From positions 8,877 through 72,876 of the forward strand of contig CAIOSY010000055.1 of NCBI GenBank assembly GCA_903861075.1: a stretch of 64,000 nt of DNA, written 5' to 3'. This DNA comes from an uncultured Nitrosomonadales bacterium. Lineage in GTDB: Bacteria; Pseudomonadota; Gammaproteobacteria; Burkholderiales; Gallionellaceae. Both the position numbers and the translations under genes were made by a program. The notes below the pieces were generated by a model that did no database searches, was not told the DNA's origin, and worked only from the letters and a program-made list of their open reading frames with translations. Below are positions 1 through 64,000 of the stretch, in pieces (within the stretch, counting starts at the first letter, position 1; the number at the start of each line of letters is the position of its first letter).

Positions 1-555
1 ATTGATGAATTAGCCAAAATTAAAAATAAAATACGCGGTGCAGTGGCAAGTTCTGAAGCCTCTGCTAAACGTTTGCAAGGCCATGGTATTGAGGTAATGT
101 CGTTAAATGATGCCGGTGCGCTTGAAGTGTATGTCGATGGTGCGGATGAGATTACCCGTCATATGCATATGTTAAAAGGCGGCGGAGGTGCGTTGACGCG
201 CGAGAAAATTGTTGCCGGTGCCAGTCGTAAATTTATCTGTTTATGTGATGCCAGTAAGTTGGTGGATGTGCTGGGCAAGTTTCCTTTACCTATCGAAGTG
301 ATTCCGATGGCACGTAGCTCAGTTGCGCGGCAATTGGTTGCGCTGGGTGGTCAGCCTGTGTTGCGTGAAGGCTTTACGACCGATAATGGTAATATCATTC
401 TCGACGTGCATGGTATGAAAATCATCAATCCTGTTGAGCTTGAGTCGGCTTTGGATCATATTGCAGGTGTTGTCACCAACGGCCTGTTTGCACGACGTGC
501 TGCGGATGTGTTGTTGTTGGGTATGAGCGATGGTGTTAGGACGATGACTGCCTAA
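1..555 (+). CDS. rpiA: ribose-5-phosphate isomerase A (5' end outside window)
   Basis: Frame is open from base 1 ([18 protein letters not shown]...). RpiA motifs [19 protein letters not shown] and GVVTNGLF. Confidence 0.97.
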
Positions 556-596
556 GTGATTTTTTTGAGAATTTTTGTCCGGCTAGGGTGCCTGTG

Positions 597-630
597 TTGT
601 CATAAATTCTTCACAATTATCACATAACCT
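597..630 (+). promoter_or_regulatory. Pho box (PhoB site) with -10 element
   Basis: TTGTCATAAATTCTTCAC (597-614) matches 14/18 of CTGTCATA(A/T)A(T/A)CTGTCA(C/T). A 10-nt spacer then TAACCT (625-630) gives the canonical Pho-promoter geometry, directly upstream of phoU-ppx. Confidence 0.7.
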
Positions 631-658
631 GTAAAGTTAACCGTACACGGAGAATTAT

Positions 659-1366
659 ATGAGCAATAGTGGACATACTTCTAAGCAATTTGATGTTGAA
701 TTAGAAACGATACGTGCCTACGTATTACAGATGGGCGGGTTAGTTGAAAGTCAAATCAATAGTTCAGTGATTTCTCTGGTGGATGGAGATGTTGCGTTGA
801 TGAATCGAGTGATTGATGATGATCATCGCGTCAATGCCATGGAGGTCAAGATTGATGAGGCTTGCAGCCAGGTGATCGCACGACGTCAACCCACTGCAAG
901 TGATTTGCGACTGGTGATGATGGTGATTAAGACGATTACGGATCTTGAACGTATCGGGGATGAGGCGGAGAAAATCGCTCGTATGGCAAAATTGCTATCC
1001 CAAAAGCACGGCTTAGCCATTCCACGCTATCACGAGGTTAAGCATGCAGCGGATTTGGCGGTGGCGATGTTGCGTAAAGCACTGGATGCCTTTGCCTGTT
1101 TGGATGTTGTTATGGCAGCTGAAGTAGTTCGTCAGGACGATCAGGTGGATGAGGAATTTCGTTCTATCATGCGCTATTTGATTACCTTTATGATGGAAGA
1201 TCCCCGCACAATAACCACTTCGCTTGAAATATTGTTTGTCGCAAAAGCGATTGAGCGTATCGGTGATCATGCTAAAAATATTGCTGAATATGTTATCTAT
1301 ATGGTCAAAGGGCGAGATGTGCGCCATGTTTCCATAGAAGAAATCGATCGCGAAGTCTTACCTTAG
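659..1366 (+). CDS. phoU: phosphate signalling complex protein PhoU
   Basis: Two PhoU repeats with DLERIGD and AIERIGDHAKNIAE motifs; GGAG SD upstream. Confidence 0.97.
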   Translation: MSNSGHTSKQFDVELETIRAYVLQMGGLVESQINSSVISLVDGDVALMNRVIDDDHRVNAMEVKIDEACSQVIARRQPTASDLRLVMMVIKTITDLERIGDEAEKIARMAKLLSQKHGLAIPRYHEVKHAADLAVAMLRKALDAFACLDVVMAAEVVRQDDQVDEEFRSIMRYLITFMMEDPRTITTSLEILFVAKAIERIGDHAKNIAEYVIYMVKGRDVRHVSIEEIDREVLP

Positions 1367-2853
1367 TGCCCGTTATGAAATCACACTCTATCCTGGCGGC
1401 AGTAGATTTAGGCTCAAATAGCTTCAGGCTTCAGGTGGCCAAAATAGAGGGGGAACAGTTGTATATGCTGGATGGGTTGCGAGAGCCTGTGCGATTGGCG
1501 GCGGGCTTGACGGAGGATAACTATCTGGATGAGGCATCGCAACAACGGGGATTGGCCGCTTTGGCGAGATTTGCCGAACGATTGCGAGACTTTCCTCTTT
1601 CTGCCGTGAGAGTGGTGGGCACCAACTCTCTGCGTGTGGCAGAGAATGCCCCTCAGTTCATAGAAAAAGCAGAGCGGGTCTTGGGTTTTCCTATCGATGT
1701 GATTGCAGGGCGTGAAGAAGCCCGCTTGATTTACATGGGTGTTGCACACGGATTGCCCTTGTCGGATGACCGGCTGTTAGTCATGGATATTGGTGGTGGA
1801 TCTACGGAATTTATCATTGGTCACGGTTTGACACCACTCAAACTGGAAAGCCTGTATATGGGCTGTGTCAGTTTTAGCAGTCGTTTTTTTCCGGATGGAA
1901 AAATTACTAAGCATAATCTGTTGCAGGCTGAGTTGGCGGCGCGCTGTGAGTTACAGAATATCGTGGCTGATTATAAAGGACATTGGAATAGAGCGATTGG
2001 GTCATCCGGGACGGCCAAGGCAATCGCCGAAATTTTGGAATTGAATGGTTACAGTCGCAGTGGTATTACACGCGAAGGTTTAGAGTTGCTGCGTACAACG
2101 TTGCTCAAAACCGGGGATGTGCAAAAGTTAACTTTGTTGGGTTTGCGCCCCGATCGCCTGCCCGCTTTGGCGGGTGGTTTTGCGATTATGTATGCCGCCT
2201 TTGATGAGCTAGCTATTTCTCATATGCAAGTCGGACTCAGCGCCTTACGTGAAGGTGTGTTATATGATTTGTGGGGACGCTTTCACAATGATGATATGCG
2301 CGATGTGACGGTGCAGCATTTTATGTGTCGTTATCACGTTGATACCAAACAGGCTGAGCGGGTGACCAGACTTGCTGTTCAGTTGGCGAGCCAGTTTTTC
2401 GGGCGTGAGCAGCCTGAGTCCGCGCTGCAAATATTGGCTTGGGTCGCTCATTTGCATGGCGTTGGTATTCGCGTTGCTCATAGTGGTTATCACAAACACA
2501 CGGCCTATATTCTTGCCAATGCAGATATGCCCGGTTTTTCAAAAAAAGAACAGGCAAGACTGAGTTTACTGGCACTCGCGCATCGAGGGGGCTTGAAAAA
2601 ACTGCAGGGGTTGTTGACGGAAGCCGAAGACTTTGTTTTGGTCATGAGTTTACGGCTTGCAGCCTTGTTCTATCGAAATCGCAGTGATGTCGCCCTACCT
2701 GAAATTGAGGTTAGTCTGGTGGGGGTGAAATATTGTTTGGCAATCAGTGAGGACTGGTTAAAGCAAAACCCCCTGACGGAAGCGGCTTTGCAGGAAGAAG
2801 TAAAACAGTGGAAAACCCTGAGGGTTGTTATGCAGCTTGTCAATTCTGACTGA
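1366..2853 (+). CDS. ppx: exopolyphosphatase (Ppx/GppA family)
   Basis: AAVDLGSNSFRL, GREEARLIY, DIGGGSTE and ALREG motifs. GTG start overlaps the phoU stop; alternative ATG at 1375. Confidence 0.95.
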   Translation: MPVMKSHSILAAVDLGSNSFRLQVAKIEGEQLYMLDGLREPVRLAAGLTEDNYLDEASQQRGLAALARFAERLRDFPLSAVRVVGTNSLRVAENAPQFIEKAERVLGFPIDVIAGREEARLIYMGVAHGLPLSDDRLLVMDIGGGSTEFIIGHGLTPLKLESLYMGCVSFSSRFFPDGKITKHNLLQAELAARCELQNIVADYKGHWNRAIGSSGTAKAIAEILELNGYSRSGITREGLELLRTTLLKTGDVQKLTLLGLRPDRLPALAGGFAIMYAAFDELAISHMQVGLSALREGVLYDLWGRFHNDDMRDVTVQHFMCRYHVDTKQAERVTRLAVQLASQFFGREQPESALQILAWVAHLHGVGIRVAHSGYHKHTAYILANADMPGFSKKEQARLSLLALAHRGGLKKLQGLLTEAEDFVLVMSLRLAALFYRNRSDVALPEIEVSLVGVKYCLAISEDWLKQNPLTEAALQEEVKQWKTLRVVMQLVNSD

Positions 2854-2875
2854 TTAGTCGCGCTTGTTCTGGGTG

Positions 2876-3694
2876 TTATTGCATCGCTGCAGATTTTTTA
2901 CCGTTCCTTTTGTCTGTCCATAGGTACGCGTCCATAGATAAACTGCCATAGGTAAAGTCGGGTTGATAACGTACAGGAGCGTCATTTGATGCGGCTCCTA
3001 AGGCAATAAAAAGGGGTAAAAAATGTTCTTCGCTGGGGTGTGCTGCTGCGCCATAAGGCGCGTCGCGATAATTGAACAGTGCGGTTACATCGTGCGCTAG
3101 AATTTGCTTTGCCACCCATACGCTAAAATCTCTCGCCTGCGTTGTCGGAACAGTGTCGCGTGGGTTGTGCCGGTTTAACCATGTAAAATTATGCGTAACT
3201 GATCCTGATGCGATGATCAGCACGCCTGCGTCTCTCAAGGATGTCAGGGCGCGTCCTATTTTAAAATGCATTTCAGGCCCTTGATTTACCACTAAAGAAA
3301 GCTGCGTCACAGGTATCTGTGCTTTAGGATACATGGCGGATAAGGGTACCCATACGCCGTGATCCAGGCCTCTCTGGGGATGTAGCTCGGCATTTATGTC
3401 CGTAGCACATAGTAATGTGGCCACTGTTTTTGCCAGCTCCGGCGCGCCAGGCGCTGAATAATGCAGGTGATAAAGTGTGCGATGGAAGCCGGAAAAATCA
3501 TGAATTGTTTCAGGTGTCTTTGACAAGCTGACTGTCGCTCTTGTTTCTTCCCAATGTGCAGAAATAGCCAGAATCGAGATGGGCATGGGAATAAGCTGGC
3601 CGAGTTTGCGCCAGTATTCCACCGTGTCAGGAGCATTGAGCAACACATCTGGTGCGCCGTGTGATACGAAAACAACGGGCATGCGGACAGACAT
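2876..3694 (-). CDS. DODA-type extradiol ring-cleavage dioxygenase (LigB/YgiD family)
   Basis: VFVSHGAP, ISAHW, RGLDHGVWVPL and HPSEEHFLPL motifs. ATG at 3694 preferred over the TTG at 3706. Confidence 0.9.
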   Translation of the reverse strand: MSVRMPVVFVSHGAPDVLLNAPDTVEYWRKLGQLIPMPISILAISAHWEETRATVSLSKTPETIHDFSGFHRTLYHLHYSAPGAPELAKTVATLLCATDINAELHPQRGLDHGVWVPLSAMYPKAQIPVTQLSLVVNQGPEMHFKIGRALTSLRDAGVLIIASGSVTHNFTWLNRHNPRDTVPTTQARDFSVWVAKQILAHDVTALFNYRDAPYGAAAHPSEEHFLPLFIALGAASNDAPVRYQPDFTYGSLSMDAYLWTDKRNGKKSAAMQ

Positions 3695-3829
3695 ACAATG
3701 TTCCAATCTTAGTGTGCGATGAGTGCATCGTACATAACTCAGCGAAAAATAAAAAGCGTTCAGTGTTGAGGTCGGGCTTGCTAAAAAGCGGGCAAAATAT
3801 ATGAAATTATGAAATTCACCTCACTTCGG

Positions 3830-3845
3830 TGTTAAACTTCGCCCC
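3830..3845 (+). promoter_or_regulatory. extended -10 promoter of rnpB with GC-rich discriminator
   Basis: TG-n-TAAACT (3830-3838), then TCGCCCC, then G3846, the first base of helix P1. Confidence 0.7.
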
Positions 3846-4320
3846 GAAGCTGGCTAGGCAGTCGCCGCGCACGTCAGTGCGGGGAGGAAAGTCCGGGCTC
3901 CATAGAACAGAATGCCGGTTAATGGCCGGACGCCGTGAGGTGATGGAAAGTGCCACAGAAAACGGAGCGCAGCGGAGTTTCTGCGCAGGCTGACTTTAGT
4001 CATGTCTGCCAGCCGCTTGACGTATTCCCTTTTTAGCGTTGAGGGTATGAATCTATGCCGGAGCTAAAATGATACCGCCGATGATCTGATTTTTTAGTTT
4101 ACTGCTAAATCAGGCACAGGTAAGGGCGAAATGGCGAGGTAAGAGCTCACCGCGCGCCCGGTAACGGGCGTGGCAGGGTAAACCCCATTCGGAGCAAGAT
4201 CAAATAGGCTGACTATGACGTGGTTCGCGTCGTCAGCGGGTAGATTGCTTGAGCGTCAGGTAACGAAACGCCTAGAGGAATGACTGTCCACGACAGAACC
4301 CGGCTTATCGGTCAGCTTCA
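3846..4320 (+). ncRNA. rnpB: RNase P RNA (bacterial type A), with a ~108-nt insertion
   Basis: P1 GAAGCTGGCT/GGTCAGCTTC. Conserved motifs GAGGAAAGTCCGGGCTC, AGTGCCACAGAAAA, GGTAAACCCC, GAGCAAG..CAAATAGG, AGAGGAATGACT and ACAGAACCCGGCTTA. Confidence 0.98.
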
Positions 4321-4590
4321 CTTTCATTTTTGCGCGGGTCTTTTTTGCCTGTCAGTTTATTTGCATCTCACTTGGGTCGTATTCCTCCTGTGTTTTTCAT
4401 GGGTGTGTATGTGCCGTCTCCTATCTTAACCGACGCGAATCATTGGATTCTTCCTTTAAGATTTGTCTCCCTCTCATTACAAATAACTTTAGTATGTTTA
4501 TGCAATGCATTGCTTTATAAGCATATTTGCTTTTTTGTGAGCATTCGTTGCTAACTCCTTGTCTTTTATAGAAAAAGTTCATTTATTTGC

Positions 4591-4619
4591 TTGACCCGCC
4601 GCTTTTTTTTTAATATAGT
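4591..4619 (+). promoter_or_regulatory. sigma70 promoter of the dcw cluster
   Basis: TTGACC (4591-4596), 17-nt spacer, TATAGT (4614-4619). Confidence 0.8.
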
Positions 4620-4627
4620 GCTGTTAA

Positions 4628-4652
4628 GTGGTGAAAAGTGGGTATTTGTGGG
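4628..4652 (+). promoter_or_regulatory. MraZ-binding direct repeats
   Basis: GTGGT, GTGGG and GTGGG at 4628, 4638 and 4648 (exact 10-bp period), between the promoter and the mraZ ATG. Confidence 0.85.
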
Positions 4653-4660
4653 GTGTGAAG

Positions 4661-5107
4661 ATGTTTCAAGGTGCAGCACAATTAAATTTAGACGGCAAAG
4701 GCAGGCTCGCAATACCCGCTAGGTATCGTGACAGACTGCTCAATAGTTGTGCCGGAAATTTGGTGCTGACGGCAGACGCGGATGGGTGTCTGTTGGTTTA
4801 TCCTGAACCTGACTGGTTACCTATTCGTGACAAATTGCTCAAACTCTCTTCTTTAAATCCCAAAATTCGTGCCTTGCAACGTCGTTTGATTGGTTATGCC
4901 GAAGATGTTTTGATGGATAGTGCCGGACGCGTCTTGGTGTCGCCTGTCTTGCGCACTTATGCGGCGCTCGACAAAACAGTCATGCTGGTTGGGCAGGGTA
5001 ATAAGTTCGAATTGTGGGATGAATCAAAGTGGCAGGCGCAGCAGGAAAGTGATTTGTCGTTCTCTGAAGGTGAATTACCGCTTGAGCTGGAAGGGTTTTC
5101 TTTGTGA
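4661..5107 (+). CDS. mraZ: division/cell wall cluster transcriptional repressor MraZ
   Basis: [14 protein letters not shown] and DSAGRVLV motifs. ATG at 4661; the GTG at 4628 lies within the MraZ boxes. Confidence 0.97.
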
Positions 5108-6039
5108 ATGAGTCTTTGAGTCATACCACTGTCTTGTTGTCTGAGGCAGTTGATGCATTGTCGATTAAACCCGCGGGTATTTATGTTGATTGTACTTTTG
5201 GTCGGGGTGGGCATAGCGCAAGAATTTTAGAGCAACTGGGTGCAGAAGGTCGTTTGATTGTTCTTGATAAGGATATGACAGCCGTTGAACACGGTCGTTT
5301 ATGGGATGACGGCCGATTTAAAATTGTACATAGTGGTTTTACGTGTCTTACGGATGTGTTGGGTGCGTTAGGTGTCACGAAAGTCGATGGTATTTTGCTT
5401 GATTTGGGTGTTTCATCCCCTCAGTTGGATGAGGCCGCGCGCGGTTTTAGTTTTAGATTTGATGCGCCATTAGATATGCGTATGGATACCAGTCGCGGAT
5501 GTACGGCAGCTGAATGGTTGGCAGTCGTGGATGAGCGCTTGTTAATGGAGGTTATCCGGGATTACGGCGAAGAGCGGTTTGCCAAGCAGATTGCCCGGGC
5601 GATTGTTGAGGCGCGTCAGAGCCAGGTTATCCAAACGACAGGGCAGCTTGTCGAGTTGCTTGGCAAGACGGTTCGTACGCGTGAGCCAGGAAAAAATCCG
5701 GCCACTCGTACCTTTCAGGCAATACGAATTTATCTCAATCAGGAGCTGGAGGAGTTGGAAAGTGTGTTGCCTCAATGTGTGACACACCTGAAAGCAGGCG
5801 GGCGATTGGTGGTGATCAGCTTCCATTCTCTGGAAGATCGGATTGTTAAGCATTTTATTCGTCAGATGAATGATGCGGACACGTTGCCGCGTAATGTTCC
5901 TATTCGTGCCAGTGAAGTGCCGCAAGGAAAATTGAAAATGGTAGGTCGTGCGATAAAGGCCGGATGTGATGAGTTACAAATCAATCCGCGTGCGCGTAGC
6001 GCAATGATGCGTGTAGCTGAGCGTAGTGATGTGGCGTAA
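5104..6039 (+). CDS. rsmH: 16S rRNA m4C1402 methyltransferase
   Basis: [29 protein letters not shown] and ISFHSLEDR motifs. Confidence 0.97.
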
Positions 6040-6325
6040 TAGCTATTTTCAAGCGTTTTTGTTGCTATTGCTGGTTATGTGCGCATTGAGCGTTGTGACA
6101 TCTCAACATCAGGCGCGGAAATTATTTATAGAGTTACAGCAAGAAAAAGAACACGCCCGTCAAATGGAAGTCGAATGGGGTCAGTTGCGATTGGAGCAAA
6201 GTACCTTGGCTGCAGCGGCGAGGGTGGAAAAAATTGCAGTCATGCAATTGCAAATGCGTATGCCCAAACAAGAACAGCTCAAATTTATACGAGTTAAGTC
6301 AGTTGAATTAATTAAGCAGCCATGA
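6026..6325 (+). CDS. ftsL: cell division protein FtsL
   Basis: Single TM segment plus leucine-zipper coil ([11 protein letters not shown]); located between rsmH and ftsI. Confidence 0.93.
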
Positions 6326-8075
6326 AATATAGGAATAGAACAAAGGACACGATTGCGGCGAAGTTGCCAAGATGGCGTGCGGCTGTACTATTTTTTGTCT
6401 TGTTAGCTTGTCTGGCGGGGCTTATAGGTCGTGCTGTTTACTTGCAAGGAATCCATGATGACTTCTTGCAGGAAAAGGTAATCAGCGATATAGCAGAGTT
6501 ATTGAAGTGAGTGCGCATCGGGGCATGATCGTCGATCGTAACGGCGAGCCATTGGCGGTGAGTACGCCCGTCGAGTCTGTATGGGCCAGTGCTTCGGGTA
6601 TTAAACTCGGCGATGCCAACGAAGCTAAAATTGATCAAAAGCAGCTTAAACAGTTAGCGCATGCTTTGGATATGTCTGTCGGGGATGTGCAGGCGAAACT
6701 GGTTGATAGTGCGCGAGATTTTGTTTATTTAAAACGACAAGTTCCCCCTGAGCAGTCAGGTGCGGTTGCCAAGTTGAATTTGCCGGGAATATCTATGCAA
6801 CGCGAGTATCGACGATATTATCCGGCAGGTGAAGAGTTCGCGCAGATGTTGGGTTTTACCGGACAAGATGATAACGGGCAGGAAGGCCTGGAGTTGGTTC
6901 TGCAAGACAAGTTGGCTGGCAAACTTGGAAGTCAGCGCGTTATTAAGGATAGGCGAGGCAGAATCGTTGAAGATGCGGGAAGTTTAAATCCGCCTAAGCC
7001 GGGCGGCGATATTGTGCTCAGTTTGGATAGTAAAGTGCAACATTTGGCTTATCGTGAATTGAAACATGCTGTTTTGCAAAATCAGGCTAAGGCGGGTGCT
7101 GTCGTTGTGCTGGATGCAAAGAGCGGGGAGGTATTGGCTTTAGCTAACTATCCTAGTTATAACCCGAATAACCGGCTTCATGTGAGTACGCAAGCGATGA
7201 GAAATCGTGCTGTTACCGATATATTTGAACCCGGTTCGACGATGAAGCCATTTACCATCGCAACGGCACTCAATATAGGGAAGCTACGTCCGGAATCCGT
7301 TATCAATACCGAAAATGGGGTGTACACCGTGGGTAATAAAAAAATCCATGATACCCATGCCTCCCCGTCGTTAACGGTATCGGAGGTGATACAAAAATCA
7401 AGTAATGTGGGTGCGGCTAAAATTGCCTTATCACTGGAGTCAGAGGTGCTGTGGAAGACATTTTCTACTTCGGGTTTTGGTTCTCATACAGGGAGTAATT
7501 TTCCGGGTGAAGCAGCAGGTATTCTCAGGGATGCTAAAAGCTGGAGGCCGATCGAGCAGGCAACAATGTCGTACGGGCACGGCATCTCCGTCAATCTGTT
7601 GCAACTGGCGCGCGCCTATACCATTTTTGCCGGCGAAGGTGAAATAAAACCCATCTCCTTGCTTAAGCTGGATGTTCCGCCTGCGGGTGAGGCTGTGTTT
7701 TCCAGTAAGACAGCAGCACAAATGCGCACGATGCTGGAATCGGTTGTCATGCCGGGTGGAACGGCTCCTCTGGCCCGCGTGGCGGGATATCGAGTGGCGG
7801 GAAAAACAGGCACCGCTCATAAGCTTGATGGGCGTCACTATTCCAATCGTTACGTCGCCTCTTTTGTTGGTATGGCGCCCATGTCTTCTCCGCGTCTGAT
7901 TGTTGCGGTGATGATAGATGAGCCAACGAGTGGTCAATATTACGGTGGTATCGTGGCCGCACCCGTTTTTAGTCAGGTAATGAGCAGTGCATTGCATTTG
8001 CTCAAAGTGCCGAATGATGCGGCACTGGATAATGTGATTGCCGCACCTGCAGAAACTTACAGGGAGGAAATATGA
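6322..8075 (+). CDS. ftsI: PBP3 / FtsI transpeptidase, interrupted by a 1-nt deletion at 6473-6478
   Basis: ORF 6322-6510 carries the TM anchor. ORF 6507-8075 carries the dimerisation and transpeptidase domains (EPGSTMK, KSSN, GKTGT). Adding one base gives the continuous ...FLQEKGNQRYSRVIEVSAHRGMI... Confidence 0.9.
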
Positions 8076-9583
8076 CTATTTCCTTGCAAGAAGCACAGAT
8101 TCAACTGGGTGAGATCCATCATCTGGAAACGGATAGTCGCAAAATAAAACCCGGTGATACTTTTGTTGCCTATTCCGGAGATAAAAGTGACGGTAGGCAA
8201 TTTATCGATCAGGCGATCGATAAGGGTGCGAATTCCGTTATTTGGGACAAGCAGAATTTTGTATGGGATCGTCGTTGGGATATAGCCAACTGGGGCTTGT
8301 CAGATTTGAAAAATAAAGCAGGGCTGCTGGCTGACGCTGTATACGGATCACCCTCCGATCATTTATGGATGGTGGGGGTCACCGGCACCAATGGAAAAAC
8401 CTCGAGTTGCCATTGGATCGCTCAGGCATTGAATGAAGCGAATAAAAAATGTGCGCTCATCGGCACGCTAGGCAATGGATTTGTCGGCGAACTTTGTTCG
8501 AGTGTCAATACAACACCGGGGGCGATTGAATTGCACGGGTTGTTGGCGGATTACCTTGAAGCGGGTGCGTGTGCCGTGACGATGGAGGTCTCCTCGCATG
8601 CCTTAGCGCAAGGGAGAGTTAAAGGGGTGCGTTTTGATGTGGCGCTATTTACCAATTTGACGCGTGATCATCTTGACTATCACGGTGATATGGAAAGTTA
8701 TGCGGCCTCTAAGCGGTGTTTGTTCGATTGGGAATCGCTTAAATATGCAGTGATCAATTTGGATGATCCCTTTGGTGTTCAATTGGCCATGCAGTTAAGA
8801 AACAGCCCGGTGGAGGTGATAGCGTATGGCTTAACGACGGAAGCATTGCATTGGGCTGAGCGGCAAGGGATGCGGATGGTTTATGCGCAGTCCGTTGAGA
8901 TGCAAGCGCAGGGCTTGGTGTTGGATATCCATTCCAGTTGGGGCGCGGCAAAATTAACCAGTGCTTTGGTGGGCAGGTTTAATGCTTCAAACTTGTTAGG
9001 AGTGCTTGCGGTACTGATGCTTGGCCATCTTAATTTGCAAGAAGCTGTGACAGCGCTGAGCCATGTGATGCCTGTTGCGGGACGAATGCAGAAACTGGGT
9101 GGCAATAGGCTGCCGACCGTCATCATCGATTATGCGCATACCCCCGATGCCTTGGAAAAGGTATTGTTGACCTTGCGGGAAGCCTGTGTTGCACCTGAGG
9201 GGGAAGAATCAAAGCTCATTAGTGTTTTCGGATGTGGCGGGGAAAGAGATAGTGGTAAGCGCTCGATGATGGGATGTGTGGCAGAAAAGTTCTCAGATTA
9301 TTGCATCGTGACTAGTGATAATCCGCGTAGCGAAGATCCACAACAAATTATTGCTCAGGTGATTTCAGGCATGAGCGCAAAAACGCACCAGGTTATTGTT
9401 GATAGGGCTGATGCGATCGACACGGCCATTCGTCATGCGCGTTGTAAAGATGTGATTTTAGTCGCAGGTAAGGGGCATGAGGATAGCCAAGAAATCAATG
9501 GCGTAAAGTATCCGTTTAGCGATGTCAATGTTGCCATGCAGGCCCTAAAAATCTGGTCAAAAGAGACTGGAGGCGTTTTATGA
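8072..9583 (+). CDS. murE: UDP-MurNAc-dipeptide--meso-DAP ligase
   Basis: GVTGTNGKTS, MEVSSH, TNLTRDHLDYH and DNPR (DAP-specific) motifs. Confidence 0.97.
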   Translation: MTISLQEAQIQLGEIHHLETDSRKIKPGDTFVAYSGDKSDGRQFIDQAIDKGANSVIWDKQNFVWDRRWDIANWGLSDLKNKAGLLADAVYGSPSDHLWMVGVTGTNGKTSSCHWIAQALNEANKKCALIGTLGNGFVGELCSSVNTTPGAIELHGLLADYLEAGACAVTMEVSSHALAQGRVKGVRFDVALFTNLTRDHLDYHGDMESYAASKRCLFDWESLKYAVINLDDPFGVQLAMQLRNSPVEVIAYGLTTEALHWAERQGMRMVYAQSVEMQAQGLVLDIHSSWGAAKLTSALVGRFNASNLLGVLAVLMLGHLNLQEAVTALSHVMPVAGRMQKLGGNRLPTVIIDYAHTPDALEKVLLTLREACVAPEGEESKLISVFGCGGERDSGKRSMMGCVAEKFSDYCIVTSDNPRSEDPQQIIAQVISGMSAKTHQVIVDRADAIDTAIRHARCKDVILVAGKGHEDSQEINGVKYPFSDVNVAMQALKIWSKETGGVL

Positions 9584-11022
9584 TGTTGCTTGCCAAAGCC
9601 GCTCAGGTGCTGGGCGCTCGTTTGATCCTTGCTACGCAAAGTAAAAGCACTTGTTTTGATGCCGTTTGCACGGATACGCGTCAGCTAAAGCAGGGCGATT
9701 TATACGTCGCGCTGCGCGGTGAGCTTTTCGATGGGGCTGATTTTATTGAGCAAGCTGCTGCAAATGGCGCGGTCGCGGCAATGGTCAATCAGGATGTGGA
9801 ATTAAAGATACAGAATGTTGCCATCCCACTCATCCTTGTGCCGGATACACGTTTGGCCTTGGGGAAGTTGGCCGCGTACTGGCGTAGCAAGTTTGATATT
9901 CCGCTGGTTGCCATTACAGGTAGCAATGGAAAAACAACGGTCAAGGAAATGCTCGCATCAATACTGCGCGTTGCGGCAGGGAGTGATGAGGCCGTGTTGG
10001 CCACCCAGGGTAATCTGAATAATGATATTGGTATGCCGCTGACGCTGCTGAAGCTAAATGATAGACACCGTTATGCCGTGATCGAAATGGGTATGAATCA
10101 TCCAGGTGAAATTGATTATTTGAGTCGTATTGCCTGCCCAACGGCGGTGTTGATTACTAATGCCAGCGGTGCGCATTTAGAAGGAATGGGCTCAGTCAAG
10201 GCGGTCGCGGAGGCAAAAGGTGAAATTTTTGCAGGGATGCGGCACGAGGGTAGTGCACTGATCAATGCCGATGATGAGTATGCCGCATTGTGGCGAGGTT
10301 TGGCGGGCGTACATTCGACGCTGGAGTTTGGCTTAAATAACGAGGCTGATGTGACGGGAACATGGTATCCGCACGCAGATGGCTTGAGATTGATAGCGCG
10401 GACGCCGCAAGGCGATTTTACGGTTGATATGCAAGTGCCGGGTGAGCATAACGCACGCAATGCTCTGGCGGCAACTGCGGCTGCGATTGAACTGAACCTG
10501 ACGTTGCTAAGCATCGTCACGGGATTAGAAAAGTTTTCCGGTGTGGCGGGACGTTTGCAGCGCAAACAGGCTCGCTGTGGCGCGGTGCTAATAGATGATA
10601 CTTATAATGCCAATCCCGCATCGCTGCACGCGGCTATTGCGGTATTAGCCCAAACAACAGGACATCGGATTCTGGTGTTGGGCGATATGGGTGAGTTGGG
10701 TGAGGATGCGGCCGTATTTCATGCAGGGATAGGTGAAATTGCACGTCAATCAGGAATTGAAACACTCTATACCCTGGGGGAGTTGAGTCGTTTTGCTGCC
10801 GAAAAATTTGGTTCGGGTGCCCAGCACTTTGACAGTATGGATGCTTTGAATGCCGCATTGGAAGTGCGTTTGTCACCAGATATGACGGTGTTGGTTAAGG
10901 GATCTCGATTCATGAAAATGGAACGGACGGTCAAATATTTAGTGGGCAGTAAGTCGAAAGTGACAAGTGAGTGTGTTGTGCCTCAGCCGTCCCTGACACT
11001 GAGTCACTTTCAGGTAAATTAA
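9580..11022 (+). CDS. murF: UDP-MurNAc-tripeptide--D-Ala-D-Ala ligase
   Basis: [30 protein letters not shown] and VLVKGSR motifs. C-terminal extension is encoded by a palindromic element. Confidence 0.97.
10951..11011. repeat. tandem-heptamer inverted-repeat element at the murF 3' end
   Basis: Left arm AAGTCGA-AAGTGAC-AAGTGAG; right arm GTCCCTG/GACACTG/GTCACTT. Perfect 9-bp pairing GAAAGTGAC (10956-10964) with GTCACTTTC (11003-11011). Confidence 0.75.
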
Positions 11023-11023
11023 A

Positions 11024-12109
11024 ATGCTCTTAGCACTCACACAATGGTTGGCTCAGGATATACGTTTTTTCAGCGTATTTAATTACATCACGTTGCGCAC
11101 GGTATTGGCGGCGATGACAGCGCTGGGCATCTCGTTTTTAGTAGGTCCGGCGATGATACGTAAACTGACGGATTATAAAATTGGCCAGTCAGTACGGACG
11201 GACGGTCCTCAAACACATTTAATAAAAGCAGGAACACCCACCATGGGCGGGGCTCTGATCCTGACGGCGATTGCGATAACAACGTTGTTATGGGGAGATT
11301 TACATAATCGTTATGTCTGGGTTGTACTGTTTACCACGCTGGGTTTCGGGGTGATTGGCTGGGTCGATGATTACCGAAAAGTCGTACACCGTAATCCAAA
11401 AGGATTGTCAGCCAAAGCCAAAATGGGTTGGCAATCAATCGTTGCATTACTGGTGGCTGTTTATTTATGGCGCACGGCAACGATCCCCGCACAAACCGAA
11501 ATGATCGTGCCCTTTATGAAATTTTTAGTATTCCCGTTGGGTGCGCTGGGATTTATTACCCTGGTTTATTTTGTCATCGTGGGAACGAGTAATGCGGTCA
11601 ATTTGACGGATGGGCTAGATGGTTTGGCAATTATGCCCACGGTGATGGTCGCCAGTGCATTGGCTCTTTTTGCTTATATGGCAGGTAATGCGGTGTTCGC
11701 AAAATATCTCGGTATTCCATATATTCCGGGTGCGGGCGAATTGGCTGTTTTTTGTGGTGGAATTGCCGGGGCAGGTTTAGCTTTTTTATGGTTCAACGCT
11801 TATCCGGCTGAAGTTTTTATGGGTGACGTAGGGGCTTTAGCACTGGGTGCGGCACTGGGCGTCGTTGCAGTAATCGTGCGGCAGGAATTAGTGTTATTCA
11901 TTATGGGTGGGGTATTTGTCGTGGAAACATTATCGGTAGCGATTCAGGTCGCATCGTTTAAGTTAACAGGGAAACGCGTGTTTCGGATGGCGCCGCTGCA
12001 TCACCACTATGAGTTAAAAGGCTGGAAAGAAACCCAAGTGGTGGTGCGTTTCTGGATTATCACGATGTTGCTGGTATTACTGGGCTTGGCCACATTAAAG
12101 CTTAGATAA
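11024..12109 (+). CDS. mraY: phospho-N-acetylmuramoyl-pentapeptide transferase
   Basis: [32 protein letters not shown] and APLHHHYE motifs. Confidence 0.98.
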
Positions 12110-12168
12110 GTATGTCGATTTATTGATGAGTGAGATAGTGCGCTAATCATCATTTAAAGGAAGTTAGA

Positions 12169-13596
12169 GTGAACAGTTGGGCAAACAAATTCGTGTTAGT
12201 TCTGGGTCTGGGAGAGACGGGGCTTTCTATGGTGCATTGGCTTGCACTGCAAGGTGCACGACTGCGCGCTGCAGATAGTCGCGACACGCCGCAGGGCTTG
12301 GACGAAGTTGCGCAGTATATTCCTGCTGAAGAGATTGTTTGTGGTGCGTTTACTGATGCTTTGTTTGAGGATATTGATCTTATTGCCATCAGCCCCGGTG
12401 TCCCTTTGTCTGATCCTTGTATCGCCACTGCGTTGGCGCGGGGCATTCCCGTGCTAGGTGATATCGAGTTATTCGCACAACATTGCTCAGATATTGCTGG
12501 TTTTAAACCTCAGGATGAGACTAAGGTTGTTGCAATTACCGGCTCTAATGGGAAGACCACCGTTACCAGTATGGTCGAACATCTTTGTAAGGTGTGTGGA
12601 CGTGATGCCGTTGCCGCAGGAAATATTTCCCCCGCAATCCTGGATGTGGTTTTGCAGCGCGGAGATCGTCAGCCAGAAATTTGGGTGCTTGAGCTATCCA
12701 GTTTTCAATTGGAAACCACGAGCAACTTGCAGTTGGATGCCGCAACCGTGCTCAATGTCTGTGAAGATCATCTGGATAGATACGAGGGGATGGATGGCTA
12801 TACGACAGCTAAATCGAGAATTTTTAATCGAACTCGCCTGCAGGTTCTGAATCGGGATGATGTGCGCAGCATAGGAATGAAGTGTGCGACAGGGCGTTAT
12901 ATTAGCTTCGGTTTAAATAGCCCACCTCGGGCGGAAGATTTTGGTATTGAGCGGGCAGGTGATGAAATATGGTTGGTTCACGGCGCTGATCGACTGTTAA
13001 ACGCTTCAGAGCTAAAGCTGGTCGGTTTGCATAATGTCTCTAATGCGCTTGCTGCATTGGCATTATGCCACTCGATAAATTTACCTATGATATGCCTGTT
13101 GGATGGCTTGAGAAGTTTTAAGGGTTTGCCGCATCGCGTCGCCTTGGTAGGCGAAATTAACGGTGTGACTTTCTATGATGACTCTAAGGGGACGAATGTA
13201 GGTGCAACCGTGTCCGCGCTGGCAGGATTGGGTTGTCGTGCTGTCCTGATTGCGGGCGGAACGGGTAAGGGACAAGATTTCACAAAACTCAAAACGGCAG
13301 TGAGTCGGCACGCTCGCGCTGTTGTATTGATTGGACGGGATGCGGCTTTAATTGAAGCGGCCATTCTGGGGTGCGGTGTTGCGGTCATACACGCCAAAGA
13401 TATGCAGGAAGCGGTGCAACAGGCCATGAAACAGGCATTACCGGGGGATGCCGTACTCCTCTCACCGGCCTGTGCCAGTTTTGATATGTATCGTAATTAT
13501 GCGCATCGAGCCCAAGTATTTATTGATGAGTTTGGTCATCTGACGAATGAAGCAACGCGTGACTCGCAGGTTCAGGAGGCAAAGTGGCCTCTTTAG
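12169..13596 (+). CDS. murD: UDP-MurNAc-L-Ala--D-Glu ligase
   Basis: [31 protein letters not shown] and [10 protein letters not shown] motifs. Confidence 0.97.
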
Positions 13597-14747
13597 TCAG
13601 AACACGTACGCCACCACCCCAATCGCAATTTGATAAATTGTTGATCTGGGTATTTATCGCTTTGCTTATGGTGGGGCTGGTAATGGTGTATTCATCCTCT
13701 ATCGCAACGGCTGAGGGCAGTAAGTTCACCGGGCATCAGGCAACTTATTACTTGATGCGGCATAGTATGTTTATTCTGGTGGGGCTGATTGCCGGTGCGC
13801 TGGCATTTCAAATGCCGGTACAACTTTGGCAGGCTTATTCTCCCTATTTGTTTCTGGCCGGTGCAGCGTTGCTGGTGTTGGTATTAATTCCCCACGTTGG
13901 ACGAGAAGTGAATGGTAGTCGTCGCTGGCTGTCCCTGTTTGTGATCAATCTTCAGCCATCCGAATTGATGAAGCTTTTTGCGGTCATGTATGCGGCTGAT
14001 TATACGGTGCGCAAGGGACGTGAAAATAATTCCTGGATGAAGGCATTTTTTCCTATGTTTGGAGTGATGGGAGTAGTCGGTGCCTTGCTGTTGTTAGAGC
14101 CAGATATGGGCGCATTTGTGGTGGTGTTGTCTATCGCCATCTGTACGTTATGGTTAGGGGGATTTAATCTCAAGGTGTTTGGCGCGTTGTTATTTGCGCT
14201 GCCAATGGCATTTGCCGCTTTGATTTTGTCTTCGCCTTATCGATTGCAGCGAGTTATCGGATTTATGGATCCGTGGGCTGATCCCTATGGCAAGGGTTAT
14301 CAGTTGAGTCATGCTTTGATTGCTTTTGGCCGGGGTGAACGTTTCGGTGTGGGTTTGGGTGCTAGCGTGGAAAAATTATTTTATTTACCGGAAGCGCACA
14401 CTGATTTTTTGATGGCCGTCATTGCTGAAGAATTGGGGCTCATGGGGGTGGTTAGTGTGATTATTCTATTTGCACTTGTGCTGATACGCGCTTTTCAGAT
14501 TGGAGGCAACGCAGCCTTGCTGGAGCGCCACTTCTCCGCGTTGGTTGCGCAAGGGATTGGTGTTTGGATAGGGGTGCAGGCGACGATTAATATCGGTGTG
14601 AATATGGGGGTATTACCAACGAAAGGGTTGACGTTACCTTTCTTGAGTTTCGGTGGCAGTGGCGTCGTGGTTAATTGTATTGCCGCAGCCGTATTGCTTC
14701 GGGTTGACTATGAAAATAGAAGGCTAGAACGGGGGATGCCCGCATGA
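13584..14747 (+). CDS. ftsW: peptidoglycan glycosyltransferase FtsW
   Basis: [26 protein letters not shown] and [13 protein letters not shown] motifs. Confidence 0.97.
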
Positions 14748-14814
14748 ATATCAGGATACAGCTAAAACCTGGTTGCGTTGAATTTAATTGCGGTCAGTCG
14801 ATGAGTTGCTGTTT

Positions 14815-15876
14815 ATGAACCGCTCAATTTTAATCATGGCAGGGGGAACCGGCGGGCATATTTTCCCCGCTTTAGCCGTTGCGGATCACTTGCGTGAGGA
14901 CGGCTGGCAAGTGACCTGGCTTGGTGCGCCCAACAGTATGGAGGCAGACCTGGTTGCTAAACACGGTTATGACATCGCGCTCGTGCGTTTTTCCGGTTTG
15001 CGGGGAAAAGGCTTGTTGCGCAAGTTGCTTCTGCCCTTCAATTTGGCCATTGCGCTAATGCAAAGTGCCGTTGTGTTATTCCGCATTCGTCCCGATGTCG
15101 TGTTGGGTATGGGGGGATATATCACAATACCTGGCGGGTTAATGGCTGCACTTTTGCGTCGACCTTTAGTGATACATGAACAAAATTCAGTCGCTGGATT
15201 AAGTAATAAAGTATTGGCCTATCTGGCTACCCGGGTCGTGAGTGGTTTTCCTGGCGTGTTGCCACGTGCACTGTGGTCGGGCAATCCGGTACGCAGTAGT
15301 ATCGTCGCATTAGCAGTGCCCCAATCCCGATATGACACGCGGCGGGGGCGTCTGAATGTGCTGGTGGTAGGCGGGAGTCTGGGGGCGCAAGTGCTTAATG
15401 CCGTTTTGCCGGAAGCGCTGGCCTTAATGGACGAATCCGTTCGTCCTGTTATGTTGCATCAAACAGGAAAAAACAATTATGCCGGGGTGGTTGCGGCTTA
15501 TCAGAAGGTGAATATTCAGGCCGATATACGCCCCTTTATCGACGATATGGCACTCGCTTATTACGATGCGGATCTCGTGATCTGTCGCGCAGGGGCGCTG
15601 ACTATCGCGGAACTGGCTGCTGCGGGGGTTGCCAGTTTGTTGATTCCCTATCCTTACGCCGTGGACGATCATCAAACACATAATGCGCAGTTTTTGAGTG
15701 AGCAAGGCGCGGCCATTTTTTTACCTCAGTCGGCCTTAAATGCAGAGACCCTCGCAAAATTGATCGCTGGTTTAAGTCGAGAAAAATTGTTGAACATGGC
15801 GCAGCAGGCGCGCCACCTGGCCAAGCCCGATGCGGCGGAAGATGTAGCGAAGATATGCAAGGAGTTGGCAGAATGA
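14815..15876 (+). CDS. murG: lipid II GlcNAc transferase
   Basis: [21 protein letters not shown] and RAGALT motifs. ATG at 14815. Confidence 0.97.
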
Positions 15877-17273
15877 AGCATAAAATCAGGAAGATACACT
15901 TTGTTGGTATTGGTGGATCAGGAATGAATGGCATCGCGGAAGTGCTGTTTAATTTAGGTTTTGGGGTGAGTGGTTCTGATCTGGTTGAAAATGTCGCCAC
16001 AAAACGTTTAAGCCGGCTCGGTGTCACGATACATATTGGTCATCATGCGCTCAACATCAATGATGCTGATGCCGTGGTGGTTTCTACTGCTGTCCGTCAC
16101 GACAATCCGGAAGTGCAGCTTGCACGCGAGCGCCATATTCCAGTCGTGCCTCGCGCTATGATGCTCGCTGAGTTGATGCGCTTGCGTCAGGGTATCGCGG
16201 TAGCGGGAACGCATGGAAAAACGACGACGACTTCTTTGACGGCGAGTGTGTTGGCGCGCGGGGGATTTGATCCGACTTTTGTCATTGGCGGCAAGCTCAA
16301 TAGTAGTGGCACGAATGCAAAATTAGGCACCGGTGAATTTATCGTTGTGGAAGCCGATGAGTCGGATGCTTCTTTTCTTTATTTACAACCGATACTGGCA
16401 GTGGTCACGAATATCGATGCAGACCATATGGAAACTTACGGCCATGATTTTACGAGACTCAAGCAGGCCTTCGTTGATTTTGTGGAACATTTGCCTTTTT
16501 ATGGTCGGGCAATGCTGTGTATTGACGACGAAAATATTCGTGAAATATTGCCACGTATTACTAAGCCGGTAACGACCTACGGCTTATGTGCAGAGGCGAA
16601 TATTCGTGCGGTTGATGTGCGGCATGACAGCGGACGGATGCGTTTTACAGCCCAATGCAGATTAAATACGATGTCACGCGATTTGGATATTACCTTGAAT
16701 CTGCCGGGTCTGCACAATGTGTTAAACGCGCTGGCTGCGATTGCGATTGCCATTGAAGTCGGGGTGGCGGATGAGGCTATCGTCGCTGCATTGAATGAGT
16801 TCGAGGGCGTGGGCCGGAGATTTCAGCGCTATGGTGAGGTTAGCCTGCAACAAGGCGGGGCATTCACGTTAATTGATGATTACGGACATCATCCCGTTGA
16901 AATGGCAGCAACGCTTGCGGCAATCAGAGGTGCATTCCCCGGTCGCCGCCTTGTATTAGCCTTTCAGCCTCATCGTTATTCTCGTACCCGTGATTTATTT
17001 GAGGATTTTGTAAAAATCCTCAGTGATGTTGATGCTTTATTGCTCGCAGAAGTGTATGCGGCAGGTGAAACGAGACTGGTTGCTGCCGATGGCAGAGCGA
17101 TGATGCATGCGTTGCGTCTCGCAGGTCAAAGTGAAGCTATTTTTGTCGAGCAAATTTCGGATATGCCTCAGGCTATTTTGCAGTGGGCGCGTGAAGGTGA
17201 CGTGGTTGTTACGATGGGGGCAGGCTCGATTGGCAATGTGGCAGGTGCCGTTAAACAGCTTGCCCATCCATGA
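15873..17273 (+). CDS. murC: UDP-N-acetylmuramate--L-alanine ligase
   Basis: [26 protein letters not shown] and DDYGHHP motifs. ATGA overlap with murG. Confidence 0.97.
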
Positions 17274-18262
17274 CTATGAACGAGCCGGCACCGTACGTCA
17301 GTCCATCGTTACGGGGTAAGTTGTGCCGTGAAGAATCGATGCGACGTCATACCAGTTGGCGGGCAGGCGGGGTTGCGCAATGTTTGTATCAAGCGGCTGA
17401 CCTTGCTGATTTGCAAGTTTTTTTAGGCACTTTGCCTGTGACAGAGTCTGTCTGGCCGGTCGGGTTGGGAAGTAATTTGCTGGTGCGTGATGGCGGTGTA
17501 GCAGGTACGGGAATTTTACTGCACGGGGCATTGAATGAATTGTGTGTGCAGCCGGATCGATTGATCTACGTGCAAGCCGGTGTGCCGGGGGCAAAATTAG
17601 CACGTTACGCAGCCTTAAATAATTTCCAGGGTGCGGAATTTTGTGCTGGAATTCCGGGAACGTTGGGCGGCATGCTGGCGATGAACGCAGGGTGTTATGG
17701 TAGTGAAATTTGGCAGCATGTTGTCCGGGTACAGCTTATAACCCGTAGTGGTGAATTTATTGAGCGTGTGCCGGCGGAATATCATATTGGTTATCGCAGC
17801 GTTGCATTGCGGGGCGGGGATGAAGAAGATAGCGGGATGGGGAAATCGGGTTTTGTTCCGGCTTCTTTTTCCTTGTTGGCGTCCCCAAGCGAATTTTTTG
17901 TCGGTGCCTGGTTGAAATTTTTGCCAGGTGATGCTGAGGTGTCCAGGAAAAAGATAAAGGCGCTTTTAAGTCAGCGTATAGCGAGTCAGCCCTTGAATTT
18001 GCCTAATGCCGGCTCGGTGTTCCGTAATCCGCCCAATGATTATGCCGCGCGTCTGATCGAGTCGTGTGGTCTTAAGGGGCGAAAAAGAGGGAGCGCGCAA
18101 GTGTCTGAAAAACATGCAAACTTCATCGTAAATACGGGTGGAGCGACGGCAGAAAATATTGAAGGTTTGATTGTCGAGGTGCGGGATATTGTCGAGGCGC
18201 AAACCGGTGTGGTGTTACACCCGGAAGTAAAAATTATTGGTGAGAATAAAACAGATGAATAA
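17270..18262 (+). CDS. murB: UDP-N-acetylenolpyruvoylglucosamine reductase
   Basis: [30 protein letters not shown] and KHANF motifs. Carries a ~24-aa internal insert. Confidence 0.97.
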
Positions 18263-19190
18263 CGTTACTCCGATTTCGCCCGCTTCGTTTGGCAAAGTTG
18301 CCGTGTTGTTCGGTGGCTGCTCTGCCGAGCGCGAAGTGTCGCTGAAAAGTGGTGCTGCAGTATTAGCGGCATTAAAACGCAACGGTGTTGATGCGTATGC
18401 GTTTGATCCCGCAAATCAGAACTTGCAGCAACTGCGTGATGAAAATTTCGAGCGCGTTTTTATTTCGTTGCATGGCAGATTGGGCGAAGATGGTACGGTG
18501 CAAGGGGCATTGGAACTGTTGGGCATTCCTTATACGGGGAGCGGTGTGATGGCTTCTGCGCTGGGTATGGATAAATGGCGCAGTAAGTTGGTCTGGCAAG
18601 CTGCGGGACTGCCTATCCCCGATTTTTTATTGATTGATGCTGACAGTGTGAGTGCTCACGTTGTGGCAGAGCTGGGTTTGCCGTTATTTGTTAAGCCGGC
18701 TAATGAAGGATCTAGTGTTGGTATCAGTAAAGTTAAATCGGAGAGTGAATTGGCGGCTGCCTATCAAATGGCTGTTGAGCACGACAAACTGGTCATCGCG
18801 GAGCGTTTTATTGGCGGGGGAGAATACACTGTTGCGATTTTGGGTGATTTGATTTTACCCGTCATTAAAATTGAGCCAGCCAATGAGTTTTACGATTATG
18901 AGGCGAAATATCTTCGTGACGACACGCGTTATCTTTGCCCGAGTGGACTCAGTGCCGAACAGGAAACACAGATGCAAATGCTGGCAAAACGCGCTTTTTC
19001 ATTGATAGGTGGGCAAGGTTGGGGACGGGTTGATTTCCTGGTAGATCCTGACGGGCAGCCTTATGTGCTTGAAGTTAATACCTCCCCTGGTATGACGGAT
19101 CATAGTCTGGTTCCGATGGCGGCGCGTCAAGTGGGCATCCCGTTCGATCAGTTGGTTCTGCGCGTTTTGGAGTTGGCGCATGTGGGATAA
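18255..19190 (+). CDS. ddl: D-alanine--D-alanine ligase
   Basis: [30 protein letters not shown] and LEVNTSPG motifs. Confidence 0.97.
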
Positions 19191-19920
19191 CGTGCTTTTG
19201 TTGCGGAATTTAACGCGAGCTTTGATGTTTGTCAGCGCAAGTCTGGTTGTATATGGCGCGGCGCACTATGTGACACATTTGCCGCATTTATTGCCCATTA
19301 AAAGTGTGCGTTTGAATTCAGTGCCGAATCGTATTGTGAGCGAGAATGTAAAAGCGCTGGTGCAGCGTGAGGTCAAGGGAAATTTTTTTACCGTTGATAT
19401 TGACGGACTCAGACTGGCATTAAAAAAATTGCCCTGGGTAAGAAATGTCAGTATTAGGCGCGAGTTTCCCAATACCCTGGTGTTGACGTTTGAGGAGCAT
19501 AAGCCTTTGGCACGCTGGAATAGCGTGGCTTTGGTGAATCAACAGGGTGAAGTTTTTTCTGCGCAAACGGAGCAGATACTGCCCAGATTTATCGGTTATG
19601 AAGGTAGTGCGCCGAAAGTGACGCAACAATATGCAAAATATAGCGATTTGTTTGCTGTGTTGCATTTACAGATTAAACAGATGGCGTTGTCACCGCGTCA
19701 AGCCTGGCGGTTGCAGTTGAGTAACAATATGATTGTTGAATTGGGGCATGATGAGACTCAGCAGCGTCTGGCAAGATTTATAACGGTATATCCGTATAGT
19801 TTGGGCATCACGCCAGAGCCGAAAAAGGGGTCTGAATCTGTGCAAGAAGGTAGCTTGCAGGTGGTGGATATGCGTTATTCGAATGGATTTGCGGTGAGGA
19901 AACGAAATGGCAATGTATAG
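19180..19920 (+). CDS. ftsQ: cell division protein FtsQ
   Basis: TM plus POTRA domain ([14 protein letters not shown]) and the C-terminal [10 protein letters not shown] motif. Confidence 0.95.
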
Positions 19921-19965
19921 GAAGATGCAAATACAAAAACAGACAAAAGCTGTGGAGATGATGTG

Positions 19966-21189
19966 ATGAGCAGAAATAAGGATGAAAAAAATCTTGTGGT
20001 TGGGCTGGATATTGGCACTTCCAAAATTGTAGTTATTGTCGGTGAGGTTAAGTCTGACGGCGGGCTTGAGGTAATCGGTATGGGTATGCATACTTCTTCA
20101 GGCCTGAAAAAAGGCATGGTGGTCAATATTGATGCTACGGTGGGTGCGATTCAGCGCGCATTGGAGGAAGCAGAGTTGATGGCGGATTGTAAAATTACCG
20201 AGGTTCATACCGGAATAGCAGGGAGTCATATTCGCAGTACTAACTCTAGCGGCATGGTAAAAATAAAGGAAAAGGAAGTCACGCAAACAGATGTGGATCG
20301 CGTGCTTGAGACGGCAAGCTCCATAAGTTTGCCTGCTGATCAGCAAAAATTACATGTTTTGGAGCAGGCATTTAGCATAGATGGACAGGATGGCATTAAG
20401 AAGCCGCTTGGCATGAGTGGAATGCGTCTGGATGTCGATGTGCATATTGTCACGGGAGCGGTGGCTGCCGTTCAAAACATTATGAAGTGTATTCATCGCT
20501 GTGGGCTGGAAGTTAATGAGCTGATTTTGCAACCGTTAGCCTCTAGCCGTGCGGTATTGGCTGATGATGAAATGGATTTGGGTGTGTGTCTAGTGGATAT
20601 AGGGGGGGGGACGACTGATATTGCCGTATTTACAGGCGGGTCGATACGTCATACCGCCGTTATTCCGATTGCGGGTGATCAAATTACTAACGACATCGCG
20701 ATGGCGTTACGCACCCCGACTCAAGATGCTGAAGATATTAAGATACGGTATGGCTGCGCTTTGCGTCAGTTGGCCGATGGCGGAGCGATAGAAGTGCCGG
20801 GTGTGGGTGATCGAGAACCCCGTATGTTATCTCGCCAAACCCTATCTGAAGTGATAGAGCCGCGCGTAGAAGAGCTTTATTCATTGATTCAGGCTGAGTT
20901 GCGACGTAGTGGTTTTGATGATTTGTTGTCATCCGGGATCGTAATTACAGGTGGGAGCAGTGCTATGCAGGGGATGGTGGAACTGGGAGAAGAGATCTTC
21001 CATTTGCCCGTTAGATTGGGTATTCCAAAAGATGTCGGCGGTTTGACGGATGTTGTTAAAACGCCGCGCATGGCAACGGGAGTAGGTCTGTTGTTATATG
21101 GACTGGAATACCACAAGAAGAATGAAGAAACGCGGATGCAAGCAAATACGTTTAGTGATGTTTTGGCAAGAATGAAGTCTTGGTTTTAA
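19966..21189 (+). CDS. ftsA: cell division protein FtsA
   Basis: GLDIGTSK, VDIGGGTTD and GIVITGGSS motifs; C-terminal amphipathic helix ends at WF. Confidence 0.97.
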   Translation: MSRNKDEKNLVVGLDIGTSKIVVIVGEVKSDGGLEVIGMGMHTSSGLKKGMVVNIDATVGAIQRALEEAELMADCKITEVHTGIAGSHIRSTNSSGMVKIKEKEVTQTDVDRVLETASSISLPADQQKLHVLEQAFSIDGQDGIKKPLGMSGMRLDVDVHIVTGAVAAVQNIMKCIHRCGLEVNELILQPLASSRAVLADDEMDLGVCLVDIGGGTTDIAVFTGGSIRHTAVIPIAGDQITNDIAMALRTPTQDAEDIKIRYGCALRQLADGGAIEVPGVGDREPRMLSRQTLSEVIEPRVEELYSLIQAELRRSGFDDLLSSGIVITGGSSAMQGMVELGEEIFHLPVRLGIPKDVGGLTDVVKTPRMATGVGLLLYGLEYHKKNEETRMQANTFSDVLARMKSWF

Positions 21190-21246
21190 CTTTTAAATAC
21201 CCGTGCAGATAGCATTTATTGAATTTTGATATTAGAGGAGATTGAT

Positions 21247-22416
21247 ATGTTTGAAATAATGGAGCCTGAATCTCAGGATGCAGTGATCAGAGTGATCGGC
21301 GTGGGTGGTTGTGGTAGTAATGCGGTTGATCATATGATTGAGCAAGGTGTTCAGGGTGTGGAATTCATCGCGATCAATACTGATGCGCAAGCATTGAACC
21401 GCAGTAAAGCAACGACACAATTGCAAATTGGTATCAATATCACCAAAGGTTTGGGAGCGGGTGCGAAGCCTGCTGTTGGACGAGCGGCAGCTGAAGAAGA
21501 TCGCGAACGTATTCGAGAGATAATACGCGGTGCGAATATGGTGTTTATCACCGCCGGTATGGGTGGAGGAACAGGGACGGGCGCAGCTCCTATCGTGGCA
21601 CAAATTGCGCGTGAAATGAATATCTTGACTGTGGCTGTCGTCACAAAGCCATTCAGCTATGAGGGCAATCGTATGCGTTTGGCCGTCGAAGGTGTGAAGG
21701 CGTTGCAAGAGCATGTTGATTCGTTGATCATCGTGCCAAACTCCAAATTGATGGAAGTATTGGGTAATGATGTTACCGTGCCGGAAGCATTTAAAGCCGC
21801 TAACGGTGTGTTGCAAGGTGCCGTTGCAGGTATTGCGGAAGTCATCAATGTGCCGGGTTTGATTAACGTCGACTTTGCCGACGTACGTACCGTGATGTCA
21901 GAAAATGGCATGGCTATGATGGGATCTGCTGTTGCATCAGGCCCGACACGCGCACAGGATGCGGCAAGACGCGCCATTGCAAGTCCTTTACTCGAGGATA
22001 TTGACATGACTGGTGCTCGCGGTGTCCTGGTTAATATTACCTCCACCAGTTCCCTTAAAGTCAAAGAGATGGAAGACGTGATGGCGTGTGTGCAGTTTGC
22101 TGCTGAGGAAGCAACCGTGATACTCGGTTCTGTATTCGATGAATCCATGGGCGATGATTTGCGTGTGACAGTGGTGGCAACGGGCCTGGGTTTGCCGGCA
22201 GAACGCAAGCAAGTGAAGCCGGAAGTCGTTTATATAGATGAAGAGTATAAGAGAACAGGTACGCATGATATGCCTGTATCCAACATCAATTACGCAGATC
22301 TGGAAATGCCTACGGTGATTCGAACAAATCACCGTCGTGCGGCAGTGGATGCCATGGAAAAATCGGGTGTGGATACTTACGATATTCCTTCATTTCTGCG
22401 CCGACAGGCAGACTAA
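21247..22416 (+). CDS. ftsZ: cell division protein FtsZ
   Basis: GGGTGTG signature, NVDFADV and the C-terminal DIPSFLRRQAD. AGAGGAG SD precedes ATG 21247. Confidence 0.99.
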   Translation: MFEIMEPESQDAVIRVIGVGGCGSNAVDHMIEQGVQGVEFIAINTDAQALNRSKATTQLQIGINITKGLGAGAKPAVGRAAAEEDRERIREIIRGANMVFITAGMGGGTGTGAAPIVAQIAREMNILTVAVVTKPFSYEGNRMRLAVEGVKALQEHVDSLIIVPNSKLMEVLGNDVTVPEAFKAANGVLQGAVAGIAEVINVPGLINVDFADVRTVMSENGMAMMGSAVASGPTRAQDAARRAIASPLLEDIDMTGARGVLVNITSTSSLKVKEMEDVMACVQFAAEEATVILGSVFDESMGDDLRVTVVATGLGLPAERKQVKPEVVYIDEEYKRTGTHDMPVSNINYADLEMPTVIRTNHRRAAVDAMEKSGVDTYDIPSFLRRQAD

Positions 22417-22434
22417 AGATATTCATTGCAAGGG

Positions 22435-22482
22435 GATAGATGCGTGGAGGGCTTAGCTTCTCGCGCGCAATCTATCTTTTTT
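22435..22482 (+). terminator. intrinsic terminator after ftsZ
   Basis: GATAGAT/ATCTATC stem with inner GCG/CGC pairing, followed by T6. Confidence 0.65.
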
Positions 22483-22597
22483 GCCTGTATTGAGCTTGTA
22501 CCATTCGGTTTTTATAACGCGCAGGGGATGAAATGAGTGTCGTGCGATTCATTTCAATCTTACGGGTTGGCAGGGTGATTTAAACAAGGGGTTGGTT

Positions 22598-22924
22598 ATG
22601 AAATTGCTTAAAAAAATTGTGTTCACGACTCTGCTTGTGTTCAATGCAGGCTGTGCCAGCGATATGATTGATGTGCGCGCAGGCTCTGAGCGTGTATCTT
22701 TGGCCGATGCGAATCAAGTTACAAGTTGCCAGTCCAAGGGAAAAATTACGGTAAGCGTGCTTGCTAAAGTGGGATTTATTAATCGCAGTGTGGAAGATGT
22801 CGAAGCAAATTTGTTGCAATTGGCACGTAATGGCGCGGCTGAAGTTGGTGCTGATACTGTCGTCAAGGATGAATTGGTGGTTATCGGTAAGCGCACTTTC
22901 GCGATGTACAAGTGTCGGAAATAA
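22598..22924 (+). CDS. DUF4156-family small lipoprotein
   Basis: Lipobox-like NAGC. The C...V.V.VLAKVGFINR...LARN.A...GADTV pattern recalls DUF4156. Confidence 0.75.
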   Translation: MKLLKKIVFTTLLVFNAGCASDMIDVRAGSERVSLADANQVTSCQSKGKITVSVLAKVGFINRSVEDVEANLLQLARNGAAEVGADTVVKDELVVIGKRTFAMYKCRK

Positions 22925-23216
22925 AAACGTTGTAGTCAGACATCAATTTTTTGCATTTTGCATGAATTGACATGCCATTGCATCGTTCAGTTTAAAAATC
23001 TGGCCACGCCGGGATATGCGAGAAAGGACTTCATCGGGGCTATGGCAGATAAAAATTACGAGCGAGGAACTAAACGGCTGAGCGTACCTGGTTTTAGCGA
23101 TTATTTTTGGCAATATACAGGGCGTTGTAAGTCGCACTGCTTATCTCTGCCGCGAACGGGTATCGCACACGCTGCCAAAGCAAGTCGAATAGGTTCGGCT
23201 ATGTTAGAATTAAGCC

Positions 23217-24140
23217 ATGATACTTCCCTCTAAAAAACCCATGGTTAAGCAACGTACTTTAAAAACGTCTGTTAGTGTGACGGGGGTTGGCTTGCACAGC
23301 GGTGAAAAAGTGACCTTGTCATTGCGGCCCGGTTTAATCAATAGCGGTATTGTATTCAGGCGTATGGATACCAAGCCTGTAGAGGAAATTCAGGCGCGCG
23401 CCCATTTGGTTCACGATACGCGACTTTCAACCTGCATGGAGCAAAATGGGGTGCGTATTGCCACTATCGAGCATCTTATGTCCGCGCTGGCCGGCTTGGG
23501 AATAGATAACGCAATCGTTGAAATGGATGGGGCTGAAGTGCCGATTATGGACGGGAGTGCAGGCACATTTATTTTTCTACTCCAGTCTGCAGGGATTATT
23601 GAGCAGTCCGCTGCCAAAAAATTTATACGTATCAAAAAGTCTGTAGAAGTGATTCAAGGTGATAAATGGGTTAAATTCGAGCCTTACAACGGCTATAAAT
23701 TAACTTTCACCATCAATTTTGCCCATCCTGTTTTTGCCAATACCCGCCAGCATGTAACGGTTGATTTGGATGAACACACTTATATTCGAGATATCAGTCG
23801 TGCAAGAACATTCGGCTTTATGCAGGATGTTGAAAGTATGCGCGCGCAAGGTCTGGCGCTGGGTGGCAGTCTGGATAATGCCATTGTGATGGATGAATAC
23901 CGTGTTCTTAATGCCGATGGTCTGCGTTTTGAAGATGAGTTTGTTAAGCATAAAGTGCTTGATGCGATAGGGGATTTATATTTGCTAGGGCATGCCGTGA
24001 TTGGTGCATTTTCGGGTTTTAAATCAGGTCATGCACTTAATAATGCCTTGTTGAGAGCTGTGCTGGCAGACGCTGAGGCATGGGAGTTTGTTACCTTTGA
24101 TAATGCAAAAGATGCCCCGGATTTTTTGCAGCAAGCTTAA
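23217..24140 (+). CDS. lpxC: UDP-3-O-acyl-GlcNAc deacetylase
   Basis: [31 protein letters not shown] and KSGH motifs. Start is 23217 (possibly leaderless) or 23241. Confidence 0.97.
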
Positions 24141-24161
24141 TTTGAAAGTCGGGCGGTATTG

Positions 24162-24362
24162 ATGTTGATCTTACGCTTAACGTTATTCCTGATCGCCCTT
24201 TTGCTGGTTTTATCCGGCGGAATGTATCTTTTTACGCGTAATCGACGCTACCTGCGGTTTGCATGGCAAACGGTACGTTTTGCGATATTCTTGATCGTGC
24301 TGTTTGGTTTGTTGTTTGTGCTGGAACGCTATGTCCTGGTGGCATGGCGTGTTTTTTTATAG
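24162..24362 (+). CDS. small two-TM membrane protein
   Basis: Two hydrophobic helices flanking RNRRYLRFAW; follows lpxC closely. Confidence 0.75.
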   Translation: MLILRLTLFLIALLLVLSGGMYLFTRNRRYLRFAWQTVRFAIFLIVLFGLLFVLERYVLVAWRVFL

Positions 24363-24365
24363 CCA

Positions 24366-24788
24366 TTAAGAAGTTTTTCGCGAGAGTTTTTCCAGTGCAA
24401 GTTTGAGAGGGGATTCCTTCAGCATCTGGCTGAGTTCTAGCAGTTCGTGCTCGGCCCTGTGGCTAAGTTTTCGCGGTGTTTTCTTTGGCGTCAAGGGTTC
24501 AAAACTGACTTGTACTTTAACTCTGATGTTGTTCACCCGGCAGCCGCGGTCCTGAAGTTTCACCGCTAAGTCAGGTGCCAATTGTCGTAGTTTTGCTGCC
24601 AGCGTTCCGTTGGGTGCGGCGATGCTCAATGAACCCTGGTGTAGCCCGAGTACCTGGCAGGAGTGAGCAAGATAACCCGGCAGTACATAGTTTAGTTGCT
24701 GTTGGAGTTCGGTCAGTATTTGCGCGCTGGAGAGTAATGTACGCAATTCCTGATTGTCGCTCATGAGTGTTTTAAAGCGTTGTGGCAT
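24366..24788 (-). CDS. dciA: DciA / DUF721 family helicase-loading protein
   Basis: L.I.A.NG.LAAKLRQL.P.L...L...G..V..I.VKV pattern; usual position between lpxC and secA. ATG at 24788. Confidence 0.85.
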   Translation of the reverse strand: MPQRFKTLMSDNQELRTLLSSAQILTELQQQLNYVLPGYLAHSCQVLGLHQGSLSIAAPNGTLAAKLRQLAPDLAVKLQDRGCRVNNIRVKVQVSFEPLTPKKTPRKLSHRAEHELLELSQMLKESPLKLALEKLSRKTS

Positions 24789-25130
24789 AGGCGTATGCAG
24801 TAATGAAGGGTGGTATGCGATGGTATGCCAATTTTTGAGCTGCAAACGTATTTGTTAAATTATATTTTGAAGATGTCTGTAGCGTATGCTTTTTTGGGCT
24901 GACGTCTGTCATGCTTCGTGCGATACGCTGACTCAATATGGTAATATATCCAAGCTGTCCTATGTGTACGTGGCTATTTGATGCAAGGGTTGATGATGCC
25001 ACCGGATGTCGTGGGAAGAATCGCGCATTCTGGCGTGCGCACGGTGTGTGACGGTAGGTACAACTAATTGATTGCTTTAATTTATAAGGGCTAGAGGGCT
25101 GTAATAGTCCCGCCCGGTGGTTGAGAAAAC

Positions 25131-27848
25131 ATGATTTCAAAAGCATTAAAAAGTATTTTTGGTAGTCGTAATGATCGCCTTCTTAAACAGTATCGTTCAT
25201 CCGTAAAAGAGATCAATAAGCTCGAGGCGGATATTGCGGTCTTGAGTGATGCGCAGTTGCGTGAGAAAACGGATCAGTTTAAGCAGCGCTTCTCGCAAGG
25301 GGAGACACTGGATGCGATGTTGTCTGAGGCCTTTGCTGTCGTTCGCGAGGGTAGTGCCCGTGCGCTTGGTATGCGGCATTACGATGTACAGTTGATCGGC
25401 GGGATGGTGTTGCACTCAGGGAAGATAGCCGAAATGCGTACCGGTGAAGGTAAAACCCTGATGGCAACCTTGCCCGTTTATCTGAATGCGATTACGGGGC
25501 GTGGTGTGCATGTGGTCACGGTTAATGATTATCTTGCGGCTCGTGATGCGGCGTGGATGGGGCGGTTGTACAATTTTCTGGGCTTGTCCGTGGGCGTGAT
25601 TGTATCTCAGATGCCATCAGATGAAAAACAGCTTGCCTATGCTGCTGATATTACCTACGGTACCAATAATGAATTTGGTTTTGATTACTTGCGTGACAAT
25701 ATGGCAAGTCAGATGGGTGAGCGTTTTCAACGCCCGCTGAATTATGCCATTGTCGATGAGGTTGATTCTATATTGATAGATGAGGCTCGTACCCCTTTGA
25801 TTATTTCCGGGCAGGCGGAAGGCGATGTCGCTGTCTATCTGAAAATCAATGAGTTGGTTAAGCAGCTAGTGCGTCAAAAAGAAGAAGACAGTCGCGGTGA
25901 TTATTTTGTTGACGAAAAAAATCATCAAATACTGCTGTCTGAGATGGGGCATGAACACGCTGAAAACATTCTAACGGAAGCGGGTCTGCTGCCAGTCAAT
26001 GGTAGCTTATATGATGCCGCCAACATCAGCCTGATCCATCATTTATATGCAGCACTACGTGCGCATTCCTTGTATTACAAGGATCAAAACTATGTGGTTC
26101 AAGAGGGCGAAGTCGTTATTGTCGATGAGCATACCGGACGATTGATGTCGGGGCGTCGCTGGTCGGATGGGCTGCATCAGGCGGTCGAAGCCAAGGAAGG
26201 CGTCGATATTAAGAAGGAAAATCAGACGCTAGCTTCAATTACTTTCCAGAACTATTTCCGTATGTACGGTAAATTGGGCGGTATGACAGGGACGGCGGAT
26301 ACCGAAGCTTATGAGTTTCAACAAATTTATAATTTGGAAACGGTTATTATTCCACCACATCGCCCAACGATACGTGTCGATATGATGGATAAGGTGTATC
26401 TAACGGCAATGGAAAAGTATCGTGCGGTGATCGTCGATATTAAAGAATGTTACGAGCGAGGTCAGCCGGTTTTGGTCGGAACGACGTCGATTGAAAATTC
26501 CGAATTGCTCTCGCATCTGCTGGAAAAAGAAAATTTGCCGCACCAGGTTCTTAATGCCAAGCAACATGCGCGTGAGGCGGAGATTGTGGCTCAGGCGGGT
26601 GCGCCTAAAATGGTGACTATCGCGACTAATATGGCGGGGCGAGGCACAGATATTGTTCTTGGCGGTAGTATAGAAAAACAAATCGATGCAGTTCGTGTTG
26701 ATGAAACGCTGGATGCAGAGTTAAAAAATACGCGCATTACTCAATTGAAGTCGGATTGGAAAATCGTGCATGAGCAAGTGCTAGCCAGCGGAGGCTTGCA
26801 TATCATAGGTACGGAACGTCATGAATCCCGGCGTGTGGATAATCAATTGAGAGGGCGGTCCGGTCGTCAGGGTGATCCGGGATCCAGTCGTTTTTATCTG
26901 TCACTTGAAGATCCATTACTGCGTATTTTTGCCTCTGATCGCGTCACGGCAATTATGAATAAGTTTAAATTGCCGGAGGGTGAGGCGATTGAGCATACCT
27001 GGGTGACGCGGGCCATTGAAAATGCACAGCGCAAGGTTGAGGCGCGTAACTTCGATATGCGTAAGCAAATTCTTGAATATGATGATGTGGCGAATGATCA
27101 GCGCAAGGTGATCTACCAGCAGCGGACTGAATTGCTCGAAAGCGATGATATTACGGCAACGGTTAGTGGGATGCGTGATAGTGTTTTGAATGATACGATC
27201 AGTCAGTATATTGCTCCGCATAGCATGGAAGAGCAGTGGGAAGTGGCGACGCTGGAAAATACACTGGCGAGTGAGTTCAGGTTGGAATTACCGCTCGCGC
27301 AATGGCTGGAAGAAGATAATCACTTAAATGAAGCGGGTTTGCGCACGCGCGTGTTTGAATCGGCCCATGCGCACTATCAGGCTAAGGTGGATTTAGTAGG
27401 TGCGGAGGCAATGCATCATTATGAGCGCGCCATCATGCTGCAAAGTGTCGATACGCATTGGCGCGAGCATTTGTCAGCGCTTGATCAATTGCGTCAAGGA
27501 ATACATTTGCGTGGTTATGCGCAAAAAAATCCTAAGCAGGAATACAAACGAGAGGCATTCGAGTTGTTTTCAACGATGCTGGATGTGATTAAACGGGAAG
27601 TGACGCAAATTCTGATGACAGTACAAGTTCGCAGCGAAGCGGAGATTGAGTCGGTAGAAACTGTGACAGCTGTTGAAAATGTACAGTATCATCATGCTGA
27701 ATATGAAGAAGCTCAGTCAGACGAGGTAGCGGCAAGAGATGAGGAGTTGCAACCCTTTGTGCGTGATGGTAAGAAGGTTGGGCGCAATGATCCCTGTCCG
27801 TGTGGTTCAGGTCGAAAATACAAACAGTGTCATGGACAGTTAACTTAA
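25131..27848 (+). CDS. secA: preprotein translocase ATPase SecA
   Basis: [24 protein letters not shown] and [11 protein letters not shown] motifs; SEC-C motif [19 protein letters not shown]. Confidence 0.99.
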
Positions 27849-27858
27849 GGAGAATACG

Positions 27859-28344
27859 ATGTCATTAGTAATTGATACGCTACGCACTTCACCCGTTACC
27901 GAGGAGTTAAGTGAAGCGGAAGTTGAAATTCTGGCAACATTGTTTGAGGTGCAGGATTATCAAACCGGCGACATTATTGTTCAGCCCAATGATAATCAAC
28001 CTGATAATTTGTACATTCTGGCCTACGGCGATATCGAAGTTAAAATCGAAAGTGGCGGCGAAGAATCAACCGTTCATGTTCTCAAGCCCGGTGATCTGGC
28101 GGGTATGATTACCTTCGCAGGTGGCGCTGCAACTCATATTACGGCAACACTTTATGCCATGGGACCTACTAAAGTGTTGAGCATGGGAAGAACACGGTTT
28201 GAAACGCTGATCAATTCACATCCTATGCTGGTTTATCGCGTGATGCGCGGTATTATTCGTAATATGCACGGCATCGTGCGCAGGGTAAATATTGAATCGG
28301 CTGAGTTATCGAATTATATTTACAAGACCGGTGGTCGTTACTAG
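27859..28344 (+). CDS. stand-alone cyclic-nucleotide-binding-domain protein (no HTH)
   Basis: cNMP beta-barrel pattern (LYIL..G.IEV...LKPGDLAG) followed by a C-helix; only 161 aa. Confidence 0.8.
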   Translation: MSLVIDTLRTSPVTEELSEAEVEILATLFEVQDYQTGDIIVQPNDNQPDNLYILAYGDIEVKIESGGEESTVHVLKPGDLAGMITFAGGAATHITATLYAMGPTKVLSMGRTRFETLINSHPMLVYRVMRGIIRNMHGIVRRVNIESAELSNYIYKTGGRY

Positions 28345-28362
28345 ATAAGCAGGAGAAATTTC

Positions 28363-29592
28363 ATGCCGGTTAATTTGCATCCGCCTGTGGCGGCGTTATT
28401 GTTGCCCGTCTCTGGCGTCTCTATGGGGATTGCGCAGGCGAATATTAAACGTGAAAATCGCAATGATTTGCTGGTAATACAGTTATGCGATGGGACGCGG
28501 GTCGCTGGCGTGTTTACTAAAAACCGGTTTTGTGCTGCGCCCGTGATCGTCGCGCGTGAGCATTTAGCCGTTGATAATGGCATTCGGGCTCTGGTCATCA
28601 ATACAGGTAATGCGAATGCAGGCACGGGTGAGCAGGGTTTGCAGGATGCGCGTGCTACGTGTGACGCACTGGCAGGTTTGCTTGGCTGTGAAGCGACGCA
28701 AATCCTTCCTTTCTCAACGGGTGTCATTATGGAAGCCTTGCCGGTGGCGAAAATTGCAGCCGGTCTGCCTGCTGCCGTTGCCAATACAGTGCCGGATAAC
28801 TGGTTTGACGCGGCTCATGCCATTATGACCACGGACATTGTTGCAAAGGCAATTTCAAAACAAGTCGTTGTGGATGGTGTGACCGTGACCATTACCGGGA
28901 TTGCCAAAGGGTCGGGCATGATACATCCGAACATGGCAACGATGCTAGGCTACATCGCGACCGATGCAGCGATTGCACAACCCTTATTGCAACAGATGGT
29001 GACGACCGCTGCAAATACCTCATTCAACTGTATTACCGTCGATGGTGACACGTCTACCAACGACGCGTTGATGCTGATTGCGACCGGACAGTCTGCTTTG
29101 CCTGAAGTTAATCTAGTATCTGCCAGTGCCGCGCGCGTCTTGCAAGATGCGATTACCGGGGTGGCGATTTACTTGGCGCAAGCGATTGTGCGGGATGGTG
29201 AAGGTGCGACCAAATTCATCACGGTTAAGCTCGAAGGCGGGAGAGATGAAGCGGAGTGTAAGAAAATTGGCTACGCAATCGCCCATTCGCCGCTGGTAAA
29301 AACGGCATTTTTTGCATCAGATCCTAATCTGGGACGCATACTTGCCGCGATTGGTTATGCTGATGTGGAAGATCTGGATGTGTCGGCGTTGCAGCTTTAT
29401 TTGGATGATGTGCTGGTTGCTGAAAAAGGCGGGCGTGCAGCGAGTTATCAAGAGGCGGACGGTCAGCGCGTGATGCAGCAATCAGATATTACCATCCGTG
29501 TTGTACTTAATCGCGGCTTGGTTAATCAGACCCTGTGGACGTGTGATTTTTCTTATGATTACGTAAAAATAAACGCCAGTTACAGAAGCTAA
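28363..29592 (+). CDS. argJ: bifunctional ornithine acetyltransferase / N-acetylglutamate synthase
   Basis: [28 protein letters not shown] and DGEGATK motifs. Confidence 0.98.
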
Positions 29593-29626
29593 GTTACAAC
29601 GCATTTTGCACAGGGTTTGAATTTTC

Positions 29627-30493
29627 ATGAACAAGCTCGATCAGTTTCTTACTCGCGCAGAAGGTTTGCTGTTTCGTTTGGAACGTGCTTTGCCGGGTAG
29701 TTCGCCGATAGCACCGGACTGGCATGCGGCTGCGGCATTTCGTTGGGAACACAGCCAGCGTAGATTGTGTCCCGTGACGAACTTTCAGCGCATACAATTG
29801 GCCGATCTGCTCGGTATTGACGATCAAAAAAAACGTATACAGCAAAACACCCTGCAATTTGTAAAAGGGGGAACTGCGAACAATGTATTGCTATCCGGTG
29901 CACGCGGTACGGGAAAGTCCTCATTAGTTAAAGCACTCCTGAATGAATATGCTCAAGTTGGCTTGCGTGTGATTCAAGTTGACAAGCAAGGTCTGGTTGA
30001 TTTGCCGCTTATTGTGAACCTGGTGCAAGATAGAACTGAGCGTTTTATTCTTTATTGCGATGACCTTTCATTTAATGTAGACGAGGATGGCTATCAATCA
30101 CTTAAGGCCGCCCTGGATGGAGATCTGGTTGCTTTTTCCGATAATCTGCTGATTTATGCTACGTCAAATCGTCGCCATCTCATGCCGGACTCCATGGCGG
30201 ACAATCTGGCTACCAAATATGTTGGCGATGAAATTCATCCTGCGGAAAGCGTAGAGGAAAAAGTTTCGTTGTCAGAACGTTTTGGATTGTGGATTTCTTT
30301 TTATCCCTTCAGTCAGGACGAGTATCTGGCGATTGCTGCACGTTGGTTGCAACACCATGGTTGGCGAGGAGGGTTAACGGCTGAGGCACGCAGTGCAGCA
30401 CTGCAATGGTCGCTGTTGCGGGGTGCTCGCAGCGGTCGCGTAGCCTGCCAGTTTGCCAGGGATTGGTGTGGTATGCACACCTCTGTCGTTTAG
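29627..30493 (+). CDS. AAA+ ATPase, DUF815 family
   Basis: GARGTGKSS (Walker A), CDDLSF, ATSNRRHL and EEKVSLSERFGL motifs. Confidence 0.92.
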   Translation: MNKLDQFLTRAEGLLFRLERALPGSSPIAPDWHAAAAFRWEHSQRRLCPVTNFQRIQLADLLGIDDQKKRIQQNTLQFVKGGTANNVLLSGARGTGKSSLVKALLNEYAQVGLRVIQVDKQGLVDLPLIVNLVQDRTERFILYCDDLSFNVDEDGYQSLKAALDGDLVAFSDNLLIYATSNRRHLMPDSMADNLATKYVGDEIHPAESVEEKVSLSERFGLWISFYPFSQDEYLAIAARWLQHHGWRGGLTAEARSAALQWSLLRGARSGRVACQFARDWCGMHTSVV

Positions 30494-30509
30494 TGCGCTC
30501 CGTCTTGTG

Positions 30510-31442
30510 ATGCTCCCTATTGTTGACGTTGCAGCGGCTGTTTTGCTACGCCCGGATGGTTCCTTCTTGCTTGCACAGCGGCCTGCTGACAAAATCTGGG
30601 CGGGATACTGGGAATTTCCGGGTGGCAAGGTTGAAGAGGGAGAGACTAAGCATGAGGCTCTGATCCGTGAATTACGCGAGGAGCTGGGAATCTCGGTGCT
30701 CACTGCTTATCCTTGGATTACGCGCGTGTTCCCCTATCCTCATGCCACGATACGTTTAAGTTTTTTTCGGGTAACTGAATGGCTGGGCGAAATATCCGCG
30801 CTTGAAGGGCAGAGATTTTCCTGGCAAATGCCAGCAGCGGTTGAGGTTGAACCGGTTTTGCCAGCCAATATTTCTATCTTACGCGCGCTTCAACTCCCCG
30901 CTTTATATGCAATTAGTAATGTCGCTGAATTGGGGGTGGGCGTTTTCCTGGAAAGATTAAAAACGCAATTAAATGCAGGGCTAAAAATGATACAGTTGCG
31001 CGAAAAGGCGATGTCACAAACCGATTTTTGTCAATTAGCTCAGCAGGTGGTCATCATGGCTCATGCGCAGGGCGCAAAGGTGTTACTTAATGCGGACGTT
31101 GAACTGGCTAAGGTTGTGGGGGCCGATGGCGTACAGTTAACCTCGTCTCAGTTGGCAACAGTTGCCCAACGCCCCGATCTGGCATGGTGTGCCGCATCTT
31201 GTCATTCGACTGAAGAGTTGTATCGTGCGCAAACATTGGGGTGTGATTTCGCTTTGCTCAGCCCTGTTCTTGCCACACAGAGTCACCCCGGTGCGGCATC
31301 GTTAGGATGGGAGCGCTTTGCCGCCATTTCGGCGGGTGCGGCTATCCCTGTATATGCGTTGGGAGGATTGACCCGTCTGGATAACACGCTTGCCTGGCGG
31401 CATGGTGCGCAGGGAATTGCGTTGCTGCGTCAGGCTTGGTAG
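30510..31442 (+). CDS. MutT-like Nudix hydrolase fused to a thiamine-phosphate-synthase-like (TenI) barrel
   Basis: Nudix box GGKVEEGETKHEALIRELREELG; C-terminal IQLREK, SCH, LSPVLATQSHP and YALGG. Confidence 0.92.
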   Translation: MLPIVDVAAAVLLRPDGSFLLAQRPADKIWAGYWEFPGGKVEEGETKHEALIRELREELGISVLTAYPWITRVFPYPHATIRLSFFRVTEWLGEISALEGQRFSWQMPAAVEVEPVLPANISILRALQLPALYAISNVAELGVGVFLERLKTQLNAGLKMIQLREKAMSQTDFCQLAQQVVIMAHAQGAKVLLNADVELAKVVGADGVQLTSSQLATVAQRPDLAWCAASCHSTEELYRAQTLGCDFALLSPVLATQSHPGAASLGWERFAAISAGAAIPVYALGGLTRLDNTLAWRHGAQGIALLRQAW

Positions 31443-31615
31443 TTCGGCTTTGTAAAATCCGTTTCAGGTAATTCGACGCGAAATTCTTCGTCAGCCCATT
31501 TACCCAAATCAATCATTTTGCAGCGTTCACAACAAAACGGGCGAAAGCGGTTCTGAGTGTCCCAGGCAGATTCTTTGCCGCAGTGCGGACAAGCGACAAC
31601 GGGTATTTTGGTCAT
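31430..31615 (-). CDS. yacG: DNA gyrase inhibitor YacG
   Basis: CPHC...RPFCCERCKMIDLGKWA; start overlaps the zapD stop. Confidence 0.93.
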   Translation of the reverse strand: MTKIPVVACPHCGKESAWDTQNRFRPFCCERCKMIDLGKWADEEFRVELPETDFTKPNYQA

Positions 31616-32373
31616 GTAGATAGCGTGCAAAAAGTCATGTCAAAGGGGACATCGTGTTCAAACAGCGTAGATTTTGCCCCGTAGTTTGCCATGATGAAGC
31701 GAACGTTGATTGCATATTTATTGGCACTTAACTCCGGAATGCAAGCCAGATCTTTGTGTAAGGTGACGCGCAATAATTGCGCTGCTCGTCCGCCTTGCAT
31801 TTGTTGGAACGTTCCCTGTTGTGCAACAAAGCTTATTTTTCGGCCATTTTCACGTAATAGGCGCAATAAAATAGCGATGGCGGCACTGATCGGTATAACA
31901 GGAGCCAGCCATCCTTGTAAATTACTACGGCGCAGATGCACAGGTTGATTTTGCCAATAGTGGTAGGAAGGGATGTCGAATTGGCAAGTACCTCCCGGCA
32001 TACTGGCACGCTGCTTGATTCCCATCAGCCATTCATTTTCGCGCAAAAGGGCACCGACTTTTCCATTTATGGCGAGCAAGTCAGTGGCAACCTGCTCAAT
32101 TTCATCCAATATGCTGTTGAGAGCGGTTTCCGAAATGGCAGGATTGTTGTGCAGGCAGGCAAGGGAACGTTTTTGGCGTTCGAGTTCCTGTAATAACTCA
32201 GATTTTAGTTCTGGGCGGCTGGCGACTTCATGCAACTCAAACAGCGTAATCAGCGCGGCATGATGTTCTGTGCCGAGTTCACCCGACATGAAACATGTCA
32301 TGCGAGTGAGCAAATCCTCAAGACGCAGCCAAGTGCGTACTTTTTCATTGAGCGGGAATTCGTAACTGATCAC
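31612..32373 (-). CDS. zapD: cell division protein ZapD
   Basis: YEFPLNEKVRTWLRLE, LKSELLQELERQ, PGGTCQFD and ELSANKY motifs. Confidence 0.95.
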   Translation of the reverse strand: MISYEFPLNEKVRTWLRLEDLLTRMTCFMSGELGTEHHAALITLFELHEVASRPELKSELLQELERQKRSLACLHNNPAISETALNSILDEIEQVATDLLAINGKVGALLRENEWLMGIKQRASMPGGTCQFDIPSYHYWQNQPVHLRRSNLQGWLAPVIPISAAIAILLRLLRENGRKISFVAQQGTFQQMQGGRAAQLLRVTLHKDLACIPELSANKYAINVRFIMANYGAKSTLFEHDVPFDMTFCTLST

Positions 32374-32454
32374 GTCATTAATGCCTGAAGTATGTTTGAA
32401 AATAAAACCGTAGGCGGAAGATAACTTGATGCTTGCCTGCAGTCAATTGCTGTT

Positions 32455-33087
32455 TTATTGTCCGGTGTGTAAATAGCGTTTATGCAACGTTAAAACCAGG
32501 GCTGTCAAGGTATCAAGCGAGCCGTCATTTTGCACGATGTCATCGTTAAGCCGACGTCGCGCCTGTCTTGTCATCTGATGTTGGATAATGGTGCGAATTT
32601 GTTCTTCGTTCATTCCATTACGTTTTATTACACGCGAGATTTGATTTTCCTCACTGCAGTCCACAAGTAATGTCCGTTGTACCAATTGTAGGAAGCCGGG
32701 TGTTTCGAAGAGCAACGGCACCATCAAAATAAGGTAAGGTTTGTCGCATGCCCGGTGTATTAGCTCCTTGCTGTGCGCGAGTATCAGAGGGTGCAGGATT
32801 TGTTCAAGTGTAATTTTTGAATTTTTATCCGTAAAAATCAGTGCCCTCATGGCATGGCGATCCAGTGCGCCGCTCGTCGTAATATATTTTGGACCGAAAG
32901 CCGCGATAATTGCTTGTATGGCTTCCCCGTCAGCCCGGGTGAGTTGATGTGCGATCTCATCGGTATCAATGATGCCGGCTCCGTGCGCTTTAAATAAATT
33001 TGCAACTGTGCTTTTGCCGCAGCCTATGCCCCCTGTCAAACCGATGCAGAAGGGCGTGTCTGTCGTGAGGTGTGGAAGCGGGTTCAT
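32455..33087 (-). CDS. coaE: dephospho-CoA kinase
   Basis: IGLTGGIGCGKSTV, IDTDEIAH, LDR..MR and VPLLFE motifs. ATG at 33087 overlaps the pilD stop. Confidence 0.95.
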   Translation of the reverse strand: MNPLPHLTTDTPFCIGLTGGIGCGKSTVANLFKAHGAGIIDTDEIAHQLTRADGEAIQAIIAAFGPKYITTSGALDRHAMRALIFTDKNSKITLEQILHPLILAHSKELIHRACDKPYLILMVPLLFETPGFLQLVQRTLLVDCSEENQISRVIKRNGMNEEQIRTIIQHQMTRQARRRLNDDIVQNDGSLDTLTALVLTLHKRYLHTGQ

Positions 33088-33950
33088 GGGTTGAGTAAAA
33101 GCAAATACTGTTGGGTGAGTGTGTTGCCATAAAATAAGGCGATTAACCCTGCGCATGCCAGATAAGGACCGAAGGGGATGGCGAGATTGCGGCCGCGTTT
33201 GAGTGCTACGATGAGGAAAATGCCAATGATGCTACCTAGCAAAGAGGACAGGATAATAATCAGGGGCAGCAGTTGCCAGCCTAGCCAGGCACCTAATGCG
33301 GCTAGTAGTTTGAAATCCCCATAACCCATTCCTTCTTTACCTGTCAGAAGTTTGAATAACCAGTAGACTGACCAAAGTGAAAAATAGCCGAATACTGCGC
33401 CTAGTAGGGCATCAGGCAGGGTGGTAAAGGTGTGGTAAAGATTAAAGAGCAAGCCTGTCCAAATGAGTGGCAAGGTGATGTCGTCCGGCAAAAGCTGCGT
33501 GTCGAAATCGATGACTGTGAGTGTGAGTAAGGCCCAAATGAGCACGAGGGCGCCTAAAGTGGTTAAGCCGAACCCGAAATGCCACGCAGCAAATCCACAT
33601 AAGAGCGCGCTAATGGCCTCAATCAGAGGGTAGCGAGGTGAAATGCCTGCGCCACAGACGCGACATTGGCCACGCAAAATAACATAGCTAATCACGGGGA
33701 TGTTTTCCCATGCTGTTATGGCGTGCTGGCAGTGTGGACAGGCGGAACCCGGTGTAAGCAGGTTGTATGGCTCAGTATATTTTTGGGGGGATTCATACAG
33801 TTCGTCACACTGGTTTTGCCAGTCCCTCTTCATCATTATCGGCAAGCGATGGATGACGACATTAAGAAAACTACCCACTACTAATCCCAATAGGGTAATG
33901 AGACTAATAAACAGCGTTGGGGAAGCGTGCAGTAGGTTAAGTATCGTCAT
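33084..33950 (-). CDS. pilD: prepilin peptidase / N-methyltransferase (A24)
   Basis: GSFLNVVIHRLP, CPHC/CRVC zinc motif, LLPD and GMGYGDFKL motifs. Confidence 0.96.
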   Translation of the reverse strand: MTILNLLHASPTLFISLITLLGLVVGSFLNVVIHRLPIMMKRDWQNQCDELYESPQKYTEPYNLLTPGSACPHCQHAITAWENIPVISYVILRGQCRVCGAGISPRYPLIEAISALLCGFAAWHFGFGLTTLGALVLIWALLTLTVIDFDTQLLPDDITLPLIWTGLLFNLYHTFTTLPDALLGAVFGYFSLWSVYWLFKLLTGKEGMGYGDFKLLAALGAWLGWQLLPLIIILSSLLGSIIGIFLIVALKRGRNLAIPFGPYLACAGLIALFYGNTLTQQYLLLLNP

Positions 33951-33956
33951 ATTTTG

Positions 33957-35234
33957 TTATGGCGTAAGGGTTTGTCGTGGGAAAAGTCGTGCTACTTTGA
34001 CGAGACGGTCCTGAGTTTGGATAATTTCAATCGGATAGCCGGCGATTTTGAAGCTGGTGCCCGTTTCTGGAATGTCTTCGAGATGTTCGAGTATCAATCC
34101 ATTTAGCGTTTTAGCGCTGTTTATGGGCAGATGTAAGCCTAGCTTGCGGTTGAGTTCACGCAAACTGGTGCTCCCTTCCAGTAGTAAACTGCCATCTGCC
34201 TGACGTAAAAATTTCTCGGTTTGTCCGGGGGATTGCGTGGTGAATTCGCCGACAATTTCTTCCAGTATATTTTCCAGTGTGACCAGTCCTAGCAGTTCAC
34301 CATATTCATCAACGACTAATCCGAGTCGCGTATGGCGTTCTTGAAACTGCTGGAGTTGCTGTAGCAGAGGGGTGTCTGAGGGAATGAAGTAGGGTTCGTT
34401 CAGTGCGGCGCGTAACTGTGTAATGTCCAGTATCGTTTCCTGGAACAAGGCCGCCACGCGCTTGATATGCAAAATGCCGATAATGTTGCTGGGCGTGTTT
34501 TCATAGACTGGCAGCAAAGTATGGTGGCAGGTAATGATTTGCTGACGCAGTATGTTTTGATCGGTGTTGATATCAAGTGCTTCAATCAGGTTGCGTGAAA
34601 TCATTACGTCATTGACCGTGATACGCTCCAGGTCAACCAGATTGAGCAGCATTTTTTGTTGCTTGCGCGGCAGAAAGTGCTCGGCTTCCAGTACCATGCC
34701 GCGCAATTCTTCCAGGGTCATTTTGTGTTTGCTCTGATCGGTTTGAACCTTAATGCGCAGCAGCCACAGTACGCCTTTTACAATGCCGCCCGCCACCGAT
34801 ACAACGGGATGAAAAAGAGTAATCAACGGGGTGAGTAAGTAACTGGAAGGAAGTGCGACGCGTTCCGGGTAACTCGCCGCGATGATTTTAGGCAGAATTT
34901 CGCTGAATATCAGTAGCATCAGGGTGATTAGCAGCGTGCCGATCAACATGATCAATTCGTTGTGGCCGTAGAGGCGTAGTACGATAAATTCGGTTAAGGT
35001 CGCTGCCGCGACATTAAGCAGTGTATTGCCGAGCAAGATAGATCCGAGTAACTTGTCTATCTTGCCCAATAAGGCAGCGGTTAGTTTTGCGCTCTTGTTG
35101 CCCTTGCGTATCAGATGATTGAGTCGATGACGATTGATCGCCATCATGCTGGTTTCCGAGCCTGAAAAAAAAGCGCTTAAAACCAACAGCAATATTAAGA
35201 TGCCAAACAAGGAAACAGTTGAAAAATCGTCCAA
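33957..35234 (-). CDS. HlyC/CorC (CNNM) family transporter, DUF21-CBS-CorC domains
   Basis: FFSGSET, SEILPK, VVDEYG...TLENILEEIVG and C-terminal LRELNR...TLNG motifs. Confidence 0.93.
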   Translation of the reverse strand: MDDFSTVSLFGILILLLVLSAFFSGSETSMMAINRHRLNHLIRKGNKSAKLTAALLGKIDKLLGSILLGNTLLNVAAATLTEFIVLRLYGHNELIMLIGTLLITLMLLIFSEILPKIIAASYPERVALPSSYLLTPLITLFHPVVSVAGGIVKGVLWLLRIKVQTDQSKHKMTLEELRGMVLEAEHFLPRKQQKMLLNLVDLERITVNDVMISRNLIEALDINTDQNILRQQIITCHHTLLPVYENTPSNIIGILHIKRVAALFQETILDITQLRAALNEPYFIPSDTPLLQQLQQFQERHTRLGLVVDEYGELLGLVTLENILEEIVGEFTTQSPGQTEKFLRQADGSLLLEGSTSLRELNRKLGLHLPINSAKTLNGLILEHLEDIPETGTSFKIAGYPIEIIQTQDRLVKVARLFPRQTLTP

Positions 35235-35286
35235 AATAGAATCGCTAAAGTGAGTTGAGGTAGTGTGCGAGAGCCGCTAGTCTATA

Positions 35287-36075
35287 TCAAGCAGTTGGAC
35301 GACGGTAGTTCCAGCTCATCATTCCTATTCCAATGACTACCATAGGTAAGCTTAGCCATTGCCCCATGCTGATCCCCAGGCTCATTAAACCGAAAATGCC
35401 GTCGTCCGGATTGCGGGCGAATTCGCCTAAAAACCGGAAACTGCCATAACCAATCAGAAATAAACCGGAAACGGCACCGGTCGGGCGCGGTTTTTTTGCA
35501 TATAACCAGAGCAGTGAAAACAACAACACCCCTTCCAATGTGAACTCATAAAGCTGTGAAGGGTGGCGTGGCAGATTATCAACGTGCGGAAAGACCATGC
35601 CCCAGGGCGCATCGGTTGGACGACCCCATAATTCTCCATTGATAAAATTTCCCAGTCGACCAAATCCCAGGCCAGGCGGGACTAAGGGAGCAATAAAGTC
35701 CATTAAATTCAGCCAGCCTATTTTATTTTGCTGAGCAAATATCGCCATGGCCACCAGTACCCCTAAAAACCCGCCGTGGAATGACATGCCACCTTCCCAG
35801 ACAGCGAGAATTTTGAGTGGATTTGCAAAGTAGTACGCCGGGTTGTAGAACAGAACCTCGCCGAGCCGTCCGCCCAATATGACACCCAGTACGCCATAAA
35901 ACAATAAATCGTCTAGTAGTTTGTTGGTGAGTTGAGGGTGACTGAGCGTAATAATGCGCTTTCGTCCCAGCCAGATAAAGCATAAGAAGCCCGCCATATA
36001 CATCAGACCATACCAATGTATGGCGAGAGGACCAACTTGTAGCGCGATAGGATTGATGTGCGGGTAAACGAGCAT
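35287..36075 (-). CDS. lgt: prolipoprotein diacylglyceryl transferase
   Basis: [29 protein letters not shown] and RHPSQLYE motifs. ATG at 36075. Confidence 0.97.
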
Positions 36076-36079
36076 GATG

Positions 36080-36107
36080 TAATCAGGTAGAATTGATAAC
36101 CTGATTA
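36080..36107. promoter_or_regulatory. 9-bp inverted repeat overlapping the lgt and ilvD -10 elements
   Basis: TAATCAGGT-N10-ACCTGATTA. TAGAAT on + (36088-36093) and TATAAT on - (36109-36104). Confidence 0.55.
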
Positions 36108-36138
36108 TACGTGTGCTTCCACTTTTTAGAGAGATATC

Positions 36139-37986
36139 ATGCCCGTTTACCGTTCCCGTACCTCCACTCATGGTCGCAATATGGCCGGTGCTCGCTCCTT
36201 ATGGCGTGCGACCGGCATGACTGAGGGCGATTTTGGCAAGCCCATCATCGCGATCGCCAATTCATTTACCCAGTTTGTACCCGGTCACGTCCATCTTAAG
36301 GACATGGGGCAGCTCGTTGCCCGGGAAATTGAGCGCGCCGGTGGTGTCGCTAAAGAATTTAATACGATTGCCGTGGATGATGGCATCGCGATGGGGCACA
36401 GCGGGATGTTGTATTCCCTGCCCAGTCGTGATTTGATTGCCGATTCTGTGGAGTATATGGTTAATGCCCATTGTGCCGATGCGCTGGTGTGTATTTCTAA
36501 TTGCGACAAAATTACGCCGGGGATGTTGATGGCGGCGATGCGCTTGAATATTCCCGTGGTGTTTGTTTCAGGCGGGCCGATGGAAGCCGGCAAGGTCAAC
36601 TGGAACGGCGTATCGCGGGGTCTGGATCTGGTTGATGCCATGGTGGCCGCGGCCGACAGTAGTTACAGTAATGATCATGTAGAGGCAATTGAACGTTCAG
36701 CGTGTCCGACCTGCGGGTCGTGTTCCGGGATGTTTACGGCTAACTCAATGAATTGTTTGACGGAGGCATTGGGGCTTTCCTTGCCGGGTAATGGTTCGCT
36801 GGTTGCAACGCACGCCGAGCGTAAGCAGTTGTTCCTGCGCGCGGGTCGGGTGATCGTGGATTTGTGTAAACGCTATTACGAAGAGGATGACGAGTCGGTC
36901 TTGCCGCGTAATATTGCAACGTTTAATGCCTTCGAAAATGCCATGACGCTGGATATTTCCATGGGTGGATCAACTAATACCGTGTTGCATTTGCTGGCGA
37001 TTGCGCGCGAAGCCGGTGTCGATTTCACCATGAAGGATATGGATCGATTATCGCGTCATGTTCCCACTTTATGCAAGGTAGCCCCCTCTTCTGAATATCA
37101 CATGGAAGATGTGCATCGCGCAGGGGGGATTCCGGCAATTTTAGGTGAGCTCGATAGAGCGGGCTTGCTGCACGGCGATGCGGGGACGGTGTACAGCAAA
37201 ACATTGCGTGAAGGATTGTTGCAATGGGATATTGTGCAAAGCACGGATGGCACTGCCAGTAAGTTTTTCCGCGCAGCTCCCGGCGGGATCATCACTACGA
37301 TTGCATTTTCACAATCCATGTTATATCCGGATACCGATTCCGATCGCGCTAACGGTTGCATCCGGGACAAGGCGCATGCGTATTCACAGGATGGCGGTTT
37401 GGCGGTGTTGCATGGCAATGTCGCGCTTGATGGGTGTATTGTCAAAACGGCGGGGGTGGATGAAAGTATTTTAAAGTTTACAGGGCGTGCGCGCGTGTTC
37501 GAGAGTCAGGATGATGCGGTAGCGGCTGTATTGGCTGATACCATCGTCGCGGGTGACGTGGTGGTGATACGCTACGAAGGCCCCAAGGGCGGCCCGGGTA
37601 TGCAGGAAATGTTATACCCGACCGCGTACCTGAAATCAAAAGGTCTGGGCAAGGTATGTGCCTTGCTTACCGATGGTCGTTTTTCCGGTGGTACATCGGG
37701 GCTATCCATAGGTCATGTTTCACCTGAAGCTGCGGCAGGTGGCGCGATCGCTTTAGTAGAAGAGGGTGATACCATCGTGATCGATATTCCAAATCGCAGT
37801 ATTACGCTGGCTGTGTCGGACGAAGAAATGACGCGCCGTCACACTCAGATGGTGTCGCGGGGTAAGTTGGCATGGAAACCGCGTGATCGTGATCGTGAGA
37901 TTTCGGTTGCGCTGCGCGCTTATGCTGCTATGACGACCAGTGCGGATAAGGGCGCTGTGAGAGACGTGACGCAGATCGAAAAGTAA
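36139..37986 (+). CDS. ilvD: dihydroxy-acid dehydratase
   Basis: [27 protein letters not shown] and [10 protein letters not shown] motifs. Confidence 0.98.
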
Positions 37987-38011
37987 TTCATTCAGTTAAA
38001 AGGAGAAGAGC

Positions 38012-38917
38012 ATGGCTACAGCATTGAATTCGCAATTTGGTATTAAAGGGCAGCTTAGCTTTCGTGAAGATGCGAGCGGTTTGATCGTCGCAGAAATTGA
38101 TAACGCATTGGGCCGTGCATGGCTGTGTTTGCAAGGCGCGCATTTGATGATGTGGCAGCCAAAAAGTCAGGCTGTGCCGGTGGTGTGGCTGTCTCGCGAC
38201 ACCAAACCTGCCGTCGGGAAATCCATCCGTGGCGGTGCGCCGGTGTGCTGGCCGTGGTTCGGTGCGCATGCGACCGAAACCAGCTTTCCGGGACATGGCT
38301 TTGCACGTACCGTGCCCTGGCGTGTGATTGAATCGGGTATTGAGCCTGATGGTGCAACCCGTATGACGTTGCGCCTGGCGGCAAGTGAGAAGACGCTCGC
38401 CCAGTGGTCACATGAGTGCAATGCGGATCTAACGGTGATTGTCGGCGAGACACTGCGCATGGAATTAAAAACCGAAAATACCGGTGCGACTGATTTTGTT
38501 ATTGGTGAAGCATTGCACACTTATTTTCAGATCGGTGATATTGAACAGATTAGTGTGACCGGTCTCGAAGGCGGTGAATACTGGGATAAGGTGGGCGGCT
38601 CGAATTTGCGTCGTCAGGACGGCGCGGTGAGTTTTTCCGGTGAAGTCGATCGCGTCTACATCAACAGCGGTGCGGAATGTGTAATTCACGACGATAAGCT
38701 CAAACGCCGTATCCATGTTGCCAAGTCAGGTAGCTTATCTACGGTGGTTTGGACGCCCTGGGTAGAAAAAGCCAACAAAATGGGCGATATGGGACAGCCG
38801 GACGGTTGGCGTGAAATGGTTTGCGTGGAATCAGTGAATGCTATCGATAATGTCGTGACCGTAGCGGCTGGCACCTGCCATACCCTGATCGTTGAATATC
38901 GTGCGGAATCTGTGTAG
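38012..38917 (+). CDS. D-hexose-6-phosphate mutarotase (aldose 1-epimerase family, YeaD-like)
   Basis: SIRGGAPVCWPWF, HGFAR, ALHTYF, VVWTPW and MVCVES motifs. Confidence 0.93.
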   Translation: MATALNSQFGIKGQLSFREDASGLIVAEIDNALGRAWLCLQGAHLMMWQPKSQAVPVVWLSRDTKPAVGKSIRGGAPVCWPWFGAHATETSFPGHGFARTVPWRVIESGIEPDGATRMTLRLAASEKTLAQWSHECNADLTVIVGETLRMELKTENTGATDFVIGEALHTYFQIGDIEQISVTGLEGGEYWDKVGGSNLRRQDGAVSFSGEVDRVYINSGAECVIHDDKLKRRIHVAKSGSLSTVVWTPWVEKANKMGDMGQPDGWREMVCVESVNAIDNVVTVAAGTCHTLIVEYRAESV

Positions 38918-39114
38918 CAAGGTTTTTTGTCCTCAAGCTCAGTCGGATGCGTTTTTTTTGTAAAAAGGGGTCAACCTGTACAAGATATTAAGCGTTAATG
39001 GCACACGGTCAGAAAAGTAGGTAGTCAAACTGGGCGGAGTTGTTTAGAATTGCCAGCGGAGGGGAAACCTCCGTATCTTTATAAGTTTTTCGATCATAAA
39101 ACGGAGAGAATAAT

Positions 39115-39432
39115 ATGAAATCTATCATCGTAAGTATGGCAGTAGCAGCAGGTTTGATGATCGCAGGTTCTGCAATGGCTGTTGATATGCCAGCAAATGG
39201 TAAAGCAAAGTGCGGCGCATGCCACGCTATCGACAAAAAGGTAGTTGGTCCAGCTTGGAATGACGTTGCTAAGAAGTATGCTGGCGACAAGGATGCTGAA
39301 AGCAAAATCGCTGCAAGCATCACTAAGGGCGGCGCATTTGGCTGGAAGTTGGGCAATATGCCTCCTAAGGGTATGGGCGCATCCGATGCTGATATCAAAG
39401 AACTGGCACATTTTATCGCTGGTTTGAAGTAA
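39115..39432 (+). CDS. periplasmic monohaem class I cytochrome c (c551/c552 type)
   Basis: Sec signal ending AMA; CGACH, VVGPAW and distal Met in NMPP. Confidence 0.93.
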   Translation: MKSIIVSMAVAAGLMIAGSAMAVDMPANGKAKCGACHAIDKKVVGPAWNDVAKKYAGDKDAESKIAASITKGGAFGWKLGNMPPKGMGASDADIKELAHFIAGLK

Positions 39433-39444
39433 GAAGCGAGTATT

Positions 39445-39477
39445 AAAACAAAGCCGACTAAGTCGGCTTTGTTTTTT
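39445..39477 (+). terminator. intrinsic (probably bidirectional) terminator
   Basis: Perfect 14-bp stem AAAACAAAGCCGAC/GTCGGCTTTGTTTT with a TAA loop and T-tract. Confidence 0.85.
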
Positions 39478-39508
39478 GCGCGTAAGGTAGTAAAAAATTG
39501 GGAATGCC

Positions 39509-39886
39509 ATGAAAAAAAGTTATATGTTGCTGTTGGGTTTGTTTGCGCTCTCCGCTTGTAATAAGACAGAGCAAGCGCATGTCGCTGCATTGCCAGTCGC
39601 TGCTGCTATTGGTAGTCCGTCTGATGAAAATATGCCTTTGCTGGCTAGAGAGAATAATTGTACTGCTTGTCATGCAATTGACAAGAAAGTGGTCGGTCCG
39701 TCATGGATTGAAGTTGCCCGAAAATATAAAGGTGACTCGACAGCAGAAGCGCGCTTGATTATTAAAGTATCTAAAGGGGGAACAGGGGTTTGGGGCACGA
39801 TGCCTATGCCGGCCAATGATGCTTCGGGTAAGAAACAGGATCAAGTAAAAGCGCTGGTCAAGTTTATTCTGGCGTTGGATAAGTAG
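39509..39886 (+). CDS. lipoprotein monohaem cytochrome c (c551/c552 type)
   Basis: Lipobox LSAC, Ala-rich linker, CTACH, VVGPSW and MPMP. Confidence 0.9.
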   Translation: MKKSYMLLLGLFALSACNKTEQAHVAALPVAAAIGSPSDENMPLLARENNCTACHAIDKKVVGPSWIEVARKYKGDSTAEARLIIKVSKGGTGVWGTMPMPANDASGKKQDQVKALVKFILALDK

Positions 39887-39930
39887 TCTGTTTTAAAGCA
39901 CGTAAGTGTTTGCGAAAACGCTTGGTGGGT

Positions 39931-40236
39931 TTAGGCTTTCACGTTGAGTAAGGTACCCATCACATCGTTGTTCACTTTAAACACCGCGAGGTTAGCCAGA
40001 AAAGCATTTTTGGCTTGTAGTTGTTGAACAACGTCTTTTTCTAGTTGAGTGCCTGTGCTGCCTGTGCTGCCTGTGCTGATGGTGGCAACAACGCCGCCAG
40101 AGCTTTCCGCGCTCAGTTTGACTTCCTGCCGGTTAAATCCCGGGGTGGCAAGATTGGCAATGTTTGACGCTGACGCTTGCATGAAAGTTTGCGCTGCATT
40201 CATGCCTGACAGGGAAGTGGCCGAGGTTATATTCAT
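39931..40236 (-). CDS. miniature flagellar basal-body rod/hook-like protein (N- and C-terminal D0 motifs only)
   Basis: N-terminal SGMNAAQ...SNIAN..TPGF and C-terminal V.QL.A...F.AN..V......GTLLNV, joined by a short linker. Confidence 0.8.
   Translation of the reverse strand: MNITSATSLSGMNAAQTFMQASASNIANLATPGFNRQEVKLSAESSGGVVATISTGSTGSTGTQLEKDVVQQLQAKNAFLANLAVFKVNNDVMGTLLNVKA
40051..40077. repeat. in-frame 9-bp tandem repeat x3
   Basis: (GCCTGTGCT)3, encoding (STG)3 in the linker of the mini-rod protein. Confidence 0.9.
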
Positions 40237-40269
40237 AGCAGTTGTTTAAAGGGTTGTAGGGCGGCCAGA

Positions 40270-42234
40270 TTATATACCGCTCTGACTCCATTGTGCATTA
40301 AGCAGTTTATCGCGCGTGAGATGTAATGCAAAGGTGCAGTCCGCGCGGTGTATGGTGATTCCTCGATCGCGCGTCACATAAGCGATAATCGTGTCCGGTG
40401 GTGCAGGGTTGCAGCATTTTGCATTGCGTGTCACAAGGTTGCCCATACCTTCTATCAAGATGCCGGTTGAGGCGTGTTTTTCGACGGCCGCTTTAAACAC
40501 CGGTTTTATGATGGAGATGAGCTTGTTTGGCAGTTCTTCCTGGATGGCAACGGCAATACGGCGCTGAGTGATTTCATTTCGACCGATCGCAGCCAGTAAA
40601 TCATCTAATTTATTGAAGTGCAGTCGTTGGGCAAGTTTCTCCTGATTTATCGAACTAATGCCCAGTCTATGTAGCTCCCGATCCAGTTGTGTTTTGCCTT
40701 GTGCGACGCTTTCATCAAAGTTTTGGTTCTTGAACCATGCACGTACCTTGGCGCGTGCGCGTGATCCTTGTAAAAACCCCAATGTGGGATTTAACCAGTC
40801 ACGGCTGGGAGCTCCGATTTTGGTGGTTAGAATTTCTACGCGTTGTCCGTTTTGTAGCTTGTAGTTGAGTGGCACGATACTGCCGTTTACTTTTGCCCCT
40901 CGAGTCCGGTGTCCAAGATCCGTGTGCAGAGTATAAGCAAAATCAACAGGGGTGGAACCTCTTGCTAAGTCGATGACTCGGCCTTGAGGAGTGAGTACGT
41001 AAACTTGATCGTGAAACAACTCATTCTTAAATTGTTCATGGGTATCTTCCTGCTCGGAGAGGTCTTTTTTCCATTCCAAAATCTGCCTCAACCAGATTAT
41101 CTTTTCATCTAGTTTTGTATCGGACTTGCCGCCCTCTTTATAGCGCCAGTGTGCTGCAACGCCTAATTCGGAATACTGATGCATCTCATGGGTGCGAATT
41201 TGAACCTCGAAAGTTTGACCTCGCGGACCTGTGACTGCGGTATGCAGTGAACGATAGTTGTTGCTTTTCGGGCGTGCAATGTAGTCATCATATTCGCTGG
41301 AAATAGGTGTCCATCGTTCATGTACCAAACCGAGTGCGGCATAGCAGCTTTGCACGTCCTCAACCAGGATACGTACCGCACGTACGTCATATAATTCATC
41401 AAACGCGAGATTTTTGCGTTTCATTTTATTGATGATGCTGTAAATGTGTTTAGGTCGCCCGGTAACCTCGGCAGCAATACCCGTCGCGGCTAAGATTTGT
41501 TTTAGCTGTTGTACAACGTCGTCAATGTAGCGTTCACGGTCAATACGGCGCTCATCGAGTAATTTGGCAATGTGTTTATAGTGTGCAGGATCCAGATAGC
41601 GTACGGATAAATCCTCCAGTTCCCATTTGATTTGCCATACCCCCAGGCGATTTGCCAGTGGGGCAAATAGACTTTGTGTTTCCTGAGCCACGCGTTTTTG
41701 TTGCTCTATGCTAGCGCCGGATAGTGTTCTTAGTGTTTGGGTGCGTTCTGCAAGTTTGATCAGCACGACGCGTATGTCACTTACCATAGCCAGCAGCATT
41801 TTACGTAAAATTTCGACCTGTTTTACCTGCTCGACAGGGATTTTTCCCCGTTTGTTAGGGGAGAGCGGCTCGCTAAATTGCTGGATTTGTGTCATGCGAG
41901 ACATGCCTTCGACTAGGGCTGTAATGGTTTGACCAAAATCAGCGTCAATTTTGACCTGCCAGTCATCCAGGAATTGCGGTGTCGCATGGAGTAGCGCGGC
42001 TGTCACGGCCTCAAAATCCATGTTCATCCCGGCCAAAATAGAGGCGGTAGCCAATGCCTGATGTATGAGCGGCAGCCCCGTCAGATCAGTGTGTTCATTG
42101 TATAGCCGGGTCGCCAGTTCACCGGCGCGACGGATGATCTCAACTTCGTCCGCGGTGTAGGTACGTGGCAACGAAGTTAGCCATGAAGGTAGATCGATAA
42201 ACCGGGGTGAATCTTTAGTGTGTAGAGCAACCAT
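40270..42234 (-). CDS. relA: RelA-type (p)ppGpp synthetase lacking the C-terminal ACT/RRM domain
   Basis: Degenerate HD region (ALLHA, KLAERTQ). Synthetase motifs GRPKHIYSI, EYDD and EVQIRT. TGS domain, then CC...H..DC zinc finger, then stop. Confidence 0.93.
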   Translation of the reverse strand: MVALHTKDSPRFIDLPSWLTSLPRTYTADEVEIIRRAGELATRLYNEHTDLTGLPLIHQALATASILAGMNMDFEAVTAALLHATPQFLDDWQVKIDADFGQTITALVEGMSRMTQIQQFSEPLSPNKRGKIPVEQVKQVEILRKMLLAMVSDIRVVLIKLAERTQTLRTLSGASIEQQKRVAQETQSLFAPLANRLGVWQIKWELEDLSVRYLDPAHYKHIAKLLDERRIDRERYIDDVVQQLKQILAATGIAAEVTGRPKHIYSIINKMKRKNLAFDELYDVRAVRILVEDVQSCYAALGLVHERWTPISSEYDDYIARPKSNNYRSLHTAVTGPRGQTFEVQIRTHEMHQYSELGVAAHWRYKEGGKSDTKLDEKIIWLRQILEWKKDLSEQEDTHEQFKNELFHDQVYVLTPQGRVIDLARGSTPVDFAYTLHTDLGHRTRGAKVNGSIVPLNYKLQNGQRVEILTTKIGAPSRDWLNPTLGFLQGSRARAKVRAWFKNQNFDESVAQGKTQLDRELHRLGISSINQEKLAQRLHFNKLDDLLAAIGRNEITQRRIAVAIQEELPNKLISIIKPVFKAAVEKHASTGILIEGMGNLVTRNAKCCNPAPPDTIIAYVTRDRGITIHRADCTFALHLTRDKLLNAQWSQSGI

Positions 42235-42338
42235 GGATTTTGTAATTACGCGTTGAGGCGGTGTTAAAGCGTGAATAGGGGTTCAGAGAGAAATGCCCAG
42301 TGCTATTTTACGCATTATTGAACTCTGTTGCCGGGTCG

Positions 42339-42806
42339 TTAAGCATCGCGCACCAGTTGGCTGGTAATATGTTTCCATTCATCCGGATCTAAGGGGGTGA
42401 TGGATAGGCGATTCCCCGGTTGCAGAGTGCGCATACGTTCAAGTGTTGGATGTAAGCGCATTTCAGCGAGTGAAATTAGTGCGATTTTTTTGACCAGTTG
42501 TACGTCGACATTAAACCAGCGGGGTTGTTCTTGAGTTGCTTTTTCGTCAAAGTATTTGCTGTCTTTGTTAAATTGCGTCGTATCGGGGTAAGCGGTGCTA
42601 GATACCCGTGCTATTCCTGCAATGCCGGGAACCTTGCAATTGGAGTGATAAAACAGCACGCCATCGCCGATGGACATTTGATCACGCATGAAATTTCGTG
42701 CCTGATAATTGCGCACACCATACCAGGCGACGCTCTGTTCGGGGAAACTTGCCAGATCGTCGATGCTGACGTCGGCAGGTTCAGATTTCATAAGCCAGTA
42801 ACGCAT
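42339..42806 (-). CDS. EVE-domain protein
   Basis: YWLMKSEP, W.GVRNYQARNF, FYHSNC and RLSITP motifs. Confidence 0.95.
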   Translation of the reverse strand: MRYWLMKSEPADVSIDDLASFPEQSVAWYGVRNYQARNFMRDQMSIGDGVLFYHSNCKVPGIAGIARVSSTAYPDTTQFNKDSKYFDEKATQEQPRWFNVDVQLVKKIALISLAEMRLHPTLERMRTLQPGNRLSITPLDPDEWKHITSQLVRDA

Positions 42807-43055
42807 ATTGCTCCCTTATCGTTTTAATAGCCTTTTGCCAAGGTTTTATGGTGTATTCTACCGATTTTACCGCTCAATTATTCCTAGAGTGTGCTTATAA
42901 AATCCCGGCCAGATTTTCGCCTATATTGCCATTCATAACCAGAAAAACCTACCCGATGAAATAACAAAACTAAAAGAGATCGCCTGCTGTTGGATGAACG
43001 TGATGTAAAAACAGCAAAGACGGTAGAGCGGGAGGCTGAATTTAATAAGACCTCT

Positions 43056-44096
43056 TTAACAAATTCTGGGTAGTTGCTCACCGGCCAGCCAGTCGACTAT
43101 CCGTCGCCCCCCCAGTTTTGTGGTCATTTGCACGAAGCAATGCGGATCTTCGCAGATGCTGCCAATGATAGTAGCATCCTTGGCTCGTGGATGAGCTTGC
43201 ATTACTTTAAGCAACTTATCGGTATCTTCTGCGGCACAAATTGCAATCAGCTTACCTTCGTTGGCAATATAGAGCGGATCCAGACCCAGAAATTCACAGG
43301 CGGCGGCAACGGGTGGATTGACCTTGATTGCCGTTTCCTCCAGCAGCATACCCACGCCGGATTGTTTGGCGATTTCGTTGAGTGTCGTTGCCAGTCCCCC
43401 GCGTGTCGGGTCGCGCAGCACGCGCAATTTTGCACCGCTATCTAGCATGGCTGCGACTAATTCATGCAGTGCCGCCGTGTCCGAAACGATAGGGGCATCA
43501 AAATTCAGGCCTTCCCTTTGAGATAGCACGGCCATGCCGTGATCGCCTATTGTGCCGGACACGAGTATCCTGTCGCCCGGTTGGGCTAGATTGCCGGACA
43601 GCGTAATGTCGTGGCGCATTATGCCGACGGCAGTCGTGGTGATAAACACACCGTCGCCCTTGCCTTTTTCCACCACTTTGGTGTCTCCGGTGACGATGGG
43701 AACACCTGCATCGGCAGAAGCTTGTGCCATCGACTCGACGATACGTTTCAAATCAATCAGCGGGAAGCCTTCTTCAAGGATGAAGGAAGCCGCAAGATAT
43801 AACGGCATCGCGCCCATCATCGCCACATCATTGATGGTGCCATGTACCGACAAACAGCCAATATCGCCTCCCGCAAAGAAAAGTGGTGAGATCACATGTC
43901 CGTCGGTAGACATCACCAACCTTCCGCCGGCCTGCGGTAGTAATGCACCGTCATTACCCTGAGCCAAATAGGAATTGTCGAAAGTCGCAGTGAATAATTC
44001 ATGAATAAGTTGCGCCATTGCACGCCCGCCTGAGCCGTGCGACATTTCAATACACCCGTTTTTAATATCGAGCGCACGGGCATTATTTTTGCTCAT
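43056..44096 (-). CDS. hypE: hydrogenase maturation protein HypE
   Basis: HGSGG, STDGHVISP, GTINDV, RDPTRGG, ANEG and C-terminal PRIC. Confidence 0.97.
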   Translation of the reverse strand: MSKNNARALDIKNGCIEMSHGSGGRAMAQLIHELFTATFDNSYLAQGNDGALLPQAGGRLVMSTDGHVISPLFFAGGDIGCLSVHGTINDVAMMGAMPLYLAASFILEEGFPLIDLKRIVESMAQASADAGVPIVTGDTKVVEKGKGDGVFITTTAVGIMRHDITLSGNLAQPGDRILVSGTIGDHGMAVLSQREGLNFDAPIVSDTAALHELVAAMLDSGAKLRVLRDPTRGGLATTLNEIAKQSGVGMLLEETAIKVNPPVAAACEFLGLDPLYIANEGKLIAICAAEDTDKLLKVMQAHPRAKDATIIGSICEDPHCFVQMTTKLGGRRIVDWLAGEQLPRIC

Positions 44097-45208
44097 ACTA
44101 TTACTCCTCTAAATCGCCCGTAGCTGTAGTGGGCGGCACATGCGCCTTCGGATGACACCATGCAGGAGCCGATTGGATTTTCGGGTGTACAAACGGTGCC
44201 GAATATCTTACATGCTTGCGGATGTTTTTCACCGCGCAAAATAGCGGCGCATTCACAGGCCTTATGATCGGGGACAGCGATATAGTCTGAGCCGAATTTC
44301 AGCTCGGCATCGAATGCGGCAAAATCCGGAGTCAGCTTCAAGGCGCTAAACGGGACGGAACCGAGTCCGCGCCATTCGAATACCTCCCTCAGTTCAAATA
44401 CTTCAGCAACCAGTAACTGTGCTTTTATATTTCCTTCACGGGTCACGGCCCGAGTAAATTCGTTTTCGACAGCGGCGCGTCCCGTGTTGATCTGGCGTAC
44501 CAGCATCAATATTGCCTGCATCACATCCAGCGGTTCGAATCCGGCGATGACCACCGGCTTGGCGTAATCATCGGCAAACACCTCGTAGGGTTTACTGCCG
44601 ATTATGGTTGAGACATGGGCAGGGCCGACGAAACCGTCCAGTTGTACGCCGTCTTCCACCGCCAGAATTGCGTGCATCGCCGCAGGCGTCAGCACATGGT
44701 TGCAAAGTATGCTGAAATTTTGCAGGTTTTCGACCCGTGCCTGCTTGATTGCGACTGCCGTCGGTGGTGTTGTTGTCTCGAAGCCGATAGCCAGAAATAC
44801 CACTTCTCGCCCTGGATTGTCGCGTGCGATTTTCAGCGCGTCCTGTGTCGAATAGATCATCCTCACATCAGCACCATTGGCCCTGGCGCGCATCAGCGTG
44901 AGTTTGCCTGAGGCAGGCACGCGCATGGTGTCGGCATAGGTGCAAAGAATAACGCCATGATCGCACGCCAGCCGGATTGCCTGATCCACGCGACCGATAG
45001 GCAATACGCAGATCGGGCAACCGGGACCATGGATCATCCTGACATTGGCTGGCAGCAAGTCGCTGATTCCGTAGCGTGAAATCGCATGGGTATGGCCGCC
45101 GCAAAATTCCATTAATCGATAAATATGAGCAGGATCGACCTCGTGCGCAATATTGGCGGCGATGATTTTTGCTAATTTACCATCGCGAAATTCGTCTACA
45201 TATTTCAT
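44093..45208 (-). CDS. hypD: hydrogenase maturation protein HypD
   Basis: [22 protein letters not shown] and [11 protein letters not shown] motifs. Confidence 0.97.
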
Positions 45209-45459
45209 AACGGACTTCCGTCTGTTACGGTGTGCAGTGTGTCGTATTTGGATAATTGAGCAAACAGTGATAGCGTCTGCAGTGCTTCTTCCTCATCCAG
45301 CTTTTGCAGTGCGTAACCGACATGTACGATCACATAATCACCGACAGCGACCTCGTCCAGCAGTGATAATGAAATTTCCTTGCGCACTCCTCCGAGGTTA
45401 ACGATGGCATTACCCGGTGTGGTCAATTCTTCAATTCGTGCGGGTATGGCGAGACACAT
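45205..45459 (-). CDS. hypC: hydrogenase assembly chaperone HypC
   Basis: MCLAIPA and YVIVHVGYA motifs. ATG at 45459. Confidence 0.96.
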
Positions 45460-45460
45460 T

Positions 45461-47755
45461 TCAAGCTCCTTGGTTAAAACTTTGCAGGGCGACCCATGCC
45501 TGACCCAGCGAAATACCGCCGTCATTGGGCGGTAGCTGTTGCGCCGTCAAGACATGAAAACCCTGATTGGTTAATTCTTCGATTAATGCGGCTGACAATA
45601 CGCTGTTGAGCAGGCAGCCACCGCTCAATGCGATAGTCGTTATATTTTTTTGTTGTGCGGCGCGGCGTATCAATGCAACTAATCCTTGTCCCAGCGTGGC
45701 ATGGAATAGTGCTGCACCATATGCCTTGTTGCTGCAATCGGCTAATATATTCAGTAACGGCAGGAAATCCAGTTCGCCGTTCTCTGTTATTGCATAGCCA
45801 TTATTCTGTGCTTCAACCCTCCCTTGTTTTATGGTCAGGCCTTCCATAAACATCGCGGCCTGCCCTTCGTAGTTCTGACGTTCACATAGACCCAGCAGTC
45901 CGGCAGCGGCATCGAATAGCCTGCCTGCACTGGAGGTTTTCGGGCAATTCAGGTCGCGTTGTAACATCGTAACCACAGTTTTTGTTCCTGACTGTTTAGG
46001 GAAGCGCTGTACAATTTCGTTACCACGCCCTAATTGGAACAGCGCTGCAGATGCCATGCGCCAGGGTTCCTGCGCAGCACGATCACCGCCCGGCATGGCG
46101 ATAGGCGTGAGATGTCCGATACGTTCAAAACGGGCGCCGGCAACGTAGAGCAGCTCCCCTCCCCAGGCTTTGCCGTCCGTCCCCAGACCCACACCATCCA
46201 GTGCGAGTCCCAGAACGGGGAGGCTGGTGCGATGTTCGGCACAGATCGCGGCGATATGGGCATGGTGATGCTGTACGGCGATGACAGGTATTCCATGCTG
46301 TGCGGCATAGTTGGCTGCAAACTGGCTACTGTAAAAGTCGGGATGCAGATCGTGCGCAATGAGTTCAGGTTGAATATCGAGTATTTCGCATAGATGTGCA
46401 ACGGTTTCTTCCAGCATGGCACGGGTTCCGGCATGATCCAGATCGCCGATGTGTTGAGAGACGAAAGCTTTGTTTTCTCTGGTGATACAAAGCGTGTTTT
46501 TTAGCCCGGCGCCGCAAGCCAGCACCGACGGGCCTGAAAATGGCAGCAGGATATGGCGAGGTGTAAAACCGCGTGCGCGCCGTATGAATTGGGGGGCGGC
46601 CACATTTACGCGCATCACGCTGTCATCGCAACGATGCAGAATGTCACGATCGTGGCTGAGGAAGGCGTCAGCCAATCCTGTCAGTGAGTATTGCGCTTCG
46701 GCATCGCTTGTTACCAGCGGTTCTCCGTATGGATTGGCGCTGGTCATTAGCAGAACGACAGGGGATTCCTGTTGCAGCCAGTCCGTTTTTTTTGGGCTGA
46801 GTTCACTAAACAGAAGGTAGTGCAGCGGCGTGTAAGGCAACATGATGCCGATATTGATCAGCCCCGGTGCGATGCCGGGTAATTCATGAGTGGATTGCAC
46901 CAGGACAATCGGGCGTTCCGGTGATTCGAGTAAGGCGATTTCTTTAGAAGAAAGTATTGCATGGCATTTTGCAGACGTTGTATTTAGCACCATGACCGCA
47001 AAGGGTTTTTCGTCGCGCTGTTTACCTTCACGCAATCTGGTTACGGCCGTGCTATGTGCGTCGCACACCAGATGGAAACCGCCTATGCCCTTGATGGCGA
47101 CAATTTTGCCTGCGCGTATCAACCCGGCAGTTGACATCAGGGCATCATCGGTTACGATTGTCTGCCAGTTTTTGTCATAAAGACGAAGTGTGGGCCCACA
47201 CGCCGGACAGGAATTAGACTGTGCATGAAAGCGTCGTGTGCCGGGCATTTCATATTCCTGCTGGCAGTCAGGACACTGTTTGAACGTATTCATGCTGGTA
47301 TTGGCGCGATCATAGGGGAGTTTCGCGGTTAGTGTGTAGCGCGGTCCGCAGTGTATGCAATTGATGAAGGGGTGCTGATAGCGGCGGTCGCCAGGATCGA
47401 ACAACTCGAACAGGCAATCGGTACAAATCGCCATGTCAGGTGTAATCGCGGTTTGTCGCTGCCGACCGTCTTGACTGGGAATGATGTTAAATTCCATGAA
47501 CTCACCTTGCTCAGATAGGAGCTCATGTGTGATTTGTTCTATTCTCGCTAAATAAGGAGCTTCATTTCTTAGCCGCTCGATCAGGCTCATGAGCTTTGAT
47601 TGCGCTCCCTGGATGGTAATGTCCACGCCTAGGTTGTCGTTGCGAACCCAACCTGTTAATTCAAGCTCATGAGCCAGGCGATAGACGAAGGGGCGAAATC
47701 CCACGCCCTGAACCTGACCCGTTATGCGGATACGGGCGTGAATAATGTTGTTCAT
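45461..47755 (-). CDS. hypF: carbamoyltransferase HypF
   Basis: [10 protein letters not shown], zinc fingers (CTDC/CIHCGP, CPDC/CPACGP), [14 protein letters not shown] and [11 protein letters not shown]. Confidence 0.97.
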
Positions 47756-47756
47756 A

Positions 47757-48566
47757 CTATTTTGCCGCAATGGCTTTCCGGCTACCCGCTTCAATCCAGT
47801 TCAGCCATTCATCCATACCTTCACCGCTAACGGCGGAGATGCGCATCACTTTCAATTGCGGGTTAATGCGGTGTGCATAGGTGATAGCCAGTTCGGCATC
47901 GAATTCAAGATATGGTAGCAGGTCGCATTTGTTCAGTAGCATCAGGTCGGCAGCACGGAACATGTCGGGATATTTTAGTGGCTTATCTTCACCTTCGGTT
48001 ACCGACAGGATGACTACCTTGTGTGCCTCGCCCAAATCAAAGGCTGCCGGGCATACTAGATTGCCGACATTTTCGATCAGCAGCAGGCTGTCATCCGCCA
48101 AATCCAGTTGCGTCATGGCTTGTCCTGTCATTTGCGCATCCAGATGGCAACCGCGTCCGGTATTGATTTGAATCGCGGGCGCACCAGCGGCACGAATGCG
48201 TGCGGCGTCATTTTCGGTCTGCTGATCCCCCTCGATGACGGCCAGGGGGAGTTTTCCTTGTAGCATTGCTATGGATTTTACCAGCAGGGTCGTTTTGCCG
48301 GAACCCGGACTGGATACCAGATTAAGTGCAAAGACCCCCCTTTCATTCAGGAGACGACGGTTTGCTTCGGCAAAGGTATCGTTTCTGGCAAGTAGATCAC
48401 GCTCGACTTGAATAACCCGCGTAGTGGTATCTGCGGGTGGATGTTCGTGTTTGGTTTTATCGGGCGGAGTTTGTACTTTACGGAAGGAAATGGCCCCGAT
48501 TCCTCGCACGGGACGTTTGCCCCCGATCAATACATCATGACTGTTGCAACCGCATGTAGCACACAT
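47757..48566 (-). CDS. hypB: hydrogenase nickel incorporation GTPase HypB
   Basis: N-terminal [30 protein letters not shown] and NKCD. Confidence 0.97.
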
Positions 48567-48603
48567 AATTTACTCCAATTTAGTGATTCACTTATTTTTG
48601 AAA

Positions 48604-48945
48604 TCATTCGACGACTAGGTCTTTAACCCGCATTAGATTGCCCGCAGTGATTTGCAGGTGAGGACTGTCACAGTAGGGGCATAGGCCATATTTTTCCAGC
48701 ATTTCCACTTCTGTTCCGCAAGAGAGGCAGCGTCCGGTGCCGGGTGTTTCGATAATTTGTAATTCTGCGCCATCGGCCAGTGTGTCGCGCATTACCGAGT
48801 CGAAGCAAAAGCGCATGGCATCGGGTTCGACGGATGATAGCCGTCCTATTTCCAGTACGACAGTGCGTACGCGTTGAAAATTTTGTGCCTGTGCTGATTC
48901 CTCGATAATTTGCAGCACGCTTTCTGCCAGTGACATTTCATGCAT
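48604..48945 (-). CDS. hypA: hydrogenase maturation nickel metallochaperone HypA
   Basis: MHE N-terminus and two CxxC motifs (CLSC, CPYC). ATG at 48945. Confidence 0.96.
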   Translation of the reverse strand: MHEMSLAESVLQIIEESAQAQNFQRVRTVVLEIGRLSSVEPDAMRFCFDSVMRDTLADGAELQIIETPGTGRCLSCGTEVEMLEKYGLCPYCDSPHLQITAGNLMRVKDLVVE

Positions 48946-49215
48946 ATCAAATGGCGAAAAAGACTGCGTCAGCTGACAGCGCAACCGTCGCTAAAACTGC
49001 ATTCGGAATATTGCGATAGTGCAATGACGTTGTCATATCCGTTCCTTGTGATTTGTCTTGTAGGGCTATGCTGCAGTAGCACGGCAATTGTGTGACGATA
49101 AAACCAATCAGCAAATTTCCCGTACTACCAAATTTGTTTTTATGAGCGTAATATTAGCCTTAAAACTAAATGGAAGAGGTGTTTTTCCGAGTTTCAATCC
49201 AAGAAAAGATTACTT

Positions 49216-51024
49216 ATGACCATTCAAACTCGCAGTCATGCCGGGTATCTTGATCCGATACTGGTTAAACATCAGCATAATCCGAATAATCTGCTACAGA
49301 TACTCATCGAAGCACAGCAACATTACGGGCACATCCATACGGATGCCATAGCGCATTTAAGTGAGCAGCTACAGTTCCCCCGATCGAAGATTGAAGGGGT
49401 GGTTGGATTCTATTCATTTCTTTATTTGAAACCGCAGGGTGAGTATCGGGTGTTGTTTTCCGATAATATCACCGACCGCATGCTGGGAAATATGGATCTG
49501 ATGGAACGTATGTGCGCTCAGTTATGGGTGGAGTCGGGCAAGGTATCCGAAGACGGGTTGCTCAGTATCAATACTACCTCCTGTACCGGTATGTGTGATC
49601 AGGGGCCGGCATTGCTGGTCAATAATATTGCCATCAATCACTTAAGCCCCGAACGTGTTAATGCCATTAGTGAATTGATCCGCGAGCGGGTTCCTGTCTC
49701 GTCCTGGCCAGCCGAATTTTTCGCCATACAGGATAATATTCGGCGTAAGGACATCTTGCTCGATAGTCATTTTCAGCCTGGATCGGCCTTGTCTGTTTTG
49801 TTTCGAAGCGGCGCGCAGCGGGGACTGGATGAAATCAAGGCGTCACGCCTGCGCGGGCGAGGGGGTGCCGGATTTTCTACTGGCATGAAATGGGAATTTT
49901 GTCGCGATGCGGTGGGGGACGCGCATTATGTCGTGTGTAATGCAGATGAAGGCGAGCCGGGTACGTTCAAGGATAGGGTGCTATTGAACGGTTATGCCGA
50001 TATGGTGTTTGAAGGAATGACAGCGTGCGCCCGTATCATAGGCGCGAAAAAAGGATTTCTCTATTTGCGCGGTGAATACGTTTATCTGCGGGAACATTTA
50101 CAGGCAGTGTTACAACGTCGACGTCAGCAGTCTTTGCTGGGCCAGTGCATACTGGGCAACGACGATTTTTCTTTTGATATTGAAATTCATCTGGGTGCAG
50201 GGGCTTATATCTGCGGGGAGGAATCCGCGCTGATCGAATCTCTGGAAGGCAAGCGGGGTACGCCGCGTAATCGCCCGCCTTTCCCGGTAACGAATGGTTA
50301 TCTGGATCAACCGACGGTGGTTAACAATGTTGAGACGTTTGCCGCTGCCAGTTTGATCCTGCTGAATGACGGAGCCTGGTATGCCGGAATAGGAACAGCT
50401 ACTTCCAGCGGCACTAAGATCTTGTCTGTTTCGGGCGATTGCCAGCGCCCCGGGCTGTATGAGTATCCATTCGGGGTGACGGTCGCGGAGGTGCTGGAAG
50501 ATTGCGGTGCCCGGAACACCCAGGCAGTACAAATCAGCGGTCCCTCAGGCATGTGTATTTCTCAGGCTGAATTCGGCAGGCGCATTGCCTTTGATGATAT
50601 CCCTACGGCGGGGGCGTTTATGATCTTCGATCAGCGCCGTGATATGTTCGAGGTGGCGCGCAACTTTGTGCGTTTTTTTGCGCATGAGAGTTGTGGTTTT
50701 TGTACCCCGTGTCGGGTGGGCACATCGTTGTTATCCAATATGATGGACAAGCTGGCAAATGGTCACGGTTCACCCTATGACTTTTCCGAGATCGAGAAAC
50801 TTAACGTGATATTGCAATCCACCAGTCATTGCGGTTTGGGCCATTCGGCCTGTAACCCCGTGCTGGACACTATCAAAAAATTCCGTTCCGCCTATGAAAA
50901 GCGGATGATACATGAGGATTTTGTCCCTGCTTTTGATCTCGATTTTGCATTGACTCAGGCGCGCCAGATGACCGGACGCGATGATTCGAGTGCCCACTTG
51001 GAGCGACTTAATGAACCCAGATAA
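49216..51024 (+). CDS. hoxF: NAD-linked [NiFe]-hydrogenase diaphorase large subunit (NuoE+NuoF-like)
   Basis: CTGMCDQGP, LRGRGGAGF, NADEGEPGTFKDR, YICGEE and CGFCTPC...CGLG motifs. Confidence 0.95.
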   Translation: MTIQTRSHAGYLDPILVKHQHNPNNLLQILIEAQQHYGHIHTDAIAHLSEQLQFPRSKIEGVVGFYSFLYLKPQGEYRVLFSDNITDRMLGNMDLMERMCAQLWVESGKVSEDGLLSINTTSCTGMCDQGPALLVNNIAINHLSPERVNAISELIRERVPVSSWPAEFFAIQDNIRRKDILLDSHFQPGSALSVLFRSGAQRGLDEIKASRLRGRGGAGFSTGMKWEFCRDAVGDAHYVVCNADEGEPGTFKDRVLLNGYADMVFEGMTACARIIGAKKGFLYLRGEYVYLREHLQAVLQRRRQQSLLGQCILGNDDFSFDIEIHLGAGAYICGEESALIESLEGKRGTPRNRPPFPVTNGYLDQPTVVNNVETFAAASLILLNDGAWYAGIGTATSSGTKILSVSGDCQRPGLYEYPFGVTVAEVLEDCGARNTQAVQISGPSGMCISQAEFGRRIAFDDIPTAGAFMIFDQRRDMFEVARNFVRFFAHESCGFCTPCRVGTSLLSNMMDKLANGHGSPYDFSEIEKLNVILQSTSHCGLGHSACNPVLDTIKKFRSAYEKRMIHEDFVPAFDLDFALTQARQMTGRDDSSAHLERLNEPR

Positions 51025-51730
51025 ACAGACCTTTACCCTTGATGGCAAGACCATACCTTTTTGTAACGGTCAGACTATCATTCAGGCGGCAATGGATGCC
51101 GGCGAATATATTCCACATCTGTGTTTCAATCCCGAATTTAAACCACACGGGTCATGCAAGCTGTGTACCGTGAAGGCGGATGGACGCACCACTGCATCCT
51201 GCACGCAATTTGCGCAGGATGGTATGGTGGTTGAGAGTAATACCAAGGAAATCAATGATGAACGGCGCGTGTTATTACAGATGCTGTTCGTTGAAGGTAA
51301 TCACTTCTGCCCGTCATGCGAGAAAAGTGGGAACTGCCAGTTGCAGGCGACGGCCTATGAATTGAACATGATGTCGCCGCATTTTGATCAGTTTTTTCCT
51401 GATAGACCATTGGATGCTTCCCATCCTGAGTATTTTCTTGACTTGAATCGTTGTATCCTGTGTTCTCTTTGTGTGCGTGCCAGTCGCGATGTGGATGGCA
51501 AGAATGTGTTTGCTTTATCCGGGCGCGGGATTAAGAGTCATGTGATTGTCAATGCTCAGTCGGGGCAGTTGGGTGATACGGATTTTGCCGGTGATGACAA
51601 AGCAGCGCAGGTTTGTCCTGTCGGCGTAATTCTGAAAAAACGAGTCGGTTTCTCAGTGCCTATAGGCAAACGCAGCTTTGACGAACAGCCCATCAGTGCG
51701 ACCCCCCACCCCGTTGTGAAAGAAGCTTGA
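51011..51730 (+). CDS. hoxU: diaphorase small subunit (NuoG N-terminal-like)
   Basis: IPHLC...GSCKLC, HFCPSC...C, CILCSLC and CPVG. ATG at 51011. Confidence 0.95.
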   Translation: MNPDKQTFTLDGKTIPFCNGQTIIQAAMDAGEYIPHLCFNPEFKPHGSCKLCTVKADGRTTASCTQFAQDGMVVESNTKEINDERRVLLQMLFVEGNHFCPSCEKSGNCQLQATAYELNMMSPHFDQFFPDRPLDASHPEYFLDLNRCILCSLCVRASRDVDGKNVFALSGRGIKSHVIVNAQSGQLGDTDFAGDDKAAQVCPVGVILKKRVGFSVPIGKRSFDEQPISATPHPVVKEA

Positions 51731-51731
51731 G

Positions 51732-52307
51732 ATGAATGTGCCTGAAATGACCGAACCTGAAATAAATGTCAAGCCTAAGCTGAGAGTGGCTACAACGTCA
51801 CTGGCGGGTTGCTTCGGCTGTCATATGTCTTTTCTTGACATCGACGAACGTTTGTTTGATCTGCTGGAACTGGTTGAGTTCGACCGTTCGCCGTTGACTG
51901 ACATCAAACATTGCGGACCTTGTGACATCGGTATTATTGAAGGGGGGGTGTGCAATGCCGAAAACGTGCATGTGCTGCGGGAATTTCGTGCTAACTGCAA
52001 GATATTGATCGCGATCGGGGCTTGCGCGATCAATGGTGGTTTGCCTGCACAGCGTAATCACCTGCCTTTGTCTATTGTTTTGGAAGAGGTCTACCATGCT
52101 CAGCACGGGTTGGTGGATGGTTTTATACCTAACGATCCCGAATTGCCACTGCCGCTGGACAAAGTGCATCCTATCCATGAGGTGGTGCAAGTGGATTACT
52201 TTATTCCTGGCTGCCCGCCTTCAGGCGATGCGATATGGAAAGTACTGACCGATCTGCTCGCGGGCAGAGAGCCGGAACTGGGTCACGGCCTGATTCATTA
52301 CGATTAA
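51732..52307 (+). CDS. hoxY: [NiFe]-hydrogenase small subunit, group 3d
   Basis: GCFGC, EGG, GACA and IPGCPP; a single [4Fe-4S] site in a short subunit. Confidence 0.95.
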   Translation: MNVPEMTEPEINVKPKLRVATTSLAGCFGCHMSFLDIDERLFDLLELVEFDRSPLTDIKHCGPCDIGIIEGGVCNAENVHVLREFRANCKILIAIGACAINGGLPAQRNHLPLSIVLEEVYHAQHGLVDGFIPNDPELPLPLDKVHPIHEVVQVDYFIPGCPPSGDAIWKVLTDLLAGREPELGHGLIHYD

Positions 52308-52318
52308 AGGTTAATTTT

Positions 52319-53809
52319 ATGTCTACAACATTGGAAACGGCAACAAATCCGGAAAATCTGCGACGTGTTGCTATTGATCCGGTATCGCGCGTTGAAGGTC
52401 ACGGCAAGGTAACTATCCTGCTGGATGATAAGAACAAAGTGCATCAGGTACGTCTGCATATCGTCGAATTTCGCGGCTTTGAGAAATTCATACAGGGACG
52501 TCCCTACTGGGAAGTGCCGGTGATGGTGCAGCGCTTATGTGGTATTTGCCCTGTGAGTCATCATCTGGCTGCCAGCAAAGCGCTTGATGCCATCGTTGGC
52601 GCAAAGCATTTGACGCCTACCGCCGAAAAAATACGTCGTTTGATGCATTACGGTCAGATATTTCAATCCCATGCGCTGCATTTTTTCCATCTTTGCTCGC
52701 CTGATTTGCTGTTCGGTTTCGACAGTGATGTTTCCCGGCGCAATATAGTCGGAGTCGCTGAAAAATATCCTGAAACTGCGAAACGCGGCGTGTTGATGCG
52801 CAAGTTCGGTCAGGAAGTCATCCGTCATACCGCAGGTAAACGTGTGCATGGTACGGGGGCGGTTCCCGGTGGTGTCAATAAGTCGCTGACGATCGCCGAG
52901 CGTGACGAACTGCTCAAAGGTATTTACCAGATGGTGGCATGGAGCCGCGATGCAGTTCACATGATCAAGGAATTGCATCATCAGAATCCCGAGTTATACA
53001 ACAGTTTCGGTGCATTCCGTGCCAATTTTATGTCCATGGTCGGCTATGACGGCGGGCTTGATTTGTACCACGGCACGTTGCGCGGTCGCGATGAGAACGG
53101 CAATATCATGTTTGATGGAGTGGACTACCGGAATTACACGGATTTGATCGGTGAAGAGGTCAAAAACTGGAGTTATATGAAGTTCCCCTACCTTAAATCG
53201 TTGGGCAAGGAAAAAGGCTGGTATCGGGTAGGTCCGTTGTCACGGGTGCAGAACTGCGACTTTATCCCTACGCCGCTGGCTGAGATTGAGCGTCGGGAAT
53301 TTGTCGCCTACAGTGGTGTAATGCCGATGCATGCACCGCTCGGTTACCACTGGGCGCGTATGATCGAAATGCTGCATGCCGCCGAAATGATTAAAGATTT
53401 GTTGCATGACGACGCTATCACCGGCAGCGAACTGATGACTTCTGGTGTGCGCGGCATCGAGGGTGTGGGTGTGATTGAAGCGCCGCGCGGTACGTTGATC
53501 CATCATTATCGTGTGGATGAAAACGATCTGGTTACCATGTGTAATTTGATCGTCTCTACCACGCACAATAATCAGGCTATGAACGAAGCGGTACGCCGGG
53601 TTGCGCAGCAATATCTGAACGGCCATGAAATCACAGAAGGTCTGCTCAATCATATTGAGGTGGCCGTGCGGGCCTTTGATCCGTGTCTTTCCTGCGCGAC
53701 CCATGCCTTGGGTAAAATGCCATTGGAAGTCGAAGTGTTGAATGAGGCGGGTGAGCAATTGTCCAGTTTGTCGCGTTCTGCTGAAGGTGTGGTTTGTTCC
53801 CTGAACTGA
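52319..53809 (+). CDS. hoxH: [NiFe]-hydrogenase large subunit, group 3d
   Basis: SRVEGHGK, L1 motif RLCGICPVSH, APRG, L2 motif DPCLSCATH and a cleavable C-terminal tail. Confidence 0.97.
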   Translation: MSTTLETATNPENLRRVAIDPVSRVEGHGKVTILLDDKNKVHQVRLHIVEFRGFEKFIQGRPYWEVPVMVQRLCGICPVSHHLAASKALDAIVGAKHLTPTAEKIRRLMHYGQIFQSHALHFFHLCSPDLLFGFDSDVSRRNIVGVAEKYPETAKRGVLMRKFGQEVIRHTAGKRVHGTGAVPGGVNKSLTIAERDELLKGIYQMVAWSRDAVHMIKELHHQNPELYNSFGAFRANFMSMVGYDGGLDLYHGTLRGRDENGNIMFDGVDYRNYTDLIGEEVKNWSYMKFPYLKSLGKEKGWYRVGPLSRVQNCDFIPTPLAEIERREFVAYSGVMPMHAPLGYHWARMIEMLHAAEMIKDLLHDDAITGSELMTSGVRGIEGVGVIEAPRGTLIHHYRVDENDLVTMCNLIVSTTHNNQAMNEAVRRVAQQYLNGHEITEGLLNHIEVAVRAFDPCLSCATHALGKMPLEVEVLNEAGEQLSSLSRSAEGVVCSLN

Positions 53810-54354
53810 TGGTCGCGCCTATTCTTGTTTTTGCCATTGGTAACGAATCTCGAGCGGATGACGCGTTAGGGCCGTTGCTGTTGCGCGACCTGGGTGGCTG
53901 GTTGAAGGAAAGCAAGCTCTCAGAGCAGGTTGAACTTTTGGAAGAATTCCAGTTGCAGGTCGAAAATGCGTTGGATATGAAAGATCGGCAATTGGTTTTG
54001 TTCATTGATGCGGGGATGGATACACCGACGCCGTTTGCTTTTTATCATGCGCAGCCCGGTGATGAACGTATGTTATATAGTCATGCACTCACCCCGGAAT
54101 CCTTGTTAAAAGTATATGTGCAGTTCTACGAAAGAAATGCTCCGGATGTTTTCGTGCTGTGTATACGCGGGATCAGCTTTGAATTGGGTGGCTCACTCAC
54201 TCTGCAGGCCGCAGCCAATTTGAGCGCTGCGCTTGATTTTGTTAAGTTATGCTTGTTGGATTTGGATGTGCTGAGTTGGGACAGCCAATGTACACAGCAA
54301 GCCTTGGGCGTATCAATCCGATCGGCGCAGGAAACAAACCAGATTACCCGCTGA
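53809..54354 (+). CDS. hoxW: hydrogenase maturation endopeptidase
   Basis: FAIGNESRADDALG, LFIDA and SH.L.P motifs; start coupled to the hoxH stop. Confidence 0.92.
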   Translation: MVAPILVFAIGNESRADDALGPLLLRDLGGWLKESKLSEQVELLEEFQLQVENALDMKDRQLVLFIDAGMDTPTPFAFYHAQPGDERMLYSHALTPESLLKVYVQFYERNAPDVFVLCIRGISFELGGSLTLQAAANLSAALDFVKLCLLDLDVLSWDSQCTQQALGVSIRSAQETNQITR

Positions 54355-54470
54355 ACCGGGTTGAGATAGAACCGGATAGATTCCGGATGGTCAGTAATGC
54401 TCACCCGTATGCTTATTTTTGTCCTACTAAACTGCAATTTTACTCATCTACCGGATTTCGCAAGAGTTGC

Positions 54471-55412
54471 ATGAAGCAAAATAACTATAAAAATACGCTG
54501 GAATGGTTAAAAACCAACCCTGCTTTGGATGAACTTTGCGCCAGGCATCCGGAGGAATGGAGCGTGGTACAGCAGGATATTTCTGACATTGCTAAGCGCG
54601 GCGTTGCAAAAGAATTGAAAGCTTATTTGGAACGGCTATCAACCCCGATGGAGCTTGCCAGAAATTCGCCAAAGAATCGGCAGAAAAACATGGAAGCGGC
54701 ACTGTCGCAATTGATCCGTAGCCGCATGGCACATGCGTCCGTCAAAAAACTCTGTCAGTCAACGCTGGCCGCAGTTACCGGCGTGAAGAAGGGCAAGATG
54801 AAATTCAATCTGTTCAATGGCTATATCGCGCAGAAATTGTTGTTTTCCCGGGGGCTGGAACGCAAACCGGTTGCTCTGAGCTGGTTTAAACTGTTCTGGC
54901 CGTTGGTATGGCAAAAAAAATGGCTTATGCCCTTGGTAGAACCCAAAGGAATTTACTGTTTTTATTCGCGCGAACTGATCAACGCTATGGTTGAAATGAT
55001 CGCTGCAAGAAATTGTCTGGAAATTGGTGCGGGAGACGGAACGCTGGCGCGTTTTCTGAAAAATCAGGGCGTTCAATTGATAGCAACGGATAATTACGGC
55101 TGGAATAATACGATTGACTACCCCGAATATGTTCTCAATCTTGATGCCCGCGAAGCGCTGGCCAGCTATGCGCCGGAGGTGGTTATCTGTTCGTGGCCGC
55201 CGTCACAAAACGACTTTGAACGCCACGTATTCAATACGCCTAGCGTACAGCTTTATATTGTCATTGGCAGTCGCCATCAAATTGCATTCGGCAATTGGAA
55301 AGACTACAAGCAGCAATCTTTTTTTGATCTTGAAGAAGATAAGACGCTGGCCGCGCTGGTGATTCCACCCGAATTGGGCGCTTCGGTATATGTGTTTCGA
55401 CGCAAACAGTAG
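54471..55412 (+). CDS. uncharacterised class I SAM-dependent methyltransferase-like protein
   Basis: CLEIGAGDG motif I, IATD motif II and VVICSWPP motif IV, preceded by a helical N-terminal domain of about 160 aa. Confidence 0.75.
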   Translation: MKQNNYKNTLEWLKTNPALDELCARHPEEWSVVQQDISDIAKRGVAKELKAYLERLSTPMELARNSPKNRQKNMEAALSQLIRSRMAHASVKKLCQSTLAAVTGVKKGKMKFNLFNGYIAQKLLFSRGLERKPVALSWFKLFWPLVWQKKWLMPLVEPKGIYCFYSRELINAMVEMIAARNCLEIGAGDGTLARFLKNQGVQLIATDNYGWNNTIDYPEYVLNLDAREALASYAPEVVICSWPPSQNDFERHVFNTPSVQLYIVIGSRHQIAFGNWKDYKQQSFFDLEEDKTLAALVIPPELGASVYVFRRKQ

Positions 55413-55456
55413 CCGCAAGCAAGTATTGTTGGATAAGCTTAAAAACCTCAGTTCGA

Positions 55457-55584
55457 TCCGCAGATTACGCAGATTCCCGCAGATTTTCAAGCCGTTACAG
55501 CTATTGGTGCTCTCACCTGATGGGTTGCCATAGGGTTTATTGTAAGCCTTTGTTTTAATAGGTTTTAATCTGTTTTTTCTGAGG
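55457..55584. repeat. CGCAGATT tandem repeat with a degenerate inverted partner
   Basis: CGCAGATT at 55458, 55467 and 55477. AATCTGTTTTTTCTGAGG (55567-55584) matches 13/18 of the reverse complement of CCGCAGATTACGCAGATT. Confidence 0.7.
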
Positions 55585-55714
55585 ATAAACGCTTTTAATA
55601 GGATACGTGATGAACCAGGCTGTGTTTTCAGCTTTTCTGATATTGGCAAAAGCAAATTAGATCAAATCACATAAAGCGGTCGTTCGCGACGTGTCACTGT
55701 GGGATAATTCGTCT

Positions 55715-57916
55715 ATGAATACGACACTTTTATCCGGACTTAATCCCCCTCAATTACAGGCTGTTACGCTTCCTTCTCAATCCGCGTTAATTTTAGCGGG
55801 TGCGGGCAGTGGCAAGACTCGCGTTTTGACCACGCGTATCGCTTATCTTATTAGTACGGGCGCGGTTAGTCCGCATGAGATTTTAGCCGTCACTTTTACC
55901 AATAAAGCAGCAAAGGAAATGATTACGCGTTTGTCGGCGATGTTACCTATCAACACACGTGGTATGTGGATAGGCACATTTCACGGCCTGTGTAACCGTT
56001 TGTTGCGCGCGCATTATCGCGAGGCGGCCTTGCCGCAAACTTTTCAGATTTTAGATTCTGGCGATCAGCTCTCTGCGATTAAGCGTGTGATGAAGGCACA
56101 GAACGTGGATGATGAAAAATTTCCGCCGCGTGAAATGCAAAATTTTATTAGTGGCAGCAAAGAGCAAGGATTACGCGCTCATGATGTGGAAGCTTTTGAC
56201 CCTTATACCCGTCGTAAAGTTGAGGTGTATGCCGAATACGATGCGCAGTGTCAGCGTGAGGGCGTGGTAGATTTTTCAGAGTTATTGCTGCGCTGTTATG
56301 AGTTGCTAACGCGCAATACGGCATTGCGTGAACATTATCAGGAGCGCTTTAAACATATACTGGTCGATGAGTTTCAGGATACAAATCATTTGCAGTATCA
56401 ATGGCTTAAGTTGCTTGCCGGTGGTGGCGTGACAGGCTCTGATGTTCAGCGGCATACTTCTTCCCGGCAAGACCGGCATTCATTGTTTGCGGTAGGTGAT
56501 GATGATCAGTCTATTTATGCATTTCGGGGGGCCAATGTCGGCAATATGAAGGACTTATTGCGCGATTTTAAAGTCGAGGCAGTAATCAAGCTGGAGCAAA
56601 ATTATCGCTCGCACGGCAATATCCTTGATGCAGCGAATGCGTTGATTAGCAATAACCGTAATCGTATGGGTAAAAATCTTTGGACTCAGGCGTTGGGAGG
56701 CGAAAAATTAAGGGTGTATGAAGCGCCGACGGATGTTGAGGAGGCGGGGTTTGTTGTCAATGAAATTCGGCAACTGAAATCCGATGGATTCAAACTTGCG
56801 GAGATAGCCTTGCTGTATCGGTCTAATGCGCAGTCACGGGTGTTGGAACACGCGCTCGTATCGGCAGGATTATCCTATCGTGTTTATGGTGGTTTGCGAT
56901 TTTTTGAACGGCAGGAAATTAAACATGCCTTAGCGTATTTGCGCTTGATGCAGAATACCGATGATGATAATGCGCTGTTGCGTGTCATCAATTTCCCAAC
57001 CCGCGGTATCGGTGCGCGCAGTATTGAGCAGGTGCAAGAATCCGCACAGATGCACGGGACAACGCTATGGGATGCGGCGGCGCGTGCAGGTGGCAAAGTG
57101 TCCGCCTTTGTCGGCCTGATAGAATCACTGCGTAGTGCCACAGCCGCGTTACCGCTCCCGGAAATTATGGATCATGTATTAGTTCACAGTGGCCTGCTTG
57201 AGCATTACCAAAATGAGAAAGGGGCAAAAAAACGTGAAGCTGAGGAGCGCCTGGAGAATTTGAAAGAGTTGGTCACGGCGGCAACGCTGTTTGTGCATGA
57301 AAATGAAGATGACAGTTTGACCTCGTTTTTGACTCATGCCTCGCTGGAAGCCGGTGAACACCAGGCCGGTGATCAGGAAGATGCCCTGCATTTGATGACG
57401 GTACATGCATCCAAAGGACTGGAATTTAATGCGGTTTTTATTACCGGACTTGAAGAAGGCTTGTTTCCGCATCAAAATAGCCAGCGTGTAGAGGGGGGGC
57501 TGGATGAAGAGCGCCGTTTGATGTATGTGGCGATTACCCGTGCCCGTCGCCGTTTATACATGAGTTTTGCGCAAAGGCGTATGTTAAACGGACAGGTGAG
57601 TTACGGTGCACCTTCGGCGTTTTTGAAGGAGTTGCCCGAAGCGTTGTTACAATGGTTATCAGCACGCGCAGCCCCGCGTAACCCTTTTGCCTCCTTTGGT
57701 TATTCTTCTCCCGTTACGCCTGTGCAAGCGCCCCAGCAAAAAGAAATTGCCGGTGCTGTCTGGAAAACGGGTCAAAGCGTTATGCACCAGAAGTTTGGTG
57801 CAGGGGTGGTGACTGGTGTGGAGGGGCGTGGCAACGATGGTCGTGTTCAGGTTAATTTTAAACATGCGGGTAGTAAATGGCTGGCGCTGGAATATGCAAA
57901 ACTGACTGCATTATGA
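55715..57916 (+). CDS. uvrD: DNA helicase II (UvrD)
   Basis: AGAGSGKT, TFTNKAA, VDEFQDT, VGDDDQSIY, LEQNYRS, TVHASKGLEF and EERRLMYV motifs; C-terminal tudor-like domain. Confidence 0.97.
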   Translation: MNTTLLSGLNPPQLQAVTLPSQSALILAGAGSGKTRVLTTRIAYLISTGAVSPHEILAVTFTNKAAKEMITRLSAMLPINTRGMWIGTFHGLCNRLLRAHYREAALPQTFQILDSGDQLSAIKRVMKAQNVDDEKFPPREMQNFISGSKEQGLRAHDVEAFDPYTRRKVEVYAEYDAQCQREGVVDFSELLLRCYELLTRNTALREHYQERFKHILVDEFQDTNHLQYQWLKLLAGGGVTGSDVQRHTSSRQDRHSLFAVGDDDQSIYAFRGANVGNMKDLLRDFKVEAVIKLEQNYRSHGNILDAANALISNNRNRMGKNLWTQALGGEKLRVYEAPTDVEEAGFVVNEIRQLKSDGFKLAEIALLYRSNAQSRVLEHALVSAGLSYRVYGGLRFFERQEIKHALAYLRLMQNTDDDNALLRVINFPTRGIGARSIEQVQESAQMHGTTLWDAAARAGGKVSAFVGLIESLRSATAALPLPEIMDHVLVHSGLLEHYQNEKGAKKREAEERLENLKELVTAATLFVHENEDDSLTSFLTHASLEAGEHQAGDQEDALHLMTVHASKGLEFNAVFITGLEEGLFPHQNSQRVEGGLDEERRLMYVAITRARRRLYMSFAQRRMLNGQVSYGAPSAFLKELPEALLQWLSARAAPRNPFASFGYSSPVTPVQAPQQKEIAGAVWKTGQSVMHQKFGAGVVTGVEGRGNDGRVQVNFKHAGSKWLALEYAKLTAL

Positions 57917-58359
57917 ATGCCTTGAATATTCCGGTCGCGGCATTGAACGATGAGCGCTTGGCCTTGATTGTTGCGAGTTATCAGCGTTTGACGGGTAGGG
58001 CATTGTTGCAAGTGCCGTTTGATCCTTTGGCGTTGTGGAACGCACCGTGTGCTATCGTGGCTCATGGCACGCAAGCCGACCCGATTTTTTTTTACGCCAA
58101 TCGACGTGCATTACAATTGTTCGAGATGAGTTTTGCTGATTTTGTATGTTTGCCCTCAAGGTTGTCAGCCGAGCCTCAGGCGCAAGATGAGCGTATCCGG
58201 TTGTTGGCGAAGGTCGCCAGGCAAGGCTTTGTCGATGATTACTGCGGTGTGCGTATTAGTGGTAAGAACAACCGGTTTTTAATCAGCAATGCCTGCGTCT
58301 GGAATCTAACTGATACGGCTGGTGTGCTTCACGGACAAGCTGCAAGTTTCGTGCTGTAA
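57913..58359 (+). CDS. stand-alone MEKHLA (PAS-like) domain protein
   Basis: SYQRLTGR, HG.QADP.F.YAN..AL.LFE, PSRLSAE and Y.GVRIS motifs; ATGA overlap with uvrD. Confidence 0.9.
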   Translation: MNALNIPVAALNDERLALIVASYQRLTGRALLQVPFDPLALWNAPCAIVAHGTQADPIFFYANRRALQLFEMSFADFVCLPSRLSAEPQAQDERIRLLAKVARQGFVDDYCGVRISGKNNRFLISNACVWNLTDTAGVLHGQAASFVL

Positions 58360-58518
58360 TAAAAAGTCTTATAAAATAATCGTGTTTGTTGATGCTTCAA
58401 GCTTCAGTGAATTCAGATTGTTAATTGCTGTTCTCAGCAGAATGTCAGGCGTAAAGTTTTGTAAAAATATCCTTTTTTATCAACGTTGTGAGTGTGATCG
58501 AGTTTATAGGAGGACATA

Positions 58519-58995
58519 ATGATGAACCTTATCCGTTGGATTCTTTTGCTTGTAACTTTGCTGTGTGTCGTAAATGCCAATGCGGGTAGCGATATTGTTT
58601 TGATTGACCACATGGAAAAAGCTTACACCGTTTATGCCGGACTCCCCCTGGATAGAGCCGAGCTGGCAAAAAGCAAGCTTGAAGGTCAGCCAGTTGATAT
58701 GATTCCGTTCGAAAAGTTTGAACTAAATCAGAATAAAATCATTGGGGATCGCGTCGTAAGAAATGACTATCAAGGTGACAGAACAGAGGAAGGTATTGTT
58801 GCCCTTGTTAAAAAATATCCGGGAACTCCTTTTGGCGTTACATGGAACGGTGGGATCGCCTATACAAGAAATGATTATCAGGCAGCAAAAAAAGCGTTCG
58901 AAGCATTCAATACGCCGGAAGGTTTTATAAAGCCAAAACCAGACCAAGATCCCGTCTTACCCATAAATCATCTGAAATCTCTGCTTGGCTGGTAA
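58519..58995 (+). CDS. secreted hypothetical protein
   Basis: AGGAGG SD and a Sec signal ending ANA; no family recognised. Confidence 0.8.
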   Translation: MMNLIRWILLLVTLLCVVNANAGSDIVLIDHMEKAYTVYAGLPLDRAELAKSKLEGQPVDMIPFEKFELNQNKIIGDRVVRNDYQGDRTEEGIVALVKKYPGTPFGVTWNGGIAYTRNDYQAAKKAFEAFNTPEGFIKPKPDQDPVLPINHLKSLLGW

Positions 58996-59037
58996 AAGAG
59001 CTAACGGGTCTCGAAAGTTAACTGGGGCGAGTCAATT

Positions 59038-59790
59038 TCAGGGAGTGGAGGGCGTTAACTCATCCTCGAGTGGGAAAATGTTGCGGTAGCTGACATATAA
59101 AGAGGTCAGACCCAGTGGTAGTAGTACGATAAGGCCAATCCCGAAAGGCACTATGCTCAGCGCTATGCCGATGAACTGAATTAGCAGGCTGTAAACGGTA
59201 TAGGGAATCAGATTGCGCAATGAGCCTGACAGACTGGCGCGCAAGGCTGCCAAAGGCGTAATTTCATTAAAATACACTAGCATAGGTGCGTACTGGACGG
59301 CCATCATCAATAAGCATACCAGTGCAAAACCCAGCATCAGGCTGAGTGATACCCCGGATCCTGAAGCAAGCATCGCATCCATCAATAGTTGCGGATTACT
59401 GTTGGATTGATATGCTTCCAATAGTTTACTTAAGGGTTCGCCGCCGACTAACATCATGAGCATTGATGCGAGCAGAAGTCCCAGCAAAAATAACCCCCCC
59501 AGTGAAATTAAGCGCGCCGTATGCTGTTGAAATCCCGCGAACAGCTGTATTAACACAACTTCTTCATCCTCTTCCAGTGCGCGACAAACGCGCATATATC
59601 CGGTCATCAATAAAGGCATGAATAAAACTGCCACCAGGGGGCCTATCGCCGGTAGTCGTAGCGCAAAAAATAAAATCAATGCGGCGGTCAAGGCGAGGCT
59701 GATGGCTTGTAATGGTTTGCGCAGTATGAGTTGGCTGCCTTGTTTTATCCATGTCCAGCCACGAGCGGGATGCATTTTTCTGATTTCCAT
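59038..59790 (-). CDS. BPSS1780-family inner membrane protein
   Basis: RGWTWIKQG N-terminus, multiple TM segments, FAP/YAP-like motif and SLYVSYRNIF. Confidence 0.85.
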   Translation of the reverse strand: MEIRKMHPARGWTWIKQGSQLILRKPLQAISLALTAALILFFALRLPAIGPLVAVLFMPLLMTGYMRVCRALEEDEEVVLIQLFAGFQQHTARLISLGGLFLLGLLLASMLMMLVGGEPLSKLLEAYQSNSNPQLLMDAMLASGSGVSLSLMLGFALVCLLMMAVQYAPMLVYFNEITPLAALRASLSGSLRNLIPYTVYSLLIQFIGIALSIVPFGIGLIVLLPLGLTSLYVSYRNIFPLEDELTPSTP

Positions 59791-59801
59791 TTAAACCTCG
59801 C

Positions 59802-60743
59802 TTATAGCCAGACGACATGTGTCGTAGCGATATGGTTTTGTAGAATGCGCTCAAAATGACGAGGGTCATGTGCGTGTATCAATTCGCCTTCCCGTGGCAA
59901 ATGTAAATCAAATAAGCGTGAAAGCCAAAAACGTAGTGCGGCCAGACGTAACATTTGTTGCCATGATTTATGTTCGATTTCGTTGAACGGGCGAACGGCA
60001 TGATAAGCGCGTAAAAATATTTGGGTGCGCGGGATGTCAAGAGTGCCATCTGTATTCATGCACCAATCATTCACGGTAATGGCCACGTCATATAGCAGTA
60101 AGTCGGTGCAGGCAAAATAAAAATCAATCAGCCCTCCGATACGGTTATCCTCGAGTAACACATTGTCACGAAATAAGTCGGCGTGTATGAGTCCTGTGGG
60201 CAGACATAATTGAGCGCTCTTTGCATGGAGTGCCACTTCTGTATCCAGAAGTTCTTGTTGATTTTCCTCCAGAAAAGGCCTTACTTGAAGGGATGTCGCA
60301 GCGCGCCAGAGCTTGCCTCTTGGATTGGGCATGTTGTGCGAAAAACTCTGACCCGCAGTATGCATCTGAGCCAGCATTTCGCCCATGGCATAACATTGCA
60401 CTAACGTCGGCGTGGTCGTGGATTTACCATTTAAGCGGCTGACGATGCAGGCGGGCTTGTCGTTAAGTACTTTTAAAAATTGATCATAACGATTCGCCAT
60501 CGGTGCGGGGCAGGGAATGCCGTGTCGCGCTAGATGTGCCATCAAATTCATGTGAAAAGGGAGTTCTTCAAAACTGAGTTTTTCGAATAAAGTCAGTACG
60601 AAACGACCTGTGCTGGTAGTGACAAAATAATTGGTATTTTCGATGCCCGATGCGATGCCTTGCAGTTCGAGCAATTTTCCTAATGAATAATCACCTAGCC
60701 AGGCGGTCAGCTCATCTTTTGAAACAGTAGTGTAAACAGACAT
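59802..60743 (-). CDS. thrB: homoserine kinase, type II (APH-like)
   Basis: MSVYT, GIENTNY, LTLFE, GLIHADLFRDN, IDFYFA and ALRFWLSRL motifs. Confidence 0.95.
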   Translation of the reverse strand: MSVYTTVSKDELTAWLGDYSLGKLLELQGIASGIENTNYFVTTSTGRFVLTLFEKLSFEELPFHMNLMAHLARHGIPCPAPMANRYDQFLKVLNDKPACIVSRLNGKSTTTPTLVQCYAMGEMLAQMHTAGQSFSHNMPNPRGKLWRAATSLQVRPFLEENQQELLDTEVALHAKSAQLCLPTGLIHADLFRDNVLLEDNRIGGLIDFYFACTDLLLYDVAITVNDWCMNTDGTLDIPRTQIFLRAYHAVRPFNEIEHKSWQQMLRLAALRFWLSRLFDLHLPREGELIHAHDPRHFERILQNHIATTHVVWL

Positions 60744-60746
60744 ACG

Positions 60747-61079
60747 TTAGAACTTGTGAATAATCCATTTGGGCGGGCGAAATCCAGAATCCAGACTCTC
60801 CTGGCGTGCAAACTTACCATCGCCTCTCTCATCGATCAGATAGTAAGATGCGCCGATTTTGGGCGTGACCTTAATCATATAAATTTTACCGCCGGAGCGA
60901 AACTCTTCAACTGTCAATTCGGTTTGTTTAATGATGGTGATTTCAGCATCATCGGTTGTGGCTTCTGGCTCGGCTGTAAACGGGGGAGGGGGCGCGAGCG
61001 GCTCCAGATTGTCCGGAATTGCGGCTGCATAGCTGGCTTGAACAAAGCAGCCGAGGATAAATAAGGATAAGAAGCGCAT
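60747..61079 (-). CDS. DUF2782-family secreted protein
   Basis: Signal peptide; EITII...VEEFR..GKIYMIKVTP..G..YYL...P.W. ATG at 61079. Confidence 0.85.
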   Translation of the reverse strand: MRFLSLFILGCFVQASYAAAIPDNLEPLAPPPPFTAEPEATTDDAEITIIKQTELTVEEFRSGGKIYMIKVTPKIGASYYLIDERGDGKFARQESLDSGFRPPKWIIHKF

Positions 61080-61122
61080 GGCAGCGGTCTCTTTAAATTG
61101 GAATAGCGGTATTTTAGCCGAT

Positions 61123-61839
61123 TTATAGGTAGAGCTGACGTTCGCGTTCAGCGTCAGTGGGTTCAAATCCGGAAGTCTCGTAGTGTTTGAAAATTGAGCT
61201 GACAATTTCTTTTGGTTCATCAATGATTTGGATTAGATCAAGATCTTCTGGGCGTATGACTTTTTCTTCTATGAGCGTGCTTTTAAACCATTCCATCATG
61301 CCACTCCAAAAGGGGGTGCCGACTAATATAATGGGTATGGGACGTGTTTTCCCTGTTTGAACCAGGGTGAGCGCTTCCATGAGTTCATCCAGTGTGCCAA
61401 AACCGCCTGGCATGACCACATAGGCGTGGGCAAATTTCACAAACATCACTTTGCGTGCGAAAAAGTGCTGAAAAGTTTGGCTGATGTTTTGGAACTGATT
61501 GTTGGATTGCTCGTGGGGAAGTTGAATATTAAGACCTACGCTAGGAGATTTTCCGTAAAATGCGCCTTTGTTCGCCGCTTCCATGATTCCCGGGCCACCG
61601 CCTGAAATAACTGAAAATCCGGCGTCAGATAACATCCGTGCAATTTCTTCAGCGAGTTTGTAATAGGGGTGATCGGGTTTAGTCCGGGCACTGCCGAAAA
61701 TACTCACGGCAGGATGTATCTGTGCAAGACGATCGGTTGCGGAAACAAACTCTGACATAATGCCAAACACGCGCCATGCCTCTTTGGCGTCCCAGGCTGC
61801 CGGAATATCGGATGAGGGGAGTTTTGGCATTTGAGTCAT
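61123..61839 (-). CDS. LOG-family (TIGR00730) Rossmann-fold nucleotide phosphoribohydrolase
   Basis: SIFGSART, GGGPGIMEA, FFARK and PGGFGTLDE motifs. Confidence 0.93.
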   Translation of the reverse strand: MTQMPKLPSSDIPAAWDAKEAWRVFGIMSEFVSATDRLAQIHPAVSIFGSARTKPDHPYYKLAEEIARMLSDAGFSVISGGGPGIMEAANKGAFYGKSPSVGLNIQLPHEQSNNQFQNISQTFQHFFARKVMFVKFAHAYVVMPGGFGTLDELMEALTLVQTGKTRPIPIILVGTPFWSGMMEWFKSTLIEEKVIRPEDLDLIQIIDEPKEIVSSIFKHYETSGFEPTDAERERQLYL

Positions 61840-61875
61840 TTTCGTACCTTAAATTTTAAATGAAGAGCGGTAATA

Positions 61876-64000
61876 ATGAGCGTAGATCACGATAAAACAT
61901 TGCTTTTGGTAGACGGGTCGTCCTTTTTGTATCGCGCGTTTCATGCCGTTCCTGATATGCGAAATAAATCGGGTGAACCGACTAACGCAATCTACGGCGT
62001 GCTCAACATGTTACGCCGTCTACGTCAGGATTTCCCCGCAGATTATAGCCTGTGTGTATTTGACGCAAAAGGAAAAACCTTTCGCGATGCATGGTATCCG
62101 GAATATAAGGCAAATCGCGCGGCCATGCCTGCTGATCTTGTGTTGCAGATTGATCCATTGCATCAAGCCATTAAGGCGTCAGGATGGCATATCTCCATGG
62201 TTGAGGGGGTGGAGGCGGATGATGTGATCGGTACGTTGGCACGCCAGGCATCAAAGGCGGGGGCGAAGTGCATTATTGCAACGGGTGATAAGGATCTTGC
62301 TCAATTGGTGGATGAGCAAGTGACCTTGATCAATACCATGAACAACGAAACGTTGGATATTGCTGGCGTGATCGCTAAATTCGGTGTGCCGCCATCTTTG
62401 ATTATAGATTACCTGACACTCACCGGCGATGTAGTGGATAACGTGCCCGGCGTTGAGAAGGTAGGGCCTAAAACGGCCGTTAAATGGTTAATTCAGCACG
62501 GCACGCTGGAAAATTTGATGCGCAATGCCGATACGATAAACGGGGTGGTGGGGGTTAATCTGAGAAAGGCGTTGGATTGGCTACCTCAAGCTAAGCGATT
62601 GATTACGGTTAAATGTGATGTTCCTGATTTGCCCGAATACCACACTTTGATTGCGCCACAGCAAGAGCGGGACACACTGCGTCTCCTGTTTGAGCGATTC
62701 GGTTTTAAAAGTTGGCTGAGAGAGTTGGTTGTTGTATCTAATGCCCCTGTTGATATTCCGGGAGCGGTTGTCATACACGACAGTGCTGCGGTAGCGCTGC
62801 TGGAGCCGGTGACGAGTAATGTTTTTGCATCTGATTTTCCAGGCGAAGAATCGATACGCACCGATAGCGCGCAATACCAGACGATTTTAACTGAAGATCA
62901 GCTATTTGATTTAATGGATAAAATTAACGCTGCCGAATTAGTTTGCGTAGATACGGAAACGACGGGCCTCGATGTGATGATGGCGCAATTAGTGGGTATT
63001 TCTCTGTCAATCGAATCACATCAAGCCTTTTATTTGCCACTTGCGCATGTTTATCCGGGTGCGCCGGATCAGCTTGATCGTGAAAAAACACTGGCGCAAC
63101 TCAAGCCGTGGCTGGAAAGCGAGCAACACAAAAAAGTCGGTCAGAACCTCAAATACGATAAGCATATTTTTGCCAATCACGGTGTTCAGTTTAGAGGGGT
63201 ACACGATGACACCCTTTTAGAGTCTTACGTGTTGGAGAGTCATAAATCGCATGATATGGATAGTTTGGCCTTACGTCATTTGCAGGTTAAAACCATTAGT
63301 TATGCGGAGATTGTGGGTAAGGGCGTGAAACAACTTTGTTTCGATCAGGTTGATCTTGATCTTGCTACGCATTATGCGGCAGAAGATGCGGATATTACTT
63401 TGCAGTTACACGAAACCCTTGCGCCGCAAATCGAGGGGTTGGCTGGTTTACAGTATATTTATCGTGAAATCGAGTTGCCCGCAATGCAGGTACTTTATAC
63501 GATGGAGCGCAACGGGGTGCTGCTCGATAGTAATTTGCTGCATATTCAAAGTCATGAATTGGGTGTGAAATTACTCGCGTTAGAAGCACGTGCTCATGAG
63601 GCGGCCGATCAGCCGTTCAATCTGAATTCTCCCAAGCAAATACAGGAAATTTTGTTCGATAAGCTCAAATTGCCGGTGAAAAAGAAAACGCCGAGCGGCG
63701 CGCCATCTACCGATGAAGAGGTTTTGCAGGAGCTGGCGCTCGATTATCCGCTGCCGAAAATCCTGCTCGACTATCGCGGTATGGCAAAACTCAAATCAAC
63801 TTATACCGATAAGCTGCCAAAAATGGTCAATCGCGCGACAGGTCGTGTGCATACCAGTTATTCGCAGGCGGTAGCGGTGACGGGACGACTGGCATCCAGC
63901 GACCCTAATCTGCAAAACATTCCGATACGCAGTGCCGAGGGACGACGCATACGCGAAGCCTTTATCGCGCCAGCAGGTAGCTGCATTGTTGCGGCAGATT
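61876..64000 (+). CDS. polA: DNA polymerase I (3' end outside window)
   Basis: LLLVDGSSFLYRAFHA, EADDVIGTL, GDKDLAQL, DTETTG, NLKYD, YAAEDA and GRLASSDPNLQNIP; in frame where checked, with no stop reported by the ORF track. Confidence 0.98.
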   Translation, partial: MSVDHDKTLLLVDGSSFLYRAFHAVPDMRNKSGEPTNAIYGVLNMLRRLRQDFPADYSLCVFDAKGKTFRDAWYPEYKANRAAMPADLVLQIDPLHQAIKASGWHISMVEGVEADDVIGTLARQASKAGAKCIIATGDKDLAQLVDEQVTLINTMNNETLDIAGVIAKFGVPPSLIIDYLTLTGDVVDNVPGVEKVGPKTAVKWLIQHGTLENLMRNADTINGVVGVNLRKALDWLPQAKRLITVKCDVPDLPEYHTLIAPQQERDTLRLLFERFGFKSWLRELVVVSNAPVDIPGAVVIHDSAAVALLEPVTSNVFASDFPGEESIRTDSAQYQTILTEDQLFDLMDKINAAELVCVDTETTGLDVMMAQLVGISLSIESHQAFYLPLAHVYPGAPDQLDREKTLAQLKPWLESEQHKKVGQNLKYDKHIFANHGVQFRGVHDDTLLESYVLESHKSHDMDSLALRHLQVKTISYAEIVGKGVKQLCFDQVDLDLATHYAAEDADITLQLHETLAPQIEGLAGLQYIYREIELPAMQVLYTMERNGVLLDSNLLHIQSHELGVKLLALEARAHEAADQPFNLNSPKQIQEILFDKLKLPVKKKTPSGAPSTDEEVLQELALDYPLPKILLDYRGMAKLKSTYTDKLPKMVNRATGRVHTSYSQAVAVTGRLASSDPNLQNIPIRSAEGRRIREAFIAPAGSCIVAAD

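Follow-up and report, generated by a model that had tools for sequence, protein, structure and literature searches.

A probable lineage-specific expansion domain in the J11/12 joint of type-A RNase P RNA from Gallionellaceae

The window, by which we mean the whole 64-kb stretch of DNA analysed here, carries an RNase P RNA gene with a 108-nt segment set into its J11/12 joint, and this segment (3964–4071) is likely a retained, selected and lineage-specific structured expansion domain of type-A RNase P RNA. The gene, a class-A bacterial RNase P RNA at 3846–4323 on the plus strand, is the sole Rfam RNA gene in the window; in the Rfam scan it matched RF00010 over the complete model (positions 1–367) at 285.7 bits (gathering score 100, E = 2.6e-92). 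Boundaries drawn by the covariance model give a length of 478 nt with the insert and 370 nt without it, which revises the 474 and 366 nt of an earlier note on this DNA. The parts of the gene around the insert are as follows.

3846–4323, plus strand: rnpB, bacterial type-A RNase P RNA, 478 nt with the insert (RF00010; ppx-rnpB-mraZ neighbourhood as in relatives)
3955–3963, plus strand: 5' part of J11/12, ACAGAAAAC, which includes T-loop 1 (AGAAA, 3957–3961; from sequence, motif per PMC3664808)
3964–4071, plus strand: inserted domain, 108 nt (missing from at least 35 related rnpB genes, homologous in 18 sequences)
4072–4074, plus strand: 3' part of J11/12, AUA (aligns with YAY/AYA before CCGCC in insert-free rnpB)
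4075–4122, plus strand: P12, complete; its lower part is the usual GAUG/AUCAGGUAAGG and its tip is rich in A and U (folds on its own; homologous to the P12 of relatives)
4127–4131, plus strand: T-loop 2 in J12/13, CGAAA rather than the usual UGNNA (from sequence, motif per PMC3664808)

Site of the insert and its occurrence among genomes

Along the gene, ...GGAAAGUGCCACAGAAAAC runs to 3963, the 108 nt of the insert follow, and AUACCGCCGAUG... begins at 4072. The earlier note had set an insert at 3964–4071 into J11/12, with AGTGCCACAGAAAAC ending at 3963 and ATACCGCCGATG beginning at 4072, and homology with relatives upholds that placement. At the J11/12–P12 boundary all 35 insert-free Gallionellaceae rnpB genes read GTGCCACAGAAAAYAYAC(C/T)GCC (GUGCCACAGAAAAYAYAC(C/U)GCC), J11/12 reads ACAGAAAAYAYACCGCC in every insert-free relative, and L014 rnpB reads ACAGAAAACATACCGCCGATGG (ACAGAAAACAUACCGCCGAUGG), which is exactly the window minus 3964–4071. 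J11/12 measures 120 nt in the window versus 12 nt in all of the insert-free relatives, at least 35 in number. Length variation among these relatives, including 68-nt three-way expansions, lies past GAUGG and within P12, and among insert-bearing relatives P12 varies independently of the insert. Folded alone, the window P12 (4075–4122) reached −13.7 kcal/mol (z = −2.4). The placement in J11/12 thus rests on the homology of insert-free relatives together with the complete, self-folding P12 of the window. The insert splits the 12-nt J11/12 into ACAGAAAAC and AUA, starting 2 nt past T-loop 1 and ending 3 nt short of P12.

Both T-loop cores flanking P12 are present, AGAAA in J11/12 and CGAAA in J12/13 (first base changed from U to C), and the AGAAA at 3957–3961 fits AGNNA, the core defined for the double T-loop module at which the tRNA elbow is docked (motif, PMC3664808). 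Position 3963 is C in 17 of 17 insert-bearing rnpB genes versus 9 of 48 insert-free ones, and this C3963 is able to pair with G4071 in all 17 insert-bearing sequences. The long J11/12 is an anomaly of the window rnpB and gives no ground to exclude the gene from the RF00010 family.

Some neighbouring features vary as well. The CGAAA of T-loop 2 (4127–4131) departs from the highly conserved 5' closing U (UGNNA); 10 of 17 insert-bearing rnpB genes have C at 4127, versus 10 of 48 insert-free ones (p ~0.006, uncorrected for multiple tests or phylogeny). The tip of the window P12 (4084–4112) is AU-rich (UCUGAUUUUUUAGUUUACUGCUAAAUCAG) and has no GNRA-type cap (GCAA, GAAA, GCGA) of the kind typical of most relatives. 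A 68-nt branched expansion in P12 (GGCCCGACUUUGCC...GAUCAGG) is found in L014, L017, L031, L038, L063 and L093, the last of which has an rnpB of ~530 nt that combines the P12 expansion with the J11/12 insert.

Two readings would deny the insert its place or its existence. The Rfam alignment itself depicts an enlarged P12 next to a normal J11/12, since cmscan takes GGAGCGCA for the P12 5' strand and the remainder for inserted P12-loop sequence. Formally, then, the covariance model does put the insert in a known variable helix, an outcome that the earlier note had named as counting against a J11/12 insert, but it does so through an alignment artefact: seven of the pairs in that alignment are non-canonical, and its boundaries have low posterior probability. 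The true 5' strand, AUACCGCCGAUG, lies downstream and matches relatives base for base, P12 self-folds, and the genuine P12 expansions of relatives come after GAUGG, so that an enlarged P12 is very improbable. Misassembly, also raised earlier, fares worse still, and an artefact or chimera is scarcely credible. Two independent lake metagenomes carry the insert with 0 differences across it, X1 in a 942-nt contig spanning window positions 3750–4254 and X2 in a 374-nt contig spanning 3775–4148; the independent DNA runs X1, X2 and X4 have an identical insert sequence, and homologues come from 20 independent assemblies. We found no support for an artefact, the one irregular joint being a strand switch in an RNA unitig of X3, outside the insert.

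The spread of the insert was followed by two scans. One searched GTDB species representatives for Gallionella-type J11/12 and P12 flanks 80–140 nt apart; in 13 Gallionellaceae genomes the insert that it found was clearly homologous, and six further matches were unrelated and due to chance. The other used only internal motifs of the insert, blind to context, in GTDB representatives and then in metagenomes; it returned 14 loci in the representatives (Gallionellaceae), each a single match and all in rnpB J11/12, and six metagenome contigs with the insert. Altogether there are 18 distinct homologous inserts of 108–118 nt, all at the same rnpB site, far beyond what chance could produce. A second full copy was absent from the window and from 1.3 Mb of related loci. 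Other genomic copies, for which the earlier note had proposed a search, did not appear in the context-free scan, which gave one insert per genome and always in rnpB J11/12. The insert is single-copy and site-specific, not a dispersed repeat. An exact 23-mer of hairpin 1 had no match in GTDB representatives, among which the window's species is apparently not included, and the homologues differ there. Rfam covariance models, including group I and group II introns, matched the inserts of the window and L097 at chance level only (E at least 0.07, far below gathering scores).

Conservation, fold and retention in RNA

Among insert-bearing genes the mean pairwise identity is 0.76 for the insert, compared with 0.29 for P12, 0.60 for P3 and 0.77 for J12/13–P13–P14. 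The unpaired stretches AGUUUC, CCCUUUUU, GUUGA and GGAGC are invariant or nearly so across the 18 sequences. The insert is under purifying selection. Its structural elements in the window are these.

3964–4028, plus strand: hairpin 1 (MFE fold; basal helices covary)
4031–4069, plus strand: hairpin 2 (MFE fold; base helix 99.2% paired in 18 sequences)
3988–4006, plus strand: 5' arm of long-range helix L, columns 36–56 (RNAalifold consensus; pairs with 4044–4059)
4044–4059, plus strand: 3' arm of long-range helix L, columns 98–120 (RNAalifold consensus, covariation)

The two hairpins proposed for the insert in the earlier note were recovered as the MFE fold of the insert alone (−39.8 kcal/mol, z = −2.5). 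Hairpin 1 is closed by two basal helices, GGAGC with 4024–4028 and 3970–3975 with 4013–4018, and in the window its upper stem is GCAGGCUGAC / GUCAUGUCUGC. Hairpin 2 has a 7-bp base, UUUUAGC (4031–4037) with GCUAAAA (4063–4069), and an upper stem of GGUAUG (4044–4049) with UAUGCC (4054–4059). The alignment bears out the basal helices: columns 12–16 with 78–82 include pair 15:79 (AU 11, GU 4, GC 3), columns 18–23 with 67–72 include pair 21:69 (UA 11, CG 7), and columns 85–91 with 124–130 (UUUUGGC/GCCAAAA) are 99.2% paired, with pair 89:126 as GC 12, AU 4 and GU 2. Across the tested structures 94.0–96.2% of cells are paired versus ~30–48% when partners are shifted by 1–3 columns, and double changes occur at pairs 21:69, 15:79, 89:126, 36:120 and 51:103. 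Several of the covarying pairs may represent one to three evolutionary events each; the AU variant of 36:120 and the UA variant of 51:103 occur in both sequence sub-groups and therefore reflect more than one event. The insert is truly structured.

Each hairpin has a near-palindromic upper half, and the two upper halves are complementary to each other, hence two folds compete. RNAalifold picks helix L, ~20 bp and 96.3% paired, which would be a pseudoknot because it crosses the basal helices. Its pairs 36:120 (GC 13, AU 5) and 51:103 (CG 10, UA 7, UG 1) are broken in none of the sequences. The upper stem of hairpin 1 is 88.7% paired, with pair 36:56 broken in 5 of 18 sequences and pair 40:51 an A.C mismatch in six. 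By thermodynamics, the long helix is the better fold for 10 of the 18 sequences, with a margin of 1.4 to 17.7 kcal/mol, and these fold at minimum free energy into a near-perfect helix of 19–22 bp; the remaining eight prefer two hairpins, and these eight include the window and its closest homologue, L088. A 7-nt deletion in the 3' arm, common to the window and L088, shortens helix L in the window to 4 + 7 bp, and changes in L103 improve hairpin 2 and break the long helix. The upper half may thus adopt either two hairpins or the long-range helix, and comparison gives the latter a slight edge in most species. Two other arrangements were tried and set aside. A knot-free fold combining the long helix with an inner hairpin (columns 66–69 with 88–91) is 86% paired, lacks double changes and does worse than the basal helices; loop–loop kissing is at odds with the covariation of 36:120, the outermost pair of the long helix, the hairpin alternative 36:56 being broken in 5 of 18.

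Evidence from RNA consists of assembled metatranscriptome unitigs, that is, contig-level data rather than raw reads. For the window's own sequence there is a single RNA unitig, in metatranscriptome X3 (depth 8.3), which matches 3940–4111 exactly and crosses both junctions into the organism-specific P12. Genes and intergenic DNA beside the window rnpB have depth 0 in X3, which makes DNA contamination an unlikely source. In the groundwater metatranscriptome X29, a 438-nt unitig at depth 183 equals L086:107–544 with 0 differences; it includes the whole insert and covers almost the entire RNase P RNA, and the adjacent ppx has depth 0 there. A 328-nt unitig of X30 also supports retention of the insert in RNA, and an L089-type insert is spanned in X24 and X25 by unitigs of 121 and 144 nt. 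The joint 3963|4072 expected of an excised and rejoined RNA was found in none of the RNA runs examined, and X3 contains no unitig branch at 4072, which would be expected if such a joint shared the P12 of the window's organism. The insert is kept in at least a substantial share of the RNA molecules, though some may be cut within it and left unjoined. In X3 the 199-nt unitig over the insert (3940–4111) runs on into 3873–3899 on the opposite strand; this inverted joint is possibly snap-back cDNA or an assembly artefact at the structured P7–P10 region.

Distribution, origin and alternative readings

Insert-bearing and insert-free genes share the same orf-ppx-rnpB-mraZ neighbourhood, rnpB lies upstream of mraZ in 35 related loci, and the window encodes a MraZ sharing 92% identity with the one from a Gallionella MAG, which marks the organism as a Gallionella-like betaproteobacterium. 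In a Ppx tree limited to contigs with both ppx and rnpB there are at least three insert-bearing groups (the window; L103, L122 and L126; L082, L084, L091 and L106) with insert-free lineages interspersed, and L119 has no insert though it falls inside an insert-bearing clade. Ppx proteins of insert-bearing lineages are 65–80% identical to the window's; its nearest relatives by Ppx (82–83% identical) have no insert, so the insert is dispensable in close kin, a fact compatible both with a useful module and with a nearly neutral passenger. The inserts appear to follow the host groups in how they are related. An rnpB-core NJ tree and pairwise core identities contain too little signal to show the insert-bearing genes as a clade or otherwise. 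The distribution would be compatible with one origin and several precise losses later on, and also with alleles exchanged through the highly conserved flanks by homologous recombination.

The surroundings of the gene differ in other respects. A LigB-type extradiol dioxygenase gene (2876–3694, minus strand) lies between ppx and rnpB in the window; tblastn found no counterpart in the other insert-bearing loci, and two other assemblies that encode an identical MraZ have the same ligB–mraZ spacing as the window (967 nt). It appears to be a lineage-specific gene insertion beside rnpB. Directly downstream of rnpB is the start of the dcw cluster (mraZ, rsmH, ftsL, ftsI, murE; 4628–9583), and a sigma-70-like promoter match is seen at 4591–4619. 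Relatives with the closest MraZ (84–89% identical; L002, L003 and L005–L008) have no rnpB within 3 kb upstream of mraZ, and in L020 and L030 rnpB lies ~2.6–3 kb upstream; with rnpB absent near or distant from mraZ in these relatives, the adjacency of the two is variable in the family. A group II intron fragment (RF02001, D1–D4) was noted at L004:1–53 (minus strand), the end of a Gallionella contig near the mraZ locus.

A possible source of the insert emerged outside rnpB. Intergenic hairpins of ~50 nt at L106:458–507 and L178:3410–3460 resemble the outer arms and both ends of the insert (BLAST E-values 4.5e-4 and 6e-4 in 1.36 Mb of sequence). Hairpin and insert have in common a 5' AAAACG, AGUUUC.G.G.AGGCUAACCUU, a UUU loop and AGGUUAUGCCGGA(A/G)CUAAAAU; at the DNA level the element follows the pattern AGTTTC...TAACCTTTAGGTTA...GGAACTAAAA. 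The free-standing hairpin corresponds to the outer part of the long-range helix with the middle missing. DNA run X5 added two further genomic contexts, the DNA contigs of metagenomes containing the window's organism contained no copy, and a comparison with Rfam gave no family matches. The hairpins may be a low-copy palindromic element family in Gallionellaceae, and their sequence suggests that such an element seeded the insert, which would have been elaborated later. The sequence CGGAGC does occur near both ends of the insert, at 3963–3968 and 4059–4064, precisely where the earlier note had located it. We rejected it as a target-site duplication: the 5' copy lies in a covarying helix and is CGGAAC in 11 of 18 sequences, and the 3' copy is 7 nt inside the end. 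The insert has no terminal inverted repeats with target-site duplication, CGGAGC not being terminal on the 3' side.

Three ideas had been put forward for the insert: a tolerated extra domain, an intervening sequence cut from the mature RNA, and a palindromic mobile element. The extra domain agrees with conservation across species, compensatory base changes and presence in RNA. As an intervening sequence, the insert would be transcribed, folded and cut out by RNase III or RNase E, leaving a fragmented RNase P RNA held together by pairing. Such removal has a parallel in the same RNA domain, the P12 expansion of T. indicus, which is excised in vivo (PMC9945441). The insert also has a patchy distribution like that of rRNA intervening sequences, and RNase III could plausibly act on the near-perfect 19–22 bp MFE helix of 10 of 18 homologues. 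Most homologues can form a long helix, but the 7-nt deletion interrupts it in the window and L088, and the loops and central part are strongly conserved: AGUUUC, CCCUUUUU, GUUGA and GGAGC are invariant or nearly so, unlike discarded spacers. RNA unitigs, the longest of 438 nt at depth 183, run unbroken over the insert and both junctions, and the 3963|4072 joint is missing from the runs examined, so we consider excision quite unlikely.

A palindromic repeat of the REP, MITE or RPE kind could instead sit in a tolerant spot, carried along or exchanged by recombination with no role of its own, and the conservation would then reflect only the need to leave the ribozyme undisturbed. Related hairpins do occur outside rnpB in at least three or four contexts, the halves of the insert are palindromic and resemble each other, and the insert is patchy among close relatives, L119 being insert-free inside an insert-bearing clade. 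Against a passenger stand the invariant loop sequences and an identity of 0.76, maintained across lineages whose Ppx is 65–80% identical to the window's and far above that of P12 and P3. The full domain was never seen outside rnpB in the scans of GTDB representatives, metagenomes and related loci; it occurs once per genome, and in other contexts, three or four of them, only the shorter hairpin relative is seen. The insert lacks terminal inverted repeats flanked by a target-site duplication, and the hairpin element was not found in metagenomes with the window's organism. A roleless passenger is therefore unlikely. The mobile-element idea accordingly divides in two: as a present-day identity it fails on a single-copy insert at one site under purifying selection, whereas as an origin it is hinted at by the free-standing hairpins of two relatives.

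Proposed role and relation to known systems

On the reading that we prefer, a retained and selected expansion domain, a palindromic hairpin element probably landed in J11/12 and was then elaborated and fixed. The insert is transcribed within rnpB and stays in the RNA, where the T-loop core (AGNNA), the residues preceding it and P12 are intact and the linker leads toward P12. The first pair of P12 is part of a 'shadow' platform, which is left unused and lies on the other face from the platform that binds tRNA (PMC3664808). With the T-loop core and P12 intact and the first P12 pair in the shadow platform, the domain, judged from this published description, probably projects from the face of the S-domain that points away from the tRNA elbow. 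Such an orientation would explain why the domain is tolerated and the ribozyme keeps working.

Given the invariant loops and the selection on the helices, the role suggested by sequence comparison would most likely be structural: the domain could stabilise the S-domain or guide its folding, or it could present a surface for binding; assigning any particular function to the domain is nonetheless doubtful. A bolder proposal, which we regard as a long shot, is a conformational switch in the substrate-recognition module, built on two evolutionarily kept and mutually exclusive folds, the two hairpins and the 20-bp pseudoknotting helix. Temperature, a ligand, a protein or co-transcriptional folding could decide the balance between them, and the domain, 2 nt from the elbow-docking T-loop, could tune S-domain folding or substrate choice. 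In a lesser variant of the switch, the domain could recruit an extra protein subunit, as archaeal and eukaryal RNase P expansions do.

Intervening sequences of 23S rRNA are removed by RNase III, are poorly conserved and occur sporadically at a fixed site with a long helix. The insert shares with them a sporadic distribution, a fixed site in an essential structural RNA and a long helix, but it is retained and conserved, loops included. Rickettsia palindromic elements, REP and MITE-like repeats are palindromic hairpins tolerated within essential genes. Here, too, a palindromic hairpin lies in an essential gene and related hairpins occur elsewhere in related genomes; unlike those elements, the insert is single-copy, confined to rnpB, free of a target-site duplication and diverged along with its hosts.

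Closer comparisons come from RNase P RNA itself. The P12 expansion of Thermodesulfatator indicus is excised in vivo and leaves the RNA fragmented (PMC9945441). Like the insert, it measures ~70–110 nt, belongs to the specificity domain near P12, is found in one lineage and is absent in the nearest relative; it is placed at the tip of P12 and cut out, however, whereas inserts of the window type are at J11/12 and seen in uninterrupted RNA unitigs. A 2026 survey of 337 bacterial RNase P RNAs describes the expansions P5.1, P10.1, P14, P18 and P18.0, all distal to the tRNA interface (PMC12974513). Known bacterial expansions, P12 extensions included, resemble the insert in adding helices to a conserved core, in being retained and in being lineage-restricted. 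Those listed in the survey are located away from the ribozyme–tRNA interface (PMC12974513), in contrast to the window's insert, which adjoins the tRNA-elbow T-loop module in J11/12; the insert also differs from them in its own possible pseudoknot and in being patchy even among close relatives. Compared with the described double T-loop module (PMC3664808), the window retains both cores, AGAAA in J11/12 and NGAAA in J12/13, on either side of P12, but its connector from T-loop 1 to P12 is 113 nt versus 5 nt and its T-loop 2 begins with C in place of the conserved U.

A full-text literature search, of incomplete coverage and so weak as negative evidence, produced no account of J11/12 insertions and none of RNase P RNA from Gallionella; the absence of other J11/12 inserts is judged from this literature and from the 80–140 nt scan with Gallionella-type flanks. 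On this evidence the insert counts as a lineage-specific expansion of RNase P RNA whose site is functionally sensitive and has no known precedent. The J11/12–J12/13 module is among the most conserved RNA modules and serves as a tRNA-elbow dock in RNase P, the ribosomal L1 stalk and T-box leaders. A retained, conserved domain of ~110 nt between T-loop 1 and P12 means that the connector can open without loss of an essential enzyme, and it provides a natural test case for the folding of the specificity domain around a large insertion. Since the domain is present in some close relatives and missing from others, a ready comparison for biochemistry exists. If the origin from a palindromic element is true, a repeat element has been fixed as part of a ribozyme.
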